Source: Escherichia phage MLF4. From it: a stretch of 64,000 nucleotides of DNA. The stretch is from sequence record NC_055780.1; one strand, 5' to 3'. Below are positions 1 through 64,000 of the stretch, in pieces (positions within the stretch are counted from its first letter, which is position 1; each line of letters opens with the position of its first letter). Position numbers and translations under genes: made by a program. The notes below the pieces were generated by a model. The model saw only the letters and a program-made list of their open reading frames with translations, had not been told where the DNA came from and did no database searches.

Positions 1-26
1 GTAAACCAAACTCTAAAGGATGAACA

Positions 27-1490
27 ATGATTCTTAAAATTCTGAATGAAATAGCATCTATTGGTTCAACTAAGCAAAAGCAAGCAATTCTTGAAAAGAA
101 TAAAGATAATGAATTGCTCAAACGAGTATATCGTCTGACTTATTCTCGTGGGTTACAGTATTATATCAAGAAATGGCCTAAACCTGGTATTGCTACCCAG
201 AGTTTTGGAATGTTGACTCTTACCGATATGCTTGACTTCATTGAATTCACATTAGCTACTCGGAAATTGACTGGAAATGCGGCAATTGAGGAATTAACTG
301 GATATATTACTGACGGTAAAAAAGATGATGTTGAAGTTTTGCGTCGGGTGATGATGCGAGACCTTGAATGCGGTGCATCAGTATCTATTGCAAACAAAGT
401 TTGGCCAGGTTTAATTCCTGAACAACCTCAAATGCTGGCAAGTTCTTATGATGAAAAAGGCATTAATAAGAATATCAAATTTCCAGCCTTTGCCCAATTA
501 AAAGCTGATGGAGCTCGGTGCTTTGCTGAAGTCAGAGGTGATGAATTAGATGATGTTCGTCTTTTATCACGAGCTGGTAATGAATATCTAGGATTAGATC
601 TTCTCAAGGAAGAGTTAATCAAAATGACTGCAGAAGCTCGCCAGATTCATCCAGAAGGTGTGTTAATTGATGGCGAATTGGTATACCATGAGCAAGTTGA
701 AAAGGAGCCAGAAGGCCTAGATTTTCTTTTTGATGCTTATCCTGAAATTAGTAAAGCTAAAGAATTCGCCGAAGTAGCTGAATCACGTACTACTTCTAAT
801 GGAATCGCTAATAAATCTTTAAAGGGAACTATTTCAGAAAAAGAAGCTCAATGCATGAAGTTTCAGGTCTGGGATTATGTTCCGTTGGTAGAAATATACG
901 GTCTTCCGGCGTTTCGTTTAAAATATGATGTACGTTTTTCTAAACTAGAACAAATGACATCAGGCTATGATAAAGTAATTTTAATTGAAAACCAGATAGT
1001 AAATAACCTAGATGAAGCTAAGGTAATTTATAAAAAGTATATTGACCAAGGTCTTGAAGGTATTATTCTTAAAAATATCGATGGATTATGGGAAAATGCT
1101 CGTTCAAAAAATCTTTATAAATTTAAAGAAGTAATTGATGTTGATTTAAAAATTGTAGGAATTTATCCTCACCGTAAAGACCCTACTAAAGCAGGTGGTT
1201 TCATTCTTGAATCAGAGTGTGGAAAAATTAAAGTAAATGCTGGTTCAGGCTTAAAAGATAAAGCCGGCGTAAAATCACATGAACTTGACCGTACTCGCAT
1301 TATGGAAAACCAAAATTATTATATTGGAAAAATTCTAGAGTGCGAATGCAACGGCTGGGTAAAATTAGATGGACGTACTGATTACGTTAAGCTATTTCTT
1401 CCAATTGCAATTCGTTTACGTGAAGATAAAACTAAAGCTAATACGTTCGAAGATGTATTTGGCGATTTTCATGAGGTAACTGGTTTATGA
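27..1490 (+). CDS. 30: ATP-dependent DNA ligase
   Basis: 487-aa ORF; sequence and length match T4 DNA ligase as recalled (MILKILNEIASIGST...); adenylation K-x-D-G motif in AQLKADGARCF; ATG at 27 with AAGGA upstream. Confidence 0.97.
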   Translation: MILKILNEIASIGSTKQKQAILEKNKDNELLKRVYRLTYSRGLQYYIKKWPKPGIATQSFGMLTLTDMLDFIEFTLATRKLTGNAAIEELTGYITDGKKDDVEVLRRVMMRDLECGASVSIANKVWPGLIPEQPQMLASSYDEKGINKNIKFPAFAQLKADGARCFAEVRGDELDDVRLLSRAGNEYLGLDLLKEELIKMTAEARQIHPEGVLIDGELVYHEQVEKEPEGLDFLFDAYPEISKAKEFAEVAESRTTSNGIANKSLKGTISEKEAQCMKFQVWDYVPLVEIYGLPAFRLKYDVRFSKLEQMTSGYDKVILIENQIVNNLDEAKVIYKKYIDQGLEGIILKNIDGLWENARSKNLYKFKEVIDVDLKIVGIYPHRKDPTKAGGFILESECGKIKVNAGSGLKDKAGVKSHELDRTRIMENQNYYIGKILECECNGWVKLDGRTDYVKLFLPIAIRLREDKTKANTFEDVFGDFHEVTGL

Positions 1491-1672
1491 AAGCTTACTT
1501 AGAAACAATTGTCGTGGCTCAAAAAGAAGGTGGAGATGTTTCCACTGCGGTATCGCAGGTTATTCTTGAATTCCCAGATAAACTAGCATATGATGAATTC
1601 ACGGAAAGATTTGATCCATATGAAAAAGGTCCAAAGTTTGAAGTATATCGTACTCTTTTAGCTCTCTATTAA
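1487..1672 (+). CDS. hypothetical small protein (61 aa)
   Basis: ORF start overlaps ligase stop (ATGA); followed by hairpin terminator; no recognisable domain. Confidence 0.5.
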   Translation: MKAYLETIVVAQKEGGDVSTAVSQVILEFPDKLAYDEFTERFDPYEKGPKFEVYRTLLALY

Positions 1673-1674
1673 TT

Positions 1675-1697
1675 AAAGGCCTTCGGGCCTTTAATTT
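1675..1697 (+). terminator. intrinsic terminator-like hairpin (AAAGGCC-TTCG-GGCCTTT) then A/T-rich run
   Basis: inverted repeat with UUCG tetraloop immediately after stop at 1672. Confidence 0.6.
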
Positions 1698-1705
1698 TAT
1701 AAATA
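1698..1705 (+). promoter_or_regulatory. T4 late promoter core TATAAATA (for alt)
   Basis: exact TATAAATA 24 nt upstream of ATG at 1729. Confidence 0.7.
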
Positions 1706-1728
1706 GAATAAACACTAGAGAGGATAAC

Positions 1729-3822
1729 ATGGAACTTATTACAGAATTATTTGACGAAGATACTACTCTTCCGATTACAAACTTAAATCCAAAGAAGAAA
1801 ATACCACAAATTTTTTCAGTTCATGTTGATGATGCAATTGAACAACCAGGCTTTCGTTTATGTACCTATACATCTGGAGGTGATACTAATCGCGATTTAA
1901 AGATGGGCGATAAAATGATGCATATTGTTCCTTTTACATTAACTGCTAAAGGCTCAATTGCTAAATTAAAAGGTCTTGGTCCAAGCCCAATTAATTATAT
2001 CAATTCAGTTTTTACTGTTGCAATGCAAACGATGCGTCAATATAAAATTGATGCCTGCATGCTTCGTATTCTTAAGTCTAAAACTGCTGGCCAAGCTCGA
2101 CAAATTCAAGTTATTGCTGATAGACTTATCCGTAGTCGTTCAGGTGGCAGATACGTCCTTCTTAAGGAACTCTGGGATTACGATAAAAAGTATGCATATA
2201 TTCTTATACATCGCAAAAATGTATCATTAGAAGACATTCCAGGAGTTCCAGAAATTAGCACTGAACTCTTTACTAAAGTTGAATCGAAGGTCGGTGATGT
2301 TTATATCAATAAAGATACTGGAGCTCAAGTAACTAAAAATGAGGCAATTGCAGCATCTATTGCGCAAGAAAATGATAAACGTTCTGACCAAGCTGTAATC
2401 GTTAAAGTTAAAATTTCCCGTAGAGCAATTGCGCAAAGTCAATCGTTAGAGTCTTCTAGATTTGAAAGTGAATTATTCCAGAAGTATGAATCTACTGCAG
2501 CTAATTTCAATAAACCTGCTACCGCTCCTTTAATTCCCGAAGCAGAAGAAATGAAGCTTGGAATTAATTCATTAGCTTCTAAAACAAAGGCAGCAAAAAT
2601 TATTGCCGAAGGAACGGCAGATGAACTTCACTATGATTATAAATTCTTTCCAATGAGTCAAGTCGGTGAAGTTTCAGAAAAAATTAAAGAAGTAATTTTT
2701 AATGCAATTAAAAATGAACCAACTACTTCAATAAAATGTTTAGAGAAATACGCAGCAGCTGTAAATCAATTCTTTGAAGATTATAAAGATAAATGGCTTG
2801 CTAATCATAATAAAAATCGTAAAGGACAATCAGATGAAGTCTGGGAAGAAATAACTAAAAATTCCTGGAACGCAACAAAAACTAAATTCCTCAAACGAAT
2901 GATTTACAGTTTTTCTGGAATTGGTGCTGGTCCAATGATTGATATTACTATTGCACGCGATGGTTCTAAATATACTCCATCACAAAAGCGTGGCATTAGA
3001 GAATATTGCGGTTCAGGATATACTGACATCAATAATCTTCTTTTAGGTCGTTACAATCCAGAACGATACGATGTAATGAGTGAAAAAGAAATTGAATCTG
3101 CTATAAATAACTTAGATTCAGCTTTTGAAAATGGTGACCGTATACCAGAAGGCATTACAGTTTATCGTGCTCAAAGTATGACTGCTCCTATATATGAAGC
3201 GTTAGTTAAAAATAAAGTGTTCTACTTCAGAAATTTTGTATCTACTTCTTTAACTCCTATCATTTTTGGACGTTTTGGAATCACACATGCTGGTATTGGT
3301 CTTTTAGAACCAGAAGCTCGTAATGAATTGACAGTTGATAAAAATGAAGAAGGAATAACTATTAATCCAAACGAAATAAGAGCGTATAAAGAAAATCCTG
3401 AATACGTTAAAGTTCAAATAGGATGGGCAATTGATGGAGCTCATAAAGTTAATGTTGTATATCCAGGAAGTCTCGGAATAGCAACAGAAGCTGAAGTTAT
3501 TCTACCGCGCGGATTGATGGTCAAAGTTAATAAAATAACTGATGCTTCTAATAATGACGGAACAACATCTAATAATACAAAACTCATTCAAGCTGAAGTT
3601 ATGACCACAGAAGAGCTCACCGAATCGGTAATCTATGACGGAGACCATTTAATGGAAACCGGTGAAGTAGTTGCAATGACAGGTGATATTGAAATAGAAG
3701 ACAGAGTTGACTTTGCATCATTTGTTTCATCAAATATTAAACAGAAAGTAGAATCATCTCTTGGAATTATTGCGTCTTGCATAGATATTACAAACATGCC
3801 TTACAAGTTCGTTCAAGGATAA
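1729..3822 (+). CDS. alt: Alt ADP-ribosyltransferase (virion-packaged)
   Basis: 697 aa; N-terminus MELITELFDEDTTLPITNL and C-terminus ...NMPYKFVQG match recalled T4 Alt; ART-like elements YRAQ, FVSTSL, EAEVILPRG; late promoter upstream. Confidence 0.9.
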   Translation: MELITELFDEDTTLPITNLNPKKKIPQIFSVHVDDAIEQPGFRLCTYTSGGDTNRDLKMGDKMMHIVPFTLTAKGSIAKLKGLGPSPINYINSVFTVAMQTMRQYKIDACMLRILKSKTAGQARQIQVIADRLIRSRSGGRYVLLKELWDYDKKYAYILIHRKNVSLEDIPGVPEISTELFTKVESKVGDVYINKDTGAQVTKNEAIAASIAQENDKRSDQAVIVKVKISRRAIAQSQSLESSRFESELFQKYESTAANFNKPATAPLIPEAEEMKLGINSLASKTKAAKIIAEGTADELHYDYKFFPMSQVGEVSEKIKEVIFNAIKNEPTTSIKCLEKYAAAVNQFFEDYKDKWLANHNKNRKGQSDEVWEEITKNSWNATKTKFLKRMIYSFSGIGAGPMIDITIARDGSKYTPSQKRGIREYCGSGYTDINNLLLGRYNPERYDVMSEKEIESAINNLDSAFENGDRIPEGITVYRAQSMTAPIYEALVKNKVFYFRNFVSTSLTPIIFGRFGITHAGIGLLEPEARNELTVDKNEEGITINPNEIRAYKENPEYVKVQIGWAIDGAHKVNVVYPGSLGIATEAEVILPRGLMVKVNKITDASNNDGTTSNNTKLIQAEVMTTEELTESVIYDGDHLMETGEVVAMTGDIEIEDRVDFASFVSSNIKQKVESSLGIIASCIDITNMPYKFVQG

Positions 3823-3825
3823 ATC

Positions 3826-5883
3826 ATGGAACTTATTACAGAATTATTTGACGGCGCTTCGGCGCCGGTTGTTAACTTAAATCCTAAGCATAAAATACCT
3901 CAAATTTTTGCTATTCAAGCAGGTGAAGAAAGCGTGCTTCCTGGATTTAGATTTTGTACATACACCTCTGGCGGTGATACGAATAAAAACGTTAAGCCAG
4001 GCGACAAAATGATGCATATCGTAATGATAGGTGTTAATGAGAAACTATCATTAGTTAAGCTTAAAAACTTGGGTGGAAATCCAATTGGCGTCATTAATGC
4101 TGTTTTTGATACTGCTCTTCAAACAATGAAGCAGTATAAAATTGATGCATGCCTATTCCGCGTACTAAAAAGTAAAACAAATGGCGCAGCTCGTCAAATG
4201 CAAGTTATTGCTGACCGTTTAGTACGTACTAAAGGAGCAGGTCGATATGTTCTTTTAAAGGAAATCTGGGATTATGATAAAAAGTACGCATATATTATGG
4301 TTTACCGTAAAAATGCCAATTTAGAAGACATTCCAGGTGTACCTCCTATTTCAACCGAGTTATTCACAAAAGTTGAATCAAAGGTTGGTGATGTTTATGT
4401 AGACGTTAAAACAGGTAATGCTGTTCCTAAAGCTGTTGCTGTTGCTGCTTCTATTGCTTTAGAAAATGATAAGCGCACGGATCAAGCTGTTATTCAGAAA
4501 ACTAAAATTAGTCGTCGATTAGCAGCACAAGCTCAATATTCTACTGTTGATGCTTCACTTCAGGGTGATAGCTTCGCTGCTAAGAAATATCAAGAGTTTG
4601 AATCTAAAGTTCCGGTATATAAAGCAGAAGGACCAATGAACTCTGGCGTTATTCAGATTGGTTCAAACTTTAGCAAAGGAGCTATCGGTGGTATGAGAAG
4701 TGCTTCTCGTTTTAAATCTAGTGATTATGAACTCGAAAGCTTCCGAAATCATATTGCATTGGCCCATGCACGTTTACGCGATCCATCTATCAAGCTGCAG
4801 AGCGATATAACATATCAAGGTTCTCAAGAATATTTAAAGAATAAAGAATTCTTTGATTATAAAACTGATAAAATTTTAAGCGATCTTGCTGACATTAATA
4901 TTTCTAATAGCTTTGATGTTATTAAGAAAATTGTCAATGATTTAGTTAAAGGTTCTAAAGCTACACCAGATGAAAAGACAGCTATTATTCAATTTGTCAT
5001 GAATGGAATTTATAAATTAATTGATGAATCTGCCGCTCAGGCATATGAATATGCAAGTACTGAAGTAACTCCAAAAGGATTAACTCAGGCTGAATCTGAT
5101 GTAATTGAAGATTATTGTGCAGATTCATATGTTGAAATGAACTCATTCCTTTTAGGTAAACCTGATTCTACCCGTGAAGAATATATGGAACGAGCTATTA
5201 AACATATTGAGACGCTGGATTCTGCATTTTCTAAAGGTTCAGTTCTTCCTCCAGGAACGACTCTTTATCGTGGGCAAGAAGTTACCTTTAAAACTTTGCG
5301 TCATAACATTGAAAATAAAATGTTCTATTTCAAGAACTTTGTATCTACTTCACTCAAGCCAAATATCTTCGGTGAATATGGTAAAAATTATATGGCCTTA
5401 GATGATTCCGGAGCAGTATTTTCTGGTGAAGGAGAAGGTTCAGTTGATGCTGAAGATTTAATGCATATGGGTAGTCATTCTACATATGCGAATGAAGACG
5501 CTGAAACTAGCGTGGGTATGGTAATTAAAGGAGCTGAACGAGTTAAAGTTATCGTTCCAGGTCATTTGTCAGGATTTCCATCAGAAGCTGAAGTTATTCT
5601 ACCACGTGGAATTTTACTGAAGATTAATAAAGTAAGTACTTACTTTATGAAAGAAACTGCTTATAACAAGTATCTAATCGAAGGTACAATCGTTCCTCCT
5701 TCTGAACAATTAGAAGAATCAGTATATGATGGCGACCATCTAATGGAAACTGGTGAAGTTCGTCCAATGGCTGGATTTAATCAATTCCTTGTAGAAGAAT
5801 CAAAAGAAGAGGAAAACGAAGTTTCTCAAATCTTAGCTTCTTTGGTTAACATTAACGGAATGTCTAAAAAGTTCAAAATGTAG
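3826..5883 (+). CDS. Alt-like ADP-ribosyltransferase paralog
   Basis: 685 aa; same N-terminal block (MELITELFD...CTYTSGGDTN...KQYKIDAC...WDYDKKYAYI) and catalytic-region motifs (YRGQ, FYFKNFVSTSL, EAEVILPRG, YDGDHLMETGEV) as the upstream alt but divergent central and C-terminal segments. Confidence 0.8.
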   Translation: MELITELFDGASAPVVNLNPKHKIPQIFAIQAGEESVLPGFRFCTYTSGGDTNKNVKPGDKMMHIVMIGVNEKLSLVKLKNLGGNPIGVINAVFDTALQTMKQYKIDACLFRVLKSKTNGAARQMQVIADRLVRTKGAGRYVLLKEIWDYDKKYAYIMVYRKNANLEDIPGVPPISTELFTKVESKVGDVYVDVKTGNAVPKAVAVAASIALENDKRTDQAVIQKTKISRRLAAQAQYSTVDASLQGDSFAAKKYQEFESKVPVYKAEGPMNSGVIQIGSNFSKGAIGGMRSASRFKSSDYELESFRNHIALAHARLRDPSIKLQSDITYQGSQEYLKNKEFFDYKTDKILSDLADINISNSFDVIKKIVNDLVKGSKATPDEKTAIIQFVMNGIYKLIDESAAQAYEYASTEVTPKGLTQAESDVIEDYCADSYVEMNSFLLGKPDSTREEYMERAIKHIETLDSAFSKGSVLPPGTTLYRGQEVTFKTLRHNIENKMFYFKNFVSTSLKPNIFGEYGKNYMALDDSGAVFSGEGEGSVDAEDLMHMGSHSTYANEDAETSVGMVIKGAERVKVIVPGHLSGFPSEAEVILPRGILLKINKVSTYFMKETAYNKYLIEGTIVPPSEQLEESVYDGDHLMETGEVRPMAGFNQFLVEESKEEENEVSQILASLVNINGMSKKFKM

Positions 5884-5912
5884 TTTACAAGTCCCTCGTG
5901 TTGTGTTATAGT
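5883..5912 (+). promoter_or_regulatory. T4 early-type promoter (GTTTAC-N18-TATAGT)
   Basis: GTTTAC overlaps the TAG stop of the Alt paralog; -10-like TATAGT 18 nt downstream; precedes ORF at 5944. Confidence 0.5.
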
Positions 5913-5943
5913 AGTCTTACTGACATAACATGAGGAACACAAA

Positions 5944-6234
5944 ATGAAATCTTCTTTGCGCTTTTTAGGTCAAGAACTTGTAGTTGAAGGCGTTATTCCT
6001 GCTGATAATGCTTTTAATGAAGCAGTTTACGATGAATTTATTAAAATTTTCGGAACCGATAAAAAGTTTGGAATTTTTCCTTCTGAAAATTTTTCAAAGC
6101 CAGAACAGACTGAAAGTATTTTTCAGGGTGTAGTAACAGGTAAATTTGAGTCAGAAGCTCCGGTAAAAATTGAGGTTTATATTGAAGAAACCTCTGTTGC
6201 TTCAGTTGCTGCTTTTATTTCATTCCGTAAATAA
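5944..6234 (+). CDS. hypothetical protein (96 aa)
   Basis: ORF with GAGGAA SD; occupies the alt.-N position between alt and gene 54; no recognisable domain. Confidence 0.5.
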   Translation: MKSSLRFLGQELVVEGVIPADNAFNEAVYDEFIKIFGTDKKFGIFPSENFSKPEQTESIFQGVVTGKFESEAPVKIEVYIEETSVASVAAFISFRK

Positions 6235-6238
6235 AAAC

Positions 6239-6260
6239 ATGGGGACCTTTCGGTCCCCAT
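6239..6260. terminator. bidirectional hairpin terminator (ATGGGGACC-TTTC-GGTCCCCAT)
   Basis: 9-bp perfect stem between convergent ORF 5944..6234 and gene 54. Confidence 0.7.
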
Positions 6261-6262
6261 TG

Positions 6263-7228
6263 TTATATTGCTCCTAATATTTTACTTTGCGAGTTGACAA
6301 TTCCTGTCATAGTATTAATATTTGAAATGCTTCCTGCAGTTCCCCCTAATCTACTAAGTCGTGAAAGCGAATTAGATAGTCCAGTAACACCTCCACTATT
6401 TCCGAGAACGCTTTGAATACCATTTATAGTAGCAGATTCAAGCCATTCAAGGGCAGCTTGTCTATCAACTGCTCCAGCCTGCATGACTCTATAAGCGAAA
6501 GTAACATCAAATGTAGTTATTTGGTTATCTCCATCATATGATAACTCAGGAGCACTCACAGATATTGGAATACAGCCAGTGAACATCACCGCAGTATGTG
6601 GTAATCCATTGCGAGAATGAAGATTGACCTGAATATCTGCCTCGACATCTTGCGGTAAAGCACGCAATCCAGTTACTGGGTCTTGAACGGCGTTAACCCA
6701 GTCTTGCATTGCACGATAGTTACAAGCTTCTGAATCCATTCTGAATGAAATAACCAAAGGGTCTAATTCTCTTCCAGTTATACGAATATTAGGAGAATTA
6801 TAGTTCCAGTCAGTTTCATAGGATAATCTATTCTCTGGCATTTTTACAGAATATATCATCAATCCAGATGAGTTATATGCCATGTTAAAGAAGTCAATTA
6901 AATATGTACCAACTGTAAATGAGCCTAATAAACTCTGAACAGTACGCTGACTCATAGCTCCAATAAGATATTTACTGACTCCCGATTTTCTTATTAGTTT
7001 TTGTGTGCCAGCGGTAATTAGCGTGGTAATTCCCTGATTAATATCGCCTTGAGACAATCCTAACCAGTCTGAATTTAGACCCAAGTTATTATAAGAAAAG
7101 TTGCTAATTGAACTTATCAACGAAGAGCTTTTAGTTGATGGAGTTGTCGCAAAAACGCAGCTAAACATATTATTACGTTGGAAATCTGCGTTTATTGCTT
7201 GATTATTAAATTCCTCTAAAGAATACAT
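6263..7228 (-). CDS. 54: baseplate tail-tube initiator gp54
   Basis: 321 aa; position and length match T4 gp54; adjacent to gp48. Confidence 0.85.
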   Translation of the reverse strand: MYSLEEFNNQAINADFQRNNMFSCVFATTPSTKSSSLISSISNFSYNNLGLNSDWLGLSQGDINQGITTLITAGTQKLIRKSGVSKYLIGAMSQRTVQSLLGSFTVGTYLIDFFNMAYNSSGLMIYSVKMPENRLSYETDWNYNSPNIRITGRELDPLVISFRMDSEACNYRAMQDWVNAVQDPVTGLRALPQDVEADIQVNLHSRNGLPHTAVMFTGCIPISVSAPELSYDGDNQITTFDVTFAYRVMQAGAVDRQAALEWLESATINGIQSVLGNSGGVTGLSNSLSRLSRLGGTAGSISNINTMTGIVNSQSKILGAI

Positions 7229-8322
7229 TAAAAAGTCCCCGCATATAAAGAAGCACGGTTTAACGTGATAATTTCTCTCATAGTAATCTCAAGAGTAAAT
7301 GTACTAGGGAGGTTTGGAGCAATAGCTAATCCGTTAAAGTTACCATTAGGTGTTTTATCAAATCTGATGCTCTGTATTTGGCATGGACCAAATATTTCCG
7401 TTTTTCCATCAAACTTAGATGTTGCACCAAAGTTTTTCACCATCCAAATTGTCGGGTTTGAAACTACTAGAACGTTAGTTAAGCTCGATGTCATTTTCTC
7501 AAATAGTGTTTTATTTTTAGCTGCGTCTTCCGGAGATAAAGGTTCAATTAACGTAGAACGATACCAATCATCCAAATACCCCTTTATTTCAGCAGCATAT
7601 TGAGATTTGCCTGTTTCACCATAAGAAAAATAGTTAAAATATTGATAGATATTGATAATAGCCATCAAATCTTCTGTTGAACGTGGAGTCAAATCCCATG
7701 TAAACACTTTAGTTCTATTCTCAGCACCACCATACATACTTCTGGCTGTCGTATAAATCTGTTCATTATTATCAGCCATTATACCTTGTGTTATACTTTC
7801 CAGTGCCCCAAATACTGCAGTTGAAGCAATATTACTTAACACACCAGTAGCAGTACCTCCGCCTCTGCTGATAAGACTTTCTTGAACATCATTAAATCTA
7901 TGTGATGATGTATCAACGTCAGATTTAGATCTCGGTAAAAGAATGTTTGCGACAGGAGCTTTACTTATTGTTCCTGAATTATTGTTTGATATTAATCCAT
8001 TTGATAGTTTTGATACTGTACTACTAATAGTGTTTCTAGCTGTACTTAAAATACTCGAAGATGAAGAAGAGTAGTTAGATCTCATCGATCTAAGACTTCC
8101 AGAATCCCTAGATGACATATTGTACGCAGTAAATAATAATCCATTCTTATATAGATCTGTTACCTGGAAGTCCCCTGTAGTGTCATTACCACTAGCACGC
8201 CCAGTTGGAAACTGGGCAGTGTATGTTTTAGTTGCTACTTCTGATTTAGTACTCTGTCCGGCTGAAATTTTCTCACCGGACTTTTTAATTAAATCAGCAG
8301 TTATTTCTTTAACAATTGCCAT
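7228..8322 (-). CDS. 48: baseplate tail-tube cap gp48
   Basis: 364 aa, same length as T4 gp48; conserved synteny 29-48-54. Confidence 0.85.
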   Translation of the reverse strand: MAIVKEITADLIKKSGEKISAGQSTKSEVATKTYTAQFPTGRASGNDTTGDFQVTDLYKNGLLFTAYNMSSRDSGSLRSMRSNYSSSSSSILSTARNTISSTVSKLSNGLISNNNSGTISKAPVANILLPRSKSDVDTSSHRFNDVQESLISRGGGTATGVLSNIASTAVFGALESITQGIMADNNEQIYTTARSMYGGAENRTKVFTWDLTPRSTEDLMAIINIYQYFNYFSYGETGKSQYAAEIKGYLDDWYRSTLIEPLSPEDAAKNKTLFEKMTSSLTNVLVVSNPTIWMVKNFGATSKFDGKTEIFGPCQIQSIRFDKTPNGNFNGLAIAPNLPSTFTLEITMREIITLNRASLYAGTF

Positions 8323-8330
8323 ATTATTCC

Positions 8331-10103
8331 TTAATTAACTCCAGTCGCATCAAATACACCAGGAGCAGTCGTGCTCGTTACGGGTGTCATATTATGAACG
8401 ACAGTATTTTTCTTAATAACATTATTAGTATTATTGATCGAAGGAGATGCTTGTTGAACAGGAGCTTGCTGTGCTTTGTTCTTTTCTATTACCTGGACTT
8501 GTTTTGCTTCTGGCGATTTAGCAGAAGTTTCAGGTTTGGCATTAGGCTGATTTTTCTTGAGCTCTTGATAAGTAGCATCAATTTTAGAAAATCTAGCAGC
8601 AAGTTCTTTTTTAACTGCCGGTGAATTATTTAAATCTGGGTCATCCATCCGTTTTTTAAGGTCTTCATAGGCAGCTTCAACTGATTTAACCGTTGAGTCT
8701 TTACTCATATCAGCTGAATCAGCATATTTTTCAAAACGAATCATCGCGGCACGGGCTTCATTAGCCTTCATTAAAGCATTTTTTCTTTCTTCAGGTGAAA
8801 GTTGCTTTAATTTTTCTTCTTCTGCTGCGCGTTCTTCATCGGTTGTCAATGCTTCTTTATTATCAACGCCACGAATCCAGTTAGATGCACGAGTTTTCCA
8901 ATTAGCAATTTTATCTAATCCTTTTGCTATCGGACCAAGGTCTCCGTTCATTCGTTTATCTTGATAATTTGCAACTTTTTCCTGGTCTTCTTTATTGAGA
9001 GATGCTCCAGTAGAATTTTGGAAATTTTCTAGTGCTCTTCCTTCTACTTCATCAGCGGTATCCTTCATGCCAGGAATGACTCGAAGAATTGCAGCAGATA
9101 ATTTAGCCATTCCAAGCTGAATAAGTTCTCCTAAATTATAAAGAACCTTTCCAAGCCCTTCTACAATAGCTACCGTCAAACCGCCCCAATCTCCCTCTTC
9201 CCAGAATTTTTTAATTTCATCAATAGAACTAAAGATGCTCTGTAATAAAGGACCCCATGTTCCGGTTTCGCTAGAGAATTTAGTAAAGTCTGTACTAAAC
9301 AAATCCCAAGCCTGCGAAAATTTATCTGACCAATATTTGAAATGAACCATCAGCAGATCTATTCCAACAACAACAGCCAATATCATTGCAGTCATTTTAG
9401 CAGCTTCAATAGCAGCACTAACGGTATACTTAAATAGCATGCTTGATATTTTATCAGTAATTGAAATGGATTTCTTAAATCCAAAATCAACAGTCTTTGT
9501 TAATTTATCTAAAGCTTGAGATAATTTTAAGTTAAATGCGTCTTTTTTCTGTTTTTCTTCTGGCGATTCTTGTTTAGGTTCAACTGGCTGAGGGGTAGGG
9601 AAAAAATCAGCATCAGGATCATTATTAACTGCTTCAGGAGCCGGTAATAAAGGACCCACAGATTCAGCTGTATCGTCCTCAACAACTTTAACAGGAATAG
9701 CGCTTTCAACCGTAGCTAAACTAGTTCCTGTTTGTTGAATTCCGGCTGTCTGGATTTTTTGCTCGAGTAAACTCGTTAATTTATCTAATTTACTTCCGAG
9801 CGATTCACCGATTTCTTTATTAATATTATTGCCAATTTCGACAGTTTCAGCAATTAACTCAGAACCGGCAGTAGTATCACTTACTGCGCTTTCAACGTTA
9901 TCAATTGCTCCAACTATTTCATTTGATTTTTCTTCAACAGTCTGAGCTATTAATTCAGAAGCAGCTTGAGTATCATCCAATTTCGTAGATATATCATTAA
10001 GTCCAGATAAAGTGTTAGAAGCAGATTTAGCCGCTTCCTGTGTTGGTTTATTATCTGAAATAACTTTTCTACGCATCGTTTGCATTTCTTGTGGCTTTTT
10101 CAT
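8331..10103 (-). CDS. 29: baseplate hub / tail length determinator gp29
   Basis: 590 aa as in T4 gp29; extended predicted helical/coiled region; synteny. Confidence 0.85.
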   Translation of the reverse strand: MKKPQEMQTMRRKVISDNKPTQEAAKSASNTLSGLNDISTKLDDTQAASELIAQTVEEKSNEIVGAIDNVESAVSDTTAGSELIAETVEIGNNINKEIGESLGSKLDKLTSLLEQKIQTAGIQQTGTSLATVESAIPVKVVEDDTAESVGPLLPAPEAVNNDPDADFFPTPQPVEPKQESPEEKQKKDAFNLKLSQALDKLTKTVDFGFKKSISITDKISSMLFKYTVSAAIEAAKMTAMILAVVVGIDLLMVHFKYWSDKFSQAWDLFSTDFTKFSSETGTWGPLLQSIFSSIDEIKKFWEEGDWGGLTVAIVEGLGKVLYNLGELIQLGMAKLSAAILRVIPGMKDTADEVEGRALENFQNSTGASLNKEDQEKVANYQDKRMNGDLGPIAKGLDKIANWKTRASNWIRGVDNKEALTTDEERAAEEEKLKQLSPEERKNALMKANEARAAMIRFEKYADSADMSKDSTVKSVEAAYEDLKKRMDDPDLNNSPAVKKELAARFSKIDATYQELKKNQPNAKPETSAKSPEAKQVQVIEKNKAQQAPVQQASPSINNTNNVIKKNTVVHNMTPVTSTTAPGVFDATGVN

Positions 10104-10633
10104 TCAAATAATCCAATAATATTGCCAATTCCAGTTATTGGACCATTAGGGCCAGGAATTGCTAAAGTTGTAAAAATATCATTTGCCCATTTTAAAACGA
10201 ATGCTGGCATCTCAAGAAAATTAATTTCTTTAACTTCATCATTGACCTTAAGCAAGCATTTGGATAACATATCGCTCACCGTTAAAAATTGTTCAAATTT
10301 TCCAGGAGGTCTAAAATAAAATGTATTTCCTTGGTATTGAAATTCTAATCTTTGGCATACATAAACATCATTAATGTCATAAGTATAACCATCTATTTCT
10401 TTACGAGATTTAATCTTTCCATTAAATTCCAATAAATGAATGGAAACGAAATCAACTTCTGCTGGTGATAAATTCGGGCAAATAGAATCAATAAGAAGTT
10501 TTAAATTTTCATCAGGACCTTTAACATCTTTTAAAATGTTATAATGTTTAAGACCCATTTTAGGAATAGAAACTTCTTTATTGCTTATTGGAAGAACTAC
10601 TTTCTTCAGTGGTAGTATCAGATTTAAATTCAT
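10100..10633 (-). CDS. 28: baseplate hub distal subunit gp28
   Basis: 177 aa as in T4 gp28; ATG at 10633; overlaps 3' end of gene 27 by ~56 nt. Confidence 0.8.
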
Positions 10634-11753
10634 TTTTAACCTTAACTGGGTCTATTGTTTCCAGTTTCGTTGCATTAGTGAACATATATAGATGAGTTAC
10701 TGAATTATTATTAGATAATTCGTGAATAACTTCATCAACGTAAAATTCTGTTTTAAATTGGTTTTTACTATCATTAAAAATAATTTTAACGCCGGGAGTC
10801 AAGTTAAAATTACCGACAGTAGAACATTTAGCGTAACCATCATACTGCGCCATAGTCTGAAGACGAATAGCTTCTTCATATCCATTTCTATAAGTCATTT
10901 CAGAATAAGCACCTGACCTTGACACTACAATAGAGTTTTCACCCTTTCCTGTAGTAATCATTGGTAATGAAGAATCTAAAAATGAATGAGCATAGATAGT
11001 AGCATTTTTCATTGGATCGCGTTTATGAGGATTCGATTTAGTCAACCAAACGAAATCATATGCTAATGGATATTTTAATTCTTGGATGAATTGACCTATT
11101 AAAGATGGCTCACCGACAATCATTGGATACGGTTCTTGATTTATCATCATATCATAGTCCATCATGTTAACTCCCATGATGTCTTGCCACACAAATACAA
11201 ATTTGTCACTTCCTACAGCTAGAGCAACTTCTCTAACATACGACAAATAGTTTTCAAATGTGCTAGTCCATGGAATATCAGGAACATAAGCATTTATAGC
11301 ATTTATTGCTGGAGTTAATAACGTGCGATCCTGATAAATGACACCAAGCATTTCCTTTATAGATTCACCTGCATCAGAGAAAAACGGTCTGCCAAATTTA
11401 AGATTTTCTATAGAATGAATAGTTCCCAATTCAATAGCAATGATGTTATCACCCTTTGAATCTACTGACACTGAAAAATGCTTACATCCATAAATTCGTG
11501 TTTTAACATTATTAATATCGTTTGCATTAGCTACAGAAATCTGAATTATTTCATTTCCATCCATTTTTGTATGGATATTTTTAGAATCATAAAACTGCAG
11601 CATTCCTTCATTTCGGCCATAAAGAGAATCCCGCATAGTTAATGTGGTAATAGTAGCAGCTAATTCAACAAATCTATTATTACTCCAAGCGTCGTAGCTA
11701 TCAAATAATTTAACGCTGAGATTTGGATATCCTGGGCGTTGCAACATACTCAT
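10578..11753 (-). CDS. 27: baseplate hub subunit gp27
   Basis: 391 aa as in T4 gp27; synteny. Confidence 0.85.
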
Positions 11754-12502
11754 TATTGTTTATCCTTCTCAATCAGTTTTAATACGAATCCGCGCTCAGC
11801 AGGAATCATTTTCATTATTGAATTTAAGCTATAATTACTTTTTACGAGTGTGTGATTAATTTGATAAAAAGTAAATATTTCATCTGGGTTAACTAATAGC
11901 TTAAACACATCTACTATATCAGTGTATTTTTTTACATACTTATTACAACATGACATATGTAATGTTAAATTAATAGGATTCATTGCATCGAGAATTTTTT
12001 CTAATGTTTCTATCTCGATGGCATCAACAAGTTCTATTTGACTTGATTCGCTAATTTCCTTCCAATCATACCATATTTCATCTACTTGAACAGAATGAAT
12101 ATTTTCAGTAATCATCTTTGCTTTATTTTCATAAAACTCAGAAGGAAACTTTAATTTAATTTTAACATTAGCTACATCAAAAACAGGTTCCTTTAATTCT
12201 TTTTGATATATTTCAAATGGAACTGTCTTTTCTTTTTTACATTTTGGACATACAAATGTGACCGGTACTTTAGTTTTACCTATTGACCCTACAAATACCT
12301 GCAAAAATATAAATGGTTGCCAAGTCTTCGGATAGTCTCCAAAATAATCGGCAATTAAATCAGCAATTATTTCTTTTTGTTCTTGTGGTGACCGATGTTC
12401 TATATCGTTTCGAACTAACAAAAAATCTCGATAATCTTCTACCGTAAATGGTTTAAAACGATGAACACCATCTGGTAATTTACAACGAATAATGTTTGCC
12501 AT
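11753..12502 (-). CDS. 51: baseplate hub assembly catalyst gp51
   Basis: 249 aa as in T4 gp51; ATG at 12502 with AGGAG SD; late promoter upstream. Confidence 0.8.
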
Positions 12503-12519
12503 AGATGCTCCTTTTATTC

Positions 12520-12527
12520 TATTTATA
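12520..12527 (-). promoter_or_regulatory. late promoter TATAAATA (gene 51), overlapping the divergent gene 26 promoter
   Basis: plus-strand TATTTATA 18 nt upstream of gene 51 ATG. Confidence 0.65.
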
Positions 12528-12531
12528 AATA
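12524..12531 (+). promoter_or_regulatory. late promoter TATAAATA (gene 26)
   Basis: TATAAATA 22 nt upstream of ATG at 12553; shares 4 bp with the gene 51 promoter (TATTTATAAATA). Confidence 0.65.
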
Positions 12532-12552
12532 TGATAAATAAAGGAGCTAAAT

Positions 12553-13179
12553 ATGTATGAATACAAATTTGATGTGAGAGTTGGTTCTAAAATAATCAAC
12601 TGTCGCGCATTTACTCTTAAAGAATATCTAGAACTTATTACTGCTAAAAAGAACGGTTCAGTAGAAGAGATCGTTAAAAAACTAATTAAAGACTGTACAA
12701 ATGCAAAAGATTTAAACCGTCAAGAATCAGAACTACTGCTGATTCATTTATGGGCACATTCTCTTGGAGAAGTTAATCACGAAAACTCCTGGAAGTGCAT
12801 CTGCGGAACTGAAATACCAACCCATATAAATCTATTACATACACAAATAGATGCACCAGAAGACCTCTGGTATACACTGGGTGACATTAAAATTAAATTC
12901 CGATACCCTAAAATTTTTGATGATAAAAATATAGCCCACATGATAGTATCATGCATAGAAACGATTCATGCTAACGGGGAAAGCATTCCAGTTGAAGACT
13001 TAAATGAAAAAGAACTGGAAGATTTATATTCTATCATCACAGAGTCAGATATTGTAGCTATAAAAGATATGCTTTTAAAGCCTACTGTTTATTTGGCTGT
13101 TCCAATTAAGTGTCCAGAGTGTGGAAAAACTCACGCTCATGTAATAAGAGGACTCAAAGAATTCTTTGAGCTATTGTAA
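12553..13179 (+). CDS. 26: baseplate hub subunit gp26
   Basis: 208 aa as in T4 gp26; AAGGAG SD; divergent from gene 51. Confidence 0.8.
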
Positions 13180-13577
13180 TGGCAAATATTAATAAGCTTT
13201 ATTCTGACATTGACCCAGAAATGAAAATGGATTGGGACAAAGACGTTTCCAGATCTCTTGGATTAAGGTCAATTAAAAATAGCCTTTTAGGAATTATTAC
13301 AACCAGGAAAGGGTCAAGGCCATTTGACCCAGAGTTTGGATGCGATTTATCTGATCAGCTTTTTGAGAATATGACTCCTCTTACTGCTGATACTGTTGAG
13401 CGTAACATTGAAAGCGCAGTAAGAAACTATGAGCCACGTATTGATAAATTAGCAGTTAATGTAATACCGGTTTATGATGATTATACTCTGATAGTAGAAA
13501 TACGCTTTTCGGTCATCGATAACCCTGATGATATTGAGCAGATAAAACTACAACTGGCTTCCAGTAATAGAGTATAA
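13179..13577 (+). CDS. 25: baseplate wedge subunit gp25
   Basis: 132 aa as in T4 gp25; start overlaps gene 26 stop. Confidence 0.85.
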   Translation: MANINKLYSDIDPEMKMDWDKDVSRSLGLRSIKNSLLGIITTRKGSRPFDPEFGCDLSDQLFENMTPLTADTVERNIESAVRNYEPRIDKLAVNVIPVYDDYTLIVEIRFSVIDNPDDIEQIKLQLASSNRV

Positions 13578-13603
13578 TGCTTCACGTATAAACGTGGTAT
13601 AAT
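13578..13603 (+). promoter_or_regulatory. MotA-dependent middle promoter (MotA box TGCTTCA + TATAAT)
   Basis: aTGCTTcA at 13578..13584, 13-nt spacer, TGGTATAAT -10 at 13598..13603; upstream of uvsY. Confidence 0.6.
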
Positions 13604-13643
13604 GAATCTAAGTCCATCCAATAACAATTGAATAGAGAACAAT

Positions 13644-14057
13644 ATGAGATTAGAAGATCTTCAAGAAGAATTGAAGAAAGATGTGTTTATAGATTCGACT
13701 AAATTACAGTATGAAGCAGCTAATAATGTGATGTTATATAGTAAATGGCTTAATAAGCATTCAAGTATTAAAAAGGAAATGCTTAGAATTGATGCACAGA
13801 AAAAAGTTGCTCTTAAAGCTAAATTAGACTACTACTCGGGACGAGGAGATGGTGATGAATTTAGTATGGATCGTTACGAGAAATCAGAAATGAAAACAGT
13901 TCTATCAGCTGATAAGGATGTTTTAAAGGTTGATACCTCGTTACAGTATTGGGGGATTTTATTGGATTTCTGTAGCGGAGCTCTTGATGCTATTAAATCA
14001 CGCGGATTTGCTATTAAGCATATTCAAGACATGCGAGCATTTGAGGCTGGAAAATAA
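13644..14057 (+). CDS. uvsY: recombination mediator UvsY
   Basis: 137 aa; matches recalled T4 UvsY (MRLEDLQEELKKDVFIDSTKLQYEAANN...). Confidence 0.9.
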   Translation: MRLEDLQEELKKDVFIDSTKLQYEAANNVMLYSKWLNKHSSIKKEMLRIDAQKKVALKAKLDYYSGRGDGDEFSMDRYEKSEMKTVLSADKDVLKVDTSLQYWGILLDFCSGALDAIKSRGFAIKHIQDMRAFEAGK

Positions 14058-14281
14058 TGAGATATAGCATTGATGATGCTTTTAATTATGAAGAAGAATT
14101 CGAAACGGAAATTCAATTCTTAATGAAAAAGCATAATCTTAAGCGTCAGGATATTCGTATCCTTGCCGACCACCCGTGTGGTGAAGATGTCCTTTATATT
14201 AAAGGAAAATTTGCTGGATATCTTGATGAATATTTTTATTCTAAAGATATGGGCATTGATATGCATATGAGAGTTGTATAA
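14057..14281 (+). CDS. uvsY.-1: hypothetical protein, uvsY.-1 position (74 aa)
   Basis: start overlaps uvsY stop (ATAATGA); conserved position. Confidence 0.6.
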   Translation: MRYSIDDAFNYEEEFETEIQFLMKKHNLKRQDIRILADHPCGEDVLYIKGKFAGYLDEYFYSKDMGIDMHMRVV

Positions 14282-14309
14282 ATAGATATATAATTCAGAG
14301 GAGACAATC

Positions 14310-14477
14310 ATGTCAGATAAGATTTGTGTTGTCTGTAAAACTCCAATCGATTCTGCATTGGTTGTTGAAACAGACAAAGGTCCTGTACATCCTGGGCCTT
14401 GTTATAATTACATTAAAGAACTACCAGTTTCAGAAAGTTCGGAAGAACAATTAAATGAAACACAACTTTTGCTATAG
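14310..14477 (+). CDS. small Cys-containing protein, uvsY.-2 position (55 aa)
   Basis: ATG at 14310 preceded by GAGGAG; CVVC...GPC; not in the ORF track (below length cut-off), read directly from sequence. Confidence 0.5.
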   Translation: MSDKICVVCKTPIDSALVVETDKGPVHPGPCYNYIKELPVSESSEEQLNETQLLL

Positions 14478-14500
14478 TGTGACCTTTAGTCTATAGTTTT

Positions 14501-14530
14501 GGCCCTTCCTTTTTGGTTGGGCCTTTTTTA
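14501..14530. terminator. hairpin terminator between convergent uvsY.-2 and uvsW.1
   Basis: GGCCC...GGGCC stem followed by TTTTTT. Confidence 0.55.
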
Positions 14531-14532
14531 AT

Positions 14533-14763
14533 TTAAAAGCTTTCTTCTACTTCATCGTCTGAATCTTCTAATTCAGCTCTTTTTCCTGCCAAAGCATCTC
14601 TCACAGAGATGTCATCAGTATCTTTTAATTCAGTTTCTTTGACTCTTTTCTTATAATAAGCTTCAAGTTCTTCTAAACCTTCTAATGTTTGACAAGAGGC
14701 AATTTTACCCATAAATTCATCAATAGAAGCTTCATAAAGAAATTGTTTAAATTCTAGTAACAT
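14533..14763 (-). CDS. uvsW.1: UvsW.1 small protein
   Basis: 76 aa from ATG at 14763 (track ORF begins 4 codons upstream at a TTG); immediately downstream of uvsW. Confidence 0.7.
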   Translation of the reverse strand: MLLEFKQFLYEASIDEFMGKIASCQTLEGLEELEAYYKKRVKETELKDTDDISVRDALAGKRAELEDSDDEVEESF

Positions 14764-14788
14764 CTTTTTCTCCAAAGGGCCGAAGCCC

Positions 14789-16300
14789 TTATAAATTAAC
14801 TGTTTTCATTACGTAATTAAATTTTTCATCTGCGTAGCGCTGAATACGATCAATGCCGTGTTTTAAAAGATAGTTCAAATGAACATATTTCTTTTTCGTA
14901 TTAGCAGATTTTGGCTTAACGCCACAATCATCTATGAGGTCCCAGACGGTTGCTATTGTCTTAGAACCATGCTTACGTAATACACGACCGATTGTTTGTA
15001 ATACAATGATTTTTGATTTAACACCGTGCGCTAAAACAACGTGATGCAGATTTTTAACTGAAATACCAGTAGAAAATACACCATAACTAGCTACTATAAT
15101 TATTCCTTTACCATTTTCAGCTAAGGTTTTCATTATATTGCGGGTTTCGGTATCAACTTCCCCTGATACGTAATAAACTTTATCGTATTCATTTTTAATT
15201 AAATCGAAAATAGCTTTACCATGTGATACATGTTTAAACATGACAAAAGCGTTTTCATCTTTTTGTGCAAGCTTAATAGCTAATTTAGCGATCCATTTAT
15301 TTCTTTTACTAAGCCCAGTAATAATTTTTATTTCTTCTTGATAAGTTTTTCCCTTTAATTTAGTAGTGAACTCATCGGGATAGCGAAGAAAAATACTATT
15401 AATTTTTAGCTCAGTTACTTGTCCATCTTCCATTAACTTAGAAGTCGTTACTGGCTTAAATATTTCGCCAAACATTCCAACATACTGCATGATATTGGCT
15501 TTGCCGTCACGTAATGAACCAGATAGACCAAATTTGAACATGCAGTTATTTAAACCTGATATGATAGATGAAATACTTTTTCCTGTAGCAAGATGACATT
15601 CATCATTCATCATCATTCCAAACTGTGAGAACCATTCTTTTGGTTGTTTTACTACAGTTTGCCATGTACCAACAACGACTGGTGCATCATTTTTATATTT
15701 ATCATCTTTTGATGCTCCGCCACCAATTTTCTTTATCATTGCGTGACTGAATAAACGATAATCAACAAAGTCATCAGCCATCTGAGTTGTCAGAGCAGTT
15801 GTTGGAACAATGATAAGAATTTTACCTTCATAATTTTCCAAATAATATCGCGCAAGCAAAGCTTGAATTAAAGATTTACCTGCAGATGTTGGAAGATTAA
15901 GAATTCTACGACGATTAACTAATCCTTCGAACACTGCATCTTTTTGATACCAGTGTGGTTCAATTCTTTTATTTCCTGAATAGATTTCTAATTTAGAAAG
16001 CCATTCATCAAAATCTTTTCTTGATAATTCTTCTTTTTCGTTAATTTGCGGGTCAATCCAGGCTTTATAGCCAAAGTTATCACAGAACTTTTTAATTTGC
16101 CCGACTAAGCCGAATGGAAGAAGACGATTATAATCTAAAAGACGGATTCGTCCATCCCAGTGGCCATATTTGTATTTCGGATTAAAACGATACCCATCAG
16201 CTTCAAAGCTAAAGAAATCACGGAGTTCATGAAATGTACTTTCTTCACAATCAATTCTCACGTGACTAAAATCATAAAAATGTACTTTAATGTCAGTCAT
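14789..16300 (-). CDS. uvsW: UvsW RNA-DNA / DNA helicase
   Basis: 503 aa; helicase motifs LNLPTSAGKS (Walker A) and DECH box; synteny with uvsY. Confidence 0.9.
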   Translation of the reverse strand: MTDIKVHFYDFSHVRIDCEESTFHELRDFFSFEADGYRFNPKYKYGHWDGRIRLLDYNRLLPFGLVGQIKKFCDNFGYKAWIDPQINEKEELSRKDFDEWLSKLEIYSGNKRIEPHWYQKDAVFEGLVNRRRILNLPTSAGKSLIQALLARYYLENYEGKILIIVPTTALTTQMADDFVDYRLFSHAMIKKIGGGASKDDKYKNDAPVVVGTWQTVVKQPKEWFSQFGMMMNDECHLATGKSISSIISGLNNCMFKFGLSGSLRDGKANIMQYVGMFGEIFKPVTTSKLMEDGQVTELKINSIFLRYPDEFTTKLKGKTYQEEIKIITGLSKRNKWIAKLAIKLAQKDENAFVMFKHVSHGKAIFDLIKNEYDKVYYVSGEVDTETRNIMKTLAENGKGIIIVASYGVFSTGISVKNLHHVVLAHGVKSKIIVLQTIGRVLRKHGSKTIATVWDLIDDCGVKPKSANTKKKYVHLNYLLKHGIDRIQRYADEKFNYVMKTVNL

Positions 16301-16329
16301 GTCTAAATACCATGTAATAAATATATCTA

Positions 16330-16337
16330 TATTTATA
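16330..16337 (-). promoter_or_regulatory. late promoter TATAAATA (uvsW)
   Basis: plus-strand TATTTATA 30 nt upstream of uvsW ATG at 16300. Confidence 0.65.
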
Positions 16338-16350
16338 CTGAGGAAATATT

Positions 16351-17031
16351 ATGATAGATAAAGATTATATTGCAGAGCTGAAGGCTCTTGATGATAATAA
16401 AGAAGCTAAAGCTAAATTAGCTGAATATGCTGAACAGTTTGGTATAAAGGTCAAAAAGAATAAATCTTTTGATAATATCGTTGTTGATATTGAAGAAGCT
16501 CTCCAGAAGCTCGCTAGTGAACCTATGCCAGAGACTGATGGGTTATCTATTAAAGACTTAATTGATGCTGCTGATGCTGCAGAGGGATTAAAATATGACG
16601 ATGAAGAAGTCAATCCAGAGGCAGCACTTCTGATTGATTCTCCGGTTAAATCTGACATTAAAATTGAAGTAGTAGAAACGGATAAAATTCCTGAAAATAC
16701 CGATGTTTTGATTGAAGATACTCCTTTTGTTGAAGAAAAATTCGAACAGGCTGTAGCTGAGATTATTGAATCTGAAAAGCCGTCTGTATTTACTCTTCCG
16801 GAAAACTTTAGTCCGAATCTTCAGCTGATTGGAAAAAATCCAGGATTCTGCACTGTTCCTTGGTGGATTTATCAATGGATCGCTGAAACTCCGGATTGGA
16901 AATCTCGTCCAACCAGTTTTGAGCATGCTTCTGCACACCAAACATTATTTAGCTTAATTTATTACATTAATCGCGATGGATCAGTTTTAATTCGTGAAAC
17001 TCGTAATTCTTCTTTCGTAACATTAAAATAA
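16351..17031 (+). CDS. inh: Inh, inhibitor of prohead protease (head protein)
   Basis: 226 aa, acidic; position between uvsW and hoc as in T4. Confidence 0.65.
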   Translation: MIDKDYIAELKALDDNKEAKAKLAEYAEQFGIKVKKNKSFDNIVVDIEEALQKLASEPMPETDGLSIKDLIDAADAAEGLKYDDEEVNPEAALLIDSPVKSDIKIEVVETDKIPENTDVLIEDTPFVEEKFEQAVAEIIESEKPSVFTLPENFSPNLQLIGKNPGFCTVPWWIYQWIAETPDWKSRPTSFEHASAHQTLFSLIYYINRDGSVLIRETRNSSFVTLK

Positions 17032-17040
17032 GGATAACTT

Positions 17041-18171
17041 ATGGCTTTTACAGTTGATATAACTCCTAAAACACCTACTGGAGTTATAGATGAGACTAAG
17101 CAGTTTACTGCTACGCCCAGTGGTCAAACTGGAGATGGACCTATTACCTATGCTTGGACTGTTGATGATGCACCGCAGGAAGAAACGTCTGCAACTTTTA
17201 GTTATGTACTAAAAGGTCCTGCTGGACAAAAGACTATTAAGGTAGTTGCAACAAATCCAGTTCCTGATTCTGAAGCTGAAACAGCTGAAATTAGTACAAC
17301 TATCACAGTTCAAAATAAGACACAGACAACTACCTTGGCAGTAACTCCTGATAGTCCTGCTGCTGGAGTGATTGGAACAGCTGTTGAATTTACCGCTGCC
17401 TTAGCTTCTCAACCATCAGGCGCATCTGCTACGTATCAATGGTATGTAGATGATTCTCAAATTGGTGGAGAAACTAACACCACATTTAGTTATACTCCTA
17501 CTACAAGTGGAGTAAAACGAATTAAATGCGTAGCCCAAGTGACGGCAACGGATTATGACGCAAAAGAAGTTACTTCGAATGAAGTATCATTAACGGTTAA
17601 TAAGAAGACAATGAATCCACAGGTTACATTGACTCCTCCTTCTATTAACGTTCAACAAGATGCTTCGGCTACATTTACTGCTAATGTCACTGATGCTCCA
17701 GAAGAAGCGCAAATTGCGTATTCATGGAAGAAAGATTCTTCTCCTGTAGAAGGGTCAACTAATGTATATACCGTTGATACCTCATCTATTGGAAGTCAAA
17801 CTATTGAAGTTACTGCAACTGTTACTGCTGCTGATTATGATAGCAAAACTATTACGGCGGAAGGTCAAGTTCAGGTAACTGATAAAGTTGCTCCAGAGCC
17901 AGAAGGTGAATTGCCTTATGTTCATCCTCTTCCACATCGTACTTCAGCTTACATCTGGTGCGGTTGGTGGGTTATGGATGAAATCCAAAAAATGACCGAA
18001 GAAGGTAAAGATTGGAAAACTGATGATCCAGATAGTAAGTACTACTTGCATCGTTACACTCTTCAGAAAATGATGAAAGATTATCCAGAAGTTGATGTTC
18101 AAGAATCGCGTAATGGATACATCATTCACAAAACTGCTTTAGAAACTGGTATCATCTATACCTATCCATAA
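17041..18171 (+). CDS. hoc: Hoc, highly immunogenic outer capsid protein
   Basis: 376 aa as in T4 Hoc; repeated Ig-like segments (TYxWxVDD...). Confidence 0.85.
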   Translation: MAFTVDITPKTPTGVIDETKQFTATPSGQTGDGPITYAWTVDDAPQEETSATFSYVLKGPAGQKTIKVVATNPVPDSEAETAEISTTITVQNKTQTTTLAVTPDSPAAGVIGTAVEFTAALASQPSGASATYQWYVDDSQIGGETNTTFSYTPTTSGVKRIKCVAQVTATDYDAKEVTSNEVSLTVNKKTMNPQVTLTPPSINVQQDASATFTANVTDAPEEAQIAYSWKKDSSPVEGSTNVYTVDTSSIGSQTIEVTATVTAADYDSKTITAEGQVQVTDKVAPEPEGELPYVHPLPHRTSAYIWCGWWVMDEIQKMTEEGKDWKTDDPDSKYYLHRYTLQKMMKDYPEVDVQESRNGYIIHKTALETGIIYTYP

Positions 18172-18175
18172 TCAT

Positions 18176-18196
18176 AAGGGGCTTCGGCCCTTTTTT
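18176..18196 (+). terminator. intrinsic terminator (GGGGC-TTCG-GCCCC + T6)
   Basis: hairpin 5 nt after hoc stop followed by TTTTTT. Confidence 0.75.
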
Positions 18197-18259
18197 CATT
18201 TTGAAAGCACACAAAACACAATCAGAAAATGGTGTATATAATGGCACCAACTCGATAAC

Positions 18260-18475
18260 ATGAGATTGATTATGAGAACTGAGGTTGTGGTGTTTACTCT
18301 TCATGAGTCTGGAAAGTCATTCATTGAAATTGCTCGTGAATTAAACTTACAGGCGAAAGAAGTGGCTGCATTATGGGCTCGAGCTATGACTGCTAAGAAT
18401 AAATTTGAAACTCGAGAAAAAGTTGTCTATAGAAAAAGACATATCAATAAAAAGGTGAAAAATGGAACAGTATGA
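18260..18475 (+). CDS. hypothetical small protein with helix-turn-helix-like segment (71 aa)
   Basis: SGKSFIEIARELNLQAKEV resembles an HTH; start codon uncertain (ATG at 18260 or 18272). Confidence 0.45.
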   Translation: MRLIMRTEVVVFTLHESGKSFIEIARELNLQAKEVAALWARAMTAKNKFETREKVVYRKRHINKKVKNGTV

Positions 18476-18740
18476 TCTTTATGAAAATGAATCTTTTGCT
18501 AATCAATTACGTGAAAAAGCATTAAAAAGTAAACAGTTTAAGCTAGAGTGTTTTATTAAAGATTTTTCAGAACTTGCTAATAAAGCAGCTGAACAAGGTA
18601 AAACATATTTTAGTTATTATTGTACTGCTCGCGATAAATTGATTACTGAAGAAATTGGTGATTGGTTGAGAAAAGAAGGATTCAGCTTTAAAGTTAATAG
18701 TGATCAGCGTGATGGTGATTGGTTAGAAATTACATTTTGA
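18462..18740 (+). CDS. hypothetical protein (92 aa)
   Basis: ATG with AAAGGTGA SD; position equivalent to the T4 24.2/24.3 small genes. Confidence 0.5.
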   Translation: MEQYDLYENESFANQLREKALKSKQFKLECFIKDFSELANKAAEQGKTYFSYYCTARDKLITEEIGDWLRKEGFSFKVNSDQRDGDWLEITF

Positions 18741-18749
18741 GGATTAATT

Positions 18750-19754
18750 ATGTTTAAAAAGTATAGCAGTCTTGAAAATCATTACAACTCTAAATTTATT
18801 GAAAAACTTTATAGCTTGGGATTGACTGGTGGGGAGTGGGTAGCTCGTGAAAAGATTCACGGCACAAATTTCTCATTGATTATTGAGCGTGATAAAGTAA
18901 CTTGCGCTAAACGCACTGGTCCTATTCTTCCTACTGAAGATTTCTTTGGGTATGAAATTATTCTAAAGAATTACGCTGATTCCATTAAAGCAGTACAAGA
19001 TATTATGGAAACTTCAGCGGTTGTATCTTATCAAGTCTTTGGCGAATTCGCTGGACCTGGCATTCAGAAGAATGTTGATTATGGTGATAAAGATTTTTAT
19101 GTATTTGACATTATTGTCACTACAGAAAGTGGTGATGTGACTTATGTCGATGATTATATGATGGAATCATTCTGTAATACATTTAAATTTAAAATGGCTC
19201 CACTTTTAGGTCGCGGTAAATTTGAAGAGCTTATTAAATTGCCAAATGATTTAGATTCTGTCGTCCAAGATTATAATTTTACAGTAGACCATGCTGGATT
19301 AGTTGATGCAAATAAATGCGTTTGGAATGCCGAAGCAAAAGGCGAAGTATTTACTGCTGAAGGATATGTATTGAAACCTTGTTATCCTTCTTGGCTGCCT
19401 AATCGCAATCGTGTGGCCATCAAATGCAAGAACTCTAAATTTAGTGAAAAGAAAAAGTCTGATAAGCCTATTAAAGTTAAAGTTGAATTGTCAGAAGCTG
19501 ATAATAAATTGGTTGGAATTTTAGCTTGTTATGTTACATTGAACCGAGTAAATAACGTTATTTCCAAAATTGGCGAAATTAGTCCAAAAGATTTTGGAAA
19601 GGTGATGGGATTAACTGTTCAAGATATTTTGGAAGAAACTTCTCGTGAAGGTATTACTCTAACCCAAGCGGATAATCCTTCTTTGGTTAAAAAGGAATTA
19701 GTTAAAATGGTACAAGATGTACTTCGTCCGGCTTGGATTGAGTTAGTGAGCTAA
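18750..19754 (+). CDS. rnlB: RNA ligase 2
   Basis: 334 aa; nucleotidyltransferase motif EKIHGTNF (K-x-H-G-x-N); matches T4 Rnl2 position and length. Confidence 0.9.
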
Positions 19755-19757
19755 ATA

Positions 19758-19783
19758 AAAAGGGACCTTTCGGTCCCTTTGTT
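19758..19783. terminator. bidirectional hairpin terminator (AAAGGGACC-TTTC-GGTCCCTTT)
   Basis: perfect 9-bp stem between convergent rnlB and gene 24, T-run on both sides. Confidence 0.75.
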
Positions 19784-21067
19784 TTATTCATCAATGATAA
19801 TTTTTGGTAGCTTAACACCTAATAAAACGGACAAATCTGAACGACCCGCCATTTTATCCATGTCTCCACCATCAATTACTCTTGCTTCTTTTTCATCTTT
19901 TGCTACGGTGTAAGGATTTGCAGATAAAGCATATCTAACTAATAAACCGATAGACGGTTGTAAGCTTTCTGGATCAACCACAACTTTAAATGCACCTACA
20001 TGTTCAGGGTCATCTAAGTCGAGACCTTCTGTATACGGAGCATAGAAAATTGATCCAACAATTTCTTTTTCACCGATATTTTCTACTACGCCAACGATTA
20101 CATAATCTAATGGGCTGTTAGTATCGCAATAAAGCGGTAAACCATTAGCTAAGAACCCATAGGCATTTTGTGAAAGATACTTGTCATCTTCTGGTTTATG
20201 TTTTAACCAACCAGATGCAGCAAGAATCGCAGCGGCACGAGCAGAAGCAACACAGAACGTTGCTGTATAAGTTGATTCTTTTTGGATATGCGAAACCATT
20301 TCGCATACCATTCGGTATAATGAACGACCAGCTTCAGGTGCAGATGCATAACTCAAATCAATGAATCCAGTATCAGTAATTCCTGTAACTTTATAACGTT
20401 TTGATACTGTAATCAAAGACTGCAGAATATCTTTATTGATTTCATCTGCCATTTCAGTTGCAAGCAAATCTTCTAAGAAATTAGGAGCATCGAATCCATT
20501 TGCTTCTAAATCTTGTGCTAATTCAACCGTGATACCAGTTTTAAGTTTACGAGATTTAACTGCGGTTTGCCATTTATTAATCTGGAATCTAGCATCCGCA
20601 ATTTCACTATCAGAGCTTTCAAATTTGCTTGTTGACGCTGCGTCAGAAAATAGACGAACCTTTAAAAGAACAATTGCAATCTGAAGAGCTAATTCTAAAT
20701 CACTTTCTTCAATATCAGCAAATGGTGTATCTTCTAATACTTTATAAACGATATTATTATATTTGAATAAATCGCCTTTATTGAGAGTTAATTTAGACTC
20801 TTCTGTTAATTCTGTGATTTTTTCTCGGTCTACATATCCAGCTTCGCCAGCATAAGTAGCACCAGTTTTAAATGTAAATTCGTTGTCTGGGTTAAGGTAT
20901 TTGATACCATAAAAAGCAGCAACAGGTTGATTAGTTCTTTGCGTTGCTACAATGTCAGAATATATTAATTTAGTGGTAGCGCGAGTCAAAGCAACGAGAT
21001 TTGGGCGACCGATTGAGTTGCTATTCGTTGTGGTTGATTCGCGCAGAAGTTCGTTGATTTTAGCCAT
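19784..21067 (-). CDS. 24: capsid vertex protein gp24
   Basis: 427 aa as in T4 gp24; paralogous to gp23 fold region; late promoter upstream. Confidence 0.9.
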   Translation of the reverse strand: MAKINELLRESTTTNSNSIGRPNLVALTRATTKLIYSDIVATQRTNQPVAAFYGIKYLNPDNEFTFKTGATYAGEAGYVDREKITELTEESKLTLNKGDLFKYNNIVYKVLEDTPFADIEESDLELALQIAIVLLKVRLFSDAASTSKFESSDSEIADARFQINKWQTAVKSRKLKTGITVELAQDLEANGFDAPNFLEDLLATEMADEINKDILQSLITVSKRYKVTGITDTGFIDLSYASAPEAGRSLYRMVCEMVSHIQKESTYTATFCVASARAAAILAASGWLKHKPEDDKYLSQNAYGFLANGLPLYCDTNSPLDYVIVGVVENIGEKEIVGSIFYAPYTEGLDLDDPEHVGAFKVVVDPESLQPSIGLLVRYALSANPYTVAKDEKEARVIDGGDMDKMAGRSDLSVLLGVKLPKIIIDE

Positions 21068-21094
21068 TGCGCTTTCCTTTTGGTTTATATGATT

Positions 21095-21102
21095 TATTTA
21101 TA
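21095..21102 (-). promoter_or_regulatory. late promoter TATAAATA (gene 24)
   Basis: plus-strand TATTTATA 28 nt upstream of ATG at 21067. Confidence 0.7.
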
Positions 21103-21117
21103 CCATAAAAACAACTA

Positions 21118-21138
21118 AAGGGACCCGAAGGTCCCTTA
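21118..21138 (-). terminator. intrinsic terminator after gene 23 (AAGGGACC-CGAA-GGTCCCTT + U-run)
   Basis: hairpin 13 nt downstream of gp23 stop, followed on the minus strand by TAGTTGTTTTT. Confidence 0.75.
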
Positions 21139-21150
21139 AATCGTCAAAGA

Positions 21151-22716
21151 TTAGATACCTTTAACATATACACGGCGGAAGTAAGCGTTTTTACCAAGGC
21201 TATTCAGAATAGAAGGCATACCGCTCTGGATGCGAGAAGCCGGAGCCTGAGCAGCGGATTCTGCAAATGGGTTGATACCGATACCGTAACGAGTTTTGAA
21301 CCCCATTACCGGTTGGAAGTTCTTCGGATCGGAACCACGCAGCGGAGTCAGAGCTACATATGGAGCATAGTAAATACCAGCATCCATTTCGTTCGGACCT
21401 TTATAACCTACAGTGAAATAATCCTGTTTAGCATACTGGTCGATATATACGCGGTATTTACCACCCAGAACACCAGCAAATACTGACTTGGTAGTATCAG
21501 TGTTAAAGCCGGTAGCCAGACCTTGTGCAGCATAAGAAATGCCGGTATCAACTGAAGCCAGAACGTTAACTACGTTACGGGAAGCGATAATGAAGTTACC
21601 TTCACCACGACCGGTCTGACGAGCAATTTCAACTGCTTCTTTGTCAATCTGGAACAACAGAGCTTTAAAGGATTCACCCGCCCAGCGAGCACCACGAATA
21701 TCGATTGGGTCCTGGAAGTCAAATACACCAGCTTTAGAACCCGGAGTCAGGGTCATACCAGATTTACCAACCTGCGCTGAGTAGTTAATCCAATCAACAA
21801 CTTCGCGGTTGATTTCCAGCATAATTTCGGTAGCCAGAATACCGGACAGTTCAGCATCAGCATCCATACCGTGAACAGCGCGAAGGTCTTGTGCTAATTC
21901 AATAGAGTAAGCAGCTTTCAGCTGACGAGATTTAGCTTCGATAACTTGTTTATCGATACGGAAGCCCATTTCATTCCATGGGTTATCGGTAGAACCGTTA
22001 AAACCTTCCTGAAGTTCAGCGATAGAAGTAGCCATACCTTCAGCGATTTCTACCAGTACACCTGCTTCCATTTGTTTCTTAATTTCAGCATCTAATTTAG
22101 CTGCATCATTTGCACTAGAATCAATTGTCACAACAGCTGAAGCTTGCAGATATACAGTACCGGTTTCCTGGAAGAAGTGAGTATAGATATCACCTACAAC
22201 AGTTTCAGTACTAGCAGCCAGAGCTGGGAATTTCTTAGCAGCACCCTGACCAGAGAACATTGCATCTGGACCATACATTGGGTGGAATGCTTCTTTAGCG
22301 CCGGAAGCGATTGGGTCTTTACCATATACTGCGCGCAGTGCGAATACCTGACCAGTCGGGCTGTTCATCGGCTGAACACCGCAAATATCGAAAGCAATCA
22401 GGTTAGGAATAGCACGACGTACCATACCCATAACAGCCGGGCCAATCTGGGTTACTGCGCCAGAAGTCTGACCTGCAGCGATGTTGGTAGCATTGTAACC
22501 GTGGTCACCACCAATTTCAGCTTCTGTTAAGAAAGAACCGAATGCCTGAGCAATTTTTTCGTCTTTATATTCCGGAGCTGTCTGGAAATCTTTTTCCTGG
22601 TTTTCAAAGATTTTAGCGATAATCGCTTGTTTGCTATTAGCAATTTCCGGTAAACCTTCACCTTCCAGTAATGGCTTCCATTTGTTCAAAAGTTCAGCTT
22701 TAGTTTTGATAGTCAT
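21151..22716 (-). CDS. 23: major capsid protein gp23
   Basis: 521 aa; matches recalled T4 gp23 (MTIKTKAELLNKWKPLLEGEG...). Confidence 0.97.
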   Translation of the reverse strand: MTIKTKAELLNKWKPLLEGEGLPEIANSKQAIIAKIFENQEKDFQTAPEYKDEKIAQAFGSFLTEAEIGGDHGYNATNIAAGQTSGAVTQIGPAVMGMVRRAIPNLIAFDICGVQPMNSPTGQVFALRAVYGKDPIASGAKEAFHPMYGPDAMFSGQGAAKKFPALAASTETVVGDIYTHFFQETGTVYLQASAVVTIDSSANDAAKLDAEIKKQMEAGVLVEIAEGMATSIAELQEGFNGSTDNPWNEMGFRIDKQVIEAKSRQLKAAYSIELAQDLRAVHGMDADAELSGILATEIMLEINREVVDWINYSAQVGKSGMTLTPGSKAGVFDFQDPIDIRGARWAGESFKALLFQIDKEAVEIARQTGRGEGNFIIASRNVVNVLASVDTGISYAAQGLATGFNTDTTKSVFAGVLGGKYRVYIDQYAKQDYFTVGYKGPNEMDAGIYYAPYVALTPLRGSDPKNFQPVMGFKTRYGIGINPFAESAAQAPASRIQSGMPSILNSLGKNAYFRRVYVKGI

Positions 22717-22734
22717 TTGTGTTAACCTTTAAAA

Positions 22735-23544
22735 TTAGAAACGAGATGCGACTTTCGCATATACACTTACAATATCTTCTGCACCTTGTGCAGATTTATC
22801 TTCTACAGCTTCAGTGACGAAATTCAGTCCGGCTGCTTCAGTATCAGGAGTATTTATACTCTCAGTAATAGTGCTTTCATCTTTATTAGATTTCTTCACC
22901 ATTTCTACGATTGCACTCAATTTACTTGAGAATGCATCTGAATAATCAATACCTTCGACCAGAGCAGAGACTTTTTCTTTTTGAGACTCAGTCAGATCTT
23001 TAGTACTTTCGCTCAATGCCACTTCACGCTGCACATAATTGATATATGCGTCACGCTTATTGAGTTCTTCGAACAGACGAGCTGATTCTTCTTTGTGTTC
23101 TTGCAGTTCTTCTTCCATTTCAGCTACAACATCAACTGATTCTTCTGGAACAACAACGTTGTGTTCAACGAAGAGCTCTTTCAATCCACCAAGCATGGAT
23201 TCAAACAGTTCGGCTTTGATGCCTTTATCTACTGCTAATTTATTTTCAGTGAGCCATTCTTTTGCAAGATGGTCAAGGAATTTAGAAGCTTGCTCAGCGA
23301 TTTTCTTCTCAGCTTTTTCTTCTGCTTCTTCTTTATTTTTTTCTACTTCTTCTTCTGCTTTTTCAGCAATTTTAGCGATATGAGATTCAGCTAATTTAAC
23401 GGCGTGCTGCTTGACGGTAGCTTCGAATACAGTGCCGAAAGTTTCTTTTGCTTCCGGAGAAATATTAACTGATTCGAAAATACTATCAAGAGCAACGGAA
23501 GCATCAATTTTCTGCGCTTCGGCAATCAGTTGTTCTTTAAGCAT
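22735..23544 (-). CDS. 22: prohead core scaffold protein gp22
   Basis: 269 aa as in T4 gp22; highly acidic/helical. Confidence 0.85.
   Translation of the reverse strand: MLKEQLIAEAQKIDASVALDSIFESVNISPEAKETFGTVFEATVKQHAVKLAESHIAKIAEKAEEEVEKNKEEAEEKAEKKIAEQASKFLDHLAKEWLTENKLAVDKGIKAELFESMLGGLKELFVEHNVVVPEESVDVVAEMEEELQEHKEESARLFEELNKRDAYINYVQREVALSESTKDLTESQKEKVSALVEGIDYSDAFSSKLSAIVEMVKKSNKDESTITESINTPDTEAAGLNFVTEAVEDKSAQGAEDIVSVYAKVASRF
22851..22858 (-). promoter_or_regulatory. candidate late promoter TATAAATA for gene 23 (inside gene 22 3' end)
   Basis: plus-strand TATTTATA about 135 nt upstream of gp23 ATG; only match in the region. Confidence 0.4.
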
Positions 23545-23571
23545 TTTGTAGTCCTGTTGTTTAGATAATAA

Positions 23572-23579
23572 TATTTATA
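23572..23579 (-). promoter_or_regulatory. late promoter TATAAATA (gene 22)
   Basis: plus-strand TATTTATA 28 nt upstream of ATG at 23544, overlapping gp21 stop. Confidence 0.65.
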
Positions 23580-24213
23580 ACGCTTTTTTCATGGCCTCTG
23601 CGAGAGCCATATAGGCGTCATCGGCACTTGTATCGGCTTCCGCCGTCTGTGATTCGGTAATTTCCTTAGGAGTTACCCATGCATCTGGAGCACTTGGACC
23701 CCATACTGCATCAACACCTACAGTTAATTTGAATCCTTCGTTTACGATACGATAACCTTTATTTGTGTCAGTCAATGAACCTAATCCACGAGAAGAAACT
23801 CCTGGAATCCATCCGGCACGAATATTAGCTGCTAATTTATCTCCAGGACCATGGTCACCTTCAATAACACGAGCTCGTCCGTATACGTCATTTCCTTTCC
23901 ACCACATATCTTCTATAATGATAGCGGCTTGCATCGGGTCAACATTAGCGCGTGGAGGATGATTTAATTCTCCGAGAGCTTGTTTAGTTAAAACTTGCTC
24001 ATTAATATAGTCTTTTACCGCTTTTTCTAATATGCGTTTTGGATAAAGACGTTTATTTCTATTGACGACTTCCGCTTGCATAAATATTCCTTCGATGTAT
24101 AAACCAGGTTTTAAACCTAAGTCTTTTCCATCATGAGATTCAAGCATTGGTACGCCATCAATAATTTCGCCAGGTTGACCCCAAGTTTCAATTAGTAATT
24201 GGGGTTCATTCAT
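23575..24213 (-). CDS. 21: prohead core protease gp21
   Basis: 212 aa as in T4 gp21; synteny. Confidence 0.9.
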   Translation of the reverse strand: MNEPQLLIETWGQPGEIIDGVPMLESHDGKDLGLKPGLYIEGIFMQAEVVNRNKRLYPKRILEKAVKDYINEQVLTKQALGELNHPPRANVDPMQAAIIIEDMWWKGNDVYGRARVIEGDHGPGDKLAANIRAGWIPGVSSRGLGSLTDTNKGYRIVNEGFKLTVGVDAVWGPSAPDAWVTPKEITESQTAEADTSADDAYMALAEAMKKAL

Positions 24214-24638
24214 TAGCTTAATCCTAATGCTTTACGGCGTTTAAGAGCTTTTTTACGCTTACGCTGAGCACGAGATTGACCTGCTGGATTGGCAATCTTC
24301 GTTTTGGTAGCTTTACGAGCAATTTGTCTACGTTTTGCTTTAGACAACCCGGTAGTTTGAAATGCATTACGTTCGCGGGTTTTGCGATCTTTAGTGCGAG
24401 TAATTTCACCACGGGCAGAAACATGTTTAACGATGAATTCATTTAACGGCATATTTTCATTAATAGAAGCTAATGCAACCGCTAAATCAGTTTCATCATC
24501 AAGCATATTCTCGATAATTTTATTTATATCGTCTTTATTTAAAGCAGAAGACAACTCGTCAAAGCGACCCTGTGCTTCAGGAATAAGTGCTTCGACATTC
24601 TCGAGAACTAATTCATGAGTTTCAGGGATTAGAATCAT
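24213..24638 (-). CDS. 68: prohead core protein gp68
   Basis: 141 aa; basic C-terminus; position between 67 and 21. Confidence 0.75.
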
Positions 24639-24876
24639 TATTCATCATCCTCGTCTTCGTCAGAGTCTTTGTCTTTTTTGTCGTCTTTATCATCGCTATC
24701 TTCGTCATCATCTTCATCTTCATCTTCAGGTTCTTCACCTTCGATTAAGAAATTACGAGCGATAGTGATTTTTTCTTCTTTGATTAAATCAGTCGTTCTT
24801 GCAGCCATGGCTTCAGCAAATAATTTACGAGCGGCTACGAGGTCGTTTGATTTAATAGCTTCAATTAAACCTTCCA

Positions 24877-24877
<1 letters not shown>
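24638..24877 (-). CDS. 67: prohead core protein gp67
   Basis: 79 aa with poly-acidic C-terminal tail ([16 protein letters not shown]...); position as in T4. Confidence 0.75.
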
Positions 24878-26502
<1,625 letters not shown>

Positions 26503-26534
26503 TTAAGCAGGATGGGGATTTCTCCCCATTCATT

Positions 26535-27026
26535 TTATTCCCAATAATCGAGAGCAAGAGTTACTTCAAAGGTTTGGATTTCATTGTTTGAATCCCAATC
26601 TAATTGAAGTTCACCCACGTTAGTAGGCCACAGACCTTTAATTTCAATTTCTTTTGTTACTGTTTTAGCATCACGAGCATATTGACGAACAATAGCGCTC
26701 TTTTTATACTCTGCAGGTTTTCCACCAGTAATTTCGTTTCCTTGACCAGCAGCAATGCTTTGCCAATCAACAAACTTCTGACGAGCATCATGAGCTTCAT
26801 CATTCATCACTGTAACAGTCCAGTCATCGAATGTACGATCGCCTGCCACGTTAATTTTACGGTTCATAAATCCGACTGGAATTTTTTCTACAATACCAGC
26901 TGGTAAAGCAGTGGCTTTACATTGGAACGTAAAATTTTGTCCAAGATAAGAAATTTCTACTTGGAATAAGTTAGGTCGAGCAAAATCACCAGATTCAAAC
27001 GCTCGTGTTACATCATCTACAAACAT
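26535..27026 (-). CDS. 19: tail tube protein gp19
   Basis: 163 aa as in T4 gp19; synteny with gp18. Confidence 0.9.
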   Translation of the reverse strand: MFVDDVTRAFESGDFARPNLFQVEISYLGQNFTFQCKATALPAGIVEKIPVGFMNRKINVAGDRTFDDWTVTVMNDEAHDARQKFVDWQSIAAGQGNEITGGKPAEYKKSAIVRQYARDAKTVTKEIEIKGLWPTNVGELQLDWDSNNEIQTFEVTLALDYWE

Positions 27027-27099
27027 ATTAGCCTCTGTAGTATTTATATCCCTATGTTTAACCTAGGGCATATAGAATTAAAGAATTAAGGATATAGTG

Positions 27100-27107
27100 T
27101 ATTTATA
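27100..27107 (-). promoter_or_regulatory. late promoter TATAAATA (gene 19); second copy at 27041..27048
   Basis: two plus-strand TATTTATA matches 15 and 74 nt upstream of gp19 ATG; distal one directly follows hairpin GGCCTG-CCGAAA-CAGGCC (27109..27126). Confidence 0.6.
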
Positions 27108-27133
27108 TGGCCTGCCGAAACAGGCCTTTAGAA

Positions 27134-27778
27134 TCATTCTAGTAAATCCCAAAGATCTACGCTATTTCTTTTTGACTTTTCTCGGTTAGATTCCCAAGTG
27201 ATTATTTCTAAATTTTTTACACTTGCTATAATTTCCGGCGGAATTAAATTATCAAATCCATATTTGATAGATACTTTATGATCGAGTTGATAAGCACCTT
27301 CTACGCCGCACATTCCTATTTTATCAGCATTCGGCCATTTTGACCAGATTTTTCTTATTTTAGCTGACTTAGTTATAGAATGAACTCTACTAGCATATAA
27401 TGCAAACTCTTTTCTTTTGCCAGTCCATCGAGGATGTTTATCACCTCTTTGCCATGGTCTGCTTATTCCAGATTGAACTTCCGAATTTTTAATAGAAACT
27501 TGTTTAATGCTACATTTTCTACATGCATGTGTGGGTGTTCTATTTAAAAGTTGAATGCTTCTACTAAATTTAGTACCACACAAATCACATTTAGCGTCAA
27601 CTATTTTATTACTATTCTTTGGCATTAATTCTATTGGAACAGATACTGTATCATGATATGATACTTTATATCCCAGAATTGTCGACCACATTTTTGAATG
27701 ATTTCTTGGTTTTATTGTAACAAACTTAGAAATAATCACTTGTTTCCTCGAGAATAGGGGCCGAAGCCCCATAATCAA
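27134..27778 (-). CDS. freestanding HNH-family homing endonuclease (putative)
   Basis: 214-aa ORF inserted between genes 18 and 19; Cys pairs CDLC...CRKC (zinc-finger-like) and C-terminal AYQLDHKVSIKYGFDN...NLEIITWESNREK resembling an HNH/HNN core; start codon uncertain. Confidence 0.6.
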   Translation of the reverse strand: MIMGLRPLFSRKQVIISKFVTIKPRNHSKMWSTILGYKVSYHDTVSVPIELMPKNSNKIVDAKCDLCGTKFSRSIQLLNRTPTHACRKCSIKQVSIKNSEVQSGISRPWQRGDKHPRWTGKRKEFALYASRVHSITKSAKIRKIWSKWPNADKIGMCGVEGAYQLDHKVSIKYGFDNLIPPEIIASVKNLEIITWESNREKSKRNSVDLWDLLE

Positions 27779-29758
27779 TTAACCTGCAAGACCAGTTAAC
27801 TCATCAAAATCTGCACCGGTAGCAGTTGCGACGAAATTAAGTTGGATATAATTTATACTACGAGCCGGTTGGATGTAGAATGTTGCAACAAACTCATTTC
27901 TATCAATTACTGACGGAGTGTTATTTGTTGTATCGCAAACTACACGATATTCATAAATTCCACCGAGAGCTTTAATTCCCTGTAAGTACTGGGCAGTTTC
28001 TGTGCGGAATGATGAACGAGTAAACGCATTGTTTAATTCGAACAAACGATATTTTGAACTACGTCCGATATTCGTTTTCAACATATTAAACAGACGACGA
28101 ACGTTAATACGATCAAATGGAGAAGGAACAGAAGTAGCTGTTTTATCACCATACAATACGTAACCATCACCACCTGTACCAGTTACCGGGTTGATAGCTT
28201 CTTGGTATAAACGGTCGCGCTGAGCCTGGCGAGTTTCAATAGCAAGTTTAATAACGTTAAGAATCTGGCCACGATTATAACCAGCTGGAGACATCCAAGT
28301 CTGAGAAACGTTATCGGTTCTCGCGCATAAACCAGCAATATCAGCTGCTAATGGAACCCAACGATTCACATCATTATATTTGTCATACTGATATTTGTAG
28401 TTGCCATCGATTGCTGCATAGGTTGAACTGATATTAAAGTTATTATCAGTGTATGAACCTGCTGCAGTTCTCCAATTGACTAAGTTATCAACAGCACGGG
28501 TTACAGGAATTCCAACTACAGTTTCACGCGGTGGTGAGCACAATACTAAGCAATCCTGGCGAGCATCACCAATTGAAACGACGTGTTTTTGGACAGTAGA
28601 TGCTGTTTCTAAAGATTCACCAGCACAAGAACCCGCAATAAACAGTTGAACGTCAACAGATTCACGGTCAGCAAAGAAGTCCCAAGCTTCCATCAAATCT
28701 CCTGCTGTTACTTCAGCATTTGATGATAATCCACCAGACAGAGTTAAAATTCCAGAGAAGCCTTCTGGCCAGTTTTGTGCAGTTGCAAAAATATATTCTG
28801 AGCCGCCTTTTGCGAAAAAGTCATCGATATAGATGTTACTATCGTAAATATCTTTTTCGCCACGCTTAGTTGAAAGAACAACGCTTTGAACAATAGCATC
28901 ATTACGACGAACTATAATAGCGTACTGTGAATCAGTTTGTGGTCCGTATCCAAACACCGCTTTAGCAGTAGATGCACGAGTACCACCACCTGGATAAATT
29001 GGGAGTAATGCAGAAGCGCCTTTCGCATAGTCAGCTTTAGATACGATTTCAATTTCAATTTTATCGCCTAATTCGCCTGGATAGAGAGCTACTACTCCTG
29101 GAATTCCATATTTTTCAAGATTTGCCTGAAAATCAACTGCTGTCATAGCAGTTTCAGCGCTCTCGATTTCAGCTAATAAAATACCGGAATCAGTAATAAT
29201 TTTTCCAAGAGTTATTACTGCAGCTAAACCGGAAGAAGATGAAGAAATTTCTGCAGTCCAGCTAGAACCTAATGCTGGGTATTCGCCAACTTCTTTAGCT
29301 TTAGCAATAATTTTTGCAGTAGGAATATTAATTTTCTTAATTTTTCCATCTGCGTCTACTTCAGTAATTTTACCTTCAGTTTCAATATCATCTGAAACAT
29401 ATTTGACCGTGATTTTATCTCCAACTGCATAGTTACTACCTGGGGTAGAAATTGTGTATTCAATATTACCAGCAATTGGCGATGAGTTTTTAGCGGTATC
29501 TCTATCAACAGCACGAACTACTCGTAAGTCATTTCCGTACTGCAAGAAATTCATCGCAGACATAAAGTAGTCAGCTGTTTCAGCGGTTGGTTGACCAAAA
29601 GTATTAACTAAATCTACTTCATTTGTAACCTGTTTAATCTGAAAAGCAGGACCCCACTGGAATTTACCGGCCAAAGCTGCTGTACCAGTAGAGTTATTAA
29701 CCACGGTGCTTTGAACCGTAGTTTCTTTGAGCTCAATGCCCGGAGATAATAAAGTCAT
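27779..29758 (-). CDS. 18: tail sheath protein gp18
   Basis: 659 aa, identical length to T4 gp18; late promoter upstream. Confidence 0.95.
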   Translation of the reverse strand: MTLLSPGIELKETTVQSTVVNNSTGTAALAGKFQWGPAFQIKQVTNEVDLVNTFGQPTAETADYFMSAMNFLQYGNDLRVVRAVDRDTAKNSSPIAGNIEYTISTPGSNYAVGDKITVKYVSDDIETEGKITEVDADGKIKKINIPTAKIIAKAKEVGEYPALGSSWTAEISSSSSGLAAVITLGKIITDSGILLAEIESAETAMTAVDFQANLEKYGIPGVVALYPGELGDKIEIEIVSKADYAKGASALLPIYPGGGTRASTAKAVFGYGPQTDSQYAIIVRRNDAIVQSVVLSTKRGEKDIYDSNIYIDDFFAKGGSEYIFATAQNWPEGFSGILTLSGGLSSNAEVTAGDLMEAWDFFADRESVDVQLFIAGSCAGESLETASTVQKHVVSIGDARQDCLVLCSPPRETVVGIPVTRAVDNLVNWRTAAGSYTDNNFNISSTYAAIDGNYKYQYDKYNDVNRWVPLAADIAGLCARTDNVSQTWMSPAGYNRGQILNVIKLAIETRQAQRDRLYQEAINPVTGTGGDGYVLYGDKTATSVPSPFDRINVRRLFNMLKTNIGRSSKYRLFELNNAFTRSSFRTETAQYLQGIKALGGIYEYRVVCDTTNNTPSVIDRNEFVATFYIQPARSINYIQLNFVATATGADFDELTGLAG

Positions 29759-29786
29759 TTTTAATCCTCTTTAATATGCTTTAATA

Positions 29787-32927
<3,141 letters not shown>

Positions 32928-32968
32928 GATTTCTCCTAATCTGGGCTTTAATTAGTTTATAATATTTA

Positions 32969-34670
<1,702 letters not shown>

Positions 34671-34701
34671 TTAAAATCCTTTAGGGCCTTGCGGCCCCAT
34701 G

Positions 34702-36159
34702 TTATGCTGGTGATAAAAAGGTAGAAAGCAATACCCATTCGCCGTCTTTACGAACGTAAGCTTGACCATCTTTTGGAGCTTCAGGAATATAACCAGCTTC
34801 TTGTAAAGTCTGGACATCCCTCTGTAATGAGGACACATTACCTTTAATACTACGAATCTCTTGATTAATTGAAGAAATGTTAGTCTCATTAGCTTTTATT
34901 GAATTAGTCAATCCGCGTTCTTCGACAGTTGAACCATTCGGATTTGTTCCATTTACTAATTTATTTAGTGTTACAACTTGCCCTTTAATTCCGGAATTGT
35001 TATTACCAATTTCAACCTGTAAGTTTTGAACATCATTGTTAAGTCTATTAACAGAGGTTTCAACTGTTGAAACTCTATTTAAAAGAGACCCCGGAGGAGA
35101 AGGTTGACCTCCGCTAGAATCAGTTCCAACTATCTGATTTAGCCATGAAACGTTAGCTCTTAAACCGGACGAGGTGTTTTCACCTACAATTCCATTTAAA
35201 GATTCAATAGAAGTGGTATTATCTTTAATTTGACCTTTAATACTAGAAGGAATATCATCTGAACCAATCGATGTTTCAATAACAGTTAATCGCTGTTTAA
35301 CGCCGCCACTTTTATTTAGTTCATCATTTAAAGCTGAAATTTCTTGACTATTGACATTGACATCTGTGATTATTGAAGTATTTCCTGGATATCCAATAGA
35401 AGTTTTGATAGATTTAATTTCGGAACTAAGATTAATCTGCGATTGATCTAAATTATGCATACGTGAATATATGCTTTCACTAAATGAAGATGGTCTTTGT
35501 CCAAGTTCTTGTCTAAGATTTCCAACTTCAATTGTCAGTGAACCTACATCAGATTCAATAAATTTTTCTTCCAAATCACTTAGACGTATTCCTTGGGAAG
35601 TTATAGCATCTGTATTATTAATGATACGGTGCTTCATACCCGTGCTGCTATTTCCTACAACAGGAAGACCATTAATATCTTGTCCAGCATATTGCCCTAA
35701 TTCTCTTTTAATCCATAACAAATCATTTCGAACTGTTCTATAAACTGAATTTGCGTGTTCATTAAATGGACCTATATCAGAAAGAATGCGGTCAACAGTG
35801 GCATTTGTACCATTTAATATATCAGTGTGTTCATTCGTAAGCGTCTTTAAATTTGATATGTCATTTTTATTAACGCTAATCTGTGATAGTGCTTCGATAT
35901 CTCCAGATACATCCAAAATGCCTTGAATTGTTTTAATATCTTCCTGTGATGTTTCAACGGCAGTTTTAAGAATTCCTATATTTTCATCAAGAACCTCAAC
36001 ATTTTTAAATACGGACACAGTTGGTCTATTCATTGATCCATCGTTTCCATACTTAGTACTAGCTCCTAGTATTTCTTCACCATTTTTAATCCATGAAATA
36101 CGCTCCTGACCTTCGTCAGGAACGCTATCAACAAAAGGTAAATCTTTTAATTCAATCAT
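34702..36159 (-). CDS. wac: fibritin (whisker antigen control)
   Basis: 485 aa coiled-coil protein ending in the foldon sequence [27 protein letters not shown]. Confidence 0.92.
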
Positions 36160-36168
36160 TTGTAATCC

Positions 36169-37719
36169 TTAGTAATGAATTTTAATAATATAGTTTAATG
36201 ATATATTCCATGGTCTAGTTTCATAACCAATTAATCCTTCACGATTAAGTGTACCAAGGGCATCTCTCGGTCCACCTAATTCAAATCCATCATTAGTGAA
36301 GTATGAAGCATTATCCCAGTCGGCATATTTTCTAGTTCCAAGATATCCTTGATAAACGGACGCGCCAAATGGAGCTTCATGTCTTTGATATTCTCCCCAA
36401 CCACCAGCATGTTTATGGTATGACATCTGTTGTGCTTGAACACCGCCAACATGCATTCCGTCACATCCTACACCAAGTCTATCCTTCCCATAGCCATCTT
36501 GTCCTCGTTGATTTAAAATATGACCGCCCGTGCCAGCTCCTCTGACGAAAAGACCTCGCATATCAGGAATACCAGGGTTATTCCAATCACCACCAAATCT
36601 TGTTCCAACCGTGTTTCTATAATCAGGATATTGATCTCCTGACACGGTTCCGCCGTGGCACATAATCCAACCTGGAGGTGCTGAATCACCCGCAAACATC
36701 ATAATAGTTCCAACCGGAACCCGTTCGGACGCATATCTTTCAGTGGCAACAGGCTGATCGCCATTTTTCCACATTCCGCCGCGCGACCAAATTCCATTTG
36801 CCGTGAGATGGTCTAAATTTAAAGAACCATTAATAGTTTGTCCACCACGAGTATTAATTACATCTGCGTTCCAGGCTAATGCCCCAGAGCTATCACCTTC
36901 AGGGGCAATACCGGCTTGCGTCGTTAATTTTACTACCCCACGCATAGAACCGGTAGCTCCTCGACCATTTAGTGTTTCACCTGTTACTGCAACATCTCCC
37001 AAATTACTGTTAATTTCTGATTGTGTTCCTAAACGTATAACACCCTTATATTCTTGTGTTGCAACAGAATTCATAAAGGTATACGGAGAAATTGCATATC
37101 CTTCGCGGAGAGTTCCTTGACGAGTTTGAGCGACAGTTGATAACTGAACTACACCTCTAACAGATTCTGATGCTGTGTCTTCTGAAGGAGCTATTTGCGA
37201 AATTAATTTTATTGCGAGTTTTTGGGTTTTCAACGGAGTCATCGCCGTAGTATCATCTATACCAGCCAAAGCCGCAGGAGTAGATGATATTTTAATAACT
37301 CCATTTGATGATTCAGATGAATACCTATTTTGGAATACATCGTCAGTATGGTATTTCAGTTTTTGCGGCGTTATTGATGAATTATTATCTGAGCCTTCTA
37401 AAGTTTCTTCATTTGTTGAATAGCGCGTTAACCCATATTTAGTTTCAGTAGCATTTGGATACAATAATCTTGTTGCTAATGTAGCTGGTGTAACGATTTT
37501 AGAATTATTAGTTCCATCTAAAACCTCTTGCTCCGATGCAATCATTGCTATTCCTTTAACTTCCATAGTTGCATCAGGAATACCATTTACGCCGATATTA
37601 CTTATTTTTGATAATGCTGACTGCACTGTCGTGACAGTGTCAGGAAAATTCGATCCTGCAGGATCGAATTTAACGTATTTCGATTCATTTGATACGTGCT
37701 GATATGTATTGTTACTCAT
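36169..37719 (-). CDS. 12: short tail fibre gp12
   Basis: 516 aa; position between wac and 11; Gly/Ser-rich beta-structure-like sequence. Confidence 0.85.
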
Positions 37720-38375
37720 GCTATTCTCTCAAAATAATAAAATACTGTAGGTTGGGTGTGACTATCTAGCGTAACAGTTTGCGCACCTAATAATTGCCAA
37801 GTTCCATACCCAGGTTTAGAAGGAGAAATTATTTCCTGTTTGAAAGTAATTCCTTTATCAGAGTATTGTTCTAAGATATGTTCTTGGTTATCTAAATACT
37901 TAACTTGTATTTTATTTCCTATGGTAGGATGGTCTTCAAATGAATCAATTGCAATAAATTTTGCAACCATTTCCTGTAGAGCTGTTCTAACGGCACTGGT
38001 AAATTCGATTGAAGTCATTCCATTAGTAGCTTTAACAGGAATGCCAAACATATTAACAATAACTGGGTCACCTGGTTTGGCTGAAGTATCAGTAACAGTT
38101 CCTTCAAATGACCAATAGTCTGTTTGCTGCACGCCAGTAGGAGATACGCCACTTATATTAACTAATACAGCTCCAACCTGTTGCTCTGCCATATTTCTAA
38201 CATCATTGATAGCAGATTCTACATTTGGGTCATAAAAACCTTTTGCTATTTGTGAAATTGTTACAGCACCTACTGGCTGATTATTCATAACCGAAATATC
38301 ATTTTTCTTAGTTCTAAAACCAAGAAAATCTGCTAAGCGGGAAATAACTCCCGCTTTATTATTAAGTAAACTCAT
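37716..38375 (-). CDS. 11: baseplate wedge / short-fibre attachment gp11
   Basis: 219 aa from ATG at 38375 (track ORF extends 6 codons upstream); start overlaps gp10 stop. Confidence 0.8.
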
Positions 38376-40180
38376 TATGCAATCCTTATCCAACGGTATA
38401 CAGTAATAGACGGTTGAATATTACTAATATTAGCAGGAGGAGTATGTGAAGAGTTTGTTGTTGCGTAGTCTTCACGATATTTTGTATATATAGGACCAGT
38501 TTCATCTGGGTCATATTGGCAACCTCCAATAATAACTGATCCGTTTTCATCTTCAATTAAAACTTTTTCATCAGTTTTAGTTGCAGGAAGATTTGCGTTC
38601 TCAAGTGTCACTGATGTTGTTCCAACTGTTCCACCGGCAGTATGCGAAGGATTTCCGCTAGAATCTAAATCATTGTTATTTAATGCAAAGTTTGGATCCG
38701 TAACATCATCATTCCATCCTACTAAAACTTGTCCTTTACCAAATAATTTCCATGAACCAAATCCCATATAAGTCACCGGATTATTTGGGTTTATAGCATT
38801 TTCATAAATTGAACCAATGGGATAAATGCTATCGAAAATAGATGATATTGAATTATATGTTCTAGTATAAGAATCAACTTTTTCAACATTTGGCCAACCG
38901 ATTTTATCAAAATCAGTTAAGGCTACATCACCAGTAACTTCAGTAGATGATCCTTTGCTAACATAGCGTTCATCAGTTAATTCAATAATGTCATCTTTTT
39001 CCAAAAGAGTTCCTAAATCATTATTGAACCATGTTATAACGATTATATCACCTGATTCAAATTTTCTATCAAATAAAAGACTGACCGGTTTTCCATCTTC
39101 ATATTCTATAGAATAATCTGTGTTTGATTCTTTCCATTCACCACCAAGAGATATACATCCTTCTTGTGTATCTGAATTAGCGCCTTCACATAAAAACAGA
39201 GGATATCCTGCTGTTCCAGCTTGTTGTTGTAAAATTCCATTAAAACGAACTTCAAGAGAATTAGGATTAATAGGTTCTCCTGGAATTAATCCAAATGCGG
39301 AGAATGGAATTGATTTCATTGTCGATAAATCAGTAACGTAAATACTTCCTTCTAAAGAAGTTTTTGACGTTAATTTTGAATCTAATACTTTTATTTGGCG
39401 TCTTGTATATGAACTTCTCCATTGTGATACACCATCCATAAATGTTTCAATTTGAACAGTGTCACCAATATTACAAGGCTGTCTTAATCTAATATTAAAT
39501 CCATCAAGAGGAACCAATTCTCCTTCATTTTCCCCTGGAGAGCCAAAGTCACTGTTTTCGCTAAAAACATCGCCGTAATACAATTCGTTACCGCGGTGTT
39601 TTACTCTGATGTTATTAACATTATAACTAGTTCCACGGAAAATATCTAAAAAGTCTGTTTGTCCTTGAACTTCGACTAAAAATTCTTTACGAGCTACATT
39701 GCTAATGTCTGAACTAATAATTTTGTCAATTTGTTTATTTTTGACATATTCCCAACGACCCGGAGCGCAATAAACTAGCTCTAAATCACTAAATTGAACG
39801 TTAATTTCAACCGATGACGATGATCCTTTGATAGTATCACCAGAAGCGGCTACTAAAGTAACTGGATTAACATTCCATGTTGCAAATACATCCCTAGCTC
39901 TAATTACTTTATTATAATCATTAACAGTTCCTTTAGGAAGTTGCAGTGTTACTCTTCCAGACGAAGTATTAATAGCGTATGATTTTCCCCATTCAGCTTT
40001 TAATGTTTGCCCAGATGAAGCATTATAAGTTTTCCAGGCACCGGCTGAATATGGAACATTACCATCACCGAGTTCATAATAAAGCTCATCAAAGTTTTCA
40101 TTTATTTTTATACCACCTTTACGCAGGTAGTCACCGGTACCATCATCTACAACATTACCGATATTAATATTTTGTTTCAT
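38375..40180 (-). CDS. 10: baseplate wedge tail pin gp10
   Basis: 601 aa (T4 gp10 is 602). Confidence 0.85.
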
Positions 40181-41046
40181 TATTGAGCCACCCCGATTTT
40201 CTGCGTAGCGATAACTTTAACTGCTGCTCTCATGCCGACAGTTGAAGAATTTATAGTCGCCGTTACGTAATTTTCTTTAATACTAAATGCAATATTAGCG
40301 ATTTCGTCTTCTTCTGTTTCATTTCCAACTCGCATGACAGCATACTCAGAAGAAATAACTTCTGAATTAACAGTATCCACAAGAATATTTATTTCTGCTG
40401 TTTTAATTTTTCTTCCATCTACTGATTGGCACGTAACTAGCAATTTAGCCATATTGTATTCAGTGCGATGAAATAGTGGAATGTCAACTGATCCAGATGT
40501 AGAAATATTCCATGTACCTTCAGCAGGTGATTCCTTTTGACCAAACATACTTTCAATAGAATAATTCCAAACCGACGTAGAATTATCAGATGAAATACAA
40601 CGTAAGGTAACTTTACTATATGGACTAGTTACTACTAAATTACCTGAAACGCCTTTAATTGAATCAATAGCTTGAATCGTTAAAGGATTAGTAACTGATA
40701 TTGATCCATTTGAGTTAATAAATTCAACGCAGTCGCCAAGTTCGCCTCTTTCAATGATAACTTTAACACCTACAGTAGAGGTATCAATATCATGCCTAGT
40801 GCCAACTTTTACTGGAGTTGCATACTCTGCAATAGAATGTTTTTGATAATATCCAGTAGCATGGATAATTTGACCATCTGCTCCAGTGCCATTTGCTACT
40901 GCCATTTTACGTTGATCGCCAAACGCGTTATAAATTGCGTTAAAATCACTATTAATTTTATTACCACCGTCGAATAAGATATCACCAGTAGAAGCGTTAC
41001 CAATTTCGCCGGTATCAATCAATTTCTTTGGTTCTTGAATGAACAT
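40180..41046 (-). CDS. 9: baseplate wedge / long-fibre socket gp9
   Basis: 288 aa as in T4 gp9. Confidence 0.85.
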   Translation of the reverse strand: MFIQEPKKLIDTGEIGNASTGDILFDGGNKINSDFNAIYNAFGDQRKMAVANGTGADGQIIHATGYYQKHSIAEYATPVKVGTRHDIDTSTVGVKVIIERGELGDCVEFINSNGSISVTNPLTIQAIDSIKGVSGNLVVTSPYSKVTLRCISSDNSTSVWNYSIESMFGQKESPAEGTWNISTSGSVDIPLFHRTEYNMAKLLVTCQSVDGRKIKTAEINILVDTVNSEVISSEYAVMRVGNETEEDEIANIAFSIKENYVTATINSSTVGMRAAVKVIATQKIGVAQ

Positions 41047-41070
41047 AGCGGTTTCCTTATGAGTTTATAG

Positions 41071-41078
41071 TATTTATA
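41071..41078 (-). promoter_or_regulatory. late promoter TATAAATA (gene 9)
   Basis: plus-strand TATTTATA 25 nt upstream of ATG at 41046. Confidence 0.65.
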
Positions 41079-41086
41079 AAGAAAAA

Positions 41087-41104
41087 GGGAGCCCATGGGC
41101 TCCC
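41087..41104 (-). terminator. hairpin terminator after gene 8 (GGGAGCCC-AT-GGGCTCCC + U-run)
   Basis: 8-bp stem 5 nt after gp8 stop; minus-strand transcript continues TTTTTCTT. Confidence 0.65.
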
Positions 41105-41109
41105 TTAAT

Positions 41110-42114
41110 TTAAAATGTAAACAGAATATTGATTTCTTCTGTCTGATCCATTGCCATAATAATAGGTGGCCTATTTTCCATATAAATCATTTCGCCCGAA
41201 TGCCTCATTAAATCTTCCGGATCATAATAATCCTTTTCAGCTTTAACATTTGGGTCATTTGGATGAGCTTTAGCTTCAAGAGGATTCGTGATTATTGATA
41301 TTTGTCTAAATCCTTTATTTCCTGGCAATGCAGCTTCAGGAAAATAAACTGAATCTAAATATGCTTTAAAACGGATAGTATTTGCCTTAACACGGTAAAT
41401 TAATCCAAAATCATCTTGCTGCCAAGTGAGATTATCTTCATACCCCCATCTAGTCGGGTCTTCTTTTAATTCCTCAGGCCAAGGAACCACGATATATTCA
41501 TTCGTGCATCTATTTATAGATACATCAGGCGGAATCTCAAATAGATATTCCCAAACATATCCGTCCCCAGGTTCAATTGTTCCTTCAGCATCTCCTCGAC
41601 CTTCAGGAGGAGTCATTGACCTAGCAGAAGGAGTCCATTTTCCACCTAACTTAAGGCATTCATCCTTATTAGTTAAAGATGCTATTGAGCACATTCCAGT
41701 ATCAGGAACATCTAAACAGCGATACACTAACCATCCCGCGCCTGATTCAGTAGCGTTGTAAGGAGCTGAGTTACACACTACAATATCGTTAATTCTAAAT
41801 GTGTATGGATCCGGATATCTAGTATCTCCCCAATCTCGACGAGGAATAACTGCATCAAGCATTGATGGAAGAACTTTTACTGTTCCCATCATATGAGTCC
41901 ACATGTCAGTTACACCTAATACAGAATCGGTAGGATAAGGTGGGGCAAAGCCCACCTCATTTTCATTTGATGACCACGGTTCTGATCTTCCAAATGTGAT
42001 AAAGATAGTGTTTTTATCCGGACCACTTCCAATTGAATTATAAAAATTCAACATTTTTTCTGTTCTAAATTTTGAAGTAACTATCGCACGATAGATAACA
42101 CTTGAATCATTCAT
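41110..42114 (-). CDS. 8: baseplate wedge subunit gp8
   Basis: 334 aa as in T4 gp8. Confidence 0.85.
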   Translation of the reverse strand: MNDSSVIYRAIVTSKFRTEKMLNFYNSIGSGPDKNTIFITFGRSEPWSSNENEVGFAPPYPTDSVLGVTDMWTHMMGTVKVLPSMLDAVIPRRDWGDTRYPDPYTFRINDIVVCNSAPYNATESGAGWLVYRCLDVPDTGMCSIASLTNKDECLKLGGKWTPSARSMTPPEGRGDAEGTIEPGDGYVWEYLFEIPPDVSINRCTNEYIVVPWPEELKEDPTRWGYEDNLTWQQDDFGLIYRVKANTIRFKAYLDSVYFPEAALPGNKGFRQISIITNPLEAKAHPNDPNVKAEKDYYDPEDLMRHSGEMIYMENRPPIIMAMDQTEEINILFTF

Positions 42115-45100
42115 CTATTTTAACCTGTGTTGGATTTTCAGGGTCTCTTGGATTTCCTATATTATCTTTTAGACGTTTATTAACTAAATCTCTAAATTGC
42201 GCAAATGTTGTTCCAGATGCATCAAATAAAGGACTCATTAATTTACGTCGTTCAGACGGCAATTGACCTTGAAATATTGAATTGTTATTTTCAGCATTAT
42301 AGTCATCAGGAAGAGGATATTCTACACCAGCCATTGGGCCAGGCTCATAAATTGCTTCGCCTGTTACCGAATCATGCTCAATTTCACCAGTTGGAGTCAA
42401 TTTAGCTACTCTATCAGCATATTCAGTAGGCAATCCAGAATCCCATTTATAGTTTTTATATTTATTAATTATTGTCTCTGTGTGTTTAAGAGTTAAACCG
42501 ACATTAATAAACATAGTTAAAAGCGTGATTGCTATAAATCCAAATCCTACTGGGTGAACAAAACGAATAACGTCAGATTTCCAGCGGGAAGAAGGTAAAT
42601 TGGATTTAATTTTCATTACATAATATGATCTACTTCTATTAATATAGTCTATATTATTTTGAAGCAAATCTTTTCCTTTAACCCCACGAATAATTTCACC
42701 TTCAAAGCCCGGAAGTCTTTCTGCTTTAACTTCTTGTCCTGCTATTAACCGCCCCAAAAGATTATGTATAGTCACAGTCCATTGCAATTTACCATTAGAA
42801 TAACTTCTTTCTATATAAGTAACATTACATCTTCCAGTTGCAGTATAGATAGTTTGTCCTACTAAATCTTCTGTAAGAGAATCAGATTGAATGATTACAT
42901 CATATTCAGTACCTGCTCCCGATTCAATTTCAATTTCAACTTCTTCATTATAAAGAACTTTAAAAAGAAATTTATATGATGCTTCAATTCCTTTAGTAGA
43001 ATAAAAATCATAACTACGTGATTCAAAGAATCTTGCAACTGCATCGCGTTTGTCAGCATTTAAATAAATGTTTCTTTTATATATTTCTGACCATAAATAT
43101 TCCCACGCATGCTCTTCTCGTGGATATTGGTTACGAATTAAATTTCGTAAATTGTTATACTGAGTTCCATATCCATCAGAAAGATACTGAATATATGCTT
43201 CGCAAAATGCCTCAAAATTAGAATCTTGTAACAAATAAGAATCAGGCATCATTGTGCCAATTAATGGTCTTAAATCAGGGTCAGCTAATCCACGTTCTTC
43301 TTCTGGTGACCAAGGAGTTTCACGCTCTTGGTTTTGTAAAAATGCTTTTAAAAATACTTCAGTCGGCTTCCAAATAATTTCTACTGTATCTCTCACACGA
43401 TAGTTAAAATCATAATAAGAAATTATTTCACCAGAAGATTTATAAAAAAGCATTCCTGATGCGTATTTTTTAAATCCAGTGAATTTAACATTTGTCATTA
43501 CTATAGTGCAATCGCCATCATCCCAGTATTCATGCACTAATCTATCTGGTGACGTTTCTGGAATATTTTCAATAACTTTGGTGTATTTCAAATCTGCATA
43601 AACTACAACAGCTTTATCAGAGTTGTTTATCCAACAGCGCGTGTTAGATTTTTTAGACCAGTTAAAGAATGGTTCTGCATAGTATTTCATCGGCTGAGGC
43701 GTAAAAGTTTCCCAATCAGATTTTTCATCTGCTATAAATGCCATCATATGATAATGTTTATCAGCTAACCATTCGCGAGGAAATTCATATTTAACAGCAC
43801 CGATTAACTGATATTTCGCTGCAGTTTCAAGGTCATTAACAATGTTATCACTTAAAAATTTAAAATTACTCGAAGACAGAGAAACTAATTTACCATCAGT
43901 TGACATATTCGCATATCCAGGTTGAATACGTCTTCTTTCTTCTTCAGTGTTACCAAAAACTCTTTTCCATGTTTTTTCGTCATGATTTAAAACATATATT
44001 CCTTTATCAGCGGAATCAATTATTTTTGATGTTCTAGGATTAGCATTTAATGTTTCAACTTCACCAATAATAAGAGCAAAAACTTTATCACCAATAGAAT
44101 CCATTTTATAGCATACAGCTTTAGGATTTCCAGTTATAGTCATTGTATCAGGTTCAAAAAGTCTTTCCGAGTATGTTGGTGATAACGGGTCAGAATCTAT
44201 AGGTGCATTACTCGTTTTTATATATCTAACTTTATCTCTGGCAACAACATAGATATAATCATCCGTACAAGTAATGGCTTCAGCTATACGATATACATTC
44301 GCTGGTAAAGTCGCATAAGTAGCGAAGATTTCAACATCGAATCCTAAATGAAGTTGGTCTCCTAATTTAGCAAATGTTATATCCTGTGAACTGAATCTGA
44401 CATCATCTGCTGACCATCTAACGTCAGTCGATTTACGGCCATAGAAAATCTTATCGTATCCTAGAACGTATGTTGTGTTTGCAGATTGGTAATATACAGT
44501 CTTAGATAAAGGATATCCTACACGGTCATTGAAGAGCTTTACAGCTTTCCAGGTTTGTCCTTTATCATTGGATACTTTAACTACGGGTTGATAACGCTCA
44601 AAAAGATATAGAATCCCTTCTGATTCCATCAAATAAACTCGGTTAATATCCTTACATACTTGCTGAATAGAACCTTGTATTTCATGATACTCGTTTTCAC
44701 CAATAATAAAATTACTGATTGATGAGACATCAGCATACGATGGGCTGAACTGAAATGATTCATTCATCAACGCAGCCATTATTGTGTCATTATTGAAATT
44801 AACATAATCAGAATTATTAAGAGTAAATTTTTCCTGAATGAATTTATTGGCTAATTGCATTTCAATCATGTTTTGAAATGTATAAGCATTTGTAGCAAAA
44901 GTTTCAAACTCTTCGGTATAAATCCAATCAGACTGCTCAAAATCTTGCGCAGCTGTAGCTACTCTAATAACATATGATGTCAGTGGATCAGCATCATCAA
45001 AAAAGAAACTATTATTTGCTGTATATCCTAAATTAATCCAACGATATTGATTACTCGGGAGATTTTTTCCCGAGTTTGATTTTGTCTCAGCGATTTCTAC

Positions 45101-45205
45101 AAAGTAGTAGAAATTAGCACCAACGTCATCCCAGCGTACTTGCACCTGATTAGCGGATAACTTGGAAATTCTGAGACTAGTGACTGAAGGTGCTTTTACT
45201 GTCAT
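42107..45205 (-). CDS. 7: baseplate wedge initiator gp7
   Basis: 1032 aa, same length as T4 gp7. Confidence 0.88.
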   Translation of the reverse strand: MTVKAPSVTSLRISKLSANQVQVRWDDVGANFYYFVEIAETKSNSGKNLPSNQYRWINLGYTANNSFFFDDADPLTSYVIRVATAAQDFEQSDWIYTEEFETFATNAYTFQNMIEMQLANKFIQEKFTLNNSDYVNFNNDTIMAALMNESFQFSPSYADVSSISNFIIGENEYHEIQGSIQQVCKDINRVYLMESEGILYLFERYQPVVKVSNDKGQTWKAVKLFNDRVGYPLSKTVYYQSANTTYVLGYDKIFYGRKSTDVRWSADDVRFSSQDITFAKLGDQLHLGFDVEIFATYATLPANVYRIAEAITCTDDYIYVVARDKVRYIKTSNAPIDSDPLSPTYSERLFEPDTMTITGNPKAVCYKMDSIGDKVFALIIGEVETLNANPRTSKIIDSADKGIYVLNHDEKTWKRVFGNTEEERRRIQPGYANMSTDGKLVSLSSSNFKFLSDNIVNDLETAAKYQLIGAVKYEFPREWLADKHYHMMAFIADEKSDWETFTPQPMKYYAEPFFNWSKKSNTRCWINNSDKAVVVYADLKYTKVIENIPETSPDRLVHEYWDDGDCTIVMTNVKFTGFKKYASGMLFYKSSGEIISYYDFNYRVRDTVEIIWKPTEVFLKAFLQNQERETPWSPEEERGLADPDLRPLIGTMMPDSYLLQDSNFEAFCEAYIQYLSDGYGTQYNNLRNLIRNQYPREEHAWEYLWSEIYKRNIYLNADKRDAVARFFESRSYDFYSTKGIEASYKFLFKVLYNEEVEIEIESGAGTEYDVIIQSDSLTEDLVGQTIYTATGRCNVTYIERSYSNGKLQWTVTIHNLLGRLIAGQEVKAERLPGFEGEIIRGVKGKDLLQNNIDYINRSRSYYVMKIKSNLPSSRWKSDVIRFVHPVGFGFIAITLLTMFINVGLTLKHTETIINKYKNYKWDSGLPTEYADRVAKLTPTGEIEHDSVTGEAIYEPGPMAGVEYPLPDDYNAENNNSIFQGQLPSERRKLMSPLFDASGTTFAQFRDLVNKRLKDNIGNPRDPENPTQVKIDE

Positions 45206-47184
45206 TGTGATATAGGCTCCAAATCGATAGTTAAGTATTGTGGACGTAAGTCATTTTCAAATACAATCAGTGAACCATCGCGAGTAAAGATAACATCATC
45301 GGTTGGGTCAGAATATAATTCAATAGTCTGAACTTCAAATTTTTCAGATGTTAAATTAATTTTAGCGATATTCCAATAAATCATGTCAGCTGGATAATTT
45401 ATTTCACCGATAACATAGTATTTGTCGCGTCCATCAGAATTTGCTAATTTGTTAAAATCGTTGCCCGTATACGGCTGAATGTTTTCATTTTCTGCAACAT
45501 CGCCAGAAACAAATGGACCAATAATAACTTTACCAATTCCTTTAGAATCTCGGTCTGTTGATACTATACGAACGTCATATAATACATCTTCTTCTAAACC
45601 AGTATCAGGATTTACAACCTTTCGTCCAGAATTAAATGAAAACGTATTAGATTCCATAGAACGATCTTTTATTTGATTATTGTATTTAATACCTGCTTCA
45701 GGCGTTTTATAGAAGTTTTGTACTTCACGAACAATTTGAATAGTCGCTGATGAACCAATGATAGAATGATCTGCATCATCTACGTAAGTTAACATCTTAG
45801 ACTTGGCAAAAGATGAGTTAAAAATTTCTACATCTTCGGTATAATAGCGATCAATTTTATCAATTATTTGACCTTCAAGCCACTGTTCGGATTCTTGTAG
45901 TTTATTTAAAGCATATGTGACTTTTAAATTAGTCTTAATAAAAAGATAATTAGGAGAAATAATTGACGGTGTAATAGGCGCTAAATTATAGTCTTTGAGA
46001 TAATTTTTAATATCTTCACGTTGCACAGTAGTTAAATATAGTCCTGATTTAGGTTTAGCAGCAATAAATGCATACCCAGGTTTAGTAGAATCAGTGAAAG
46101 TCTGAACAGCTTGAATAATAGAACCAAATCTCTCTGAAACGAATGTATCATAGTCGGTCGCAGTTACGCAGCGTTGCTGGGTTTCGCGTTTAATAGTACC
46201 CAATTCGCGAATACGCTCAATATCTTCTGGATCGCCACCGCCATCGGCCCCAACAAAATCTGGGTCATCATTTGGATTTTCGTTAATATTGATGACAGTT
46301 ATATTTGTTAATGTATCTGCGTATGAAAATCCGACTGCACCATTCGCATCTGCACCGTTAGTACTGATGTACTCAATAACAATAGTAGAGTTCTGGGTAG
46401 GTTTAAGACCTCCAATATAGTTAGCAGTTAGAGCTCCTTCTGCCGCATTAACAGAAATTTCACCTTCGCCAAAATAGAATTCAGTGTTTCCATCAATAGT
46501 TTCACGCATGTAGTAAATTGTTGATGTAGAACCAGCATGAACCATTGACTTTCTTGTCCAGTTAATCCATTCTGCTCCATCAACGTATAGTTTAACTTGG
46601 TTTCTATCTATGTTTTTGTCATAAATGATAATAGGTGTTAATTTATCATAAATGATTTCAGTTCTTACTATACGTCCCTGGGCTAATTTTAATCGTGGAA
46701 AATATTGGTTATTTTTATCACGAATAGCAATAACGTCTTCGGTAGAAACGAAGTTATATGGATTAACAGAAGTATCCTTTGCATATGCTAAAAAGCGAGT
46801 ACCGCGAGGAATAGTAATGTAATTTCTATTCAATGCATCTGTACAAGTTAGCATAATTTCAGTTTGAGCAGCTGATTTTGAAGTAGGTAAATATCCATTA
46901 TCTTGTGCCGCTTGAACTACCGAACTACGTAAGTTAGCAGTACGCATAAAGCTTTCATACACAGCAGCATTACCAAACTGCTGAATGTACAATGTATTAT
47001 AAGCTAAAAGGTCGCACAGAACGTTTAATCTTGAGCCTTCAAAATCATAATCCAAAAATTCATTTTGGCCATTAAGCCATTCAATGAGGTTTTGTTTTAT
47101 TTCAGCAAACGTACCCCCGACGAATATCTCGGGAATAGCATTTGCTGTTCTTGTTAATTGATAATTTACAGGGGTATTTGCCAT
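45202..47184 (-). CDS. 6: baseplate wedge subunit gp6
   Basis: 660 aa as in T4 gp6. Confidence 0.88.
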   Translation of the reverse strand: MANTPVNYQLTRTANAIPEIFVGGTFAEIKQNLIEWLNGQNEFLDYDFEGSRLNVLCDLLAYNTLYIQQFGNAAVYESFMRTANLRSSVVQAAQDNGYLPTSKSAAQTEIMLTCTDALNRNYITIPRGTRFLAYAKDTSVNPYNFVSTEDVIAIRDKNNQYFPRLKLAQGRIVRTEIIYDKLTPIIIYDKNIDRNQVKLYVDGAEWINWTRKSMVHAGSTSTIYYMRETIDGNTEFYFGEGEISVNAAEGALTANYIGGLKPTQNSTIVIEYISTNGADANGAVGFSYADTLTNITVININENPNDDPDFVGADGGGDPEDIERIRELGTIKRETQQRCVTATDYDTFVSERFGSIIQAVQTFTDSTKPGYAFIAAKPKSGLYLTTVQREDIKNYLKDYNLAPITPSIISPNYLFIKTNLKVTYALNKLQESEQWLEGQIIDKIDRYYTEDVEIFNSSFAKSKMLTYVDDADHSIIGSSATIQIVREVQNFYKTPEAGIKYNNQIKDRSMESNTFSFNSGRKVVNPDTGLEEDVLYDVRIVSTDRDSKGIGKVIIGPFVSGDVAENENIQPYTGNDFNKLANSDGRDKYYVIGEINYPADMIYWNIAKINLTSEKFEVQTIELYSDPTDDVIFTRDGSLIVFENDLRPQYLTIDLEPISQ

Positions 47185-47192
47185 TTTAAATC

Positions 47193-47486
47193 CTATTTAA
47201 TGAATACTTTAGATGATGCCTGAGCCACAGTATCACCACATGATATTGAATCAGCCATTTGAACAGCTTTCTTTCCTGTGACATATACCTTAGAAGTTCT
47301 AGGTTGTGTCACTCCGCCATGTGTTTCATATGGCTTTTTGATTTCTGTATGTTCTGTAATTGGATCGCCTGCTATTAGAACAGCAATTCCTCCAGTGAAT
47401 ACTTTACTTTGTGTAGCATTCACAACTGTTGGAGGCCATGCTTCATGACCAGCAGTAACACATTTATCATAACTTAATCCTGACAT
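47193..47486 (-). CDS. 5.4: baseplate spike tip protein gp5.4 (PAAR-like)
   Basis: 97 aa; position between 5.1 and 6 as in T4. Confidence 0.8.
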
Positions 47487-48044
47487 CTATGGCCTCTCAT
47501 ACACATAGCTTCTTAATTTATTAGCCCAACGACTCCAATTTCCAACTATAGTTTTAGTATAATTTTTAACTAGAGTTTTTCTTACTGGAGCAGGAGGATC
47601 TGTCGGTTCAGTAGTATCAGAAGATGACCTAGAATTACTGCCAGAACCTCCAGATTCACTTTGTTCTTGGTAGTCATATATTAATGTTACTTCGTAAGTG
47701 AATGTCTTCTGGAGATTTTGAGGAGCTTTCCACAAATACAACTGAGTGTCAGAATCAGTAGGAAGTTCTTCCCATGAAGCAGCAGTTTTAAATTCATCAC
47801 CTAAACGATATTTCAACGCGTCATTTCCGAAACCAAATACAGATTCATATGTTCCGTATAAGCGACTTTCTTCTACTAAAACCCCAGGAGTTTCTTCGTA
47901 ACTAGTTATATTTATAGATACTAACGTTTCACCTGTTTCTAATTGAGCGGTAAAGGTGACGTCGATAGAAGAACCTTCCATGGATTCTCCTAAATCAGCG
48001 CTCATTGGAAGTATATTAGCCAATGTCAATCCTCGATCCATCAA
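47487..48044 (-). CDS. hypothetical protein, gene 5.1 position
   Basis: 185-aa track ORF overlaps gp5 3' end; true start probably an internal Met; acidic Ser-rich middle. Confidence 0.55.
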   Translation of the reverse strand: MMDRGLTLANILPMSADLGESMEGSSIDVTFTAQLETGETLVSINITSYEETPGVLVEESRLYGTYESVFGFGNDALKYRLGDEFKTAASWEELPTDSDTQLYLWKAPQNLQKTFTYEVTLIYDYQEQSESGGSGSNSRSSSDTTEPTDPPAPVRKTLVKNYTKTIVGNWSRWANKLRSYVYERP

Positions 48045-49743
48045 TTGTGTATTGACCAGATGAAATAGAACTCATAGATGCCATTTTTTCTGTCCAATCA
48101 CCACCAACGTCCCAATCAACTGTCCCAGCAACTTTCCAAGAAAGATTTCCATTTACTGTATTAGTCTGATTTCCTTCAACTAAAGTAGTAGCATCTCCTT
48201 TAACTGTAATGTCAGCATTACCTTCAACTACAATAGTAACATTACCTTTAACTAGGATAGTTCCATTACCTTCAACCGTCTTAGTTTCATCGCCACGTAC
48301 AAATATTGTATTGCTTCCATCTATTTGGTGAAGACGATTATCCATGTTGTAATAAATTTCTGATCCACCGACGTTAGTCTTTTTATCGCCGGCTACCAAA
48401 AAATTACCATCAGCGTTGGTTATATCATACAAATTATCAACAGTTTTTCTTGTTCTTCTCCCTGACGGTGATACTTCTTCATAAGTTCCAGTTGGATGAA
48501 CTAATCTATATCGTTCTTGCCCAGGGGTATCATCAAATTCCTGAATATGTCCACTTTCAGTTTCCATTGTATGCACATAAGGATATTCGCCTTTATATGA
48601 AGAAACTGGTTCTTTGAATAAAATTCTTGAGTCATTTGGAATAGGAGGGTCAGCTGGATCAGAAGACTTCGCCACAGTAGCAGCCATTGCCGACAAAGAC
48701 CTAGCTGGAGTTTTCACTTCAACACCATATGATTCCAAATTCCCCGTAAGAATAATCATGGTAACACGGGATGCACGGCCCTTTGTTTGTTGATACCACA
48801 ATGAATCACGACCGGCTTTATATGCTTTTTCCCAATCTCCTGCTAACATAGCAGTTAACATTGTGTTAAATTTAGCTACACCGCCAACACCCATCTGAAA
48901 TGCCATATTTTCTAATGCCATTTGACGAGAACGGTTGACAGCTTGCCAGACTGGTCCTACTTTAGAATGTGATTTAATGTCACGTTGCATATCAGCCAAA
49001 TCGCGTTCAAATAAAGTTACCGCTTCTTCCATTGTAATAGAACCTGGATTTCCGGTAATTTCACGACCAACTTGTTTTGATAAAACTTTATTAATTTGGG
49101 TCATATCACGAACTGGCTGCTTCATGATAAGATGACCAATACCAATTGTCGGATATCCTTCTGTATCCCAATAAACTTTTAGTCTTAATCCTTCATCGCG
49201 GCGAAGCATTTCAGCCATTGACATATTTGGATTATCATCAGTTGGAATCTCTGATAGTGGTCTATCATCGGGATTTATTGCGGTGTCTAAGTTACTATCT
49301 TGGATAACGTTAGAAGACGAATCATATCCTACTTCTCCGCCTTGGTTTAGTACGTTAGTATCATTTCCTAAACGTCTAGGATATTGCCCAGTCGGGTCAG
49401 AAAATCCTTCAAGTCTATTCGGTTTTTCGCGAACTATTCCACCATACGTGCCAAGAACAATTCCGTTAGTTTTCCATTTGTCCAAAAAATGACCATAAAC
49501 TCTAGTTCCTTCTACCGGTCCGGTAACGGAACCTCCAATTCCAGACATAGCTGCCGAAGTTATAGGCTGAATAACTGACATCCATGGCAATTTTTCAGTT
49601 GGAATACCCATTACATCACCTTGTGCTCTTTGTGGTGGATGCAGACCAACCACACGAACACGAACACGACCTAATTTTAATGGGTCCATTCTATCTTCAA
49701 CAACACCAACAAACCAATTAAGGTTATTACTTATCATTTCCAT
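48016..49743 (-). CDS. 5: baseplate central spike with tail lysozyme gp5
   Basis: 575 aa as in T4 gp5; internal lysozyme domain DEGLRLKVYWDTEGYPTIGIGHL closely parallels the gene e lysozyme in this window; C-terminal beta-helix repeats (VxGxxT...). Confidence 0.92.
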   Translation of the reverse strand: MEMISNNLNWFVGVVEDRMDPLKLGRVRVRVVGLHPPQRAQGDVMGIPTEKLPWMSVIQPITSAAMSGIGGSVTGPVEGTRVYGHFLDKWKTNGIVLGTYGGIVREKPNRLEGFSDPTGQYPRRLGNDTNVLNQGGEVGYDSSSNVIQDSNLDTAINPDDRPLSEIPTDDNPNMSMAEMLRRDEGLRLKVYWDTEGYPTIGIGHLIMKQPVRDMTQINKVLSKQVGREITGNPGSITMEEAVTLFERDLADMQRDIKSHSKVGPVWQAVNRSRQMALENMAFQMGVGGVAKFNTMLTAMLAGDWEKAYKAGRDSLWYQQTKGRASRVTMIILTGNLESYGVEVKTPARSLSAMAATVAKSSDPADPPIPNDSRILFKEPVSSYKGEYPYVHTMETESGHIQEFDDTPGQERYRLVHPTGTYEEVSPSGRRTRKTVDNLYDITNADGNFLVAGDKKTNVGGSEIYYNMDNRLHQIDGSNTIFVRGDETKTVEGNGTILVKGNVTIVVEGNADITVKGDATTLVEGNQTNTVNGNLSWKVAGTVDWDVGGDWTEKMASMSSISSGQYTIDGSRIDIG

Positions 49744-50317
49744 AAGATTTCTCCATTATACGTATAAGGTCGTTCATAAATGAATTGATGTCTGATTTTG
49801 CTATTATTTTTATTTGACGAAGTTTTTCATTTTCAAGAACAGCAGCTTCATACGTATTAACAGCAGCAAGTGCTCCTTCATATTGAGGATATTTTCTAGC
49901 TTTATCACCTTTGTCATACCAAACATATGGATTATCATCGTATGATACTAAATTATAAAATTTTTCACCGTTCTCATTTACATGATATACTATTTGGTCT
50001 CCACCTACGTTTTTGTATTTTTGTATAGATGCTTGATAAGCAGCTTCTTGTGAAGTAATCCATCCATAATATGGATCATAATTATCATTACACATCAATA
50101 AAACCCAATACAACTGTGGATTTCCATATATAGTATTTGCTAATTCTTCCGGGCGTGGTGAACCTTTAATATAATAAGTACGTAAGCGGTATCCCGCAAG
50201 AGCACGTTTGAAATAGTCTTTATAGTTTCTAAAAATATCTGTCATAGGAATAGTCGGCGCGTTTTTATTCACCGTTTTGGCCGCATATTCAATCGGATCA
50301 AAAAATGTAAAGAGCAT
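49727..50317 (-). CDS. 53: baseplate wedge subunit gp53
   Basis: 196 aa as in T4 gp53; late promoter upstream. Confidence 0.8.
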   Translation of the reverse strand: MLFTFFDPIEYAAKTVNKNAPTIPMTDIFRNYKDYFKRALAGYRLRTYYIKGSPRPEELANTIYGNPQLYWVLLMCNDNYDPYYGWITSQEAAYQASIQKYKNVGGDQIVYHVNENGEKFYNLVSYDDNPYVWYDKGDKARKYPQYEGALAAVNTYEAAVLENEKLRQIKIIAKSDINSFMNDLIRIMEKSYGNDK

Positions 50318-50330
50318 GGGCCCTCCTGTT

Positions 50331-50338
50331 TATAAATA
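50331..50338 (+). promoter_or_regulatory. late promoter TATAAATA (gene 4)
   Basis: 27 nt upstream of ATG at 50365. Confidence 0.65.
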
Positions 50339-50345
50339 TATTATC

Positions 50346-50353
50346 TATTTATA
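50346..50353 (-). promoter_or_regulatory. late promoter TATAAATA (gene 53)
   Basis: plus-strand TATTTATA 29 nt upstream of ATG at 50317; back-to-back with the gene 4 promoter. Confidence 0.65.
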
Positions 50354-50364
50354 AGGAGAATCCA

Positions 50365-50817
50365 ATGGCATATTCTGGAAAATGGGTTCCTAAAAATATA
50401 TCAAAATATAGAGGTGACCCTAAAAAAATTACGTATAGATCAAATTGGGAAAAATTCTTTTTTGAATGGTTAGATAAAAATCCAGAAATTATTGCATGGG
50501 GTAGTGAAACAGCAGTAATTCCTTATTTTTGTAATGCAGAAGGGAAAAAACGTAGATACTTCATGGATATTTGGATGAAAGATTCTTCTGGACAAGAATT
50601 TTTTATTGAAATAAAACCTAAAAAAGAAACACAACCACCAGTTAAACCAGCACATCTAACAACTGCAGCGAAGAAAAGATTTATGAATGAAATTTATACC
50701 TGGTCTGTGAACGCTGACAAATGGAAAGCAGCACAATCTTTAGCTGAAAAGCGTGGAATAAAATTTAGAATTCTAACAGAAGATGGATTACGAGCTCTTG
50801 GCTTTAAGGGGGCATAA
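50365..50817 (+). CDS. 4: head completion protein gp4
   Basis: 150 aa as in T4 gp4; AAGGAG SD. Confidence 0.8.
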
Positions 50818-51641
50818 TGGCTATTTTTCAAATAATTAATGAAAGCACTCCCCAAGTTCCAAAGGTTAAGCAATCATTAAACGAAAAGAAATGGATTCAG
50901 ATAGGTCTTGAATATAAAAAGGCCAAAGCAAAAGGAATGACAGGAAAGCAATTTGCTGAAGAAAGAGGAATCAAATACTCTACGTTTACTTCGGCAATGT
51001 CAAAATATGCTTCAGGAATTAAAACAGCTGAAAAGATTCAAAAGCTTGAATCAAAACCAATGAATAAGCTCAATAAGCAAGAAAGACAACTGCTTATGAT
51101 AAATTCATTCAGACAAACATTGCGTGATAAAATTCGTAATGAAGGCGCAGCAATTAATAATAAAACCAGAAAATGGTTTGCTGAAACTATTAAGCAAGTA
51201 AAAGGACATAAAGTTGTTCGCCCGCAGCCGGGACGAATATATGCTTTTGCTTATGATGCTAAACACAAGGAAACTCTTCCTTACTGGGATAAATTTCCTT
51301 TGATAATTTACCTTGGTTTAGGTAAGCATAATTTAATGTACGGATTAAACTTGCACTATATTCCACCTAAAGCTCGTCAGCAATTTCTAGAAGAGCTTTT
51401 AAAGCAATATGCAAATACACCTACTATTACTAATAAAACGAAATTAAAAATTGATTGGAGTCAAGTGAAAGGATTTAGGGGTGCAGACCAAATGATTAAG
51501 GCATATATACCCGGTAATATTATGGGTAGCCTTGTTGAAATCGCCCCGAAAGACTGGGCGAACGTTGTGTTGATGCCACTTCAGCAGTTCGTTTCAAAAG
51601 GAAAACGTTTCTCTGCAAACAAAGTCTGGTCAAATATCTAA
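50817..51641 (+). CDS. 2: DNA end protector protein gp2
   Basis: 274 aa as in T4 gp2; start overlaps gp4 stop (TAATG). Confidence 0.8.
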
Positions 51642-51747
51642 TTCTATTATCTTCCATTCTTTTCTGTTGTTTGTTCTAAATGGAATTGAATGGAAGGGAC
51701 TTAGACCCATTATACCACCAACAGTTATAAAGCATTATGAGGAATAT

Positions 51748-52278
51748 ATGTCGCAAGCTCTGCAACAAATTTTTAACCAAGCAAATACAACTAACTTTGT
51801 AGTATCAATACCACATAGTAATACTACATCTGCTTTTACTTTAAATGCTCAGTCAGTTCCTATTCCAGGAATTAGAATACCTGTTACTGATACCGTGACT
51901 GGGCCGTTTGGACTGGGCCGAGCACAACGTCCAGGTGTTACATTTGAGTATGATCCACTCATTGTGAGATTTATAGTTGATGAAGAACTTAAGTCATGGA
52001 TAGGAATGTATGAATGGATGCTAGGAACTAGCAACTATCTTACAGGTGAAAATACTGCCCAAAAAACAGGTCCTGAGTACATTACGCTTTACATCTTAGA
52101 TAATAGCAAAACTGAAATCGTGATGTCAATAAATTTTTATAAGCCTTGGGTTTCTGACCTATCTGAAGTAGAATTTAGCTATACGGAAGATTCAGACCCG
52201 GCTTTAGTATGTACTGCAACGATTCCTTACACCTATTTTCAAGTAGAAAAAGATGGAAAAATTATAGCAGAAGTTTAA
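51748..52278 (+). CDS. 3: tail completion / sheath stabiliser gp3
   Basis: 176 aa from ATG at 51748 with GAGGA SD (track ORF starts upstream at a non-ATG codon). Confidence 0.75.
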   Translation: MSQALQQIFNQANTTNFVVSIPHSNTTSAFTLNAQSVPIPGIRIPVTDTVTGPFGLGRAQRPGVTFEYDPLIVRFIVDEELKSWIGMYEWMLGTSNYLTGENTAQKTGPEYITLYILDNSKTEIVMSINFYKPWVSDLSEVEFSYTEDSDPALVCTATIPYTYFQVEKDGKIIAEV

Positions 52279-52302
52279 TGCTTCAGTTTTGTGTGTTATA
52301 AT
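52279..52302 (+). promoter_or_regulatory. MotA-dependent middle promoter (TGCTTCA + TATAAT) for gene 1
   Basis: aaTGCTTCA directly after gp3 stop, 11-nt spacer, TTATAAT -10 at 52297..52302. Confidence 0.6.
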
Positions 52303-52327
52303 CTTAATTAAATTTGAGGAGAAACAC

Positions 52328-53052
52328 ATGAAACTAATCTTTTTAAGCGGTGTAAAGCGTAGTGGAAAAGATACTACTGCTGATTTTATCATGAGCAATT
52401 ATTCTGCAGTTAAATACCAACTTGCTGGTCCTATTAAGGATGCATTGGCTTATGCATGGGGAGTATTTGCAGCAAACACTGGCTATCCTTGCTTAACTCG
52501 TAAAGAGTTTGAAGGAATTGACTATGATCGTGAGACTAATTTAAATCTGACTAAATTAGAAGTAATCACGATTATGGAACAAGCATTTTGCTATCTTAAT
52601 GGTAAAAGCCCAATTAAGGGTGTGTTTGTTTTTGATGACGAAGGACAAGAATCAGTTAATTCCGTAGCATTTAACAAGATTATTGACGTTATAAATAATA
52701 TTGAAGATCAATGGTCAGTCCGTCGTCTGATGCAAGCCCTAGGTACGGATTTGATTGTTAATAACTTCGACCGCATGTACTGGGTAAAATTATTTGCTTT
52801 AGATTATCTTGATAAATTTAACTCAGGTTATGATTATTATATCGTTCCTGATACCCGTCAAGATCATGAAATGGATGCGGCTAGGGCGATGGGTGCTACA
52901 GTAATTCATGTAGTTCGTCCTGGTCAAAAATCCAATGATACACATATTACAGAAGCTGGATTGCCAATTCGTGATGGTGATTTAGTAATTACAAACGATG
53001 GTTCTCTTGAAGAACTTTTTTCTAAAATTAAAAATACACTAAAGGTACTATA

Positions 53053-53053
<1 letters not shown>
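52328..53053 (+). CDS. 1: deoxynucleoside monophosphate kinase gp1
   Basis: 241 aa from ATG at 52328 (GAGGAG SD); P-loop-like SGVKRSGKDT; length matches T4 gp1. Confidence 0.85.
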
Positions 53054-53762
<709 letters not shown>

Positions 53763-53770
<8 letters not shown>

Positions 53771-53792
53771 ACTGATGAGGTAGTGATACTAT
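53763..53792 (+). promoter_or_regulatory. early promoter with overlapping stem-loop (PeSL-like cassette)
   Basis: GTTTAC at 53763, 18-nt spacer, TACTAT at 53787; inverted repeat TGAGGTA...TACCTCA (53776..53799) spans the -10. Confidence 0.6.
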
Positions 53793-53823
53793 TACCTCAT
53801 CAAAATTAATTAGGAAAAATAAA

Positions 53824-54054
53824 ATGAAAACTTATAAAGAGTTTGCTACAGAAACTATTATCACTGAATCTTCTCATGGTATGGAAGTAAAGCTTGGAAT
53901 GGCTTTAGCTGAAGCTGAGCGTCTTTTCTCTCGTATTAAAGAACTTGCTGCTGCAGTCGATCCTTCGTCTTTTAAAGGAGACCAAACTAAAGTTAAAGCA
54001 CTTTTAGCATTATGCTCTGACGCAGGAGAAATCGCTAAAATGGTTCTAAGATGA
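53824..54054 (+). CDS. internal protein (IPI-locus) with capsid targeting sequence
   Basis: 76 aa; N-terminus MKTYKEFATE fits the T4 internal-protein capsid-targeting consensus MK(T/S)YQEF(I/L)xE with an (L/I/A)-x-E gp21-type cleavage site at residue 10. Confidence 0.7.
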   Translation: MKTYKEFATETIITESSHGMEVKLGMALAEAERLFSRIKELAAAVDPSSFKGDQTKVKALLALCSDAGEIAKMVLR

Positions 54055-54068
54055 AGAAACGATTAGAA

Positions 54069-54100
54069 GATTTAAAATAATTTCACAAAGTTGTTTACAC
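54069..54100 (+). repeat. 32-bp direct repeat copy 2
   Basis: identical to 53739..53770. Confidence 0.85.
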
Positions 54101-54122
54101 GGGGTTTTAGTAGTGATACTAT
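54093..54122 (+). promoter_or_regulatory. early promoter (duplicate cassette)
   Basis: GTTTAC at 54093, 18-nt spacer, TACTAT at 54117. Confidence 0.6.
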
Positions 54123-54150
54123 TACCCTATCAACTACTGAGGAGAATAAA

Positions 54151-54336
54151 ATGAAACGTTGTGAATTAATTCGAAATGTTGCTATTGCAATTTCTGCTTC
54201 CGCTTTTAGTTTTTCAATGTTTGTTGGATTTATATGCGGATTATTAACTACAGCAGAAAATGTATTTTCACTTGTAGTAGCATTTTTAATTGGTTTAATT
54301 GCTATCGTTATGGATAAAATTTCTAAAGGTGAGTAA
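54151..54336 (+). CDS. small predicted membrane protein (61 aa)
   Basis: ATG at 54151 with GAGGAG SD; two hydrophobic helices (AIAISASAFSFSMFVGFICGLL, VFSLVVAFLIGLIAIV). Confidence 0.55.
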   Translation: MKRCELIRNVAIAISASAFSFSMFVGFICGLLTTAENVFSLVVAFLIGLIAIVMDKISKGE

Positions 54337-54337
54337 A

Positions 54338-54718
54338 ATGTATAAAGTATATGCAGATTATCAGGCTAATCCATCTGAAAAGCCAGATTGCCAAATTGGA
54401 TGGGCTCATGATACTTTGCTTGAAGCAGTAGATGCTGCTCAAAAATTAGGATATAAATATGTAGAGATTGTTCAACCGACAGGAAAAGTTATTACTCTTG
54501 AAGAGTTCAATAATATTAAACCGAACTTTTTACTTTTTGCAGGTGATAATTATTATCCTCGCGGTGGATATGCTGATTTAATCGCGAAAGCCGCTACCGA
54601 AGATGAACTTCGTGATATTATCAAAGAAAATGAAAACAAACCGATGTATGGTTCTAATCGCTTTGATTGGTGGCAAATTGTAAATGCCCACACTCATACT
54701 ATTGTTGATGAAGGGTAA
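54338..54718 (+). CDS. hypothetical protein (126 aa)
   Basis: ATG at 54338 with AAAGGTGAG SD directly after upstream stop; no recognisable domain. Confidence 0.55.
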   Translation: MYKVYADYQANPSEKPDCQIGWAHDTLLEAVDAAQKLGYKYVEIVQPTGKVITLEEFNNIKPNFLLFAGDNYYPRGGYADLIAKAATEDELRDIIKENENKPMYGSNRFDWWQIVNAHTHTIVDEG

Positions 54719-54720
54719 TA

Positions 54721-55011
54721 ATGATTCTTTATGCTAAAGTATCGTCCATTGAAAATGGATATAAATATGATCAAGAAGCAGCTAAAGCCTTGATTGATGA
54801 TTATGGCATTTTAACATGTTTTGAAGTTGAAAAGGTTTACATTGACCGTTCATCTTCTCAGGTTAAATTAGTGAAGGAAGACCGTAAATTTAATACAGTA
54901 AATTTTGATTTCTTTATTGAAACAGAAAAAGGTCCTCTTGAATATGATATTTTCAAGAATCCTTTAAGTCTTGAATGTATTAAATATACTTATATTAATG
55001 CAGCGTGGTGA
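54721..55011 (+). CDS. hypothetical protein (96 aa)
   Basis: ATG 3 nt after upstream stop; no recognisable domain. Confidence 0.5.
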   Translation: MILYAKVSSIENGYKYDQEAAKALIDDYGILTCFEVEKVYIDRSSSQVKLVKEDRKFNTVNFDFFIETEKGPLEYDIFKNPLSLECIKYTYINAAW

Positions 55012-55013
55012 AA

Positions 55014-55526
55014 ATGAATATTTGTTTAGGTACTACAATTCCGCAGGGTTACGTAATTGATGTCACTACCTGGGAAAATGATGGTGACAACTATAAAACT
55101 AAAACGCTGTTTGGCGTAGAAGAGCATGAAATCTTACAGTTCCAATATCTTTTAAAGAAGTTTAAAAGCAGACATTCTAGTACTAAAGCTGAACGTTATT
55201 GTGGTAATGGCTTGTTCAGCGAGCAATCGCTTTTTATTTATGAATACTTGGTTGAAGGACTGTTCTCAGAACAACTTTATCCAGAATTCATTAAAAAGGT
55301 CTTTGATATAGAAGTTGACCTTGGTAATAAATCCGAAGAAGATGAAGAACGTGTATTTGACTTATTCTTTGTGAATGGTAATAAGATATTTGAAGGCCTT
55401 ATTGATATTCTTGGTCATGCTTCTGAATATTATGACTATGATTTCTTGCGTGTAGTTGAGAGTGTTAAATACTCTTATATAGAAGAAATTGTTTTGCCGA
55501 CCGTTAAAATGTTTAATTTGCTTTAA
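55014..55526 (+). CDS. hypothetical acidic protein (170 aa)
   Basis: ATG at 55014 right after upstream TGA; track ORF begins at GTG 55005. Confidence 0.5.
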   Translation: MNICLGTTIPQGYVIDVTTWENDGDNYKTKTLFGVEEHEILQFQYLLKKFKSRHSSTKAERYCGNGLFSEQSLFIYEYLVEGLFSEQLYPEFIKKVFDIEVDLGNKSEEDEERVFDLFFVNGNKIFEGLIDILGHASEYYDYDFLRVVESVKYSYIEEIVLPTVKMFNLL

Positions 55527-55625
55527 GAATTATTTGTTATTATTAACTCATACCGCACTGATTAATACCCTCTATCATCAAGGGTTCTTGCTAAAGAGCC
55601 TTTGTTAATAATTGGGAATCATATT

Positions 55626-56234
55626 ATGGATACTAAATTAGCTGAAATTTTTGAAGGAAAACATCCAAATTTTAGTACAGGAAAGCTGAAAGACAAAATA
55701 ATAAAAGAAAATATTTTTCCATATGAGTGTGCAATTTGTAAAATTTCAAAATGGCAAAATAAGCATATTGTTCTGCAATTAGACCATATTGATGGAAATA
55801 ACAAAAATCATCTTAAATCAAATTTAAGATTATTATGTCCAAACTGCCATTCGCAAACTGATACTTTTGCTGGTAAAAATATTAAAAATAATAAAAAGCG
55901 TTATAATGTTAGTGATGAAGAAATTTTAAACGCACTATTAAATTCGGCTACTATATCATCTGCAATTACTTCATTAGGTTTAAGTAAAGGCGGAAACTAT
56001 AAAAGATTCATTAAAATTGCTAATGATAATAAATTATATCATTTACTGGTAAATATTAATGAAAAGATTTTAACTGATGAAATTTACGAAGAATTAGTTA
56101 AAATCGATTATTCTAAATTTGGATGGGTTAGTAAAGCTGCTAAAATAATAGGTATAAGCCCACAAAAAGCTAGAAAATGGATAGAACGAAAGTGTCCAGA
56201 ATTGATAGAACAGTCTTTTTCACGTAATAAATAA
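55626..56234 (+). CDS. freestanding HNH homing endonuclease
   Basis: canonical HNH core IVLQLDHIDGNNKNHLKSNLRLLCPNCHSQTD with CAIC/CPNC zinc ligands; ATG at 55626 (track ORF starts at TTG 55602); immediately upstream of the tRNA cluster. Confidence 0.85.
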   Translation: MDTKLAEIFEGKHPNFSTGKLKDKIIKENIFPYECAICKISKWQNKHIVLQLDHIDGNNKNHLKSNLRLLCPNCHSQTDTFAGKNIKNNKKRYNVSDEEILNALLNSATISSAITSLGLSKGGNYKRFIKIANDNKLYHLLVNINEKILTDEIYEELVKIDYSKFGWVSKAAKIIGISPQKARKWIERKCPELIEQSFSRNK

Positions 56235-56240
56235 TATAGC

Positions 56241-56327
56241 GCGAGAATGGTCAAATTGGTAAAGGCACAGCACTTAAAATGCTGCGGAATTATTTCCTTG
56301 TGGGTTCGAGTCCCACTTCTCGCACCA
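56241..56327 (+). tRNA. tRNA-Leu (anticodon UAA)
   Basis: cloverleaf folded by eye: acceptor GCGAGAA/TTCTCGC, anticodon stem CAGCA/TGCTG with loop CTTAAAA, long variable arm, T-loop GGTTCGAGTCC, CCA encoded. Confidence 0.85.
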
Positions 56328-56332
56328 AATTT

Positions 56333-56406
<74 letters not shown>

Positions 56407-56416
56407 ATTTAATTTA

Positions 56417-56490
56417 CTCCGTGTAGCTCAGTTTGGTAGAGCGCCTGATTTGGGATCAGGAGGTCCAAGGTTCAAATCCTTGTATGGAGA
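56417..56490 (+). tRNA. tRNA-Pro (anticodon UGG)
   Basis: acceptor CTCCGTG/TATGGAG (two G-U), anticodon stem CCTGA/TCAGG loop TTTGGGA, T-loop GGTTCAAATCC; CCA not encoded. Confidence 0.85.
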
Positions 56491-56492
56491 CT

Positions 56493-56582
56493 GGAGGCGT
56501 GGCAGAGTGGTTGAATGCACCGGTCTTGAAAACCGGCAGTCGCTCCGGCGACTCATAGGTTCGAATCCTATCGCCTCCGCCA
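56493..56582 (+). tRNA. tRNA-Ser (anticodon UGA)
   Basis: acceptor GGAGGCG/CGCCTCC, anticodon stem CCGGT/ACCGG loop CTTGAAA, long variable arm, CCA encoded. Confidence 0.85.
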
Positions 56583-56587
56583 GTTTT

Positions 56588-56663
56588 GCTGATTTAGCTC
56601 AGTAGGTAGAGCACCTCACTTGTAATGAGGATGTCGGCGGTTCGATTCCGTCAATCAGCACCA
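56588..56663 (+). tRNA. tRNA-Thr (anticodon UGU)
   Basis: acceptor GCTGATT/AATCAGC, anticodon stem CCTCA/TGAGG loop CTTGTAA, T-loop GGTTCGATTCC, CCA encoded. Confidence 0.85.
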
Positions 56664-56664
56664 A

Positions 56665-56739
56665 GGCCCTGTAGCTGGAAGGTTCAAGCAAGCGACTCAT
56701 AATCGCCAGATGGTGGTTCAATTCCACCCAGGGCCACCA
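56665..56739 (+). tRNA. tRNA-Ile/Met type (anticodon CAU; T4 equivalent reads AUA as Ile)
   Basis: acceptor GGCCCTG/CAGGGCC, anticodon loop CTCATAA, T-loop GGTTCAATTCC, CCA encoded. Confidence 0.8.
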
Positions 56740-56745
56740 AATTAA

Positions 56746-56832
56746 GGGGAGTTATCCCGTAGAGGTAGCGGTGTGGACTGTAAATTCATTGTCATTGCGA
56801 CTCGGGTGGTTCGACTCCATCACTCCCCACCA
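56746..56832 (+). tRNA. tRNA-Tyr (anticodon GUA), class II
   Basis: acceptor GGGGAGT/ACTCCCC, anticodon loop CTGTAAA, variable arm GTCATTGCGAC and 3' end closely parallel bacterial tRNA-Tyr; anticodon stem has two G-U pairs. Confidence 0.75.
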
Positions 56833-56836
56833 ATTT

Positions 56837-56911
56837 GGATGTGTAGCTCAATGGCAGAGCGATCGCCTGTTAAGCGATTGGTTATAGGTTCGAATCCTAT
56901 CACGTCCGCCA
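56837..56911 (+). tRNA. tRNA-Asn (anticodon GUU)
   Basis: acceptor GGATGTG/CACGTCC, anticodon stem ATCGC/GCGAT loop CTGTTAA, T-loop GGTTCGAATCC, CCA encoded. Confidence 0.85.
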
Positions 56912-57025
56912 AATTTGTGACAACTGTCACATTAATATCTACTTGACGCGATTATAGGGGTTGAACTGATCACTCTTCTCTTAATTTCGTGTGAAGACAT
57001 CATGATTGTTGGAGTAGGTATTAAT

Positions 57026-57101
57026 GTGGCCGTAGTTCAGTTGGTAGAACTCGAGATTGTGATTCTCGTAGTCATGGGTTCGACTCCCATCGGTCACCCC
57101 A
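57026..57101 (+). tRNA. tRNA-His (anticodon GUG)
   Basis: acceptor GTGGCCG/CGGTCAC, D-stem GTTC/GAAC, anticodon stem CGAGA/TCTCG loop TTGTGAT, discriminator C, CCA encoded. Confidence 0.85.
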
Positions 57102-57105
57102 ATTA

Positions 57106-57181
57106 CGGGGCATAGCTCAGAAGGAAGAGCAAGGACCTTCTAAGTCCTGGGTCGTAGGTTCGATCCCTACTGCCTCGACCA
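57106..57181 (+). tRNA. tRNA-Arg (anticodon UCU)
   Basis: acceptor CGGGGCA/TGCCTCG, anticodon stem AGGAC/GTCCT loop CTTCTAA, T-loop GGTTCGATCCC, CCA encoded. Confidence 0.85.
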
Positions 57182-57199
57182 ATTATAAGTGAGGAAAAT

Positions 57200-57550
57200 A
57201 TGAAAGGTAATGTTTATTTAGTAGTTCATGATTTAACATTCTATTTTAATCATAATGATACTGTTATTTCTGAACGTGTAATTAATTTGCTTTATCAGCA
57301 TGCAGATTATGTTTATGTCGAAAACGAATATGGTCATTGGCAATTTCTCAAAAATCGTTCATTTGGTTTAGATGGTTACGAATATTTTGAACGTAAAGAC
57401 CTTTTAGATAAAATTCCGTTATCTACACAATATCAAAATCATAAGTCTTTACATAAATGTCGACTAATTCGAAATGCTGAATCTGCTTATGAAGCAATTG
57501 ATTTATGGCGTTTACGCCGTGAACAGATTGATGCTTTAAAAGAATATTAA
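57200..57550 (+). CDS. hypothetical protein (116 aa)
   Basis: ATG at 57200 with GAGGAA SD directly after tRNA-Arg; no recognisable domain. Confidence 0.55.
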   Translation: MKGNVYLVVHDLTFYFNHNDTVISERVINLLYQHADYVYVENEYGHWQFLKNRSFGLDGYEYFERKDLLDKIPLSTQYQNHKSLHKCRLIRNAESAYEAIDLWRLRREQIDALKEY

Positions 57551-57890
57551 GAAGCCGGGTCGCTACCGGTAAGTCGTCGGACTGATGTTCCCTGAGTAAG
57601 GACTAGCCTTAATAAATCTTTATGTTTTGTTAATGCTCCCTTACATCACAGCAGAAACGGCGCACCGAATTATCGATTCGAGGAAATATCTTTGCCGTAA
57701 GCCGAGTAGCGTTTTTGACGGAACGTTCGGATATGGTCGAGATATGGCCTTTTAAAAATATTGAGTAGCGTCAACTGCTTGATAACCGGGTTCGAATCCC
57801 GGCGTTTCGTACAAACACTTGCCTTAGCAGGTGGAACCCCGACAAGGTTGCCGCAAGGCTTAGCCCCAGCCGAAAGGTTGGGGCTTTTTA
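57551..57890 (+). ncRNA. candidate small stable RNA(s) with tRNA-like T-arm, ending in strong terminator
   Basis: no long ORF in about 340 nt; contains CCGGGTTCGAATCCCGG (T-arm-like) and local hairpins; terminator AGCCCCAGCC-GAAA-GGTTGGGGCT+T5 at 57862..57889; may correspond to the T4 species 1/2 stable RNAs (from memory, unverified). Confidence 0.4.
57862..57889 (+). terminator. intrinsic terminator (10-bp stem, GAAA tetraloop, T-run)
   Basis: AGCCCCAGCC GAAA GGTTGGGGCT TTTT; near-identical module recurs at 58417..58444. Confidence 0.8.
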
Positions 57891-57891
57891 G

Positions 57892-57899
57892 TATAAATA
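57892..57899 (+). promoter_or_regulatory. late promoter TATAAATA (internal protein gene at 57936)
   Basis: TATAAATA 37 nt upstream of ATG, directly after the terminator. Confidence 0.6.
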
Positions 57900-57935
57900 A
57901 GTATATTAAATCTACAAATTAAAACAGGAAATAAG

Positions 57936-58409
57936 ATGAAATCATATACTCAATTTTTAAATGAAGCGGTGTTAAATGAAGCGTCTAGCACCGAAATTCA
58001 AGCTGTCGCAAAAGCAGCCATTGCAGCGGGTAAATATTCCTATAAAGATGCTTCTGATGAATCACGATTCCAATTTGCTCGCGACATGAAAGCAGAAGGA
58101 TTTACGGGGAATGCTGTTAGTATGGCCTGGAAAAGTTTAGTTGCTACTGGCGCTGCTTTTGCAAAGGCTTCGGGTAAACCTGCTCCTAAAGCAGATCCTA
58201 AAGTCACACAAGAGAAAAATATCGTTAAAGGAATTATCTCTAGGTATGAAGCAATTCTTAAAGAGCTTTTAGTAATCAAAACTGAAGGCCAAAAACTAGC
58301 TCGTGCTTATAGTTTCAAAGATAACCCACATGCTCACTCTCTTGAGTATGTTGAAGACATTCAAAAAATTATTAAAGACCGCATTTGGTCTGCTAAACAA
58401 ATCAAATAA
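57936..58409 (+). CDS. internal protein-like (capsid targeting sequence), 157 aa
   Basis: N-terminus MKSYTQFLNEA fits the CTS consensus with L-N-E cleavage motif; Ala/Lys-rich; own late promoter and terminator. Confidence 0.65.
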   Translation: MKSYTQFLNEAVLNEASSTEIQAVAKAAIAAGKYSYKDASDESRFQFARDMKAEGFTGNAVSMAWKSLVATGAAFAKASGKPAPKADPKVTQEKNIVKGIISRYEAILKELLVIKTEGQKLARAYSFKDNPHAHSLEYVEDIQKIIKDRIWSAKQIK

Positions 58410-58416
58410 CATTCTT

Positions 58417-58444
58417 AGCCCTAGCCGAAAGGTTGGGGCTTTTT
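58417..58444 (+). terminator. intrinsic terminator (repeat of the 57862 module)
   Basis: AGCCCTAGCC GAAA GGTTGGGGCT TTTT 8 nt after stop. Confidence 0.8.
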
Positions 58445-58579
58445 GGTATCTAGGCCTTTCCAGGCCTCTCTAGGCATCATTTAGTTTCTACCCTTTATAA
58501 TATATTATCCTATCTTTTAATTGCCCCTCCCTGCCCTAGAATTCCCTAAAACTTTTTAAAAAAATTTTTTCACAAAACG

Positions 58580-58609
58580 GTTTACATCCTTGTCCTTCCA
58601 TGGTACTAT
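58580..58609 (+). promoter_or_regulatory. early promoter (GTTTAC-N18-TACTAT)
   Basis: precedes ATG at 58653; lies inside the 5' extension of track ORF 58590..58916, arguing that ORF really starts at 58653. Confidence 0.55.
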
Positions 58610-58652
58610 ACAACTATCAACTACTGATACAGAAAACAACTTGGAGAATGAA

Positions 58653-58916
58653 ATGGATAATTACGGCGAACTGTTCAACTTCTTTATGAAATGTGTTTCA
58701 GAAGATTTCGGTCGTACAGTGAATGATATTAAAGTTATCGGTCCTGATCATCCGATGTTTGAAACTTACGCAGTAATGGGTAATGAAGACGGTCAGTGGT
58801 ATACTGTAAAGGTTGTGATTAACATGTTCACAGCAGAAGGTTATGTTAAACTGTCTTCTAAAGTTTACCATGATAACGACGAAATCGCAGAAGAATATTT
58901 CAATAATATGAAATAA
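58653..58916 (+). CDS. hypothetical protein (87 aa)
   Basis: ATG at 58653 with GGAG SD 6 nt upstream; track ORF start at 58590 is TTG and overlaps the promoter. Confidence 0.5.
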   Translation: MDNYGELFNFFMKCVSEDFGRTVNDIKVIGPDHPMFETYAVMGNEDGQWYTVKVVINMFTAEGYVKLSSKVYHDNDEIAEEYFNNMK

Positions 58917-58946
58917 GTTTACACAGGCTCATGATTGAGATATTAT
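58917..58946 (+). promoter_or_regulatory. early promoter with stem-loop (GTTTAC-N18-TATTAT; hairpin 58926..58951)
   Basis: GTTTAC abuts the TAA stop; inverted repeat GGCTCAT...ATGAGCC spans the -10. Confidence 0.55.
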
Positions 58947-58972
58947 GAGCCTATACAAATGAGGAAAACATT

Positions 58973-59308
58973 ATGAAACGTAACTTTAGTAAAGCTTTTT
59001 GTAATAGAAATAATTATCCTGAAGAGCTTTTTGAATCTAAGGACTTTGAAGAGTTTAATGAACGCTCTCAAAACATGCCTGTACAATGGGTGTTAGATTA
59101 TGCCAAACGTATCTTTGAAGGCGTGCGGGATATTTGTCCTGATGATGAAGCTCCTTATTTTAAAAAGGCTTGGGAACTCGCCAACCAAGCATATATCAAT
59201 GCTTTAGAATCTTCTAAAGGTACTGACGATGATTTTATTTTATTAGCTATCAATGATGCCGTTATCGAGGCCATCAACGTCTTTATCGACGAGCTAGACG
59301 AAGAATAA
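58973..59308 (+). CDS. hypothetical acidic protein (111 aa)
   Basis: ATG with GAGGA SD; no recognisable domain. Confidence 0.5.
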   Translation: MKRNFSKAFCNRNNYPEELFESKDFEEFNERSQNMPVQWVLDYAKRIFEGVRDICPDDEAPYFKKAWELANQAYINALESSKGTDDDFILLAINDAVIEAINVFIDELDEE

Positions 59309-59337
59309 GTTTACAATCTATTAAAACGTGATATTAT
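59309..59337 (+). promoter_or_regulatory. early promoter (GTTTAC-N17-TATTAT)
   Basis: GTTTAC abuts the TAA stop of the upstream ORF; precedes ATG at 59365. Confidence 0.55.
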
Positions 59338-59364
59338 CTAATTATACCAACCTAAGGAAATACT

Positions 59365-59958
59365 ATGAACACACTGAAGAAAATTGTTGAGTTTATTCGC
59401 ACTAAACTTGGTTCTGCTATGGCTAAAAATCTATCTGTTGAAGAACAGTATACTGCTGCGGCAGCAAAACTACTCGATAAGATTAAAGATCTAAAAACTG
59501 CTTCTGTTAAATCTATTAATGAAGAAAAGCGTATTCGTGAACTTATTGTCGAAAAGAATAAGCAGGCCGAATCAAAAGAGCGTGAAATTCGCAAGCTTCT
59601 TTCGGAAGGTCAAGATGTAACAATGCATGCTAAACTTGGTTTACTATATCGTCGAACAGCTGAGCAGTTGACTACTAAAGCTGATGGTTATGCTGAAATG
59701 CGAATTGAAATCGCCAAGAAAGTAGTTGAGTTAGATGATGCTCGCCAAGAACTTGCAGTTAAATTGGAATATATCCGTGAAACTCGCGCCGCGAATGCCC
59801 TCGGAATTAGTACTGCTGATGATGTAGTTGAAATTGCAGCACTGACTAAGGTTGATATTGAAGATACTCTTGCTCGAGTTGAAACCTTTAATGGCAATAT
59901 TTCTGGGGTTGAAACTACCTCTGCCGATGTTCAGGAATACATTAATTCTCTGAAATAA
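59365..59958 (+). CDS. hypothetical coiled-coil protein (197 aa)
   Basis: heptad-like charged helical sequence throughout; AAGGAA SD; followed by GGGGC-TTCG-GCCCC hairpin. Confidence 0.55.
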
Positions 59959-59999
59959 TGATAAGGGGCTTCGGCCCCTATTACTTGGAGTAAGTAGGA

Positions 60000-60605
60000 A
60001 TGAAAATGCAAAGTGATTTCAATTCAATGTTTGAAGAGTTCCAAAGACAGGTTGATGTTCCAGACCAATTATTAAATGCTCTTAAACGTATGGCAGAAGG
60101 ACGTAATTATTATTGGGGTTCTTCATATGAAACTGATGAAAGTCTTTCTGGATTTTATAAAGGTAAAAAGTCTTTAATACGTCCTGGAATACTTATTAAC
60201 AGTATTGAATCAATTCATTCATTAACATGTGATTTTGATGTTGAATTTACTGATTTCATTTCTCCTGAATGGACAGTATGTTATTTAAACGACGATTATG
60301 ATTATCTTGGCGTTTATAGTTTAAGTGATGCATGGTTTAAACGTAATTTACAAAAGTCAAATTTATTCTATATTGATACTACTGTAAAATTTCAGGGCAA
60401 GAAATATTTCTTTACTCTTATAGTTGATTCTGAAACGAAGCATGAAAATAAACGTATTCTTAGTAAAAAGAATATCTTAACTATTGTTGATGATCTTTTT
60501 GATAAATTTGTGGAAAATCCCAATTTTGAAAGCGATTTATTACTAGAAAAATTTGTTAAGGAATGTAGAGAATATGTCAAAGCCATCACTATACCTTCCA
60601 AGTAA
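60000..60605 (+). CDS. hypothetical protein (201 aa) with C-terminal FVKECR motif
   Basis: ATG with GTAGGA SD; C-terminus ...EKFVKECREYVKAITIPSK shares a motif with the next three ORFs. Confidence 0.5.
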   Translation: MKMQSDFNSMFEEFQRQVDVPDQLLNALKRMAEGRNYYWGSSYETDESLSGFYKGKKSLIRPGILINSIESIHSLTCDFDVEFTDFISPEWTVCYLNDDYDYLGVYSLSDAWFKRNLQKSNLFYIDTTVKFQGKKYFFTLIVDSETKHENKRILSKKNILTIVDDLFDKFVENPNFESDLLLEKFVKECREYVKAITIPSK

Positions 60606-60966
60606 ACCGTTGAAGTATGAATTAAAGCGTCAGATAATTTCTACTGATGTGTTAATAGGTCCTGTGGTAGCCGTATCATTTGTGATTCTGCTGATTGCTG
60701 GAATAGTTATAGACGTTATGACTGATATTGAATCTGGTGCAATATTTGGAGCAACACTAATTCTTCCATTGGTAGTTCCGCTTTTATTAGTACCTATAAA
60801 TTGGATAGGATATTGGTATCAAGGAAGACACTATCGTAAACGTGTACGTGATTGGAAAGCTCAGTGTAAAAAGATTAAAAAGGAACATCAGCTTAAACTT
60901 GCTGCGCATGAATTTGATGAAATTATGAAATTTGTTAAGGAATCACGATGCAAAAGCCAAAACTAA
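60574..60966 (+). CDS. small membrane protein paralog 1
   Basis: start at MSKPSL (overlaps upstream ORF end); two hydrophobic helices then basic region; C-terminal ...FVKESRCK. Confidence 0.5.
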   Translation: MSKPSLYLPSKPLKYELKRQIISTDVLIGPVVAVSFVILLIAGIVIDVMTDIESGAIFGATLILPLVVPLLLVPINWIGYWYQGRHYRKRVRDWKAQCKKIKKEHQLKLAAHEFDEIMKFVKESRCKSQN

Positions 60967-61310
60967 ATAAAGTCAAATATTCTCTTCCTGAGTCATTTTT
61001 AATTTTTGCTGTAGCGTTGGCTGCAGCTCTTGCGGGTAGTCTTTTTGGATTGTTAATTGACTGTCTTATTTTAAACATTGACGGCACAGTAAATATAATA
61101 GAAGTTTGGAGTGAACTTCACTATACTAAAATTATTTCATTATTTTCATTCTTTGGTACAATGTTATATTTTCATTATGATAATTTTAAAATAAATTGGC
61201 AAAGAAAAAAGGATTACAAAATACAATTAAAGGAATATAATAGCTACATGTCTTATATTGAAAAAGAATCAATGGAAGAGTTTGTGAGTGATTGTAGGAA
61301 AATTAAATGA
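60948..61310 (+). CDS. small membrane protein paralog 2
   Basis: 120 aa; hydrophobic helices; C-terminal ...FVSDCRKIK; overlaps neighbours. Confidence 0.5.
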   Translation: MQKPKLNKVKYSLPESFLIFAVALAAALAGSLFGLLIDCLILNIDGTVNIIEVWSELHYTKIISLFSFFGTMLYFHYDNFKINWQRKKDYKIQLKEYNSYMSYIEKESMEEFVSDCRKIK

Positions 61311-61791
61311 TTTTAAAAACTCGCTGGTATGATTTAGATGATGGGGATGATGGCATTTCAGTTGATAGAGTTGACTGGAATGGTTGTTCCGAAGATATGA
61401 AAAATTTGTTGATTAGGGAGTTTAGAATGGGATATCAAGCAGCTAAGCCATCTATTATAACAGATGATAAATTCGTGTGTATTCATAATGGTCGTGCTAA
61501 GTTAACGAACGCTGATTGGTTCACAGATAAAATTATGATTCTGTGGTATATTATTAGTCTTCCTGTGACATCATTCGTATTTTACTTTTTTATAAAAAAT
61601 CCAATGGACAGAATAGGAGATTGGATTCTTTTAACCATACTTGTTAATATTTTTACAGCAGCAATATTATCTGGGATATGGTGCGTGTTCATTGAAATGC
61701 CATGGCGGCTACGCAGACAGCAAAAGATTTTTGATGAAAAGAAATACATTCAAAATTTAAATAACTTTATCACTGAATGCAGGAAATTAAA

Positions 61792-61795
<4 letters not shown>
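61307..61795 (+). CDS. small membrane protein paralog 3
   Basis: 162 aa; hydrophobic helices; C-terminal ...FITECRKLK; stop overlaps nudE start (ATGA). Confidence 0.5.
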
Positions 61796-62764
<969 letters not shown>

Positions 62765-62768
62765 AGTT

Positions 62769-62798
62769 GTTTACTTTCTCCTAGAATTGTGATAGTAT
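62769..62798 (+). promoter_or_regulatory. early promoter (GTTTAC-N18-TAGTAT) for denV
   Basis: GTTTAC 5 nt after lysozyme stop; inverted repeat TGTGA...TCACA around the -10. Confidence 0.55.
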
Positions 62799-62823
62799 AT
62801 TCACAGTTACTTGGAGGGATAAA

Positions 62824-63240
62824 ATGACTCGTATTAATTTGACTTTAGTATCTGAACTTGCTGATCAACATTTAATCGCAGAATACCGTGAATTGCCGCG
62901 TGTTTTTGGTATAGTTCGTAAGCATGTGGCAAACGGTAAGCGCGTTAAAGATTTTAAAATATCTTCCGAGTTTATTTTAGGTTCTGGTCATGTTACGTTC
63001 TTTTACGATAAGTTAGAATTTTTGCGAAAGCGTCAATTAGACATTATAACGGAATGCTTAAAACGCGGGTTCAGTATAAAAGATACTGAAGTTCCTGACA
63101 TCAGCGATATTCCAGTAGAATGGAAAAATGATTATAATCCATGCAAATCAGCTATTAAATTGAGTCAACAACGACTTGATGAAAAAATTTTAATGAAACC
63201 ACATTGGTATAAGTATTACGGTAAAAATATTTACATTTAA
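62824..63240 (+). CDS. denV: endonuclease V (pyrimidine dimer DNA glycosylase)
   Basis: 138 aa; matches recalled T4 endo V ([28 protein letters not shown]...[16 protein letters not shown]...). Confidence 0.95.
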
Positions 63241-63249
63241 AGGAAACCC

Positions 63250-63723
63250 ATGAAAACATATCAAGAATTTATTACTGAAGCAGCTATTAATTCTCAAATT
63301 ATTGCTGAATCTTTTACTGATCTTTTGAAATTTAAAAAAGGTCAAAAAATCACTGCTGTATTGGATGATGGTACAGAAGTTGAGATGGATGTACAGGGAT
63401 ATAATTATGCAGTAGATGGAAAACTGTATAATAAATCTCATGCTAAATTTGATTCATTTGACGACTTTGTTAATACAGTTGAAGATGAAAAAACTCGTCG
63501 ATCCATTGTAACTGGTGATGCTAAGGTTCTTATGGCACATGGTCATGAACGCATTCGCGCTAAACAGAATAAAATGGGTGAAGATAATTTTGCATTAGTT
63601 GGTTATCAATCTGGTAAGCAAACTTATGGCTATCAGCGTACTGCTACCATGTATAATAAAAATGGTAAAATTGCCTTTGTAAATAGTAAAGGTTCTATTC
63701 AGTACGTTAAATCGTTCAAATAA
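63250..63723 (+). CDS. internal protein-like (capsid targeting sequence), 157 aa
   Basis: N-terminus MKTYQEFITEA is a near-perfect T4 internal-protein CTS with I-T-E cleavage motif. Confidence 0.7.
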   Translation: MKTYQEFITEAAINSQIIAESFTDLLKFKKGQKITAVLDDGTEVEMDVQGYNYAVDGKLYNKSHAKFDSFDDFVNTVEDEKTRRSIVTGDAKVLMAHGHERIRAKQNKMGEDNFALVGYQSGKQTYGYQRTATMYNKNGKIAFVNSKGSIQYVKSFK

Positions 63724-63864
63724 TATGGGAACAAGCTGGACCTCATGATTCTGTGAGGGATTCCCGCCAACCTGTAATAAGGTCGAGCCCAAGTGCGGTA
63801 ATGGGTAAATACAGAAATGGACAATTCATGCGCCATGGAATGGCCCAAATTTAGAGAGAATAAA

Positions 63865-64000
63865 ATGAGAACATTTTTAACTGGTCCTTATCTATCCCTG
63901 ATGAATGCTTTTACACACCATTCTGACGCTAGAGTAGAAGAAATTTGTAATAGTGGATTTTATGTACCTGATTCGTCGTATTTATTTAAAGAATATTGTA
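63865..64000 (+). CDS. hypothetical protein, 5' partial (runs off window)
   Basis: ATG at 63865 with GAGAGAA SD; open to the window end. Confidence 0.3.
   Translation, partial: MRTFLTGPYLSLMNAFTHHSDARVEEICNSGFYVPDSSYLFKEYC

Follow-up and report, generated by a model that had tools for sequence, protein, structure and literature searches.

Between positions 1,729 and 5,883 of the analysed window (the whole 64,000-nt stretch of Escherichia phage MLF4, record NC_055780.1) lies the alt locus of Tequatrovirus in its common two-gene state, with the gene order gene 30 / alt.1, ORF1, ORF2 and alt.-3 / gene 54. The initial annotation had placed two genes of 697 and 685 aa here, and both were recovered as described, on the plus strand (Table 1). 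By its position ORF1 is the orthologue of T4 alt, i.e. alt itself, and ORF2 is a second alt paralogue. The pair is already annotated (alt_1/alt_2) in hundreds of genomes and is therefore no discovery in itself; the duplication was noted in the T4 GenBank record and by Nolan et al. 2006.

Table 1. Predicted features of the two-gene alt locus of phage MLF4 (positions in the window).
Feature	Position	Strand	Basis
G+C-rich hairpin and T run AAAGGCCTTCGGGCCTTTAATTTT, terminator-like, ending the gene 30 / alt.1 unit	1675..1697	+	read from sequence
T4-type late promoter TATAAATA, 24 nt before ORF1 ATG	1698..1705	+	motif scan
ORF1, alt, 697 aa, T2/T6-type ('A') effector cassette	1729..3822	+	homology, gene position
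ORF1 N-terminal propeptide MELITE, gp21 site ITE-6	1729..1746	+	identical to T4 Alt
ORF1 N-terminal alpha/beta domain, aa 7-238, conserved block common to ORF2	1747..2442	+	alignment, AF2
ORF1 all-helical central domain (hypervariable among alleles), aa 239-410	2443..2958	+	alignments, AF2
ORF1 ADP-ribosyltransferase domain, aa 411-632, ending at gp21 site L630-T631-E632	2959..3624	+	Pfam PF03496
ORF1 catalytic codons R480; S-T-S; E-A-E	3166-3168; 3241-3249; 3487-3495	+	coordinates verified
ORF1 C-terminal propeptide, aa 633-697	3625..3819	+	90-93% identity to the C-terminal 63 residues that T4 Alt loses
Shine-Dalgarno-like AAGGA for ORF2, overlapping the last codons of ORF1	3814..3818	+	sequence
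ORF2, 'B'-type second paralogue of alt, 685 aa, intact counterpart of the T4 alt.-1/alt.-2 remnant	3826..5883	+	homology, PHROG
ORF2 N-terminal propeptide MELITE	3826..3843	+	sequence
ORF2 N-terminal alpha/beta domain, aa 7-238, crossover substrate with the ORF1 N domain	3844..4539	+	alignment, AF2
CTAAAAAGT copy 1 (9 nt), left end of the deletion in the T4 remnant	4165..4173	+	alignment to T4
ORF2 central all-helical domain, aa 239-415, ~10% identity to that of ORF1	4540..5070	+	alignment, AF2
ORF2 ADP-ribosyltransferase domain, aa 416-631, ending at L629-E630-E631	5071..5718	+	
ORF2 catalytic codons R482; S-T-S; E-A-E	5269-5271; 5344-5352; 5584-5592	+	
ORF2 C-terminal propeptide, aa 632-685, begins SVYDGDHLMETGEV	5719..5880	+	family alignment
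CTAAAAAGT copy 2 (9 nt), right end of the T4 deletion, 1699 bp apart	5864..5872	+	alignment to T4

On homology, both ORFs can be assigned to the Alt family of Tevenvirinae ADP-ribosyltransferases. They match phrog_802 over their full length (2e-272 for ORF1 and 6e-257 for ORF2) and Pfam PF03496 (1e-37 and 3e-20), while the family of the N domain, PF26846 (Tevenvirinae_ADPRT), was taken from precomputed matches on near-identical homologues of ORF2. Compared with the N domain of T4 Alt, that of ORF1 is 100% and that of ORF2 67% identical. BLASTP aligns the two proteins with each other across their full length (42% identity, E 4e-162), and the identity falls from 67% in the N block (aa 7-238) to ~10% in the centre (239-415) and is intermediate in the catalytic domain (35%) and the C-terminal tail (44%), which bears out the shared N-terminal block and diverged centre first described for the pair. 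The AF2 models (pLDDT 85 and 84 overall, 80-94 in both N domains) have a common four-part architecture, whose catalytic domain matches Vis, Certhrax, C3, CDTa and VIP2 in structural comparison and thus has the C3/VIP2-like Arg-Ser-Glu fold. A PDB sequence search with ORF2 and the NCBIfam and PADLOC scans gave no match, nor did an Rfam scan of positions 1400-6400.

The R, S-T-S and E-x-E motifs quoted in the initial annotation were checked in the alignment and at the codon level and are present in both ORFs, as YR480AQ, S505-T-S507 and E587-A-E589 in ORF1 and as YR482GQ, S507-T-S509 and E587-A-E589 in ORF2; in a 68-member family alignment R482, S507, E587 and E589 (ORF2 numbering) are invariant. 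Two objections raised at the outset, that ORF2 might lack these residues or might be the ordinary single Alt with ORF1 being something else, are hence removed, as all the residues are retained and both proteins are full-length Alt paralogues. The Glu-x-Glu motif is typical of arginine-modifying enzymes (PMC8120803), and from the sequences the products of both ORFs are expected to be enzymatically active. The residues just before Glu-x-Glu differ by type (GIATEAE in ORF1, APSNEME in T4 and GFPSEAE in ORF2), as does the stretch between Ser-Thr-Ser and Glu-x-Glu. T4 Alt (gpAlt, P12726), a head-packaged (~40 copies) and injected arginine ADP-ribosyltransferase, is cleaved by the head protease gp21 at ITE-6 and LTE-619 (PMC5694885), and both sites are kept as motifs in the two ORFs: ITE-6 and LTE-632 (homologous to T4 LTE-619) in ORF1, and ITE-6 and LEE-631 in ORF2. 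Glu6 and Glu631 are conserved in at least 90% of the family, Glu631 (ORF2) being near-invariant and columns 631-645 among the best conserved, and in both ORFs the C-terminal motif is followed by S-x-x-YDGDHLMETGE.

The late-promoter motif TATAAATA occurs 25 times in the window, against 10.1 expected, and the copy upstream of ORF1 is the only match near a start and the sole one positioned for driving ORF1 and ORF2. The terminator-like hairpin that precedes it was not flagged by the terminator consensus scan; a conserved terminator upstream of alt has been described (Nolan 2006). The initial claim of two late-promoter-driven ORFs consequently stands for ORF1, with its canonical promoter, and has to be modified for ORF2, whose nearest upstream match (3102-3109) lies within ORF1, is absent from T4 alt and was taken as a chance occurrence. 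Since ORF2 has no promoter of its own, starts 3 nt past the ORF1 stop and has an AAGGA ribosome-binding site, it is most likely co-transcribed from the ORF1 promoter. Its late transcription would follow from simple scans, which detected neither such a promoter nor any terminator-like site between the two genes.

At the position of ORF2, T4 has just alt.-1 and alt.-2 (the small alt.-N ORFs that the initial annotation had correctly named), which are annotated as what remains of an old duplication that covered the beginning of alt. These align to the first 348 nt and last 11 nt of ORF2, and their PHROG families score ORF2 higher (138 and 131 bits) than ORF1 (78 and 70 bits). Whereas the gene is whole in MLF4, in T4 it is interrupted by a 1699-bp deletion between the two CTAAAAAGT repeats and by a 1-nt frameshift; as read from this alignment, ORF2 is the intact form of the T4 remnant, and T4 lost 1699 bp. 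The two-gene state was surveyed in the GenBank phage collection, the IMG/VR N-domain scan having given only 7 loci, which is too few. An ORF2-type protein at ≥90% identity is found in ~301 Tequatrovirus records and, with an identity diluted by joined pieces, in a further ~99, so that ORF2 is kept in ~400 of 500 records; a contiguous T4-like remnant is found in 91 of the 500 (T4 and 90 others). T2 and T6 carry both genes. The suggestion that this phage retains a second effector is therefore right as to the intact gene and undersells how common it is, T4 being in the minority.

Among 11 ORF2-type sequences, whose dS reaches 0.4, dN/dS is 0.018 in the N domain, 0.058 in the centre, 0.032 in the catalytic domain and 0.076 in the tail, values equal to or below those for alt proper; ORF2 is under strong purifying selection in every segment. 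There is no sign of diversifying selection within the ORF2 type, and a continuing arms race over its product is thus not supported. The third-codon-position identity between the N domains of ORF1 and ORF2 is only ~0.55-0.65, which marks the duplication as old and ORF2 as an old, separately maintained paralogue. One could still see in ORF2 a duplicate heading for loss, as in T4, and intact by chance, given that it has been lost from T4 and 90 other records and that natural hybrid genes (see below) show how easily the locus sheds material. This is effectively refuted by selection and frequency: dN/dS is 0.02-0.08 over 11 orthologues with a dS of up to 0.4, the gene is intact in ~400 records, the duplication is old and copies of the lineage occur in another genus. 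With all catalytic residues present, this low dN/dS and both gp21 motifs kept, the initial view of ORF2 as an intact Alt-type gene is upheld, and the sequence comparisons support an enzyme gene that is selected and not a decaying copy.

The first slot of the locus is also variable. ORF1 and T4 Alt are ~98-100% identical over aa 1-235, 15-30% over aa 270-400, 60-85% in the catalytic core and >93% in the remainder starting at aa 615; taken together, centre and catalytic part are ~50% identical (centre 32%, catalytic 65%). The ORF1 allele is that of T2 and T6, and A- and C-type sequence are set apart by sharp borders (at aa ~235 and ~615). All the slot combinations A+B, C+B, A+remnant and C+remnant are seen, the two slots assorting independently, and single hybrid genes, which join an ORF1 N domain to the effector part of ORF2 and persist as the only alt gene, have five different clean crossover points. 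One of these is seen in the isolate ECML-134, where the hybrid is flanked by alt.1 and alt.-3. This isolate was reached by megablast across the crossover, a search unfit for counting hybrids, as it aligns through the paralogous N domain at 85-88%. That the hybrids are assembly chimeras was considered and rejected, since one sits in a RefSeq isolate genome, two are on contigs of 65 kb and 110 kb that include both flanks, and nucleotide identity between the paralogous N domains is only 56-79% (30-codon windows). In the Dhakavirus WG01 there are three copies, the B lineage being kept there as a separate copy. The A-type catalytic domain has a dS of 0.44 between genera, against saturated dS in the neighbouring parts; one catalytic domain has thus moved between genera. 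Judging from these comparisons, the alt locus acts like an array of exchangeable effector cassettes. Of the features expected from a polymorphic effector locus, identity breaks and natural recombinants are present, and a delivery module with unrelated cargo is not: among 114 representatives drawn from 1.84 billion proteins, essentially all with an ADP-ribosyltransferase domain, no N domain with another kind of cargo was found. P0217 has no recognisable catalytic domain and looks like a truncated relative of P0230, in which such a domain is present.

Based on these data, we propose (with a probability of roughly 0.75) that a single late promoter gives one transcript for two paralogous enzymes of Alt-like build, packaging and injection, and that ORF2 has different or partly overlapping targets. 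Each protein consists of a 6-residue N-terminal propeptide, a conserved alpha/beta N domain, a helical centre, a C3/VIP2-type arginine-specific ADP-ribosyltransferase domain and, at the C-terminus, a further propeptide of ~55-65 residues. Packaging, processing and injection can be inferred for both products from what is known of T4 Alt: they would enter the prohead core, lose both ends to the gp21 protease, and be injected with the DNA, so that host proteins would be ADP-ribosylated during the initial minutes after infection. In the course of evolution, the tail and the conserved N domain serve as recombination handles, allowing the effector parts to be swapped, fused, deleted or multiplied.

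The packaging step has a competitor, namely that the ORF2 product is late but unpackaged, acting within the cell that makes it (as a late equivalent of ModA/ModB) or chiefly as a structural part of the core. T4 Alt has indeed been described both as an enzyme and as a protein of the core. Nevertheless, ORF2 keeps an identical MELITE, a 67% identical N domain, the C-terminal cleavage motif and the conserved tail, its catalytic residues are invariant, and the survival of the hybrids as sole alt makes the N domains of ORF1 and ORF2 appear interchangeable, all of which renders an unpackaged product very improbable.

As for the targets, the central domain and the substrate-facing loops of ORF2 differ almost completely from those of ORF1, and a different or only partly overlapping target set is for this reason most likely. 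The host proteins that T4 Alt modifies include RNA polymerase, at Arg265 of one alpha subunit, and MazF, at Arg84; with at least 27 targets the enzyme is promiscuous, and the target sets of ORF2 and Alt could overlap heavily. An alternative is that ORF2 is a redundant back-up with the same targets as Alt, kept because two genes raise the dose of injected enzyme and not for any difference between the enzymes. The likeness of both genes in architecture, catalytic residues and processing motifs, the already broad targets of T4 Alt and the viability of single-copy phages agree with redundancy, but the centres are ~10% and the catalytic domains 35% identical, the residues from Ser-Thr-Ser to Glu-x-Glu and before Glu-x-Glu differ among types, and the B lineage is a separate copy in a Dhakavirus too. 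Additionally, purifying selection holds each type near-constant, which argues that the differences matter. We consider redundancy unlikely. Neither copy is required on laboratory hosts, since T4, 90 other records and the single-hybrid phages lack one.

A bolder extension of the proposal, to which we give little weight, is that the ORF2 type may be an injected effector devoted to counter-defence or host takeover, with targets untouched by T4 Alt, in a one-to-three-slot array that combines a phage-specific head-delivery module with catalytic cassettes traded between genera. In that case, its absence from T4 would add to the differences between T4 and T2/T6 in the wild hosts and defence systems overcome. 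In the literature we found no study of the product of the second alt gene, no virion proteome naming it and no defence-escape mutations.

Nearly all knowledge of injected phage ADP-ribosyltransferases comes from T4, which is atypical at alt, both in being without the second enzyme that most relatives (T2 and T6 included) carry and in having an Alt cassette different from theirs. Should targets vary with the enzyme type, the picture gained from T4 covers only a part of the injected repertoire of these phages. The existence of natural phages differing only at alt (A+B, C+B, A alone, C alone, and B alone as hybrid) makes the target question directly testable.

Compared with known systems, ORF1 shares with T4 Alt its position between alt.1 and alt.-3, the catalytic motifs and the two gp21 sites, and differs in the central and catalytic allele, which is of the T2/T6 type. 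ORF2 shares the architecture and motifs, but is 41% identical overall (35% in the catalytic domain) and occupies the slot deleted in T4. As the T4 cassette differs from those of both ORFs, its targets are not transferable by homology with confidence. The published dead mutant of T4 Alt, E577A, lies one residue away from the second motif Glu in RefSeq numbering (E574/E576). ModA and ModB of T4 fall within the same Arg-Ser-Glu clade, whose phage ADP-ribosyltransferases act on host transcription/translation proteins, but by literature description ModA and ModB are small, made post-infection and unpackaged, without N domain, central domain or propeptides. The toxins Vis, Certhrax, C3 and CDTa/iota/VIP2 show a sequence identity of 14-26% and are secreted or enter by a binary-toxin pore, whereas Alt is delivered via the phage head and its N and central domains are without toxin counterpart. 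Two further comparisons are meant as analogies, with no membership claimed. Polymorphic toxins offer the looser one; the alt cargo is always an ADP-ribosyltransferase and comes without an immunity gene. The T-even internal proteins IPI-IPIII, in which a conserved capsid-targeting propeptide carries a variable injected cargo, follow the same logic of a conserved delivery part with interchangeable cargo at a locus varying between related phages, the delivery part of alt being a 230-residue folded domain with two propeptides instead of a 10-20-residue signal.

The two alt-family genes of MLF4, alt itself (ORF1) and a second paralogue (ORF2), lie head to tail in the genome of this Tequatrovirus, in a region (1400-6300) that shares 98.6% identity with Escherichia phage vB_EcoM-BECP11 and is matched by 542 phage records. 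The DNA ligase gene (gene 30) and alt.1 precede them; alt.-3 and then the baseplate genes 54, 48 and 29 follow. Both products match the Pfam family ADPrib_exo_Tox and the Alt PHROG family, and the arginine, Ser-Thr-Ser and Glu-x-Glu motifs quoted in the initial annotation were found in both, with their codons verified. Across their full length the two proteins are 42% identical (E 4e-162), with the values for each domain listed in the table. As for the small flanking genes, the alt.1 orthologue matches Pfam PF24647 ("Phage blade protein", 7e-28) and has a 4-nt overlap with the ligase stop; a hairpin lies after it, directly ahead of the late promoter. The alt.-3 orthologue (Pfam DUF5498) has its own sigma-70/early-type promoter-like site, and downstream of it lies a bidirectional terminator hairpin that it shares with gene 54. 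In T4, mutations extending the C-terminus of Alt.-3 lead to escape from the CmdTAC defence system (Nature 2024, PMC11618068).

Features of the alt region of phage MLF4 (nucleotide positions in the window; domains in ORF2 residue numbering)
Feature	Position	Strand	Remark
alt.1 orthologue	1487-1672	+	61 aa
Late-promoter consensus TATAAATA	1698-1705		ahead of ORF1
ORF1	1729-3822	+	697 aa
First ~15 codons of ORF1	1729-1775		
Second exact TATAAATA	3102-3109	+	inside ORF1, codons 458-461
ORF2	3826-5883	+	685 aa
First ~15 codons of ORF2	3826-3870		
Repeat CTAAAAAGT, first copy	4165-4173		9 nt
Repeat CTAAAAAGT, second copy	5864-5872		9 nt
Promoter-like site of alt.-3	5884-5912		TTTACA-17-TATAGT
alt.-3 orthologue	5944-6234	+	96 aa
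Hairpin after alt.-3	6239-6260		
N domain	residues 7-238		ORF1 vs ORF2 identity 67%
Central domain	residues 239-415		ORF1 vs ORF2 identity about 10%
Catalytic domain	residues 416-631		ORF1 vs ORF2 identity 35%
C-terminal tail	residues 632-685		ORF1 vs ORF2 identity 44%

The best reading of this pair is that both proteins would be made late, packaged in the head, trimmed by the protease and injected, that both would act as arginine ADP-ribosyltransferases, and that the target set of ORF2 would be different from those of ORF1 and of T4 Alt. The steps from packaging onward are proposed by analogy with T4 Alt, whose targets include Arg265 of the RNA polymerase alpha subunit, Arg84 of MazF and EF-Tu. 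Concerning transcription, the initial annotation had described both genes as driven by late promoters; this holds for ORF1 only, since its consensus is the only one placed before a start codon and the ORF2 start is not preceded by one. ORF2 is most likely read from the transcript of ORF1, given that it has no promoter of its own, that its start (preceded by AAGGA) comes 3 nt after the ORF1 stop, and that no terminator-like site was found between the two genes. The second exact copy of the consensus, inside ORF1, is absent from T4 alt and lies in AT-rich DNA; it is probably a chance match.

By position, ORF1 is alt, its overall identity to T4 Alt (70%) being uneven along the length: about 98-100% up to residue ~235, dropping to 15-30% over residues 270-400, 60-85% in the catalytic core and more than 93% from residue ~615 to the end. 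With ends so close to T4 Alt and a middle so diverged, ORF1 is alt with a distinct effector allele (here called A), which is also found in T2 (95% identity in the effector part), and to which T6 was assigned from gene length (697 aa) and position only; the allele of T4 (C) is seen in 175 records. ORF2 shares 41% identity with T4 Alt, and the translated alt.-1 region of T4 is nearly letter for letter the N terminus of ORF2. In T4, whose own record gives the order alt, alt.-1, alt.-2, alt.-3 and traces alt.-1 and alt.-2 to an ancient duplication of the beginning of alt, the DNA matches the first 348 nt of ORF2 and then skips to its last 11 nt. The junction falls within the repeat CTAAAAAGT, so T4 lost 1699 bp through a deletion between short repeats. 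The T4 remnant has an additional 1-nt frameshift; phage N2 shares the identical junction without it.

The intact second gene is widespread: about 301 records encode an ORF2-type protein with at least 90% identity, in about 99 further ORF2-type records the identity figure is lowered by a joined second piece, and the 685-aa gene is present in both T2 and T6. Of 500 records, 91 have a contiguous T4-like remnant; in the others the ORF2 5' part lies apart from its 3' flank. These counts, together with T2 and T6, make the second copy the rule and T4 the exception. Pairwise dN/dS among 11 ORF2-type genes (dS up to 0.4) is 0.018 in the N domain, 0.058 in the centre, 0.032 in the catalytic domain and 0.076 in the tail, comparable to or lower than in alt proper. 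On this selection and these frequencies, the view that ORF2 is a decaying copy is excluded. The duplication itself is old, as third codon positions at identical residues of the two N domains agree in only about 55-65% of cases, the first 15 codons excepted. In these first codons the agreement reaches 90%, which points to local gene conversion or to a constraint acting on the mRNA 5' end.

When 68 family members out of a library of 1.84 billion proteins are aligned, Y430, D465, R482, S507, E587, E589, R594 and G595 (ORF2 numbering) prove invariant, and conservation is 90% or higher for Glu6 and Glu631. The latter two correspond to the glutamates at which the T4 head protease cuts Alt, after ITE-6 and LTE-619, the second cut taking off 63 C-terminal residues. 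The putative sites are ITE-6 and LTE-632 in ORF1, and ITE-6 and LEE-631 in ORF2, a conserved S-x-x-YDGDHLMETGE directly following the C-terminal site in both. It is unlikely that the ORF2 product has a non-packaged role, as its propeptides are conserved and N domains are swapped in natural hybrids.

The AlphaFold models of ORF2 (pLDDT 85.2, pTM 0.80) and ORF1 (pLDDT 84.1, pTM 0.77) share one common plan. The N domain, which ends near residue 240, is alpha/beta, and the central domain consists of helices only; the catalytic domain is rich in beta structure, with a disordered loop following Ser-Thr-Ser, and past the cleavage site comes a helical tail. Across the family, the N domain, catalytic core and cleavage region are the most conserved, and the central domain and the loop from Ser-Thr-Ser to Glu-x-Glu the most variable. 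The residues directly ahead of Glu-x-Glu differ by type (GIATEAE in ORF1, APSNEME in T4, GFPSEAE in ORF2), in a stretch which in C3-like enzymes contacts the substrate. Plain redundancy of the two enzymes, the main rival to different target sets, loses weight because the central domain and loops have diverged almost completely and yet each type stays strongly constant. Among BFVD matches to the ORF2 model are Acinetobacter phages ZZ1 and Henu6, with "split" Alt genes whose two proteins (roughly 280-470 aa) together cover the Alt architecture, another sign of a family cut and rejoined at domain borders.

The locus is modular. Among the loci fetched, slot 1 carries effector type A and slot 2 the ORF2-type gene (B) in this window, UFV-AREG1, T2 and slur07; the combinations are C and B in vB_EcoM_C2-3, C and remnant in T4, and A and remnant in N2. 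With all four combinations occurring, the two slots assort independently; a more distant relative has a further pair of alleles. Some phages have a single gene in which the 5' part is ORF1-type and the remainder ORF2-type, with one clean switch each, at five different points (residues ~44-55, ~103-111, ~148-159, ~176-193 and ~219-225) represented by ECML-134 and four metagenomic variants, the product expected of unequal crossing-over between tandem N domains. Two hybrid genes (loci L013 and L014) lie on long contigs with alt.1 and alt.-3 as direct flanks, and the RefSeq isolate ECML-134 (NC_025449; locus L022, 3702-5762) has a single hybrid alt adjoining the same two genes, which changes from ORF1-type to ORF2-type between about residues 148 and 159. 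Dhakavirus WG01, also an Escherichia phage, carries three tandem paralogues (631, 693 and 707 aa, in order) between alt.1 and alt.-3 (locus L020, 244-6356), the third of the ORF2 lineage. Its second copy is 95% identical to ORF1 in the catalytic domain and only 47% in the N domain; dS is 0.44 for the former, against 1.0 to saturated in the rest of the gene (N domain, centre and tail) and in neighbouring genes, so the A-type catalytic module has moved between genera. N domains are 63-67% identical within a genome and 42-47% between genera, which fits a delivery part that may be kept matched to the head of its own phage.

The pair is not new, being annotated in hundreds of genomes: it is labelled alt_1/alt_2, or "Alt-like" twice, in many records, the 685-aa gene being a "hypothetical protein" in T2 and an "apparent insertion in alt.-2; also similar to alt" in T6. 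The duplication appears in the T4 record, and paralogous alt duplications in T4, RB49 and 44RR were noted by Nolan et al. (2006). None of the papers searched deals with the role of the second enzyme, with whether virions contain it, or with how the locus is built from cassettes. What the comparison adds is that T4 is atypical at alt, that catalytic cassettes pass between phages, and that a natural phage series exists for testing target divergence. ORF2 is best classed as an uncharacterised Alt-family enzyme gene, and no new kind of system.

Follow-up and report, generated by a model that had tools for sequence, protein, structure and literature searches.

What is a small open reading frame doing between the tail sheath gene (18) and the tail tube gene (19) of a T-even phage, at a place where T4 has a 116-nt spacer alone? 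The question is raised by a 64,000-nucleotide stretch of Escherichia phage MLF4 (sequence record NC_055780.1; the whole of this stretch is referred to below as the window). Free-standing homing endonucleases shape which genes win in co-infection and are a source of programmable nucleases, and a review of the mobile elements of T4 lists no endonuclease at the 18/19 site (Edgell, 2010, PMC2988022). An earlier, sequence-only reading of the window had proposed that the frame encodes an HNH-like homing endonuclease directed at the 18/19 junction of endonuclease-free relatives. The results presented here make it probable that the product is a free-standing homing endonuclease of the HNH superfamily, with the conserved 3' end of gene 18 as its predicted target.

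Gene order and translation start

The region is Tequatrovirus-like, with 98-99% identity to Ec_O157kw, Aplg8 and T6, and the order of genes on the minus strand is 17 (large terminase), 18 (27779-29758), the frame under study, 19 (26535-27026; the tail-tube gene is named 'tail fibers protein' in several records) and 20 (portal). The list of open reading frames places a frame of 214 aa, counted from a TTG, at 27134..27778 on the minus strand, and thus between genes 18 and 19, as the sequence-only reading had it. The span given in that reading stands, whereas its start does not: the TTG (27776-27778) falls in a noncoding leader, and the available sequence evidence puts the true start at a GTG codon at 27739, 39 nt inside those coordinates. 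The coding sequence (27134..27739, minus strand; TGA stop at 27134-27136) then encodes 201 aa, corresponding to T6 gp19.1 (ORF160) and to PHROG 5104. This assignment is based on several facts: a ribosome-binding site, GAGG (27746-27749), lies 6 nt ahead of the GTG; every member of the family in an alignment of 30 full-length homologues starts with MIISK; the match to the PHROG 5104 profile (E=7.6e-82) opens at the residue encoded by the GTG; the T6 annotation also has 201 aa; and frame-breaking indels, of lengths that are not multiples of three, are found upstream of the hairpin described below, so that the leaders of the 15 carrier loci vary by +1, +4 or -1 nt or the ATG is missing, with the frame from the GTG intact in all 15. 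In the structure model, residues 6-9 already form a confidently modelled strand.

The frame is a real gene rather than a chance one, since pN/pS is 0.08 among 11 copies of the type found in T6 and in the window (T6-type; 19 synonymous versus 6 non-synonymous segregating sites), homologues are present in 242 phage records, and a profile search retrieved 6400 cluster representatives (50%-identity clusters) at E<=1e-3, and 1659 at E<=1e-10.

Two other loci of the window were looked at in the same way, given that the sequence-only reading described the sites occupied by seg genes in T4 as empty here, and they agree with that description. At 21068-21150 there is an 83-nt spacer between ORFs of 521 and 427 aa (genes 23 and 24), and at 16301-16350 a 50-nt gap, which we take to be the T4 segE site, between ORFs of 226 aa (inh) and 503 aa (uvsW), these flanking genes being judged by size and order only. 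Spacers of just 83 and 50 nt make the T4 segD and segE sites look empty.

A cassette with a precise empty site

The sequence-only reading had suggested that the empty site be sought by alignment, and an alignment of the window, T6 and T4 exhibits it: 644 nt (27135..27778, minus strand) take the place of 8 nt, TACGGTGC, of the 116-nt T4 spacer. The left edge of this cassette is just past the stop codon of gene 18 and the right edge within the stop codon (TGA) of the endonuclease ORF itself, the T4 spacer being a clean, precise empty site. The cassette consists of a hairpin with a UUCG loop, a ribosome-binding site and the ORF. Its 5' noncoding leader (27740..27778, minus strand) holds both the GAGG and the hairpin, GGGGCUUCGGCCCC (27757..27770, minus strand), which follows directly after the gene 18 stop and is identical in T6-type cassettes and in those of a second type, named after RB3 (see below); the cassette of Shewanella phage Thanatos-2 is headed by the same hairpin, GGGGCTTCGGCCCC. 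Because the hairpin lacks a U-run, its role is probably in stability or partial termination. Its fold is no better than that of shuffled sequence (z = -1.3), which leaves the idea that it sequesters the ribosome-binding site unsupported.

Past the cassette, the sequence shared with T4 comprises a native hairpin, GGCCUGUUUCGGCAGGCC (GGCCTGTTTCGGCAGGCC; 27110..27127, minus strand), which follows gene 18 in T4 and the endonuclease gene here, then two late-promoter motifs, TATAAATA, on the minus strand (27100-27107 and 27041-27048), and finally gene 19. The location of the ORF between the 3' end of gene 18 and the late promoters of gene 19, also part of the sequence-only reading, is borne out by these positions. 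Both motifs are downstream of the endonuclease gene, which therefore has no late promoter of its own; no such motif was detected by a pattern search in the interval from gene 18 to the ORF, the nearest upstream copy on the same strand (29787-29794) preceding gene 18. A scan for sigma-70-type promoters likewise gave no candidate in this interval, and the number of motifs in the region was not above that in shuffled sequence. Given the absence of a late-promoter motif in front of the ORF, its mRNA would likely come from read-through of the gene 18 transcript.

Distribution among phages and horizontal movement

About 519 Tequatrovirus records matched the region at >=95% identity. The T6-type protein (>=95% identity) is encoded in ~68 of them, about 13% of close relatives, and an RB3-type cassette is present in another 48 (about 9%). 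The 115 records that span the whole 2-kb query are made up of both types together, since the two cassettes share their ends; counting all 115 full-coverage megablast matches as T6-type was accordingly rejected. The remaining three quarters or so presumably have the empty site of T4, which was the state of 17 of the 32 Tequatrovirus loci sampled. Occupation is also patchy in another genus, where one locus (L021) is occupied and two (L020, L022) are empty. Presence of the gene at this site in all relatives, which the sequence-only reading had named as evidence against homing, is thus contradicted by T4 itself and by about three quarters of its relatives.

The leaders and first codons of T6-type and RB3-type cassettes are identical, the final ~110 coding nt are near-identical (84% identity over the last 234 nt), and no alignment is possible for the central ~380 nt. 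In the encoded proteins, the N-terminal part of the RB3-type (205 aa) has 30% identity to the T6-type and 59-71% to a lineage from Klebsiella, Shewanella and other phages, and its C-terminal part finds its best match, with 88% identity, in the T6-type. The RB3-type is, by these resemblances, a chimera of two lineages in which the presumed recognition half has been exchanged. In the GenBank records of RB5 (L005, 2463-3225), RB6, RB7, RB9 and RB10 the RB3-type ORF is intact, with 205 aa, and unannotated. Three entries assigned to phages of other hosts probably are contaminated or mislabelled: Pseudomonas phages vB_PSGBLB0006 and PsgM02F have a T-even region with 98-99% identity to the window, and Staphylococcus phage SAJK-IND one with an RB3-type gene, whose product is 49.8% identical to that of the window.

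Beyond close relatives, the gene was found directly 3' of the tail-sheath gene in all 11 phage lineages inspected, among them T6 and RB5 (Tequatrovirus), VR7 (where it is also named gp19.1), KP185, Acinetobacter phage Tonic, Bp7, PSD9, Thanatos-2, phiM7 and an IMG/VR contig. In Sinorhizobium phage phiM7 the homologue follows the sheath gene, yet the next gene is not the tail tube gene. Scans of the IMG/VR and JGI metagenomes gave few loci. The presence of the same endonuclease family at this position in many genera identifies the 3' side of the sheath gene as a long-standing landing site, and not the place of a one-off insertion. Genes 19 and 20 of Bp7 are separated by an additional annotated HNH endonuclease (L008, 3769-4731), and the portal gene of this phage is annotated in two pieces, which may reflect a second invasion beside the first, with the portal gene disrupted or mis-annotated.

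So constant a position, kept even in phiM7, together with the purifying selection on the gene, is what would be expected of an old accessory gene of the tail module, inherited vertically with many losses and having a cellular or virion function unrelated to mobility. The identity matrices of the endonuclease and gp18 disagree with this, making such a history very unlikely. The gp18 proteins of the window and RB5 are 99% identical and their endonucleases 49%; for Bp7 and PSD9 the values are 99% and 37%. Conversely, the RB5 endonuclease has its nearest counterparts in KP185 and Thanatos-2 (62-64%), whose gp18 are 65-71% identical to that of RB5. Vertical inheritance also fits poorly with the chimeric nature of the RB3-type, with the absence of the gene from most Tequatrovirus records, T4 included, and with the invariance of the catalytic nuclease residues described below. 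It follows from the incongruence of the matrices that at least three deep lineages occupy the 18/19 site and have moved between genera. Two marks of T-even homing endonuclease genes can thus be recognized in this family, namely presence or absence at a defined site (8 nt in T4 versus 644 nt here, with patchy carriers) and lateral spread (incongruence with gp18 and a chimeric RB3-type).

A predicted, divergent H-N-N nuclease domain

The protein can be divided into two halves. The first, residues 1-95, contains a four-cysteine zinc ribbon or treble clef (27512..27589, minus strand) formed by C51, C54, C73 and C76, near-invariant residues (C54 invariant, the other three conserved in >=90% of 30 homologues). 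This region gives weak matches to the treble-clef model DUF4379 of Pfam, in 12 of the 30 members, and to PHROG families of homing endonucleases and HNH endonucleases, and the zinc ribbon is presumed to belong to a DNA-binding half. The second half, residues 96-201 (27137..27454, minus strand), is predicted to be a divergent HNH-like nuclease domain of the beta-beta-alpha-metal class. Its catalytic core (27176-27292, minus strand) includes D153-H154 (27278-27283), N176 (27212-27214), N185 (27185-27187) and K188 (27176-27178), and D153, H154, N176, N185, R186 and K188 are invariant in the 30 full-length homologues. The paired cysteines and the C-terminal DH...N...N pattern to which the sequence-only reading had drawn attention are therefore present and conserved. 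When 60 diverse C-terminal domains were compared, with 27-63% identity to that of the window, the only invariant residues were D, H, N and N. N176 lies within NL and N185 within NR.K, an H-N-N variant of the HNH motif.

The features that characterize the HNH superfamily could be recognized one by one: a catalytic His preceded by Asp (D153-H154), a structural Asn and a metal-binding Asn or His (N176 and N185), and the beta-beta-alpha fold, seen in a structure model with pLDDT of 88.6 for the full length and 94.9 for the C-terminal domain. A domain profile lines up the DH with the catalytic DH of the HNH domain of SaCas9, with a non-significant E of 0.28. Sequence searches by themselves failed to give the assignment: no Pfam HNH model matched the window protein even at E<=10, no NCBIfam model matched it, and single-sequence and profile searches of the PDB were equally unsuccessful, the top profile matches in the PDB, leucine-rich repeats that matched the NL..N motif by chance, being discarded. 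One of the 30 family members matched Pfam HNH_4 (E=0.078), and a Foldseek search of the full-length model against the PDB returned nothing significant. Since no Pfam HNH or NCBIfam model is significant, the assignment is founded on the motif together with the fold. Its divergence puts the domain beyond the reach of every Pfam HNH model, and PHROG 5104 itself carries the label 'unknown function'; placement in a non-nuclease family, which would have spoken against the sequence-only reading, did not come out of any of the homology searches.

The same C-terminal domain follows helix-turn-helix arrays in two phage proteins (P0186, P0188) and a DUF7487 domain in three others (P0046, P0129, P0132); the N-terminal half of P0129 matches PHROGs annotated as 'homing endonuclease'. 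The domain thus seems to behave as a portable nuclease module, a modularity typical of homing endonucleases, and the protein belongs to a large HNH-like clade missed by domain libraries. P0046, a distant member of the family in which DUF7487 is joined to the HNH-like domain, comes from contigs that reach about 190 kb and contain a gene for a ribosomal S21-like protein, and two otherwise collinear contigs (L051 and L052, 4868-6060) differ by four small genes right after it.

The failure of Pfam HNH models to match, the lack of the cysteine pairs of many HNH domains, a weak start codon and the absence of an own promoter could all be understood if the gene encoded a DNA- or RNA-binding protein, such as a regulator, with a degenerate, inactive HNH fold, or if it were a decaying endonuclease. 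This is highly improbable, given that the general-base His, its Asp partner and both Asn remain invariant in domains as divergent as the 60 compared, and that a low pN/pS goes along with a full-length ORF in every one of the 15 carrier loci. A different role for an active HNH protein is known from HK97-like cos phages, in which it is a helper of the terminase, and in the window the endonuclease gene comes second after that of the large terminase (17). A packaging function of this sort is nonetheless scarcely conceivable: the gene and that of the terminase are not neighbours, DNA is packaged without the endonuclease in T4 and most relatives, and T4 gp17 is annotated with nuclease activity of its own. 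A predicted active endonuclease with a role in its own mobility remains the reading that we favor.

Selection and the 3' end of gene 18

The low pN/pS and the retention of the full ORF in all carrier loci show that copies of the endonuclease are under purifying selection, with function retained. Estimates of diversity are biased by the choice of carrier loci, since nine of the 15, six of them T6-type and three RB3-type, came from top BLAST hits; no weight is therefore given to the finding that carriers are less diverse in gene 20.

The flanks of the cassette were then compared in 14 carriers and 14 empty-site loci, with separate alignments of gene 18 and of a segment that starts 105 nt ahead of gene 19 and ends 1.5 kb past it. 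The association between nucleotide state and presence of the endonuclease gene was flat, with one exception: in the final ~85 nt of gene 18, divergence between carriers and non-carriers (dxy) reached 0.128, versus about 0.03 elsewhere. The flank towards gene 19 was almost invariant in all genomes, with no association. The haplotype that tracks the endonuclease extends over 27806..27862 (minus strand; nt 1897-1953 of gene 18); the sampled T6-type carriers are near-identical in it, differing among themselves at three sites only, and their differences with non-carriers are synonymous save for one Gln/Thr codon. This end of gene 18 encodes PARSINYI.LNFVAT.TGADFDEL, conserved from T4 to phiM7, and conserved coding motifs are the kind of sequence typically targeted by homing endonucleases. 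Several of the carrier-specific variants (CTT AAT TTC; GAT TTT) agree with the end of gene 18 in carriers from other genera, which would fit co-conversion from a foreign donor.

The exact 56-nt haplotype was found in 58 records, to be compared with about 68 T6-type carriers. T at nt 1923 (27836) together with C at nt 1929 (27830) was present in 14 of 14 carriers and in one of the 14 empty loci; these two states were rejected as carrier-specific markers, because the empty-site phages RB14 and SG1 have both. Indeed, three empty-site loci, L040, L056 (RB14) and L057 (SG1), share 1923T/1929C, all of them with an additional 1935G within the last 60 nt of gene 18. These phages could be descendants of a precise loss, naturally resistant alleles or representatives of the ancestral T6-type background, and because they share the two states, the association could also result simply from linkage to the lineage that received the gene. 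Taken with that caveat, the 27806..27862 segment is a candidate for the recognition or cleavage site, or for a co-conversion tract, and the target would likely be within the last ~85 nt of gene 18 and not at the intergenic junction. The interpretation as a homing endonuclease of predicted HNH type made in the sequence-only reading is thus strengthened by the empty site, the distribution, the incongruence with gp18 and the flank haplotype, and the junction proposed there as target gives way to the end of gene 18 as the likelier one.

These data can be put together in a model for the propagation of the gene. The endonuclease would be produced late, by read-through of the gene 18 late transcript past the UUCG hairpin and from its weak GTG start. 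During co-infection with an empty-site relative, the protein would recognize the conserved 3' end of the resident gene 18 and nick or cut it, as the phage HNH enzymes MobA and MobE do. Recombination-dependent repair, as it operates in T-even phages, would then copy from the carrier the 644-nt cassette and a few dozen adjacent bases of gene 18, and the carrier's own gene 18 end would be protected by its synonymous changes.

The same nuclease features would be expected if the protein were mainly a weapon against competing phage genomes (marker exclusion) or against host or defence DNA, with copying of the gene as a by-product. T-even homing endonucleases do cause exclusion of the markers of a competitor (Edgell, 2010, PMC2988022), and a link between SegB and escape from immunity has been reported (PMC13096335). 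Strict association with one site and clean cassette boundaries, on the other hand, are predictions of homing, none of the results obtained here connects the gene with defence systems, and we regard a primary role as a weapon as unlikely.

Implications

A broader interpretation that joins these observations can be offered tentatively, as one that we hold possible but would not bet on. The protein would be part of a large unrecognized clade of H-N-N nucleases without a Pfam model, to which the 6400 representatives belong, and the T4-like members of this clade, in three or more deep lineages, would make up a guild that competes for the 3' end of the sheath gene across Straboviridae genera and Emdodecavirus, changing specificity by swapping N-terminal modules and keeping the catalytic module and the cassette ends. 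The swapping of modules is included because the T6-type/RB3-type pair suggests such an exchange. If this broader interpretation were true, the 18/19 site would constitute a natural system for the study of displacement and re-targeting of homing endonucleases.

If the product is a homing endonuclease, a gene of the classical phage T6 that is nearly always called 'hypothetical' would acquire a testable function, and 18/19, a site absent from the T4 catalogue, would be added to those of homing endonucleases. The T6-type/RB3-type pair, with the same ends and catalytic domain and different recognition halves, would be well suited to studies of how specificity is encoded, and inheritance of the tail-gene region would be biased in mixed infections, a point of relevance for phage engineering and therapy cocktails. 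It would also mean that current domain libraries miss a very large HNH-like family and, therefore, that many 'hypothetical proteins' of phages could be re-annotated as nucleases.

Comparison with known systems

PHROG 5104 and T6 gp19.1 (ORF160) are the same protein family as the window protein, the T6 copy being 98.5% identical. In public records the protein is a 'hypothetical protein' almost throughout, with 'HNH endonuclease', 'homing endonuclease', 'type II restriction endonuclease' or 'putative head morphogenesis protein' in single records; the last of these labels is the one used in the RefSeq entry of T6 (NC_054907). A literature search returned no experimental study of this protein, and the matches to 'gp19.1' concern phage SPP1.

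Among the closest systems are small HNH nicking endonucleases, such as Gme HNH (4h9d), the HNH of phage GVE2 (5h0o) and T5 SciA (9qgx), together with the HNH domain of Cas9. A second set is formed by the Hef-like proteins (Hef of phage U5 and F-LimVII, VIII and X of LIMEstone1), free-standing phage endonucleases earlier described as unlike any known family. There are points in common with them: F-LimVIII is located at the same gp18/gp19 junction, and distant members of the present family share DUF7487 with the Hef-like proteins, so that the present family draws on the same pool of DNA-binding modules. The nuclease of the LIMEstone1 F-Lim proteins is a Vsr/DUF559-like PD-(D/E)xK domain, these proteins have 490-600 aa, F-LimVIII is on the opposite strand, and a Pfam scan of the window protein found neither the DUF7487 nor the Vsr/DUF559-like domain of F-Lim proteins. 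A relationship with Hef was consequently rejected after the LIMEstone1 Hef-like proteins had been scanned (hhalign probability of about 1%). In Dickeya phage LIMEstone1 itself (L055, 13129-14919), the unrelated F-LimVIII gene lies between the tail-sheath and tail-tube genes, in the opposite orientation, so that more than one family of endonuclease genes is attracted to the 18/19 junction.

A third set is formed by the free-standing or intron-encoded HNH homing endonucleases of phages, exemplified by the Mob proteins of T4 (MobA-E) and I-HmuI. Mob proteins have an HNH_3-type N-terminal nuclease with NUMOD/AP2-like modules. Their HNH domain comes first and is followed by a C-terminal region (Edgell, 2010, PMC2988022), whereas the order is reversed in the window protein, with the nuclease at the C-terminus and a zinc-ribbon module as DNA-binding half, and no sequence relationship is detectable, judging from the absence of Pfam HNH and NUMOD matches. 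Yet, like the mob genes, this one is a small intergenic T-even gene beside a conserved essential gene, sporadic among relatives, and its product joins an HNH-type catalytic core to a separate DNA-binding part. By analogy, it is the Mob proteins that the endonuclease would resemble most in its predicted function, and the T6-type protein can be seen as an ordinary, uncharacterised representative of a class of homing endonucleases common in T-even phages.

Follow-up and report, generated by a model that had tools for sequence, protein, structure and literature searches.

What does the small gene in the ipI slot of Escherichia phage MLF4 encode, and what might its product do during infection? The window analysed here, a stretch of 64,000 nucleotides of this phage (NC_055780.1), is from a T4-like phage (Tequatrovirus), and contains on its plus strand an ORF that runs from ATG to TGA at positions 53824-54054. 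A Shine-Dalgarno-like AGGA (53812-53815, +), recognized by sequence inspection, lies 8 nt 5' of the ATG. The gene order is gp1 (dNMP kinase), 57A, 57B, the ORF, tRNA.4, tRNA.3, tRNA.2 and the tRNA cluster, and the same layout is found in RB51, in Sf23 and in T4, where the slot is filled by ipI. The left border of the locus is formed by gene 57B (53295-53750, +; Pfam PF23474 Acb1, E = 2.6e-60), at the same position as in T4, RB51 and Sf23. The right border is formed by tRNA.4 (54151-54336, +), which encodes a 61-amino-acid predicted membrane protein (PHROG 1692, E = 6e-35) and which also borders the slot in these three phages. The ORF occupies the 57B-tRNA.4 internal-protein slot, held by ipI in T4 and one of the two internal-protein (IP) loci, the other being e-denV. 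A sequence-only reading of this DNA had proposed an internal-protein-type gene at the ipI locus with a 76-amino-acid product beginning MKTYKEFATE, and both the placement and the ORF were borne out.

Judged by its sequence, the ORF is ip5, an internal head protein gene that already has a name, and not a new gene. The name ip5 dates from phage RB15 in 1994, and the gene is annotated also in T2, T6 and RB51. The product matches the family PHROG 3499 'internal head protein' (E = 6e-41) over profile positions 1-72 of 85, and its residues 1-72 are 100% identical to Ip5 of RB51 and RB68, whereas residues 73-76 (MVLR) are out of frame relative to the family. RB51/RB68 Ip5 shares with the window allele its family, locus, leader, putative ITE15/S cleavage site and flanking cassettes, but ends in NGSKMKKRLEDLK at 85 amino acids, whereas the window allele, minus one A, ends at K72 plus MVLR at 76. 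An exact look-up returned the 76-amino-acid protein as AYR03745.1 / YP_010099774.1, 'internal head protein [Escherichia phage MLF4]'. The Ip5 annotation is also carried by ime09, wV7, PP01 and RB51 (in the last as 'similar to Ip5 from T6, T2, RB15 and RB70'), and Yersinia phage PST annotates its ip5 gene as ipV. The sequence-only reading had staked its proposal on the protein not being closely identical to a characterised internal protein; identity to Ip5 was indeed found, which counts only in part against the proposal, Ip5 being a named rather than a functionally characterised protein.

The family is widespread among T4-like phages. About 190 phage records match the 701 nt around the gene at 95-99.7% identity, and a tblastn search with the repaired 85-amino-acid Ip5 matched 495 phage records. 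About 267 of these, from Tequatrovirus and with T2 and T6 among them, are at least 80% identical, and about 228 show roughly 51% identity and belong to related T4-like genera. In the records sampled from the latter group, the gene lies at the other IP locus, beside the lysozyme gene e, as seen in detail in Gaprivervirus VR25. Because the VR25-type homologues sit at e-denV, the Ip5 family has moved between the two IP loci. The VR25 homologue (93 amino acids, about 51% identity; locus L005, 2501-2782) has an ATG that overlaps the 3' end of gene e, and no promoter cassette is present 5' of it. An exhaustive phmmer search of 1.84 billion representative proteins matched only the Ip5 family's own cluster, and the mature part matched no family in Pfam, NCBIfam or PADLOC.

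The gene is bracketed by repeats that carry promoters. The sequence-only reading had described a 32-bp direct repeat around the gene; this repeat (GATTTAAAATAATTTCACAAAGTTGTTTACAC) is exact, lies at 53739-53770 and 54069-54100 (both +), and is the core of a longer, 69-nt direct repeat. The two 69-nt copies (53735-53803 and 54065-54133, +) are 86% identical to each other, and copy 2 precedes tRNA.4. Each contains an A/T-rich 5' part, a promoter, an inverted repeat at the -10 element, a Shine-Dalgarno sequence and the start context AAAATGAAA. The promoters are sigma-70-type matches in a promoter scan, with TG before the -10: in copy 1 (53764-53792, +) the -35 element TTTACA (53764-53769) is followed by a 17-nt spacer and the TG-extended -10 element TACTAT (53787-53792), and in copy 2 (54094-54122, +) TTTACA (54094-54099) and TACTAT (54117-54122) are likewise separated by 17 nt. 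The corresponding sites are annotated 'promoter' in the record of phage Lutter. A near-identical element lies 5' of T4 ipI and RB15 ip5, and the copy 2 element also precedes tRNA.4 in T4, RB15, IME537 and Bas42. Among 15 aligned cassettes, GTTTAC, GTGATA(C/T)TATTA, GGA and AAAATGAAA are invariant. The ORF is flanked on both sides by conserved blocks of about 70 bp with a T4 early promoter. Repoila et al. in 1994 reportedly described a conserved block of this kind, 70 bp long and with a T4 early promoter in it. The last codons of 57B and its TAA stop (..GAC GAT TTA AAA TAA) fall within copy 1. A known counter-defence gene adjoins the IP cassette locus here, with its final codons belonging to the repeat; 57B is of the Acb1 anti-CBASS family, yet it is annotated 'RNA ligase' in RefSeq records. 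The cassette is conserved well beyond Tequatrovirus, since about 100 nt comprising copy 2 and the start of tRNA.4 (54061-54182) are shared at 89-93% identity with many Klebsiella T4-like phages, which otherwise show no match to the region.

The inverted repeat of copy 1 can fold into a hairpin (53773-53802) of -17.4 kcal/mol (z = -5.1), whose loop overlaps the -10 element, and the hairpin of copy 2 is weaker (-12.9 kcal/mol, z = -1.8). An intrinsic terminator scan called none at the cassettes, no U-tract follows the hairpin, and Rfam gave no match on 53600-54400. Covariation across 13 cassettes was not significant, with 72.8% paired against 71.8% in shuffles (50/500). The hairpin is a feature of some copies and not a demonstrated RNA element; a conserved RNA structure is not claimed, as covariation was no better than in shuffles. 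The PeSL cassettes of RB49/phi1-type phages are likewise short promoter-plus-hairpin repeats around small accessory genes and act as recombination sites at which modules are shuffled (Arbiol et al., 2010, PMC2839356; Comeau et al., 2014, PMC4122927). The same authors regard the T-even IP elements as analogues and not homologues of PeSLs (PMC2839356, PMC4122927), the T-even elements having T4-type early promoters and weaker AT-rich stems (PMC2839356). The window cassettes differ from PeSLs in that their hairpin overlaps the -10, no U-run follows it, and covariation is not significant.

Do these repeats serve as joints for the exchange of genes, as the sequence-only reading had suggested? In T4, virtually the same two cassettes lie on both sides of ipI. 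In RB15, four ip genes and tRNA.4 come with five cassettes, and IME537 and Bas42 have three for ip5, an extra 77-amino-acid IP gene and tRNA.4. For the extra gene of IME537 (locus L007, 692-991), the annotated start is a TTG within the cassette; the real start is probably the internal MKTFKEFINE. The first cassette of Bas42 (phage AndreasVesalius; locus L008, 364-410) is chimeric, with a 5' half of copy 2 type and a 3' half of copy 1 type that meet in the shared GTGATACTATTACC core, and its hairpin is broken. Recombination between cassettes has left a direct trace in this joint. At its left edge, the repeat holds the last codons of the upstream gene, namely ADDLK plus stop in 57B and LEDLK plus stop in native Ip5. 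In the VR25-type homologues the similarity ends precisely at RLE, and the cassette is hence the probable source of the DLK tail seen in Tequatrovirus Ip5. The cassettes are recombination joints flanking unrelated ip genes across T-even phages. The idea of cassette exchange is supported by the shared cassettes and the Bas42 chimera, and is not new: as reported by the papers citing them (PMC2839356, PMC4122927), Repoila et al. (1994) found repeats with promoters at both IP loci and suggested that IP genes are shuffled.

The N-terminus of the ORF product carries the hallmarks of an internal protein. Residues 1-7, MKT(Y/F)xEF, are common to ten of ten internal proteins compared from outside the Ip5 family (T4 IPI, IPII and IPIII; RB15 Ip7, Ip8 and Ip9; VR25 Ip7, Ip10 and one unnamed), and MKTYKEF has the aromatic residue at position 4 and the Phe at position 7 that mark such leaders. 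In the review of the work of the Black laboratory, the N-terminal 10 residues of IPIII are enough to target the capsid, the targeting being served by residues 4 and 7 of the capsid-targeting sequence (CTS) and the processing by residues 8 and 10, and gp21 is described to cut after L/I-x-E within IP propeptides of 10-19 residues (PMC9026906). The window encodes both the prohead protease gp21 (23575-24213, -; Pfam Peptidase_S77, E = 1.5e-111), the enzyme expected to cut the Ip5 propeptide, and the scaffold gp22 (22735-23544, -; T4_CASP, E = 3.1e-90), as would be expected of a phage with CTS-bearing internal proteins. When the 64-kb window was translated in six frames, M[KQL]T[YF]x[EKT]F was matched at two places only, in the ip5 ORF and in a gene at the second IP locus (63250-63723, +). 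The product of the latter, the only other CTS-bearing ORF of the window, has 157 amino acids and the leader MKTYQEFITE/AA (slashes here mark cleavage sites), and matches Pfam DUF7412 (E = 2.5e-95) and PHROG 3155 'internal virion protein'.

The sequence-only reading was right about a capsid-targeting leader with a gp21-type site, the leader aligning with those of the ten internal proteins, but the site appears to be ITE15/S and not ATE10. Position 8 of Ip5 is Ala, and position 10 is Glu in the window and Lys (A-T-K) in T2, RB15 and IME537, so that A-T-E10 departs from the canonical motif and varies within the family. In contrast, I13-T14-E15 is a canonical site, and E15, with I or L at -2, is invariant in nine of nine aligned homologues, down to about 50% identity. 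The VR25-type proteins have the site L-N-E/A, and the short-leader variant P0004 reads MQTYQTFITE/SSHG. The propeptide or capsid-targeting sequence is accordingly placed at residues 1-15 (MKTYKEFATETIITE; 53824-53868, +), a length within the 10-19 residues of IP propeptides and ending at I13-T14-E15/S16, and gp21 likely cleaves after E15 rather than E10. Cleavage after E15 would leave a protein with the N-terminal peptide SSHGMEVK, whereas cleavage after E10 would leave TIITESSHGMEVK. The predicted mature protein has 70 amino acids, a pI of about 9.2 and 13 K+R in intact alleles, and 61 amino acids with a pI of about 7.9 in the window allele.

Past the leader, Ip5 resembles no other internal protein. 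In BLASTP comparisons with T4 IPI, IPII and IPIII and with Ip7-10, the leader alone aligned. The mature part gave a best E value of 0.15 over 19 residues against the ten internal proteins from outside the family, and of 2.8 against T4 IPI, short of the similarity expected of an IPI-type inhibitor. The comparison with IPI, IPII and IPIII that the sequence-only reading had proposed thus returned matches limited to the leader and no homology of the mature part. An AlphaFold2 model of the 85-amino-acid form, built from a 9-sequence alignment, has a pLDDT of 82.9 and a pTM of 0.64; its leader is disordered, and helices span residues 17-44, 54-63 and 67-83. Mature Ip5 is predicted to be an all-alpha three-helix bundle. 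Neither by sequence nor by fold was a match found in the PDB, and among predicted viral structures none was matched outside Ip5's own family. Because Ip5 is predicted to be all-alpha and IPI* is described as a small alpha/beta protein, Ip5 is not a homologue of IPI.

Why is the protein of the window shorter than its relatives? The sequence-only reading had remarked on a product shorter than T4 IPI; the 76 amino acids are real, but the shortness is a private frameshift, the family having 85 amino acids (243 alleles are without the deletion). The Ip5 family normally has 85 amino acids, and the gene has 258 nt in RB51 and Sf23. An alignment shows that GCTAAAAATGG in RB51 and Sf23 corresponds to GCTAAAATGG in the window, a 1-nt deletion that shortens a run of five A residues, present in every other public allele examined, to four (54037-54040, +). 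The frame shifts after K72, so that the native end EIAK-NGSKMKKRLEDLK is replaced by EIAK-MVLR. The untranslated remnant of the native C-terminus (GSKMKKRLEDLK and its stop; 54042-54080, +) is out of frame and base-for-base identical to Sf23 and RB51, and the native TAA stop (54078-54080) falls within cassette copy 2. An 81-nt probe over the site matched 243 records, none identical and all spanning 82 nt. The 85-amino-acid forms occur on hundreds of contigs and the 76-amino-acid form on one, a search for other contigs encoding the exact protein having found none. Across the alleles compared, the frameshift is private to the window allele and removes the last 13 native residues, including the motif NGSxMKxRLE, which in the lost segment reads NGSKMKKRLE. 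The window allele does not have the full-length Ip5 architecture with its C-terminal EIAKNGSxMKxRLE helix. The stretch EIAKNGSxMKxRLE is kept in the Gaprivervirus-type homologues (VR25 and relatives, about 50% identity), and is among the best-conserved between Tequatrovirus Ip5 and these relatives, so that the missing part is more than an expendable end. In a model of the 76-amino-acid form, helix 3 reaches only to residue 74, the pTM falls to 0.54, and residues with a pLDDT of at least 90 drop from 54 in the 85-amino-acid form to 23; the weaker model is suggestive of a loss of most of helix 3.

The missing A could instead be a homopolymer error of sequencing or assembly, in which case the real phage would encode an intact 85-amino-acid Ip5. 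The nature of the change, a 1-nt loss within an A-run that none of the 243 other records shares and after which the native frame is intact through its TAA stop, speaks for such an error, as does the confinement of the 76-amino-acid protein to one contig. However, in 23.6 kb of colinear sequence between the window and JY01 (98.2% identity) no other indel has a length that three does not divide, so that homopolymers are not a general source of error in the assembly, and a run of five A residues is short for errors of that sort. On laboratory hosts the phage can do without its ip genes (PMC9026906), so that a real loss of function would be tolerated, and broken alleles occur elsewhere in public data. 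We therefore regard a deposit error as a serious alternative that is nonetheless rather unlikely. Programmed frameshifting at the A-run was rejected as unsupported, since U-AAA-A does not make up a slippery heptamer and transcriptional slippage would need a longer run than A4; a -1 slip at the run would yield exactly AKNGSK. Other shortened or frameshifted public Ip5 alleles are P0005 (50 amino acids), P0022 (66 amino acids, phage UPWr_E2), P0003 (RB70, 82 amino acids) and P0002 (T2, 84 amino acids). Such recurrent damage or small deletions fit a dispensable accessory gene, or recurrent sequencing errors.

What would the protein do? It appears quite probable that the gene is a Tequatrovirus ip5 allele in the ipI slot, truncated here, whose product is packaged, cleaved and injected and blocks a host defence. 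An Ip5 precursor would be made early from the cassette promoter. No TATAAATA late promoter lies directly 5' of ip5, the nearest on the plus strand being at 52690, and late expression would probably occur by read-through from this motif, which lies within gene 1. The leader would dock the precursor to the prohead core, gp21 would remove residues 1-15, and the small, basic, three-helix mature protein would stay in the head and be injected with the DNA. Once in the cell it may block a single, specific host defence, with a GmrSD-type type IV restriction enzyme as the likeliest target. The truncated window form should still be packaged, since its leader is intact, but would probably be impaired as an effector through the loss of the conserved helix 3. 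Packaging, injection and an anti-restriction role are all inferred by analogy with Ip1-3, and a literature search for the function, virion proteomics or injection of Ip5 found nothing. Each of Ip1, Ip2 and Ip3 blocks a GmrSD variant of its own, without cross-protection (Silas et al., 2025, PMC12373910). T4 IPI, whose form IPI* inhibits the GmrSD of E. coli CT596, shares with Ip5 the 57B-tRNA.4 slot, virtually the same two cassettes, an MKT(F/Y)KEF leader, a propeptide ending in I-T-E (at E19 in IPI and E15 in Ip5) and a small, basic mature protein. However, the two show no similarity past the leader, IPI* being a small alpha/beta protein (PMC9026906) and Ip5 a predicted all-alpha one. T4 IPII and IPIII, inhibitors of GmrSD-ECOR21 and GmrSD-ECOR17, respectively, have a capsid-targeting leader like that of Ip5 and are injected and non-essential, and the Gaprivervirus-type Ip5 homologues occupy the IPII/IPIII locus, beside gene e. 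Their mature sequences, in contrast, are unrelated to Ip5, and their propeptide has 10 amino acids (IAE/A). T2 and T6 carry Ip5, are without Ip2 and Ip3, and are restricted by GmrSD-ECOR21 and GmrSD-ECOR17 (PMC12373910); Ip5 is thus no substitute for Ip2 or Ip3, and its target would differ from both enzymes. The proposal of the sequence-only reading, a candidate anti-restriction effector, is a reasonable hypothesis by this analogy, and not a new one.

Two other accounts of the protein compete with an injected inhibitor. Ip5 may be packaged and yet act as a generic basic core or DNA-associated filler that aids head assembly or DNA condensation, which was the old assumption for the T4 internal proteins. 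The small size and basic character of the mature protein (pI about 9.2, 13 K+R in 70 amino acids) would suit such a role, as would the presence of T4 internal proteins in about 360 copies per head and the head-assembly defects of IPIII mutants (PMC9026906), and the restriction of the Ip5-carrying T2 and T6 by two GmrSD variants also points that way. However, all three T4 internal proteins have turned out to be specific inhibitors of type IV restriction (PMC12373910), the rapid turnover of the locus among close relatives (ipI, ip5, ip6, ip7, ip9 and extras) fits an arms race better, and the frameshifted allele is viable, which together make a filler improbable. A still less favoured account holds that Ip5 is not packaged at all and that it is an early cytoplasmic protein whose leader resemblance is a by-product of the DNA cassette. 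The cassette homology does include AAAATGAAA, which is used also by the non-IP gene tRNA.4 (MKR...), and the sole directly upstream promoter is of early type. Yet residues 4 (Y/F), 7 (F) and E15 are kept in homologues of about 50% identity at the gene e locus, where the cassette is missing, and the leader motif recurs in the window only at the second IP locus, so that we give this account hardly any weight.

Under the preferred reading of a packaged and injected Ip5, a more specific version can be put forward, tentatively: Ip5 would be an injected three-helix inhibitor with a fold unrelated to that of IPI*, directed at a host defence for which no phage counter-measure has so far been matched, and the MLF4 allele a natural C-terminal truncation. 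The target could then be a further GmrSD or type IV subtype or a different system, and the truncation would be a loss of function or an altered specificity. If Ip5 does disarm a specific defence, it would provide a fourth pairing in the Ip1-3/GmrSD arms race and help to explain host-range differences among therapeutic T4-like phages. The gene, its name, locus, leader and flanking repeats are already in the literature and GenBank, and the locus is an ordinary, known one; the private frameshift is the only new item, and a minor one. Its main interest is as a warning to annotators and, possibly, as a knock-out that arose naturally in a dispensable gene. If the inhibitor reading is true, comparing MLF4 with its near-isogenic, Ip5-intact relatives Sf23, JY01 and Sa45lw could help to pinpoint the target of Ip5.

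Two further differences from related phages were observed downstream of the locus. A 173-amino-acid ORF (55005-55526, +; PHROG 2290) lies between tRNA.2 and the tRNA cluster; Sf23 and JY01 have it too, whereas T4 and RB51 lack it. An HNH endonuclease gene (55626-56234, +; PHROG 14736, E = 5e-124) sits in the place of tRNA-Gln, with insertion junctions at about 55619 and about 56238. The tRNA-Gln gene, which Sf23, JY01, RB51 and T4 all keep, is reduced to its first 7 nt, and the tRNA cluster here begins with tRNA-Leu at 56241. This arrangement looks like a homing-endonuclease insertion that deleted a tRNA gene.

What the first reader, a model, noticed from the sequence alone, without database searches (positions are those of the whole stretch)
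57551..57890. About 340-nt structured non-coding region with a tRNA-like T-arm downstream of the tRNA cluster
No long ORF; contains CCGGGTTCGAATCCCGG (a perfect T-stem/loop) without a recognisable acceptor or anticodon arm at the proper spacing, several short hairpins (e.g. CCGG-GTCGCTA-CCGG near the start), and a strong terminator. T4 encodes two stable small RNAs of unknown function in its tRNA region; this may be the counterpart or a degenerate tRNA, but I cannot assign it.
Basis: partly seen in the sequence, partly recalled or inferred. Interest (0 to 1): 0.45.

Follow-up and report, generated by a model that had tools for sequence, protein, structure and literature searches.

The report
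T4 species 1/2 stable RNA genes
This 340-base stretch holds this phage's copies of the two small stable RNAs known from phage T4 since the 1970s (rnaD and rnaC), followed by the terminator of the tRNA operon; it is an already known element, but comparison across phages shows that rnaC is a tRNA-shaped RNA with no free anticodon loop.

Summary
The window is a T4-like (Tequatrovirus) phage. Positions 57551-57890 align at about 94% identity with T4 rnaD (species 2 RNA), rnaC (species 1 RNA) and the terminator of the tRNA operon. No Rfam family matches it, and papers from 2010 to 2025 still call its function unknown.

Mapped parts:
- rnaD, about 57547-57666
- rnaC, 57673-57811
- trailer and terminator, 57812-57890

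One correction: an acceptor stem does exist. CGAUUCG (57674-57680) pairs with CGUUUCG (57803-57809), which lies directly 3' of the T arm.

In 26 rnaC homologues from at least ten phage genera, covariation supports a tRNA-like four-way junction. It has a 7-bp acceptor stem with two invariant U·U mismatches, a T arm, and a long arm in place of the D arm. A fourth hairpin has the loop CGUCAA, which pairs with the long arm's loop UUGACG. Marfavirus copies carry the compensated pair UUGGCG/CGCCAA and an encoded 3' UCCA.

In other genera rnaC sits between ordinary tRNA genes, like one more tRNA unit.

Best reading (inferred): rnaC is a non-decoding tRNA mimic matured by the tRNA-processing enzymes. 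Its partner is unknown.

The parts
57547..57666 (+). rnaD homologue (T4 species 2 RNA, about 120 nt). The 5' end is placed by alignment to the T4 annotation and is uncertain by a few nt. It overlaps the stop codon of the upstream ORF.
   Evidence: Alignment to T4 rnaD, 71171-71053. The consensus fold has 93% of cells paired and 11 pairs with double changes. MFE z = -2.7.
57554..57570 (+). rnaD 5' hairpin: R-CCGG / GUCGCUA loop / CCGG-Y
   Evidence: The closing pair is A-U in 5 sequences, G-U in 3 and G-C in 2.
57573..57579 (+). rnaD long-range helix, 5' strand GUCGUCG. It pairs with 57658-57665 (CGGCGCAC, with one bulged C).
   Evidence: RNAalifold consensus and window MFE. All pairs are invariant, so there is no covariation for or against.
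57658..57665 (+). rnaD long-range helix, 3' strand, one nt before the T4-annotated 3' end
57667..57672 (+). 6-nt spacer GAAUUA between rnaD and rnaC. In other genera the matching position is the 5-7 nt spacer after an upstream tRNA's CCA.
57673..57811 (+). rnaC homologue (T4 species 1 RNA, 139 nt), a tRNA-shaped RNA
   Evidence: Alignment to T4 rnaC, 71046-70908. Covariance model R1 scores 180 bits, E = 1.6e-43, against 181.8 bits for T4 itself. MFE z = -3.8.
57674..57680 (+). rnaC P1 (acceptor stem), 5' strand CGAUUCG
   Evidence: Pairs with 57803-57809. Pair 3 is G-C in 18 sequences and A-U in 8. Two U·U positions are invariant in 26 of 26.
57686..57690 (+). rnaC P2, 5' strand AUAUC. It pairs with GAUAU at 57741-57745.
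   Evidence: In the corrected register it forms 5 of 5 pairs in most homologues, with about 10 different sequence combinations. The three inner pairs all covary.
57694..57737 (+). rnaC P3 long arm (P3a/b/c), in the position of a tRNA D arm. It is capped by the 6-nt loop L1, UUGACG (57715-57720).
   Evidence: All three sub-helices covary. KaAlpha, PEi20 and the Marfavirus copies have different sequences but the same architecture.
57741..57745 (+). rnaC P2, 3' strand GAUAU
57746..57762 (+). rnaC junction J2/4 (GGCCUUUUAAAAAUAUU). GGCC and AAAAU are conserved. It is a candidate partner of the T loop.
   Evidence: GGCC becomes CGCC only in the lineages whose T loop is UGCAUGC or UGCAUUC. This is a correlation from perhaps one evolutionary event.
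57763..57780 (+). rnaC P4 hairpin, in the position of the anticodon arm: a 6-bp stem and the 6-nt loop L2, CGUCAA (57769-57774).
   Evidence: All 6 stem pairs show double changes. L2 is complementary to L1 in 26 of 26 sequences, with a compensated A-U to G-C change in the Marfavirus copies.
57786..57802 (+). rnaC P5, the T arm: CCGGG / UUCGAAU / CCCGG
   Evidence: Stem pair 3 is U-A in 14 sequences, G-C in 10, A-U in 1 and U-G in 1. The T-loop consensus UUCRANY is kept in 21 of 26.
57803..57809 (+). rnaC P1 (acceptor stem), 3' strand CGUUUCG, followed by the conserved UACAA (57810-57814)
   Evidence: The tail is UACAA in 22 sequences, UACAG in 1 and UCCAA in the 3 Marfavirus copies.
57812..57861 (+). 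3' trailer of the primary transcript, with a predicted hairpin at 57816-57833. It is conserved among Tequatrovirus-type phages and absent where rnaC is followed by a tRNA.
   Evidence: There is no covariation because the trailers are too similar.
57862..57890 (+). Intrinsic terminator of the tRNA/stable-RNA operon: a 10-bp stem, a GAAA loop and a U5 tract
   Evidence: It is homologous to the T4 terminator after rnaC. PMC2330249 states that the T4 tRNA-cluster transcript terminates after the species I RNA gene.

Best explanation
Shown: the region is the orthologue of the phage T4 rnaD-rnaC locus (species 2 and species 1 stable RNAs), followed by the intrinsic terminator that ends the tRNA operon.

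Shown by comparative analysis: rnaC (57673-57811) folds as a tRNA-like four-way junction.
- A 7-bp acceptor stem with two invariant U·U mismatches is continuous with a canonical T arm.
- An extended arm (P2-P3) replaces the D arm.
- A hairpin (P4) sits where the anticodon arm would be.
- The 6-nt loops of P3 (UUGACG) and P4 (CGUCAA) pair with each other, so no anticodon-like loop is free.

rnaD (about 57547-57666) is a separate RNA. It has a 5' hairpin and a long irregular hairpin closed by a long-range helix, and it has a lineage-variable tip.

Inferred: both RNAs are cut out of the polycistronic tRNA precursor by the host tRNA-maturation enzymes. RNase P would cut at the base of the rnaC acceptor/T-arm minihelix, which would also release the 3' side of rnaD, and exonucleases would trim the 3' ends. 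The trailer and terminator would be discarded.

Most likely function (inferred, about 35-40%): rnaC is a non-decoding tRNA mimic. It would use its acceptor/T-arm end to occupy or recruit a tRNA-recognising protein of the host or the phage. It may be part of the accessory, host-dependent function of the phage tRNA cluster.
For: Identity:
- The region is 94% identical to T4 over the whole 340 nt, and 804 phage records match it.
- Its coordinates fall on T4 features rnaD and rnaC.
- Model R1 scores 180 bits here.

Structure of rnaC, on 26 distinct homologues:
- 90% of cells are paired, against 33-45% when the 3' partners are slid by 1-3 columns.
- 23 pairs show double changes, against 0-8 in the slid controls.
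- 0 of 500 shuffles reach the observed percentage paired, the counts of double changes or the covariation score; 58 of 500 reach the count of further pair types.
- The acceptor pair 3 and the T-stem pair 3 both covary.
- P2 pairs in about 10 different sequence versions.
- The loop-loop helix is paired in 26 of 26 sequences, with A-U changed to G-C in the Marfavirus copies.

tRNA-unit behaviour:
- In EcS1, KaAlpha, Kc304, Melville and fGh-Ecl04, rnaC fills the gap between two annotated tRNA genes. It starts 5-7 nt after the upstream CCA and ends 7-10 nt before the next tRNA.
- Marfavirus copies encode U-CCA exactly where a tRNA carries its discriminator and CCA.

Expression and biology in T4 and a relative:
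- One primary transcript is the precursor of the eight tRNAs and of species I and II RNAs, and it terminates after species I (PMC2330249).
- RNAC and RNAD were classified as late RNAs from RNA-seq, with a supporting Northern assay; the only T4 riboprobe the methods describe is for RNAC. Their function was called unknown (PMC9697503; PMC3014915).
- A convergent SNP in rnaD arose in all three lines of a T4-like phage adapting to a semi-permissive host (PMC12685909).

Not coding: no frame is open across the homologues.
Against: - There is no direct evidence for any binding partner or for tRNA mimicry in vivo.
- The window's 3' tail is UACA, not UCCA, so CCA-dependent recognition is uncertain.
- Five homologues have lost the canonical T-loop sequence. 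Whatever reads the RNA therefore cannot depend strictly on the T loop.
- The loop-loop pairing rests on one compensated change in one clade.
- The T4 GenBank ends are one nt outside the 7-bp stem at the 5' end and two nt outside it at the 3' end. The exact RNase P site and the 3' end are therefore not settled here.
- From memory, T4 deletions that remove these genes grow normally on laboratory strains. This fits an accessory role, but it also fits no role under those conditions.
Confidence: 0.6

Rival explanations
1. The element is a cis-acting processing and stability module. On this view rnaC and rnaD have no role once released. Their structured, RNase P-recognisable bodies would only give correct cleavage and 3' protection of the polycistronic tRNA precursor, and they accumulate because they are nuclease-resistant by-products.
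For: - In Tequatrovirus they sit at the 3' end of the operon, just before the terminator.
- rnaC is spaced like a tRNA unit.
- The T4 primary transcript covers the tRNAs and both RNAs (PMC2330249).
- No function has been found in 50 years.
Against: - In at least five genera rnaC lies in the middle of the cluster, between two ordinary tRNAs. These tRNAs carry their own RNase P and 3'-end signals and need no protecting module.
- Selection has kept an elaborate internal architecture that a spacer would not need: P2-P4, the loop-loop pairing, the invariant tandem U·U and the conserved junctions.
- An adaptive SNP in rnaD points to a role that depends on the host.
Confidence: 0.22
2. rnaC or rnaD is a base-pairing regulatory RNA. 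It would act on phage or host mRNAs through conserved single-stranded segments such as J2/4, or through L1 or L2 when the loop-loop contact opens.
For: - The loops and J2/4 are more conserved in sequence than the stems. This could reflect a second pairing partner.
- Recent papers refer to them loosely as small regulatory RNAs (PMC9697503).
Against: - L1 and L2 are complementary to each other in every homologue and covary together.
- The terminator hairpin and U tail, the usual Hfq-binding end, lie outside the T4-annotated mature RNAs.
- No target is known, and none was sought here.
Confidence: 0.1
3. rnaC is a decaying tRNA pseudogene, or the region encodes a small protein. Several GenBank records annotate a 'hypothetical protein' over it.
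For: - The T arm is tRNA-like.
- CDS features are annotated over the homologous stretch in several phage records.
Against: - Compensatory changes keep every helix across at least ten genera, which a pseudogene would not show.
- The longest stop-free stretch in any + strand frame is only 14-28 codons in KaAlpha, fGh-Ecl04 and Melville, and no frame is open in all homologues.
- The T4 RNAs are stable and detected.
Confidence: 0.03

Closest known systems
Phage T4 rnaC (species 1 RNA; NC_000866.4 T4s001, 70908-71046)
   Same: It is orthologous. The two are nearly identical over all 139 nt, sit in the same position after rnaD and before the operon terminator, and get the same covariance-model score.
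   Different: There are only a few substitutions, for example a U-A to U·G change in P4 and one in J4/5. An extra ORF (57936-58409) follows the terminator here and is absent from T4.
Phage T4 rnaD (species 2 RNA; T4s002, 71053-71171)
   Same: It is orthologous. The 5' 45 nt and the 3' 25 nt are conserved, and the predicted fold is the same.
   Different: - The central hairpin tip differs, as it does between many Tequatrovirus isolates.
- In T4, rnaD starts 1-2 nt after tRNA-Arg. Here a 116-aa ORF (57200-57550) lies between them, so the 5' end must be made differently.
- T4 encodes ...CACCA at the 3' end, while this window has ...CACCG.
Canonical tRNA (Rfam RF00005)
   Same: rnaC has the same order of four helices around one junction. 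It shares a 7-bp acceptor stem continuous with a 5-bp T stem, the T-loop consensus UUCRANY, a 5-nt 'variable' linker, genomic placement as a unit in a tRNA cluster, and an encoded UCCA in the Marfavirus copies.
   Different: - There is no D arm. A 60-nt P2-P3 arm stands in its place.
- A 17-nt junction replaces the single nucleotide 26.
- The 'anticodon' loop has 6 nt, lacks U33 and is paired to L1.
- The acceptor stem has a tandem U·U.
- ARAGORN and RF00005 do not detect it.
tRNA-like domain of tmRNA
   Same: Both have an acceptor stem and T arm formed by the two ends of the RNA, with a large insertion in between, and both are matured like a tRNA.
   Different: rnaC has no G3·U70, no tag reading frame and no pseudoknot series, and it is 139 nt rather than about 360 nt. 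ARAGORN finds no tmRNA.
Other non-decoding tRNA mimics (bacterial YrlA / Y-RNA-like RNAs, viral tRNA-like structures). This comparison is recalled from memory and was not tested by alignment.
   Same: The principle is the same: a stable non-coding RNA presents a tRNA-like acceptor/T-arm or elbow to tRNA-binding enzymes without decoding.
   Different: No sequence or covariance-model similarity to any curated family was found. In rnaC the mimicry sits at the RNA's own termini, and the body is closed by a loop-loop contact.

Membership tests
T4 rnaC (species 1 stable RNA) | Full-length sequence homology to T4 rnaC | tested here: met
   The pairwise alignment is nearly invariant across 57673-57811. 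Model R1 scores 180.0 bits here against 181.8 bits for T4.
T4 rnaC (species 1 stable RNA) | Location within or at the end of the phage tRNA gene cluster, on the same strand | tested here: met
   Ten tRNA genes lie at 56241-57181 on the + strand. The T4 map shows the same order.
T4 rnaC (species 1 stable RNA) | Accumulates as a stable RNA of about 140 nt in infected cells | not testable with these tools
   This is known for T4 only (PMC9697503).
T4 rnaD (species 2 stable RNA) | Sequence homology to T4 rnaD and a position immediately 5' of rnaC | tested here: met
   The conserved 5' and 3' blocks and the variable centre are seen in 10 variants.
tRNA | A 7-bp acceptor stem contiguous with a 5-bp T stem and a 7-nt T loop | tested here: met
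   The stem has two U·U mismatches. Pair 3 of each stem covaries.
tRNA | A D arm, and an anticodon arm with a free 7-nt loop carrying U33 and an anticodon | tested here: not met
   P2-P3 replaces the D arm. The P4 loop has 6 nt (CGUCAA) and pairs with L1.
tRNA | Detected by tRNA gene finders or covariance models | tested here: not met
   ARAGORN finds none here. RF00005 gives no hit. The only related hit is a 16-bit tRNA-Sec partial match with E = 5.3.
tRNA | A 3' N73-CCA end, encoded or added | tested here: inconclusive
   The window encodes U-ACA-A, and the Marfavirus homologues encode U-CCA-A. Post-transcriptional addition cannot be tested here.
tmRNA | A tRNA-Ala-like acceptor with G3·U70, plus a tag-peptide reading frame | tested here: not met
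   Pair 3 is A-U or G-C. ARAGORN reports no tmRNA, and no conserved ORF exists.
Any curated Rfam family | A score at or above the family's gathering threshold | tested here: not met
   Nothing in 57547-57890 reaches a gathering score. The best sub-threshold hits have E > 1.

The most novel reading that the evidence does not exclude
rnaC may be a dedicated non-decoding tRNA mimic, kept by T4-like phages of enterobacteria. Its anticodon-position loop is occupied by an intramolecular loop-loop pairing, and its acceptor/T-arm end would act as a decoy or sponge for a host factor directed at tRNAs. One example would be a defence nuclease or toxin that targets tRNA acceptor ends. On this reading rnaC, and perhaps rnaD, would belong to the counter-defence function of phage tRNA clusters.
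Probability: 0.2. Interest if true: 0.75.

Novelty: already known. Interest (0 to 1): 0.3.

Why it matters
Finding the element here is routine, because it is T4's rnaD/rnaC locus.

Two points have some value:
- These are among the oldest phage-encoded RNAs whose function is still unknown. They have no Rfam family, and many GenBank phage records leave them unannotated or place a spurious 'hypothetical protein' over them.
- The comparative model built here gives concrete handles for experiments on that question. It consists of a tRNA-like four-way junction, an invariant tandem U·U in the acceptor stem, a covarying loop-loop contact, and a CCA end in the Marfavirus copies. It could also seed a curated RNA family.

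Tried and rejected
- **Rfam.** Neither the gathering-score scan nor the permissive E-value scan matched a family. A 16-bit tRNA-Sec partial hit reflects only the T arm.
- **Alternative acceptor pairing.** GAAACG at the 3' end of rnaD (57654-57659) could form 6 perfect pairs with CGUUUC (57803-57808). I rejected this as the conserved structure. Phages without rnaD keep the CGGUUCG/CGUUCCG pairing, and the A-U to G-C change covaries with the internal 5' strand. It could still form transiently in the dimeric precursor.
- **Alternative P2 partner.** AAUAU could pair with AUAUU in J2/4. This fits T4 and EcS1 by eye (sequences) but fails in IME523 and KaAlpha, where GAUG(N) pairs instead (register check).
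- **rnaD as a second tRNA-like RNA.** Its 5' hairpin (5 bp, 7-nt loop) and its 7-bp terminal helix are joined in the wrong topology for an acceptor/T-arm minihelix. It has no T-loop motif. The ACCA end of T4 is not conserved: other copies have ACCG, ACAG or ACCU.
- **Coding hypothesis.** No conserved frame exists.
- **Search for cellular homologues.** A motif scan of 185,579 representative genomes gave 55 hits, and model R1 scored none of them, so they are chance matches. A metagenome scan gave 97 stretches. Model R1 was run on the 80 loci listed (L088-L167) and accepted 8: seven T4-like and one Marfavirus-like. This added no new diversity.
- **Literature.** Searches for 'species 1 RNA', 'p2Sp1' and 'T4 species I' found none of the 1970s-80s primary papers in the held library. 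Statements about that literature are from memory and are marked as such.

Full report
**What the region is**

The window carries ten tRNA genes on the + strand at 56241-57181. A blastn search of 57551-57890 against 50,697 phage records found 804 matching records. Nearly all are T4-like phages of Escherichia, Shigella, Yersinia and Salmonella, and T4 itself matches at 94% identity.

The T4 reference record annotates, directly after tRNA-Arg, misc_RNA T4s002 and then misc_RNA T4s001:
- T4s002 is 'rnaD, small, stable RNA; species 2 RNA', at 71053-71171.
- T4s001 is 'rnaC; species 1 RNA', at 70908-71046.

A pairwise alignment puts the window region base for base on these two features and on the roughly 80 nt that follow them, down to a shared terminator. 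Mapped onto the window, the parts are:
- rnaD, about 57547-57666
- a 6-nt spacer, 57667-57672
- rnaC, 57673-57811
- trailer, 57812-57861
- terminator stem-loop, 57862-57885, with TTTTT to 57890

**Check of the observation**

Both halves fold better than shuffled controls. Rfam has no family for them at gathering scores, and permissive scanning gives only chance-level hits.

One sub-claim is wrong. There is an acceptor stem at exactly the tRNA spacing. The 7 nt that follow the T stem (CGUUUCG, 57803-57809) pair with CGAUUCG (57674-57680) through five Watson-Crick pairs and two central U·U mismatches.

**What is known**

- A 2022 transcriptome study classed both as late RNAs, cited a supporting Northern assay (its methods describe a riboprobe for RNAC), and again called the function unknown (PMC9697503).
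- The SegB paper describes a primary transcript of about 1.75 kb. It is the precursor of the eight tRNAs and of species I and II RNAs, and it terminates after the species I gene. The same paper describes T2-type clusters that carry extra ORFs and tRNAs, which is the arrangement seen here (PMC2330249).
- The primary papers of the 1970s and 1980s are not in the searchable library. From memory, they include Paddock and Abelson's sequence of species I RNA, and work on a dimeric 'p2Sp1' precursor and its processing.

**Homologues of rnaC**

Blast with divergent copies, two motif scans of viral contigs and a covariance model (R1) recovered rnaC in many T4-like phages of enterobacteria:
- Tequatrovirus, Mosigvirus (RB69), Karamvirus and Kanagawavirus
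- Kagamiyamavirus (EcS1) and Winklervirus (Kc304)
- Moonvirus and Gelderlandvirus (Melville)
- Edwardsiella phage PEi20 and Marfavirus

rnaD was found only next to Tequatrovirus/Mosigvirus-type copies.

Outside that group, rnaC usually fills the gap between two ordinary tRNA genes. It begins 5-7 nt after the upstream tRNA's CCA and ends 7-10 nt before the next tRNA. It therefore behaves in the genome as one more tRNA-sized processing unit.

A motif scan of representative bacterial and archaeal genomes gave only chance hits, and R1 accepted none of them. A metagenome scan added only near-identical phage copies among the 80 loci scored.

**Structure of rnaC**

On the 26 distinct sequences (alignment A7) I tested a model with these elements:
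- P1, the acceptor stem
- P2
- P3a/b/c, a long arm with the 6-nt loop L1
- P4, a 6-bp stem with the 6-nt loop L2
- P5, the T arm
- an L1-L2 loop-loop helix

The counts support it:
- 90% of cells are standard pairs, against 33-45% when the 3' partners are slid by 1-3 columns.
- 23 of 40 pairs show changes on both sides, against 0-8 in the slid controls.
- The covariation score is 0.371, against 0.035-0.119.
- No shuffle of 500 reaches the observed percentage paired, double-change counts or covariation score. The count of further pair types is not distinctive, since 58 of 500 shuffles reach it.

A caveat applies. The alignment was fitted to the model, which favours it. The earlier MAFFT-based alignment gave the same picture.

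Individual features:
- Acceptor pair 3 is G-C in 18 sequences and A-U in 8.
- The two U·U positions never change.
- T-stem pair 3 is U-A, G-C or A-U.
- All six P4 pairs and most P3 pairs show double changes.
- MAFFT and the model both misplace one gap in the 3' strand of P2. In the corrected register P2 forms 5 of 5 pairs in most sequences, using about ten different sequence pairs.
- L1 (UUGACG) and L2 (CGUCAA) are perfectly complementary in all 26 sequences. The three Marfavirus copies have UUGGCG and CGCCAA, a compensated A-U to G-C change. This is one evolutionary event, so the loop-loop contact is well motivated but not proven.

The order of helices around the junction is that of a tRNA: acceptor, then a D-position arm, then an anticodon-position arm, then a 5-nt linker, then the T arm, then the acceptor 3' strand. 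The D arm is replaced by a 60-nt arm, and the anticodon-position loop is paired to that arm's loop. No free anticodon-like loop is left.

Three further details:
- The T loop keeps the consensus UUCRANY in 21 of 26 sequences. The Kanagawavirus and Winklervirus copies have UGCAUGC or UGCAUUC instead. Only these copies change GGCC to CGCC in the junction after P2. This correlation would fit a tRNA-like contact between the T loop and 'D-loop' guanines, but it rests on perhaps one event.
- The 3' tail is UACAA in 22 sequences, UACAG in 1 and UCCAA in the Marfavirus copies. The Marfavirus tail is an encoded discriminator plus CCA at the tRNA position.
- The nucleotide 5' of P1 is U or A in every sequence. 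It faces U73, so an eighth U·U or A-U pair is possible. The T4 GenBank ends (5' U at -1, 3' ...GUA) would then correspond to an 8-bp stem plus one unpaired nucleotide.

No reading frame is conserved. The 'hypothetical protein' features placed over this stretch in several phage records are therefore most likely annotation artefacts.

**Structure of rnaD**

Ten variants give a consensus with 93% of cells paired and 11 pairs with double changes. The structure was derived from these same sequences, so the slid-partner control is generous to it. The consensus has these elements:
- A 5' hairpin, R-CCGG / GUCGCUA / CCGG-Y, whose closing pair covaries.
- An invariant long-range helix, GUCGUCG (57573-57579) with CGGCGCAC (57658-57665), which closes the RNA one nt from the T4-annotated 3' end.
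- A long irregular hairpin whose tip differs between isolates.

I found no convincing tRNA-like topology in rnaD.

In this window and in many relatives, a 116-aa ORF (phrog_3355) separates tRNA-Arg from rnaD. In T4 and some others, rnaD follows tRNA-Arg within a few nt.

**How it most likely works**

Shown:
- The homology to T4 rnaD and rnaC.
- The conserved folds.
- The placement of rnaC as a tRNA-like unit in the cluster.
- The terminator.

Inferred from established knowledge of bacterial tRNA maturation:
- The 12-bp coaxial acceptor/T-stem helix of rnaC is the minimal substrate form for RNase P. RNase P would cut at or next to 57673/57674, making the rnaC 5' end and freeing the 3' side of rnaD.
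- Exonucleases would then trim both 3' ends back to the terminal helices.
- The trailer and terminator would be removed.

Inferred with lower confidence:
- Mature rnaC presents a tRNA-like acceptor/T-arm end but cannot decode. It would act by binding something that recognises that end of a tRNA.
- Phage tRNA clusters are accessory and matter in particular hosts, and rnaD mutated convergently during adaptation to one host. I therefore favour a host-dependent, possibly counter-defence, role. That step is speculation.

**Rivals**

- **Cis-acting processing or stability module.** This fits the 3'-terminal position in T4. It does not explain why rnaC is kept with its full internal architecture between self-sufficient tRNAs in other genera.
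- **Base-pairing regulator.** This is disfavoured because the two most conserved loops pair with each other and the mature RNAs lack the terminator tail.
- **Pseudogene or small protein.** The covariation pattern and the lack of a conserved frame exclude both.

**Verdict**

The element is already known as T4 species 1 and species 2 RNAs, so it scores low on surprise. The function is still an open question. The comparative structure model derived here is the part that could be useful to a specialist.

Noticed in passing
window 57936-58445: A 157-aa ORF (57936-58409, phrog_2280, unknown function) is absent from T4 at this site. It is bracketed by two near-identical copies of the operon terminator (57862-57890 and 58417-58445). 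After the second copy the sequence rejoins the T4 e.8 upstream region. It looks like a gene cassette inserted at the terminator, with the terminator duplicated.
   Followed up: partly
window 57200-57550: A 116-aa ORF (phrog_3355, unknown function) lies between tRNA-Arg(TCT) and rnaD. T4 and some relatives (L009, L010) have rnaD within a few nt of tRNA-Arg. This is the T2-type arrangement described in PMC2330249. Its stop codon overlaps the position of the T4 rnaD 5' end, so rnaD's 5' end must be generated differently here.
   Followed up: partly
window 56912-57025: A 114-nt gap between tRNA-Asn and tRNA-His contains the palindrome TGTGACAACTGTCACA and a promoter-like TTGACG...TATAGG stretch. 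It may be an internal promoter or operator that separates two tRNA sub-clusters.
   Followed up: no
window 56746-56832: ARAGORN calls a tRNA-Tyr(GTA) here, but the Rfam tRNA model lists only nine of the ten tRNAs at gathering score and omits this one.
   Followed up: no
window 57654-57659 with 57803-57808: GAAACG near the 3' end of rnaD is perfectly complementary to CGUUUC, the 3' strand of the rnaC acceptor stem. It is not the conserved pairing, but in the unprocessed rnaD-rnaC dimer it could compete with the acceptor stem and influence the order of processing.
   Followed up: partly
L030:318-455, L031:317-454, L032:316-453 (Marfavirus phages); also hits H1, H5, H6, H12: Many GenBank phage records annotate a short 'hypothetical protein' CDS over the rnaC/rnaD homologues, and most records leave them unannotated. 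Only a few records label rnaC (RB68, Aplg8, Kha5h, T4).
   Followed up: partly
L003:1647-1760, L005, L013 (Kanagawavirus loci, downstream of rnaC): A further conserved non-coding stretch follows rnaC in these phages (…GTGGTGAAATTTGGTAGACACGACTGGAATAGCTTGTTTGAAACCCTGGTTGGTACCCAGGTGAGTAAGGCGG…). It contains a clear hairpin (CCCTGGTTGGTACCCAGG) and could be another small RNA.
   Followed up: no
L003, L005, L013, L014 (T loop of rnaC): In Kanagawavirus copies the T loop is UGCAUGC, which contains the 6-nt palindrome GCAUGC. This could allow loop-loop dimerisation of two rnaC molecules. The Winklervirus copy (UGCAUUC) is not palindromic.
   Followed up: no

Follow-up and report, generated by a model that had tools for sequence, protein, structure and literature searches.

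A terminator-bounded, putatively late gene module between rnaC and e.8 of an MLF4-like Tequatrovirus that probably encodes a capsid-targeted internal head protein

Genes and signals between rnaC and e.8

The window, by which we mean the whole 64,000-nt stretch of DNA that was analysed, is that of an Escherichia phage MLF4-like Tequatrovirus, and a short gene module is located in it between rnaC and e.8; unless stated otherwise, the features described here are on the plus strand. The left neighbour is rnaC (species 1 RNA, 57672..57810), the final gene of the tRNA/stable-RNA unit, which was mapped from the annotation of RB68, 96.6% identical to the window over 57200-58700. The homologous neighbour in T4 is T4 rnaC. 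An Rfam search at E<=1 detected no RNA element in 57550-58500 and matched the upstream tRNAs only. On the right side, an early-type promoter, TTTACA-17-TACTAT (58581-58609), is found about 135 nt downstream of the second terminator and is followed by gene e.8 (58653-58916), promoter and gene together spanning 58581..58916. A predicted early promoter is annotated at the equivalent e.8 place in Yersinia phage fPS-65.

The module begins with an intrinsic-terminator hairpin, T1 (57862..57889), and ends with another, T2 (58417..58444), each composed of a 10-bp stem, a GAAA loop and a run of five T. The hairpins themselves occupy 57862-57885 and 58417-58440, with predicted folding energies of -20.6 kcal/mol (z -3.8) and -18.3 kcal/mol (z -4.0), respectively. 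The T4 homologue of T1 is a single stem-loop after species 1 RNA, labelled 'pot. terminator' in X03016. Directly after the T-run of T1 is the T4-type late promoter motif TATAAATA (57892..57899). The start codon (ATG at 57936) follows 37 nt after the final base of this motif, and a Shine-Dalgarno AGGA (57926..57929) was read from the sequence 6 nt upstream of this ATG. The ORF, here called IpX (57936..58409), encodes 157 aa, and T2 begins 8 nt past its stop codon. A minus-strand ORF within the IpX gene (58040-58279, 79 aa) is without support and was rejected as spurious. The first-pass annotation had described a self-contained module with its own late promoter motif 37 nt upstream of the ORF; terminator, TATAAATA, AGGA site, 157-codon ORF and terminator were all recovered in this order where it had placed them, and the junction between terminator and TATAAATA is kept in three genera.

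The motif TATAAATA occurs 25 times in the window, compared with 10.1 +/- 3.5 times in shuffled sequences (about 2.5-fold enrichment), and by its sequence alone it is weak evidence for a promoter. It carries weight here because of its position: it lies directly after the terminator T-run, and this placement is kept in Tequatrovirus, Dhakavirus and Jiaodavirus relatives, though their hairpins differ. Of 16 alignable loci with a cassette, 14 have TATAAATA at the equivalent place and the other 2 have AATAAATA. Klebsiella Jiaodavirus L017 also carries TATAAATA after a terminator, and in fPS-65 the motif is annotated as a 'predicted late promoter'. IpX would be transcribed late from TATAAATA.

The IpX protein, its leader and its family

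IpX is identical to Escherichia phage MLF4 AYR03753.1, and it matches the phrog_2280 profile with an E value of 9.3e-60 (residues 1-157 on positions 1-172 of 178). Because its dN/dS is 0.03-0.11 against eight orthologues, IpX is taken to be a real gene under strong purifying selection within Tequatrovirus; its product is a candidate internal head protein. The product had been called Ala/Lys-rich, which agrees with its composition (15.9% Ala, 12.7% Lys; pI 9.5). Its layout consists of a leader (aa 1-10 or 1-15), a helical N-domain (~18-71), a Pro/Ala/Lys linker (~77-90) and a C-terminal helical hairpin (88-154), and the AF2 model (pLDDT 75.6) is all helical. A Pfam search gave only a sub-threshold match to Shikimate_dh_N (E 0.12), NCBIfam gave no match, and a sequence-profile search of the PDB returned coiled-coil noise only. 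Foldseek of the AF2 model found no match in the PDB at E<=0.001 and only its own family in BFVD. Neither sequence nor fold similarity indicates a function for IpX.

The translation begins MKSYTQFLNEAVLNEASS (MKSYTQFLNEA), and the leader (57936..57980) reads MKSYTQFLNE|AVLNE|A and contains two L-N-E sites resembling those of the prohead protease. In the capsid-targeting leader (CTS) of IPIII, positions 4 and 7 control targeting and positions 8 and 10 control processing (PMC9026906). The prohead protease gp21 cleaves after L/I-X-E, and the first ten residues of the T4 CTS alone are enough to package foreign proteins (PMC9026906). IpX has all four residues that matter in IPIII, Y4, F7, L8 and E10, and the predicted gp21 sites are L8-N9-E10|A11 and L13-N14-E15|A16, each with a small residue next to the cut. 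A repeat search also detected tandem 12-mers TTAAATGAAGCG (57957..57983, spacing 15) that encode LNEA twice, one copy of which is missing from the alignment in some homologues.

Specificity was evaluated using the start pattern M..[YF]..F[LIVA].E on ORFs of >=50 aa in all six frames, with 100 shuffles as a control. Three ORFs in the window matched, namely IpX, an Ip5-like ORF at 53824 and Ip4 at 63250, and the shuffles gave 0 matches. Across distant homologues the leader is the best-conserved segment of IpX, remaining recognizable down to ~25% identity. In homologues of other genera that are 23-50% identical, only M1, F7 and F47 are invariant and L8 is nearly so; position 4 holds Y or F throughout, and E is found at position 10 or slightly later. 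With the four residues present, the pattern specific and the leader conserved, the capsid-targeting consensus with L-N-E that had been proposed for this ORF holds.

IpX is similar to T4 IPII and IPIII in leader type, since both T4 proteins begin MKTYQEFIAE|A compared with MKSYTQFLNE|A in IpX, and also in having a protease site of the L/I-x-E type, a product that is small and basic (pI 9.5 for IpX, 9.3 for IPII and 9.5 for IPIII), a late-promoter context and a dispensable gene. In contrast, IPII and IPIII belong to other PHROG families (phrog_7857 and phrog_5341), and ipII and ipIII are located in e-denV, whereas IpX lies in rnaC-e.8 and its gene is absent from T4. BLASTP of IpX against IPIII and Ip4 gave nothing significant, the similarity to IPIII ending at residue 11. 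No homology to IPI, IPII, IPIII or Ip4 was found past the leader, nor any resemblance to IPI in fold, and Pfam IPI_T4 matches T4 IPI only. The first-pass reading of a CTS-bearing internal protein with no assigned function is supported as far as sequence, comparisons and published data go. The Ip class is delimited by leader and packaging, whereas the mature parts need not be homologous. IpX shows three traits of this class, a Y4/F7 leader, an L/I-X-E site, and dispensability with variable presence; homology of its mature region to the named families Ip1-Ip5 was not found, these being distinct PHROG families.

The other two ORFs caught by the same pattern, Ip4 (DUF7412, phrog_3155) and Ip5-like (phrog_3499), are likewise CTS ORFs, and each of the three has two L/I-x-E motifs in its first 20 residues. 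Ip4 is also 157 aa long, yet it is unrelated to IpX in sequence, so homology was rejected and the equal length is a coincidence. Ip4 and Ip5 are named as internal proteins in many annotations, whereas IpX is 'hypothetical'. Ip4 is without its own promoter and starts 10 nt after denV, whereas IpX has an adjoining late motif; the Ip5-like ORF is framed by early-promoter repeats and IpX by terminators.

The phrog_2280 family is annotated 'hypothetical' almost everywhere, and every Tequatrovirus record read gives 'hypothetical protein'; one Klebsiella phage (KPKp) entry is already named 'Internal head protein'. Its members include IpX, fPS-65 g135c (here IpY, 187 aa), a JS98-like 205-aa protein (here IpZ) and 177-aa proteins of Klebsiella Jiaodavirus, with profile matches of E 2e-53 to 6e-60. 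All of them share the CTS leader, the helical N-domain, the Pro/Ala/Lys linker and the C-terminal helical hairpin. IpY, the second gene of a double cassette, starts MKTYAEFLTEA and so has a CTS too. A direct BLAST relationship between IpX and IpY was rejected, as the leader alone aligns and the kinship is seen at the profile level only. IpY and IpZ, like IpX, are located in the rnaC-e.8 slot, and the Jiaodavirus homologue is sited downstream of its tRNA cluster. The N-domains are swapped or very divergent (23-40% identity), and the C-domain has two forms, one ending ...DRIWSAKQIK in IpX and the other ...TPDLY...GDVGRHYKKL in Klebsiella and Yersinia phages. The leader of the JS98-like 205-aa protein, MKTYNEFLNESVLNEA, is almost the same as that of an IpX variant and is fused to a different N-domain.

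We found no paper that names the phrog_2280 family or describes an ip locus at the rnaC-e.8 site. The names Ip4-Ip10 reportedly go back to Repoila et al. 1994. Annotations place Ip6, Ip7 and Ip9 at the 57B-tRNA.4 locus, and their lengths differ from that of IpX. The IpX family is unnamed and is set apart from Ip6, Ip7 and Ip9 by annotated locus and length; it may be identical with Ip8 or Ip10.

Repeats at the cassette edges and presence across phages

T1 and T2 are contained in two 36-nt direct repeats detected by a repeat search, copy 1 being CTTAGCCCCAGCCGAAAGGTTGGGGCTTTTTAGTAT (57859..57894) and copy 2 lying at 58414..58449, which form the left and right edges of a 555-bp unit. The copies are 94% identical with a spacing of 555 nt, and their 27-nt core has only two sites in the window and none in 100 shuffles (0/100). 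The near-identical flanking terminators that had been noted before are both present as hairpins, inside these repeats. In the right copy the stem-loop is followed by an ordinary spacer and in the left copy by the late motif TATAAATA; neither copy has a -35/-10 pair. The 5'-arm variants CCAGCC, CCGACC and CTAGCC all retain pairing with the 3' arm, which does not vary, and across phages the repeat alleles CCAGCC, CCGACC, CTAGCC and CCTTCC are mixed between copy 1 and copy 2.

In T4, T2, T6 and PST there is a single terminator, and exactly the 555-bp repeat unit is missing. Frequencies were obtained from GenBank phage records, a redundant and biased sample, in which the cassette interior was present in 493 records and the flanks in 773; a search of IMG/VR with e.8 as bait gave 10 loci only. 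The first-pass annotation had expected a presence/absence polymorphism bounded by the repeated terminators, and the comparison across T4-like genomes revealed just that. Universal conservation of the locus, which would have spoken against that annotation, was not seen: the cassette is carried by ~60% of related phage records in this redundant, biased GenBank sample. Some phages have no cassette in this slot and others have one or two; the occupants recorded, apart from the empty state, are IpX by itself, IpX with IpY, IpX with a membrane ORF, and a membrane ORF with IpZ. Five IP differences between PST and T4 have been described (PMC4122927); this locus was considered for them and rejected, and as the PST site is empty, they lie elsewhere.

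That this stretch is an inserted cassette, as first suggested, holds only in part: the edges of the indel are indeed the 36-nt repeats, but insertion itself would be only one way to this state, the family being placed here in several genera. One could read the cassette as a recently inserted mobile element whose insertion made the terminator duplication, and the exact coincidence of the indel boundaries with the repeats fits this. So do Dhakavirus WG01 and its relatives, in which a two-gene unit lies between its own, different but near-identical terminator pair GGCCCTTCCGAAAGGTTGGGC(C), so that the two copies of one genome resemble each other more than they resemble their orthologues in other genera. 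However, the 555 bp show neither an integrase or homing endonuclease nor a target-site signature, mixed repeat alleles are what ordinary homologous recombination and gene conversion between co-infecting phages would be expected to yield, and recombination between the repeats would restore the T4 sequence exactly. The IpX family also occupies the rnaC-e.8 position in Tequatrovirus, Dhakavirus and JS98-like phages, and in Jiaodavirus it lies past the tRNA cluster, a distribution which favours old residence followed by losses. We consider recent insertion rather unlikely, and ancestral presence with precise loss by inter-repeat recombination appears at least as likely as insertion.

The closest known counterparts of the cassette are the PeSLs of T4-type phages, which are mobile regulatory cassettes (Arbiol et al. 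2010, PMC2839356; Comeau et al. 2014, PMC4122927). As at IpX, short conserved composites of stem-loop and promoter are repeated around variable genes and coincide with indels between close relatives, and recombination between the repeats accounts for loss or gain. The IpX repeat copies likewise flank an indel, of 555 bp with respect to T4, T2, T6 and PST, and the WG01-type unit has the same layout. The difference lies in the promoter: the stem-loop is joined to an early sigma-70-like promoter in PeSLs (a middle promoter in PmSL), whereas the left copy at IpX is joined to the late TATAAATA, and an early sigma-70-type promoter fused to the terminator was not found in the IpX cassette.

Packaging and proposed role of IpX

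We hold with good confidence that the module encodes an internal head protein that bears a CTS and is packaged, and its course would be as follows. T1, whose structure is seen and whose function is suggested by homology to the T4 potential terminator, would end the tRNA/rnaC transcript. Judging from the motif and its conserved position, TATAAATA abutting T1 would drive gp55/gp33-dependent late transcription, IpX would be translated from the ATG at 57936, and T2 would shield the e.8 early unit from late transcription. The first ten residues, with Y4 and F7, would dock IpX into the scaffolding core while the prohead assembles, and gp21 would, by the rules of IPIII mutagenesis, cut after L-N-E at residue 10 and/or 15. 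The mature N-terminus would then be A11 (AVLNEASSTEIQAVAK) or A16 (ASSTEIQAVAK), giving a basic protein of 142-147 aa, ~15.5-16 kDa and pI ~9.5. Mature IpX would stay in the head with the DNA and enter the next host alongside it; for the first of these steps, detection of the fD1 orthologue by virion mass spectrometry gives partial support. Homologous recombination at the 36-nt repeats that contain T1 and T2 may remove, add or duplicate the unit.

The fD1 orthologue, g140 (157 aa, 95.7% nt identity), was flagged PPAP at the strict threshold by LC-MS/MS of ultracentrifuge-purified particles, in a permissive dataset (PMC8309999 Table S3). This dataset reported 113-137 of 277 phage proteins together with 672 host proteins, and its particle-associated list also flags DenV, lysozyme, NudE and an HNH endonuclease (PMC8309999). 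The detection of g140 is weak evidence of packaging because the list holds many clearly non-structural proteins. The same feature would suit a different reading, in which IpX is a late cytoplasmic, unpackaged protein, its likeness to a CTS a relic of recombination among ip genes and its detection in fD1 a contamination. Leaders are indeed exchangeable between bodies, as in the JS98-like 205-aa protein with MKTYNEFLNESVLNEA. A relic leader would be expected to decay, however, and this one is the best conserved part while the rest falls to 23-30% identity. Moreover, as the ten-residue leader suffices in T4 (PMC9026906), a protein that is made late and carries it should be packaged, whatever its origin. 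We regard an unpackaged IpX as very improbable, and packaging remains the favoured reading.

A packaged IpX could still be without a role after injection, acting as a CTS-targeted accessory of the core or of assembly that is degraded or fragmented like gp22 and gp67, or as a charge-neutralising filler. The protein is rich in Ala and Lys, basic, and contains a Pro/Ala/Lys linker, and it is under strong purifying selection instead of rapid sequence turnover. Further cleavage is conceivable at internal L/I/V/M-x-E triplets (STE-IQ, LKE-LL, LEY, VED), and gp21 also cleaves T4 core proteins (PMC9026906). Against this, the gene is dispensable, since T2, T4, T6 and PST build normal heads without IpX, and specific anti-restriction roles have superseded the old idea of IPII and IPIII as 'filler' (PMC12373910). 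A pure core or filler function is accordingly judged unlikely, though less so than the absence of packaging, and an injected internal protein is the reading we prefer.

In the next host, an injected IpX would most likely disable a host defence, by analogy to T4 Ip1, Ip2 and Ip3 only. Each of these three injected proteins inhibits a different GmrSD type IV restriction enzyme, as recent work showed, and Ip1-3 are the only internal proteins with known targets (PMC12373910). Ip2 and Ip3 act on defined GmrSD enzymes (PMC12373910), whereas IpX is likened to them only by analogy. When ip4-10 from T4-like phages were examined, no reproducible inhibition of five newly identified active GmrSD systems was obtained (PMC12373910). 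The ip4-10 genes in this screen may or may not include IpX. Strong purifying selection within Tequatrovirus would not usually be expected as the signature of an arms-race effector, and the diversity of the IpX family consists of presence/absence and domain swapping, not rapid sequence change. An anti-defence role is put forward tentatively, as a possibility somewhat short of even odds.

IpX would belong to the known Ip kind, and no new type of mechanism is revealed. What may be new is the site: it is conceivable, though we would not yet lean towards it, that rnaC-e.8 is a third, so far undescribed hotspot for injected proteins in T-even phages and that phrog_2280 comprises modular effectors against defences beyond those countered by Ip1-3. 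Such a hotspot would have escaped notice because the slot is empty in T2, T4 and T6. If this is true, IpX, IpY and IpZ would each be built from a leader common to all, an exchangeable N-domain, the Pro/Ala/Lys linker and a helical C-domain, and their genes would be shuffled as terminator plus late-promoter units, the late-gene counterpart of PeSLs. The cassette itself is a second example, of the late-promoter type, of gene cassettes bounded by regulatory repeats in T4-type genomes. The IpX family is carried by about three-fifths of sequenced T4-like coliphages, many of which are therapy candidates, and it bears the packaging signal though annotated as hypothetical, at a site away from both recognised ip loci. 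The family is a concrete and easily tested candidate for new anti-defence activity.

A repeat-bounded, putatively late unit between rnaC and e.8

The 157-aa ORF encoding IpX (57936..58409, + strand) lies in a 555-bp repeat unit, and the order of terminator, promoter, ORF and terminator proposed in the first-pass annotation was confirmed for every element. The upstream hairpin (57862-57885; 10 pairs, GAAA loop, T5 tail) is followed two bases after its tail by the T4-type late promoter motif TATAAATA (57892-57899), AGGA lies 6 nt upstream of the ATG, and the ORF is followed by another T5-tailed hairpin (58417-58444). At -20.6 and -18.3 kcal/mol, the predicted hairpin energies fall about 4 sd lower than shuffles. 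The hairpins lie within the copies of a 36-nt direct repeat, which are 94% identical at a spacing of 555 nt; this repeat is unique in the window and not found in shuffles. Terminator 5'-arm alleles (CCAGCC, CCGACC, CTAGCC and CCTTCC) occur with a constant 3' arm in combinations mixed between the two copies, a pattern that ordinary recombination during mixed infection would be expected to produce. Because AG and GA variants both still pair with TT, a functional RNA stem is supported.

Since TATAAATA alone is only about 2.5-fold above chance in the AT-rich window (25 versus 10.1 +/- 3.5), the late promoter call was based on context and not on the octamer. The motif stands two to three bases past the T-run of the upstream terminator in 14 of 16 alignable cassette-bearing loci, with AATAAATA in the other two. 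It likewise follows the T-run in Dhakavirus WG01 and Klebsiella Jiaodavirus phiKp_22 despite different hairpin sequences, and the fPS-65 annotation independently labels it a late promoter. Elsewhere in the window, several TATAAATA copies also stand after a stem-loop, so this layout is normal for MLF4 late units.

Hundreds of Tequatrovirus genomes match the surrounding DNA at 95-97%. Read in window orientation, the genes run 57B, the Ip5-like gene (53824), tRNA.x genes with an HNH endonuclease, ten tRNAs (56241-57181), a 116-aa ORF (57200-57550, phrog_3355), rnaD and rnaC (about 57547-57810), the cassette, e.8 (58653) through e (62270), denV and Ip4 (63250). At 55602-56241, the HNH endonuclease ORF (210 aa) ends 6 nt before tRNA-Leu, at the place of tRNA-Gln in T4, RB68 and Kha5h; the array reads Leu-Gly-Pro-Ser-Thr-Met-Tyr-Asn-His-Arg, and no remnant of tRNA-Gln or tRNA-Ile was detectable in the window. 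The 116-aa ORF, between tRNA-Arg and rnaD with its stop overlapping the rnaD start, varies in presence among relatives (missing from T4, T6, PST, PP01, RB59 and fPS-2; present in T2, RB68 and G4500).

Occupancy of the locus among T4-type phages

GenBank phage records were queried with an artificial "empty-site" sequence, and states were assigned from record spans and by inspecting 20 loci directly. Of the records, 773 hold the flanks and 493 the cassette interior (384 of them at at least 80% identity); for Escherichia phages only, the numbers were 549 and 342. In the alignment, T4 has both flanks and a single terminator, and what it lacks is exactly one 555-bp repeat unit. This empty site (...GGGGCTTTTTGGTATCTAGG...) is also present in T2, T6 and Yersinia phage PST, and Sf24, RB59, KIT06, SV76 and W143 are empty as well. 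One cassette is carried by the window, RB68, phiD1/fD1, Kha5h and many others. IpX plus a second CTS (capsid-targeting sequence) gene (187-aa, MKTYAEFLTEA..., about +1230 bp) was seen on inspection of fPS-65, G4500 and L008, and HP3 and ES21 were placed in this state from +1228-bp spans only. IpX is combined with a 184-aa membrane ORF in Dhakavirus WG01 and relatives, and JS98-like phages have the membrane ORF and a 205-aa CTS protein with an IpX-like leader and a different N-domain. The anticipated presence/absence polymorphism bounded by repeated terminators is thus real, with the repeats as boundaries and five states from empty to two genes.

Of the earlier term "inserted cassette", the repeat-bounded unit is borne out, whereas the data fit insertion and loss in other lineages alike. 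An occupied ancestor that lost the unit would be at least as likely as insertion, because recombination between the repeats would recreate the T4 sequence precisely and because phrog_2280, the family of IpX, resides here in several genera. It is found at rnaC-e.8 in Tequatrovirus, Dhakavirus and JS98-like phages, and downstream of the tRNA cluster in Jiaodavirus.

The second cassette (fPS-65, L004 1720-2440; also L008, L009, L015 and L016) contains a AATAAATA motif, the 187-aa CTS protein (MKTYAEFLTEAAKLPSEADL..., phrog_2280) and a third terminator, whose stem differs while its ...GGGCTTTTTGGTATCTAGG tail is unchanged; in G4500 the 187-aa gene is broken into two ORFs. The 184-aa predicted membrane ORF (MKLLKYLSWVLLVPLDF..., phrog_2143, unknown function; WG01, L018 2947-3501; L011-L014) follows IpX in some Dhakavirus and JS98-like phages and precedes the 205-aa CTS protein in others, and it has its own TATAAATA in JS98-like loci.

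IpX as a leader-bearing protein

Judged from its sequence, the IpX ORF is a real gene. The full-length product matches phrog_2280 (E 9e-60); orthologues share 70-96% identity with it, and Klebsiella, Yersinia and other T4-type phages encode more distant relatives. The dN/dS values were 0.03-0.11 for eight orthologues (for example, 42 non-synonymous versus 59 synonymous differences, dS about 1.1). An A-run just past ...QEK (58215-58219, codon 94, at the linker/C-domain boundary) is a recurrent frameshift point: frameshifted homologues (P0006, P0008, P0086, L004 1240-1578) form at least four independent clusters of 93-112-aa proteins that retain the leader and N-domain. They may be pseudogenes, artefacts of homopolymer sequencing error or short forms that are tolerated.

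The first ten residues of T4 IPIII are enough for packaging; positions 4 and 7 act in targeting and 8 and 10 in processing, and the prohead protease gp21 cleaves after L/I-X-E (PMC9026906). IpX begins MKSYTQFLNE/AVLNE/A, compared with MKTYQEFIAE/A in T4 IPII and IPIII, and has Y4, F7, L8 and E10; its second LNE/A derives from a 15-nt tandem duplication (57957-57983). The four-position pattern, searched in six frames over 64 kb, matched exactly three ORFs (IpX, Ip4 and Ip5-like), all exact matches to Escherichia phage MLF4 proteins, and gave zero matches in 100 shuffles. Each of the three has two L/I-x-E motifs in its first 20 residues, which suggests stepwise or redundant propeptide removal. 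In a ten-member phrog_2280 alignment (identity down to 23%), only M1, F7 and F47 are invariant, L8 is nearly so, and position 4 is always Y/F, with Glu after; the leader is therefore the most constrained part of these proteins. These leader residues, the specificity of the pattern and the family conservation support the proposed CTS-bearing internal protein, which would presumably be injected with the DNA.

A single study, which applied LC-MS/MS to particles purified by ultracentrifugation, scored the fD1 orthologue g140 (157 aa, 95.7% nt identity) as particle-associated (PMC8309999); its dataset covers 113-137 of 277 phage proteins and is permissive, including DenV, lysozyme and NudE, so we count it as supportive only. 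Predicted mature IpX (142-147 aa, pI 9.5-9.6) resembles IPII and IPIII. The AlphaFold model, with the family alignment as input, is all-helical (mean pLDDT 75.6): after a leader modelled with low confidence, a helical N-domain spans residues 18-71, and a Pro/Ala/Lys linker leads to a long helical hairpin at 88-154.

Relation to known internal proteins and possible role

IpX would fit the Ip class functionally and belongs to none of Ip1-Ip5 by homology. It is a "hypothetical protein" in every Tequatrovirus record examined, and one Klebsiella phage entry names a distant homologue "internal head protein". Recent work placed the T4 ip genes in two loci; rnaC-e.8 is a third. Its repeat-bounded layout resembles the promoter-early stem-loop (PeSL) cassettes (Arbiol et al. 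2010, PMC2839356; Comeau et al. 2014, PMC4122927), which, however, carry an early promoter instead of a late one. The Ip5-like gene (53824-54054, MKTYKEFATE/TIITE/S; 76 aa versus 85 aa in most relatives) is an ip gene in a PeSL-like cassette (53735-54133): it is flanked by 69-nt direct repeats (53735-53803 and 54065-54133, 86% identical) holding an early-type promoter (TTTACA...TACTAT). At 62270-63723 the order is e, denV, Ip4; ipIII and ipII, which separate e from denV in T4, are absent there. Ip4, which begins 10 nt past the denV stop, lacks its own TATAAATA and would therefore depend on denV transcription or on the two late promoters that precede e (62236, 62249).

As the first-pass annotation held, no function is legible from the sequence: IpX had no matches in Pfam, NCBIfam or PDB sequences, and fold searches returned nothing in the PDB and none outside its own family in BFVD. 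T4 Ip1, Ip2 and Ip3 have only the leader in common, and each inhibits a different GmrSD type IV restriction enzyme (PMC12373910). Because of this precedent, we tentatively propose, at less than even confidence, that the most likely role of IpX would be neutralising some host defence as DNA enters. The main alternative is a structural or DNA-associated protein. The strong purifying selection in Tequatrovirus argues against a rapid sequence-level arms race, but phrog_2280 does diversify by other routes, namely presence/absence, tandem paralogues (IpX and the 187-aa IpY), replacement of the N-domain behind a common leader and two C-terminal forms.

In summary, the IpX family is a new and widespread family of a known internal-protein class, with no new mechanism. 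It has been overlooked so far because T2, T4 and T6 lack the gene, and IpX is a good experimental lead.
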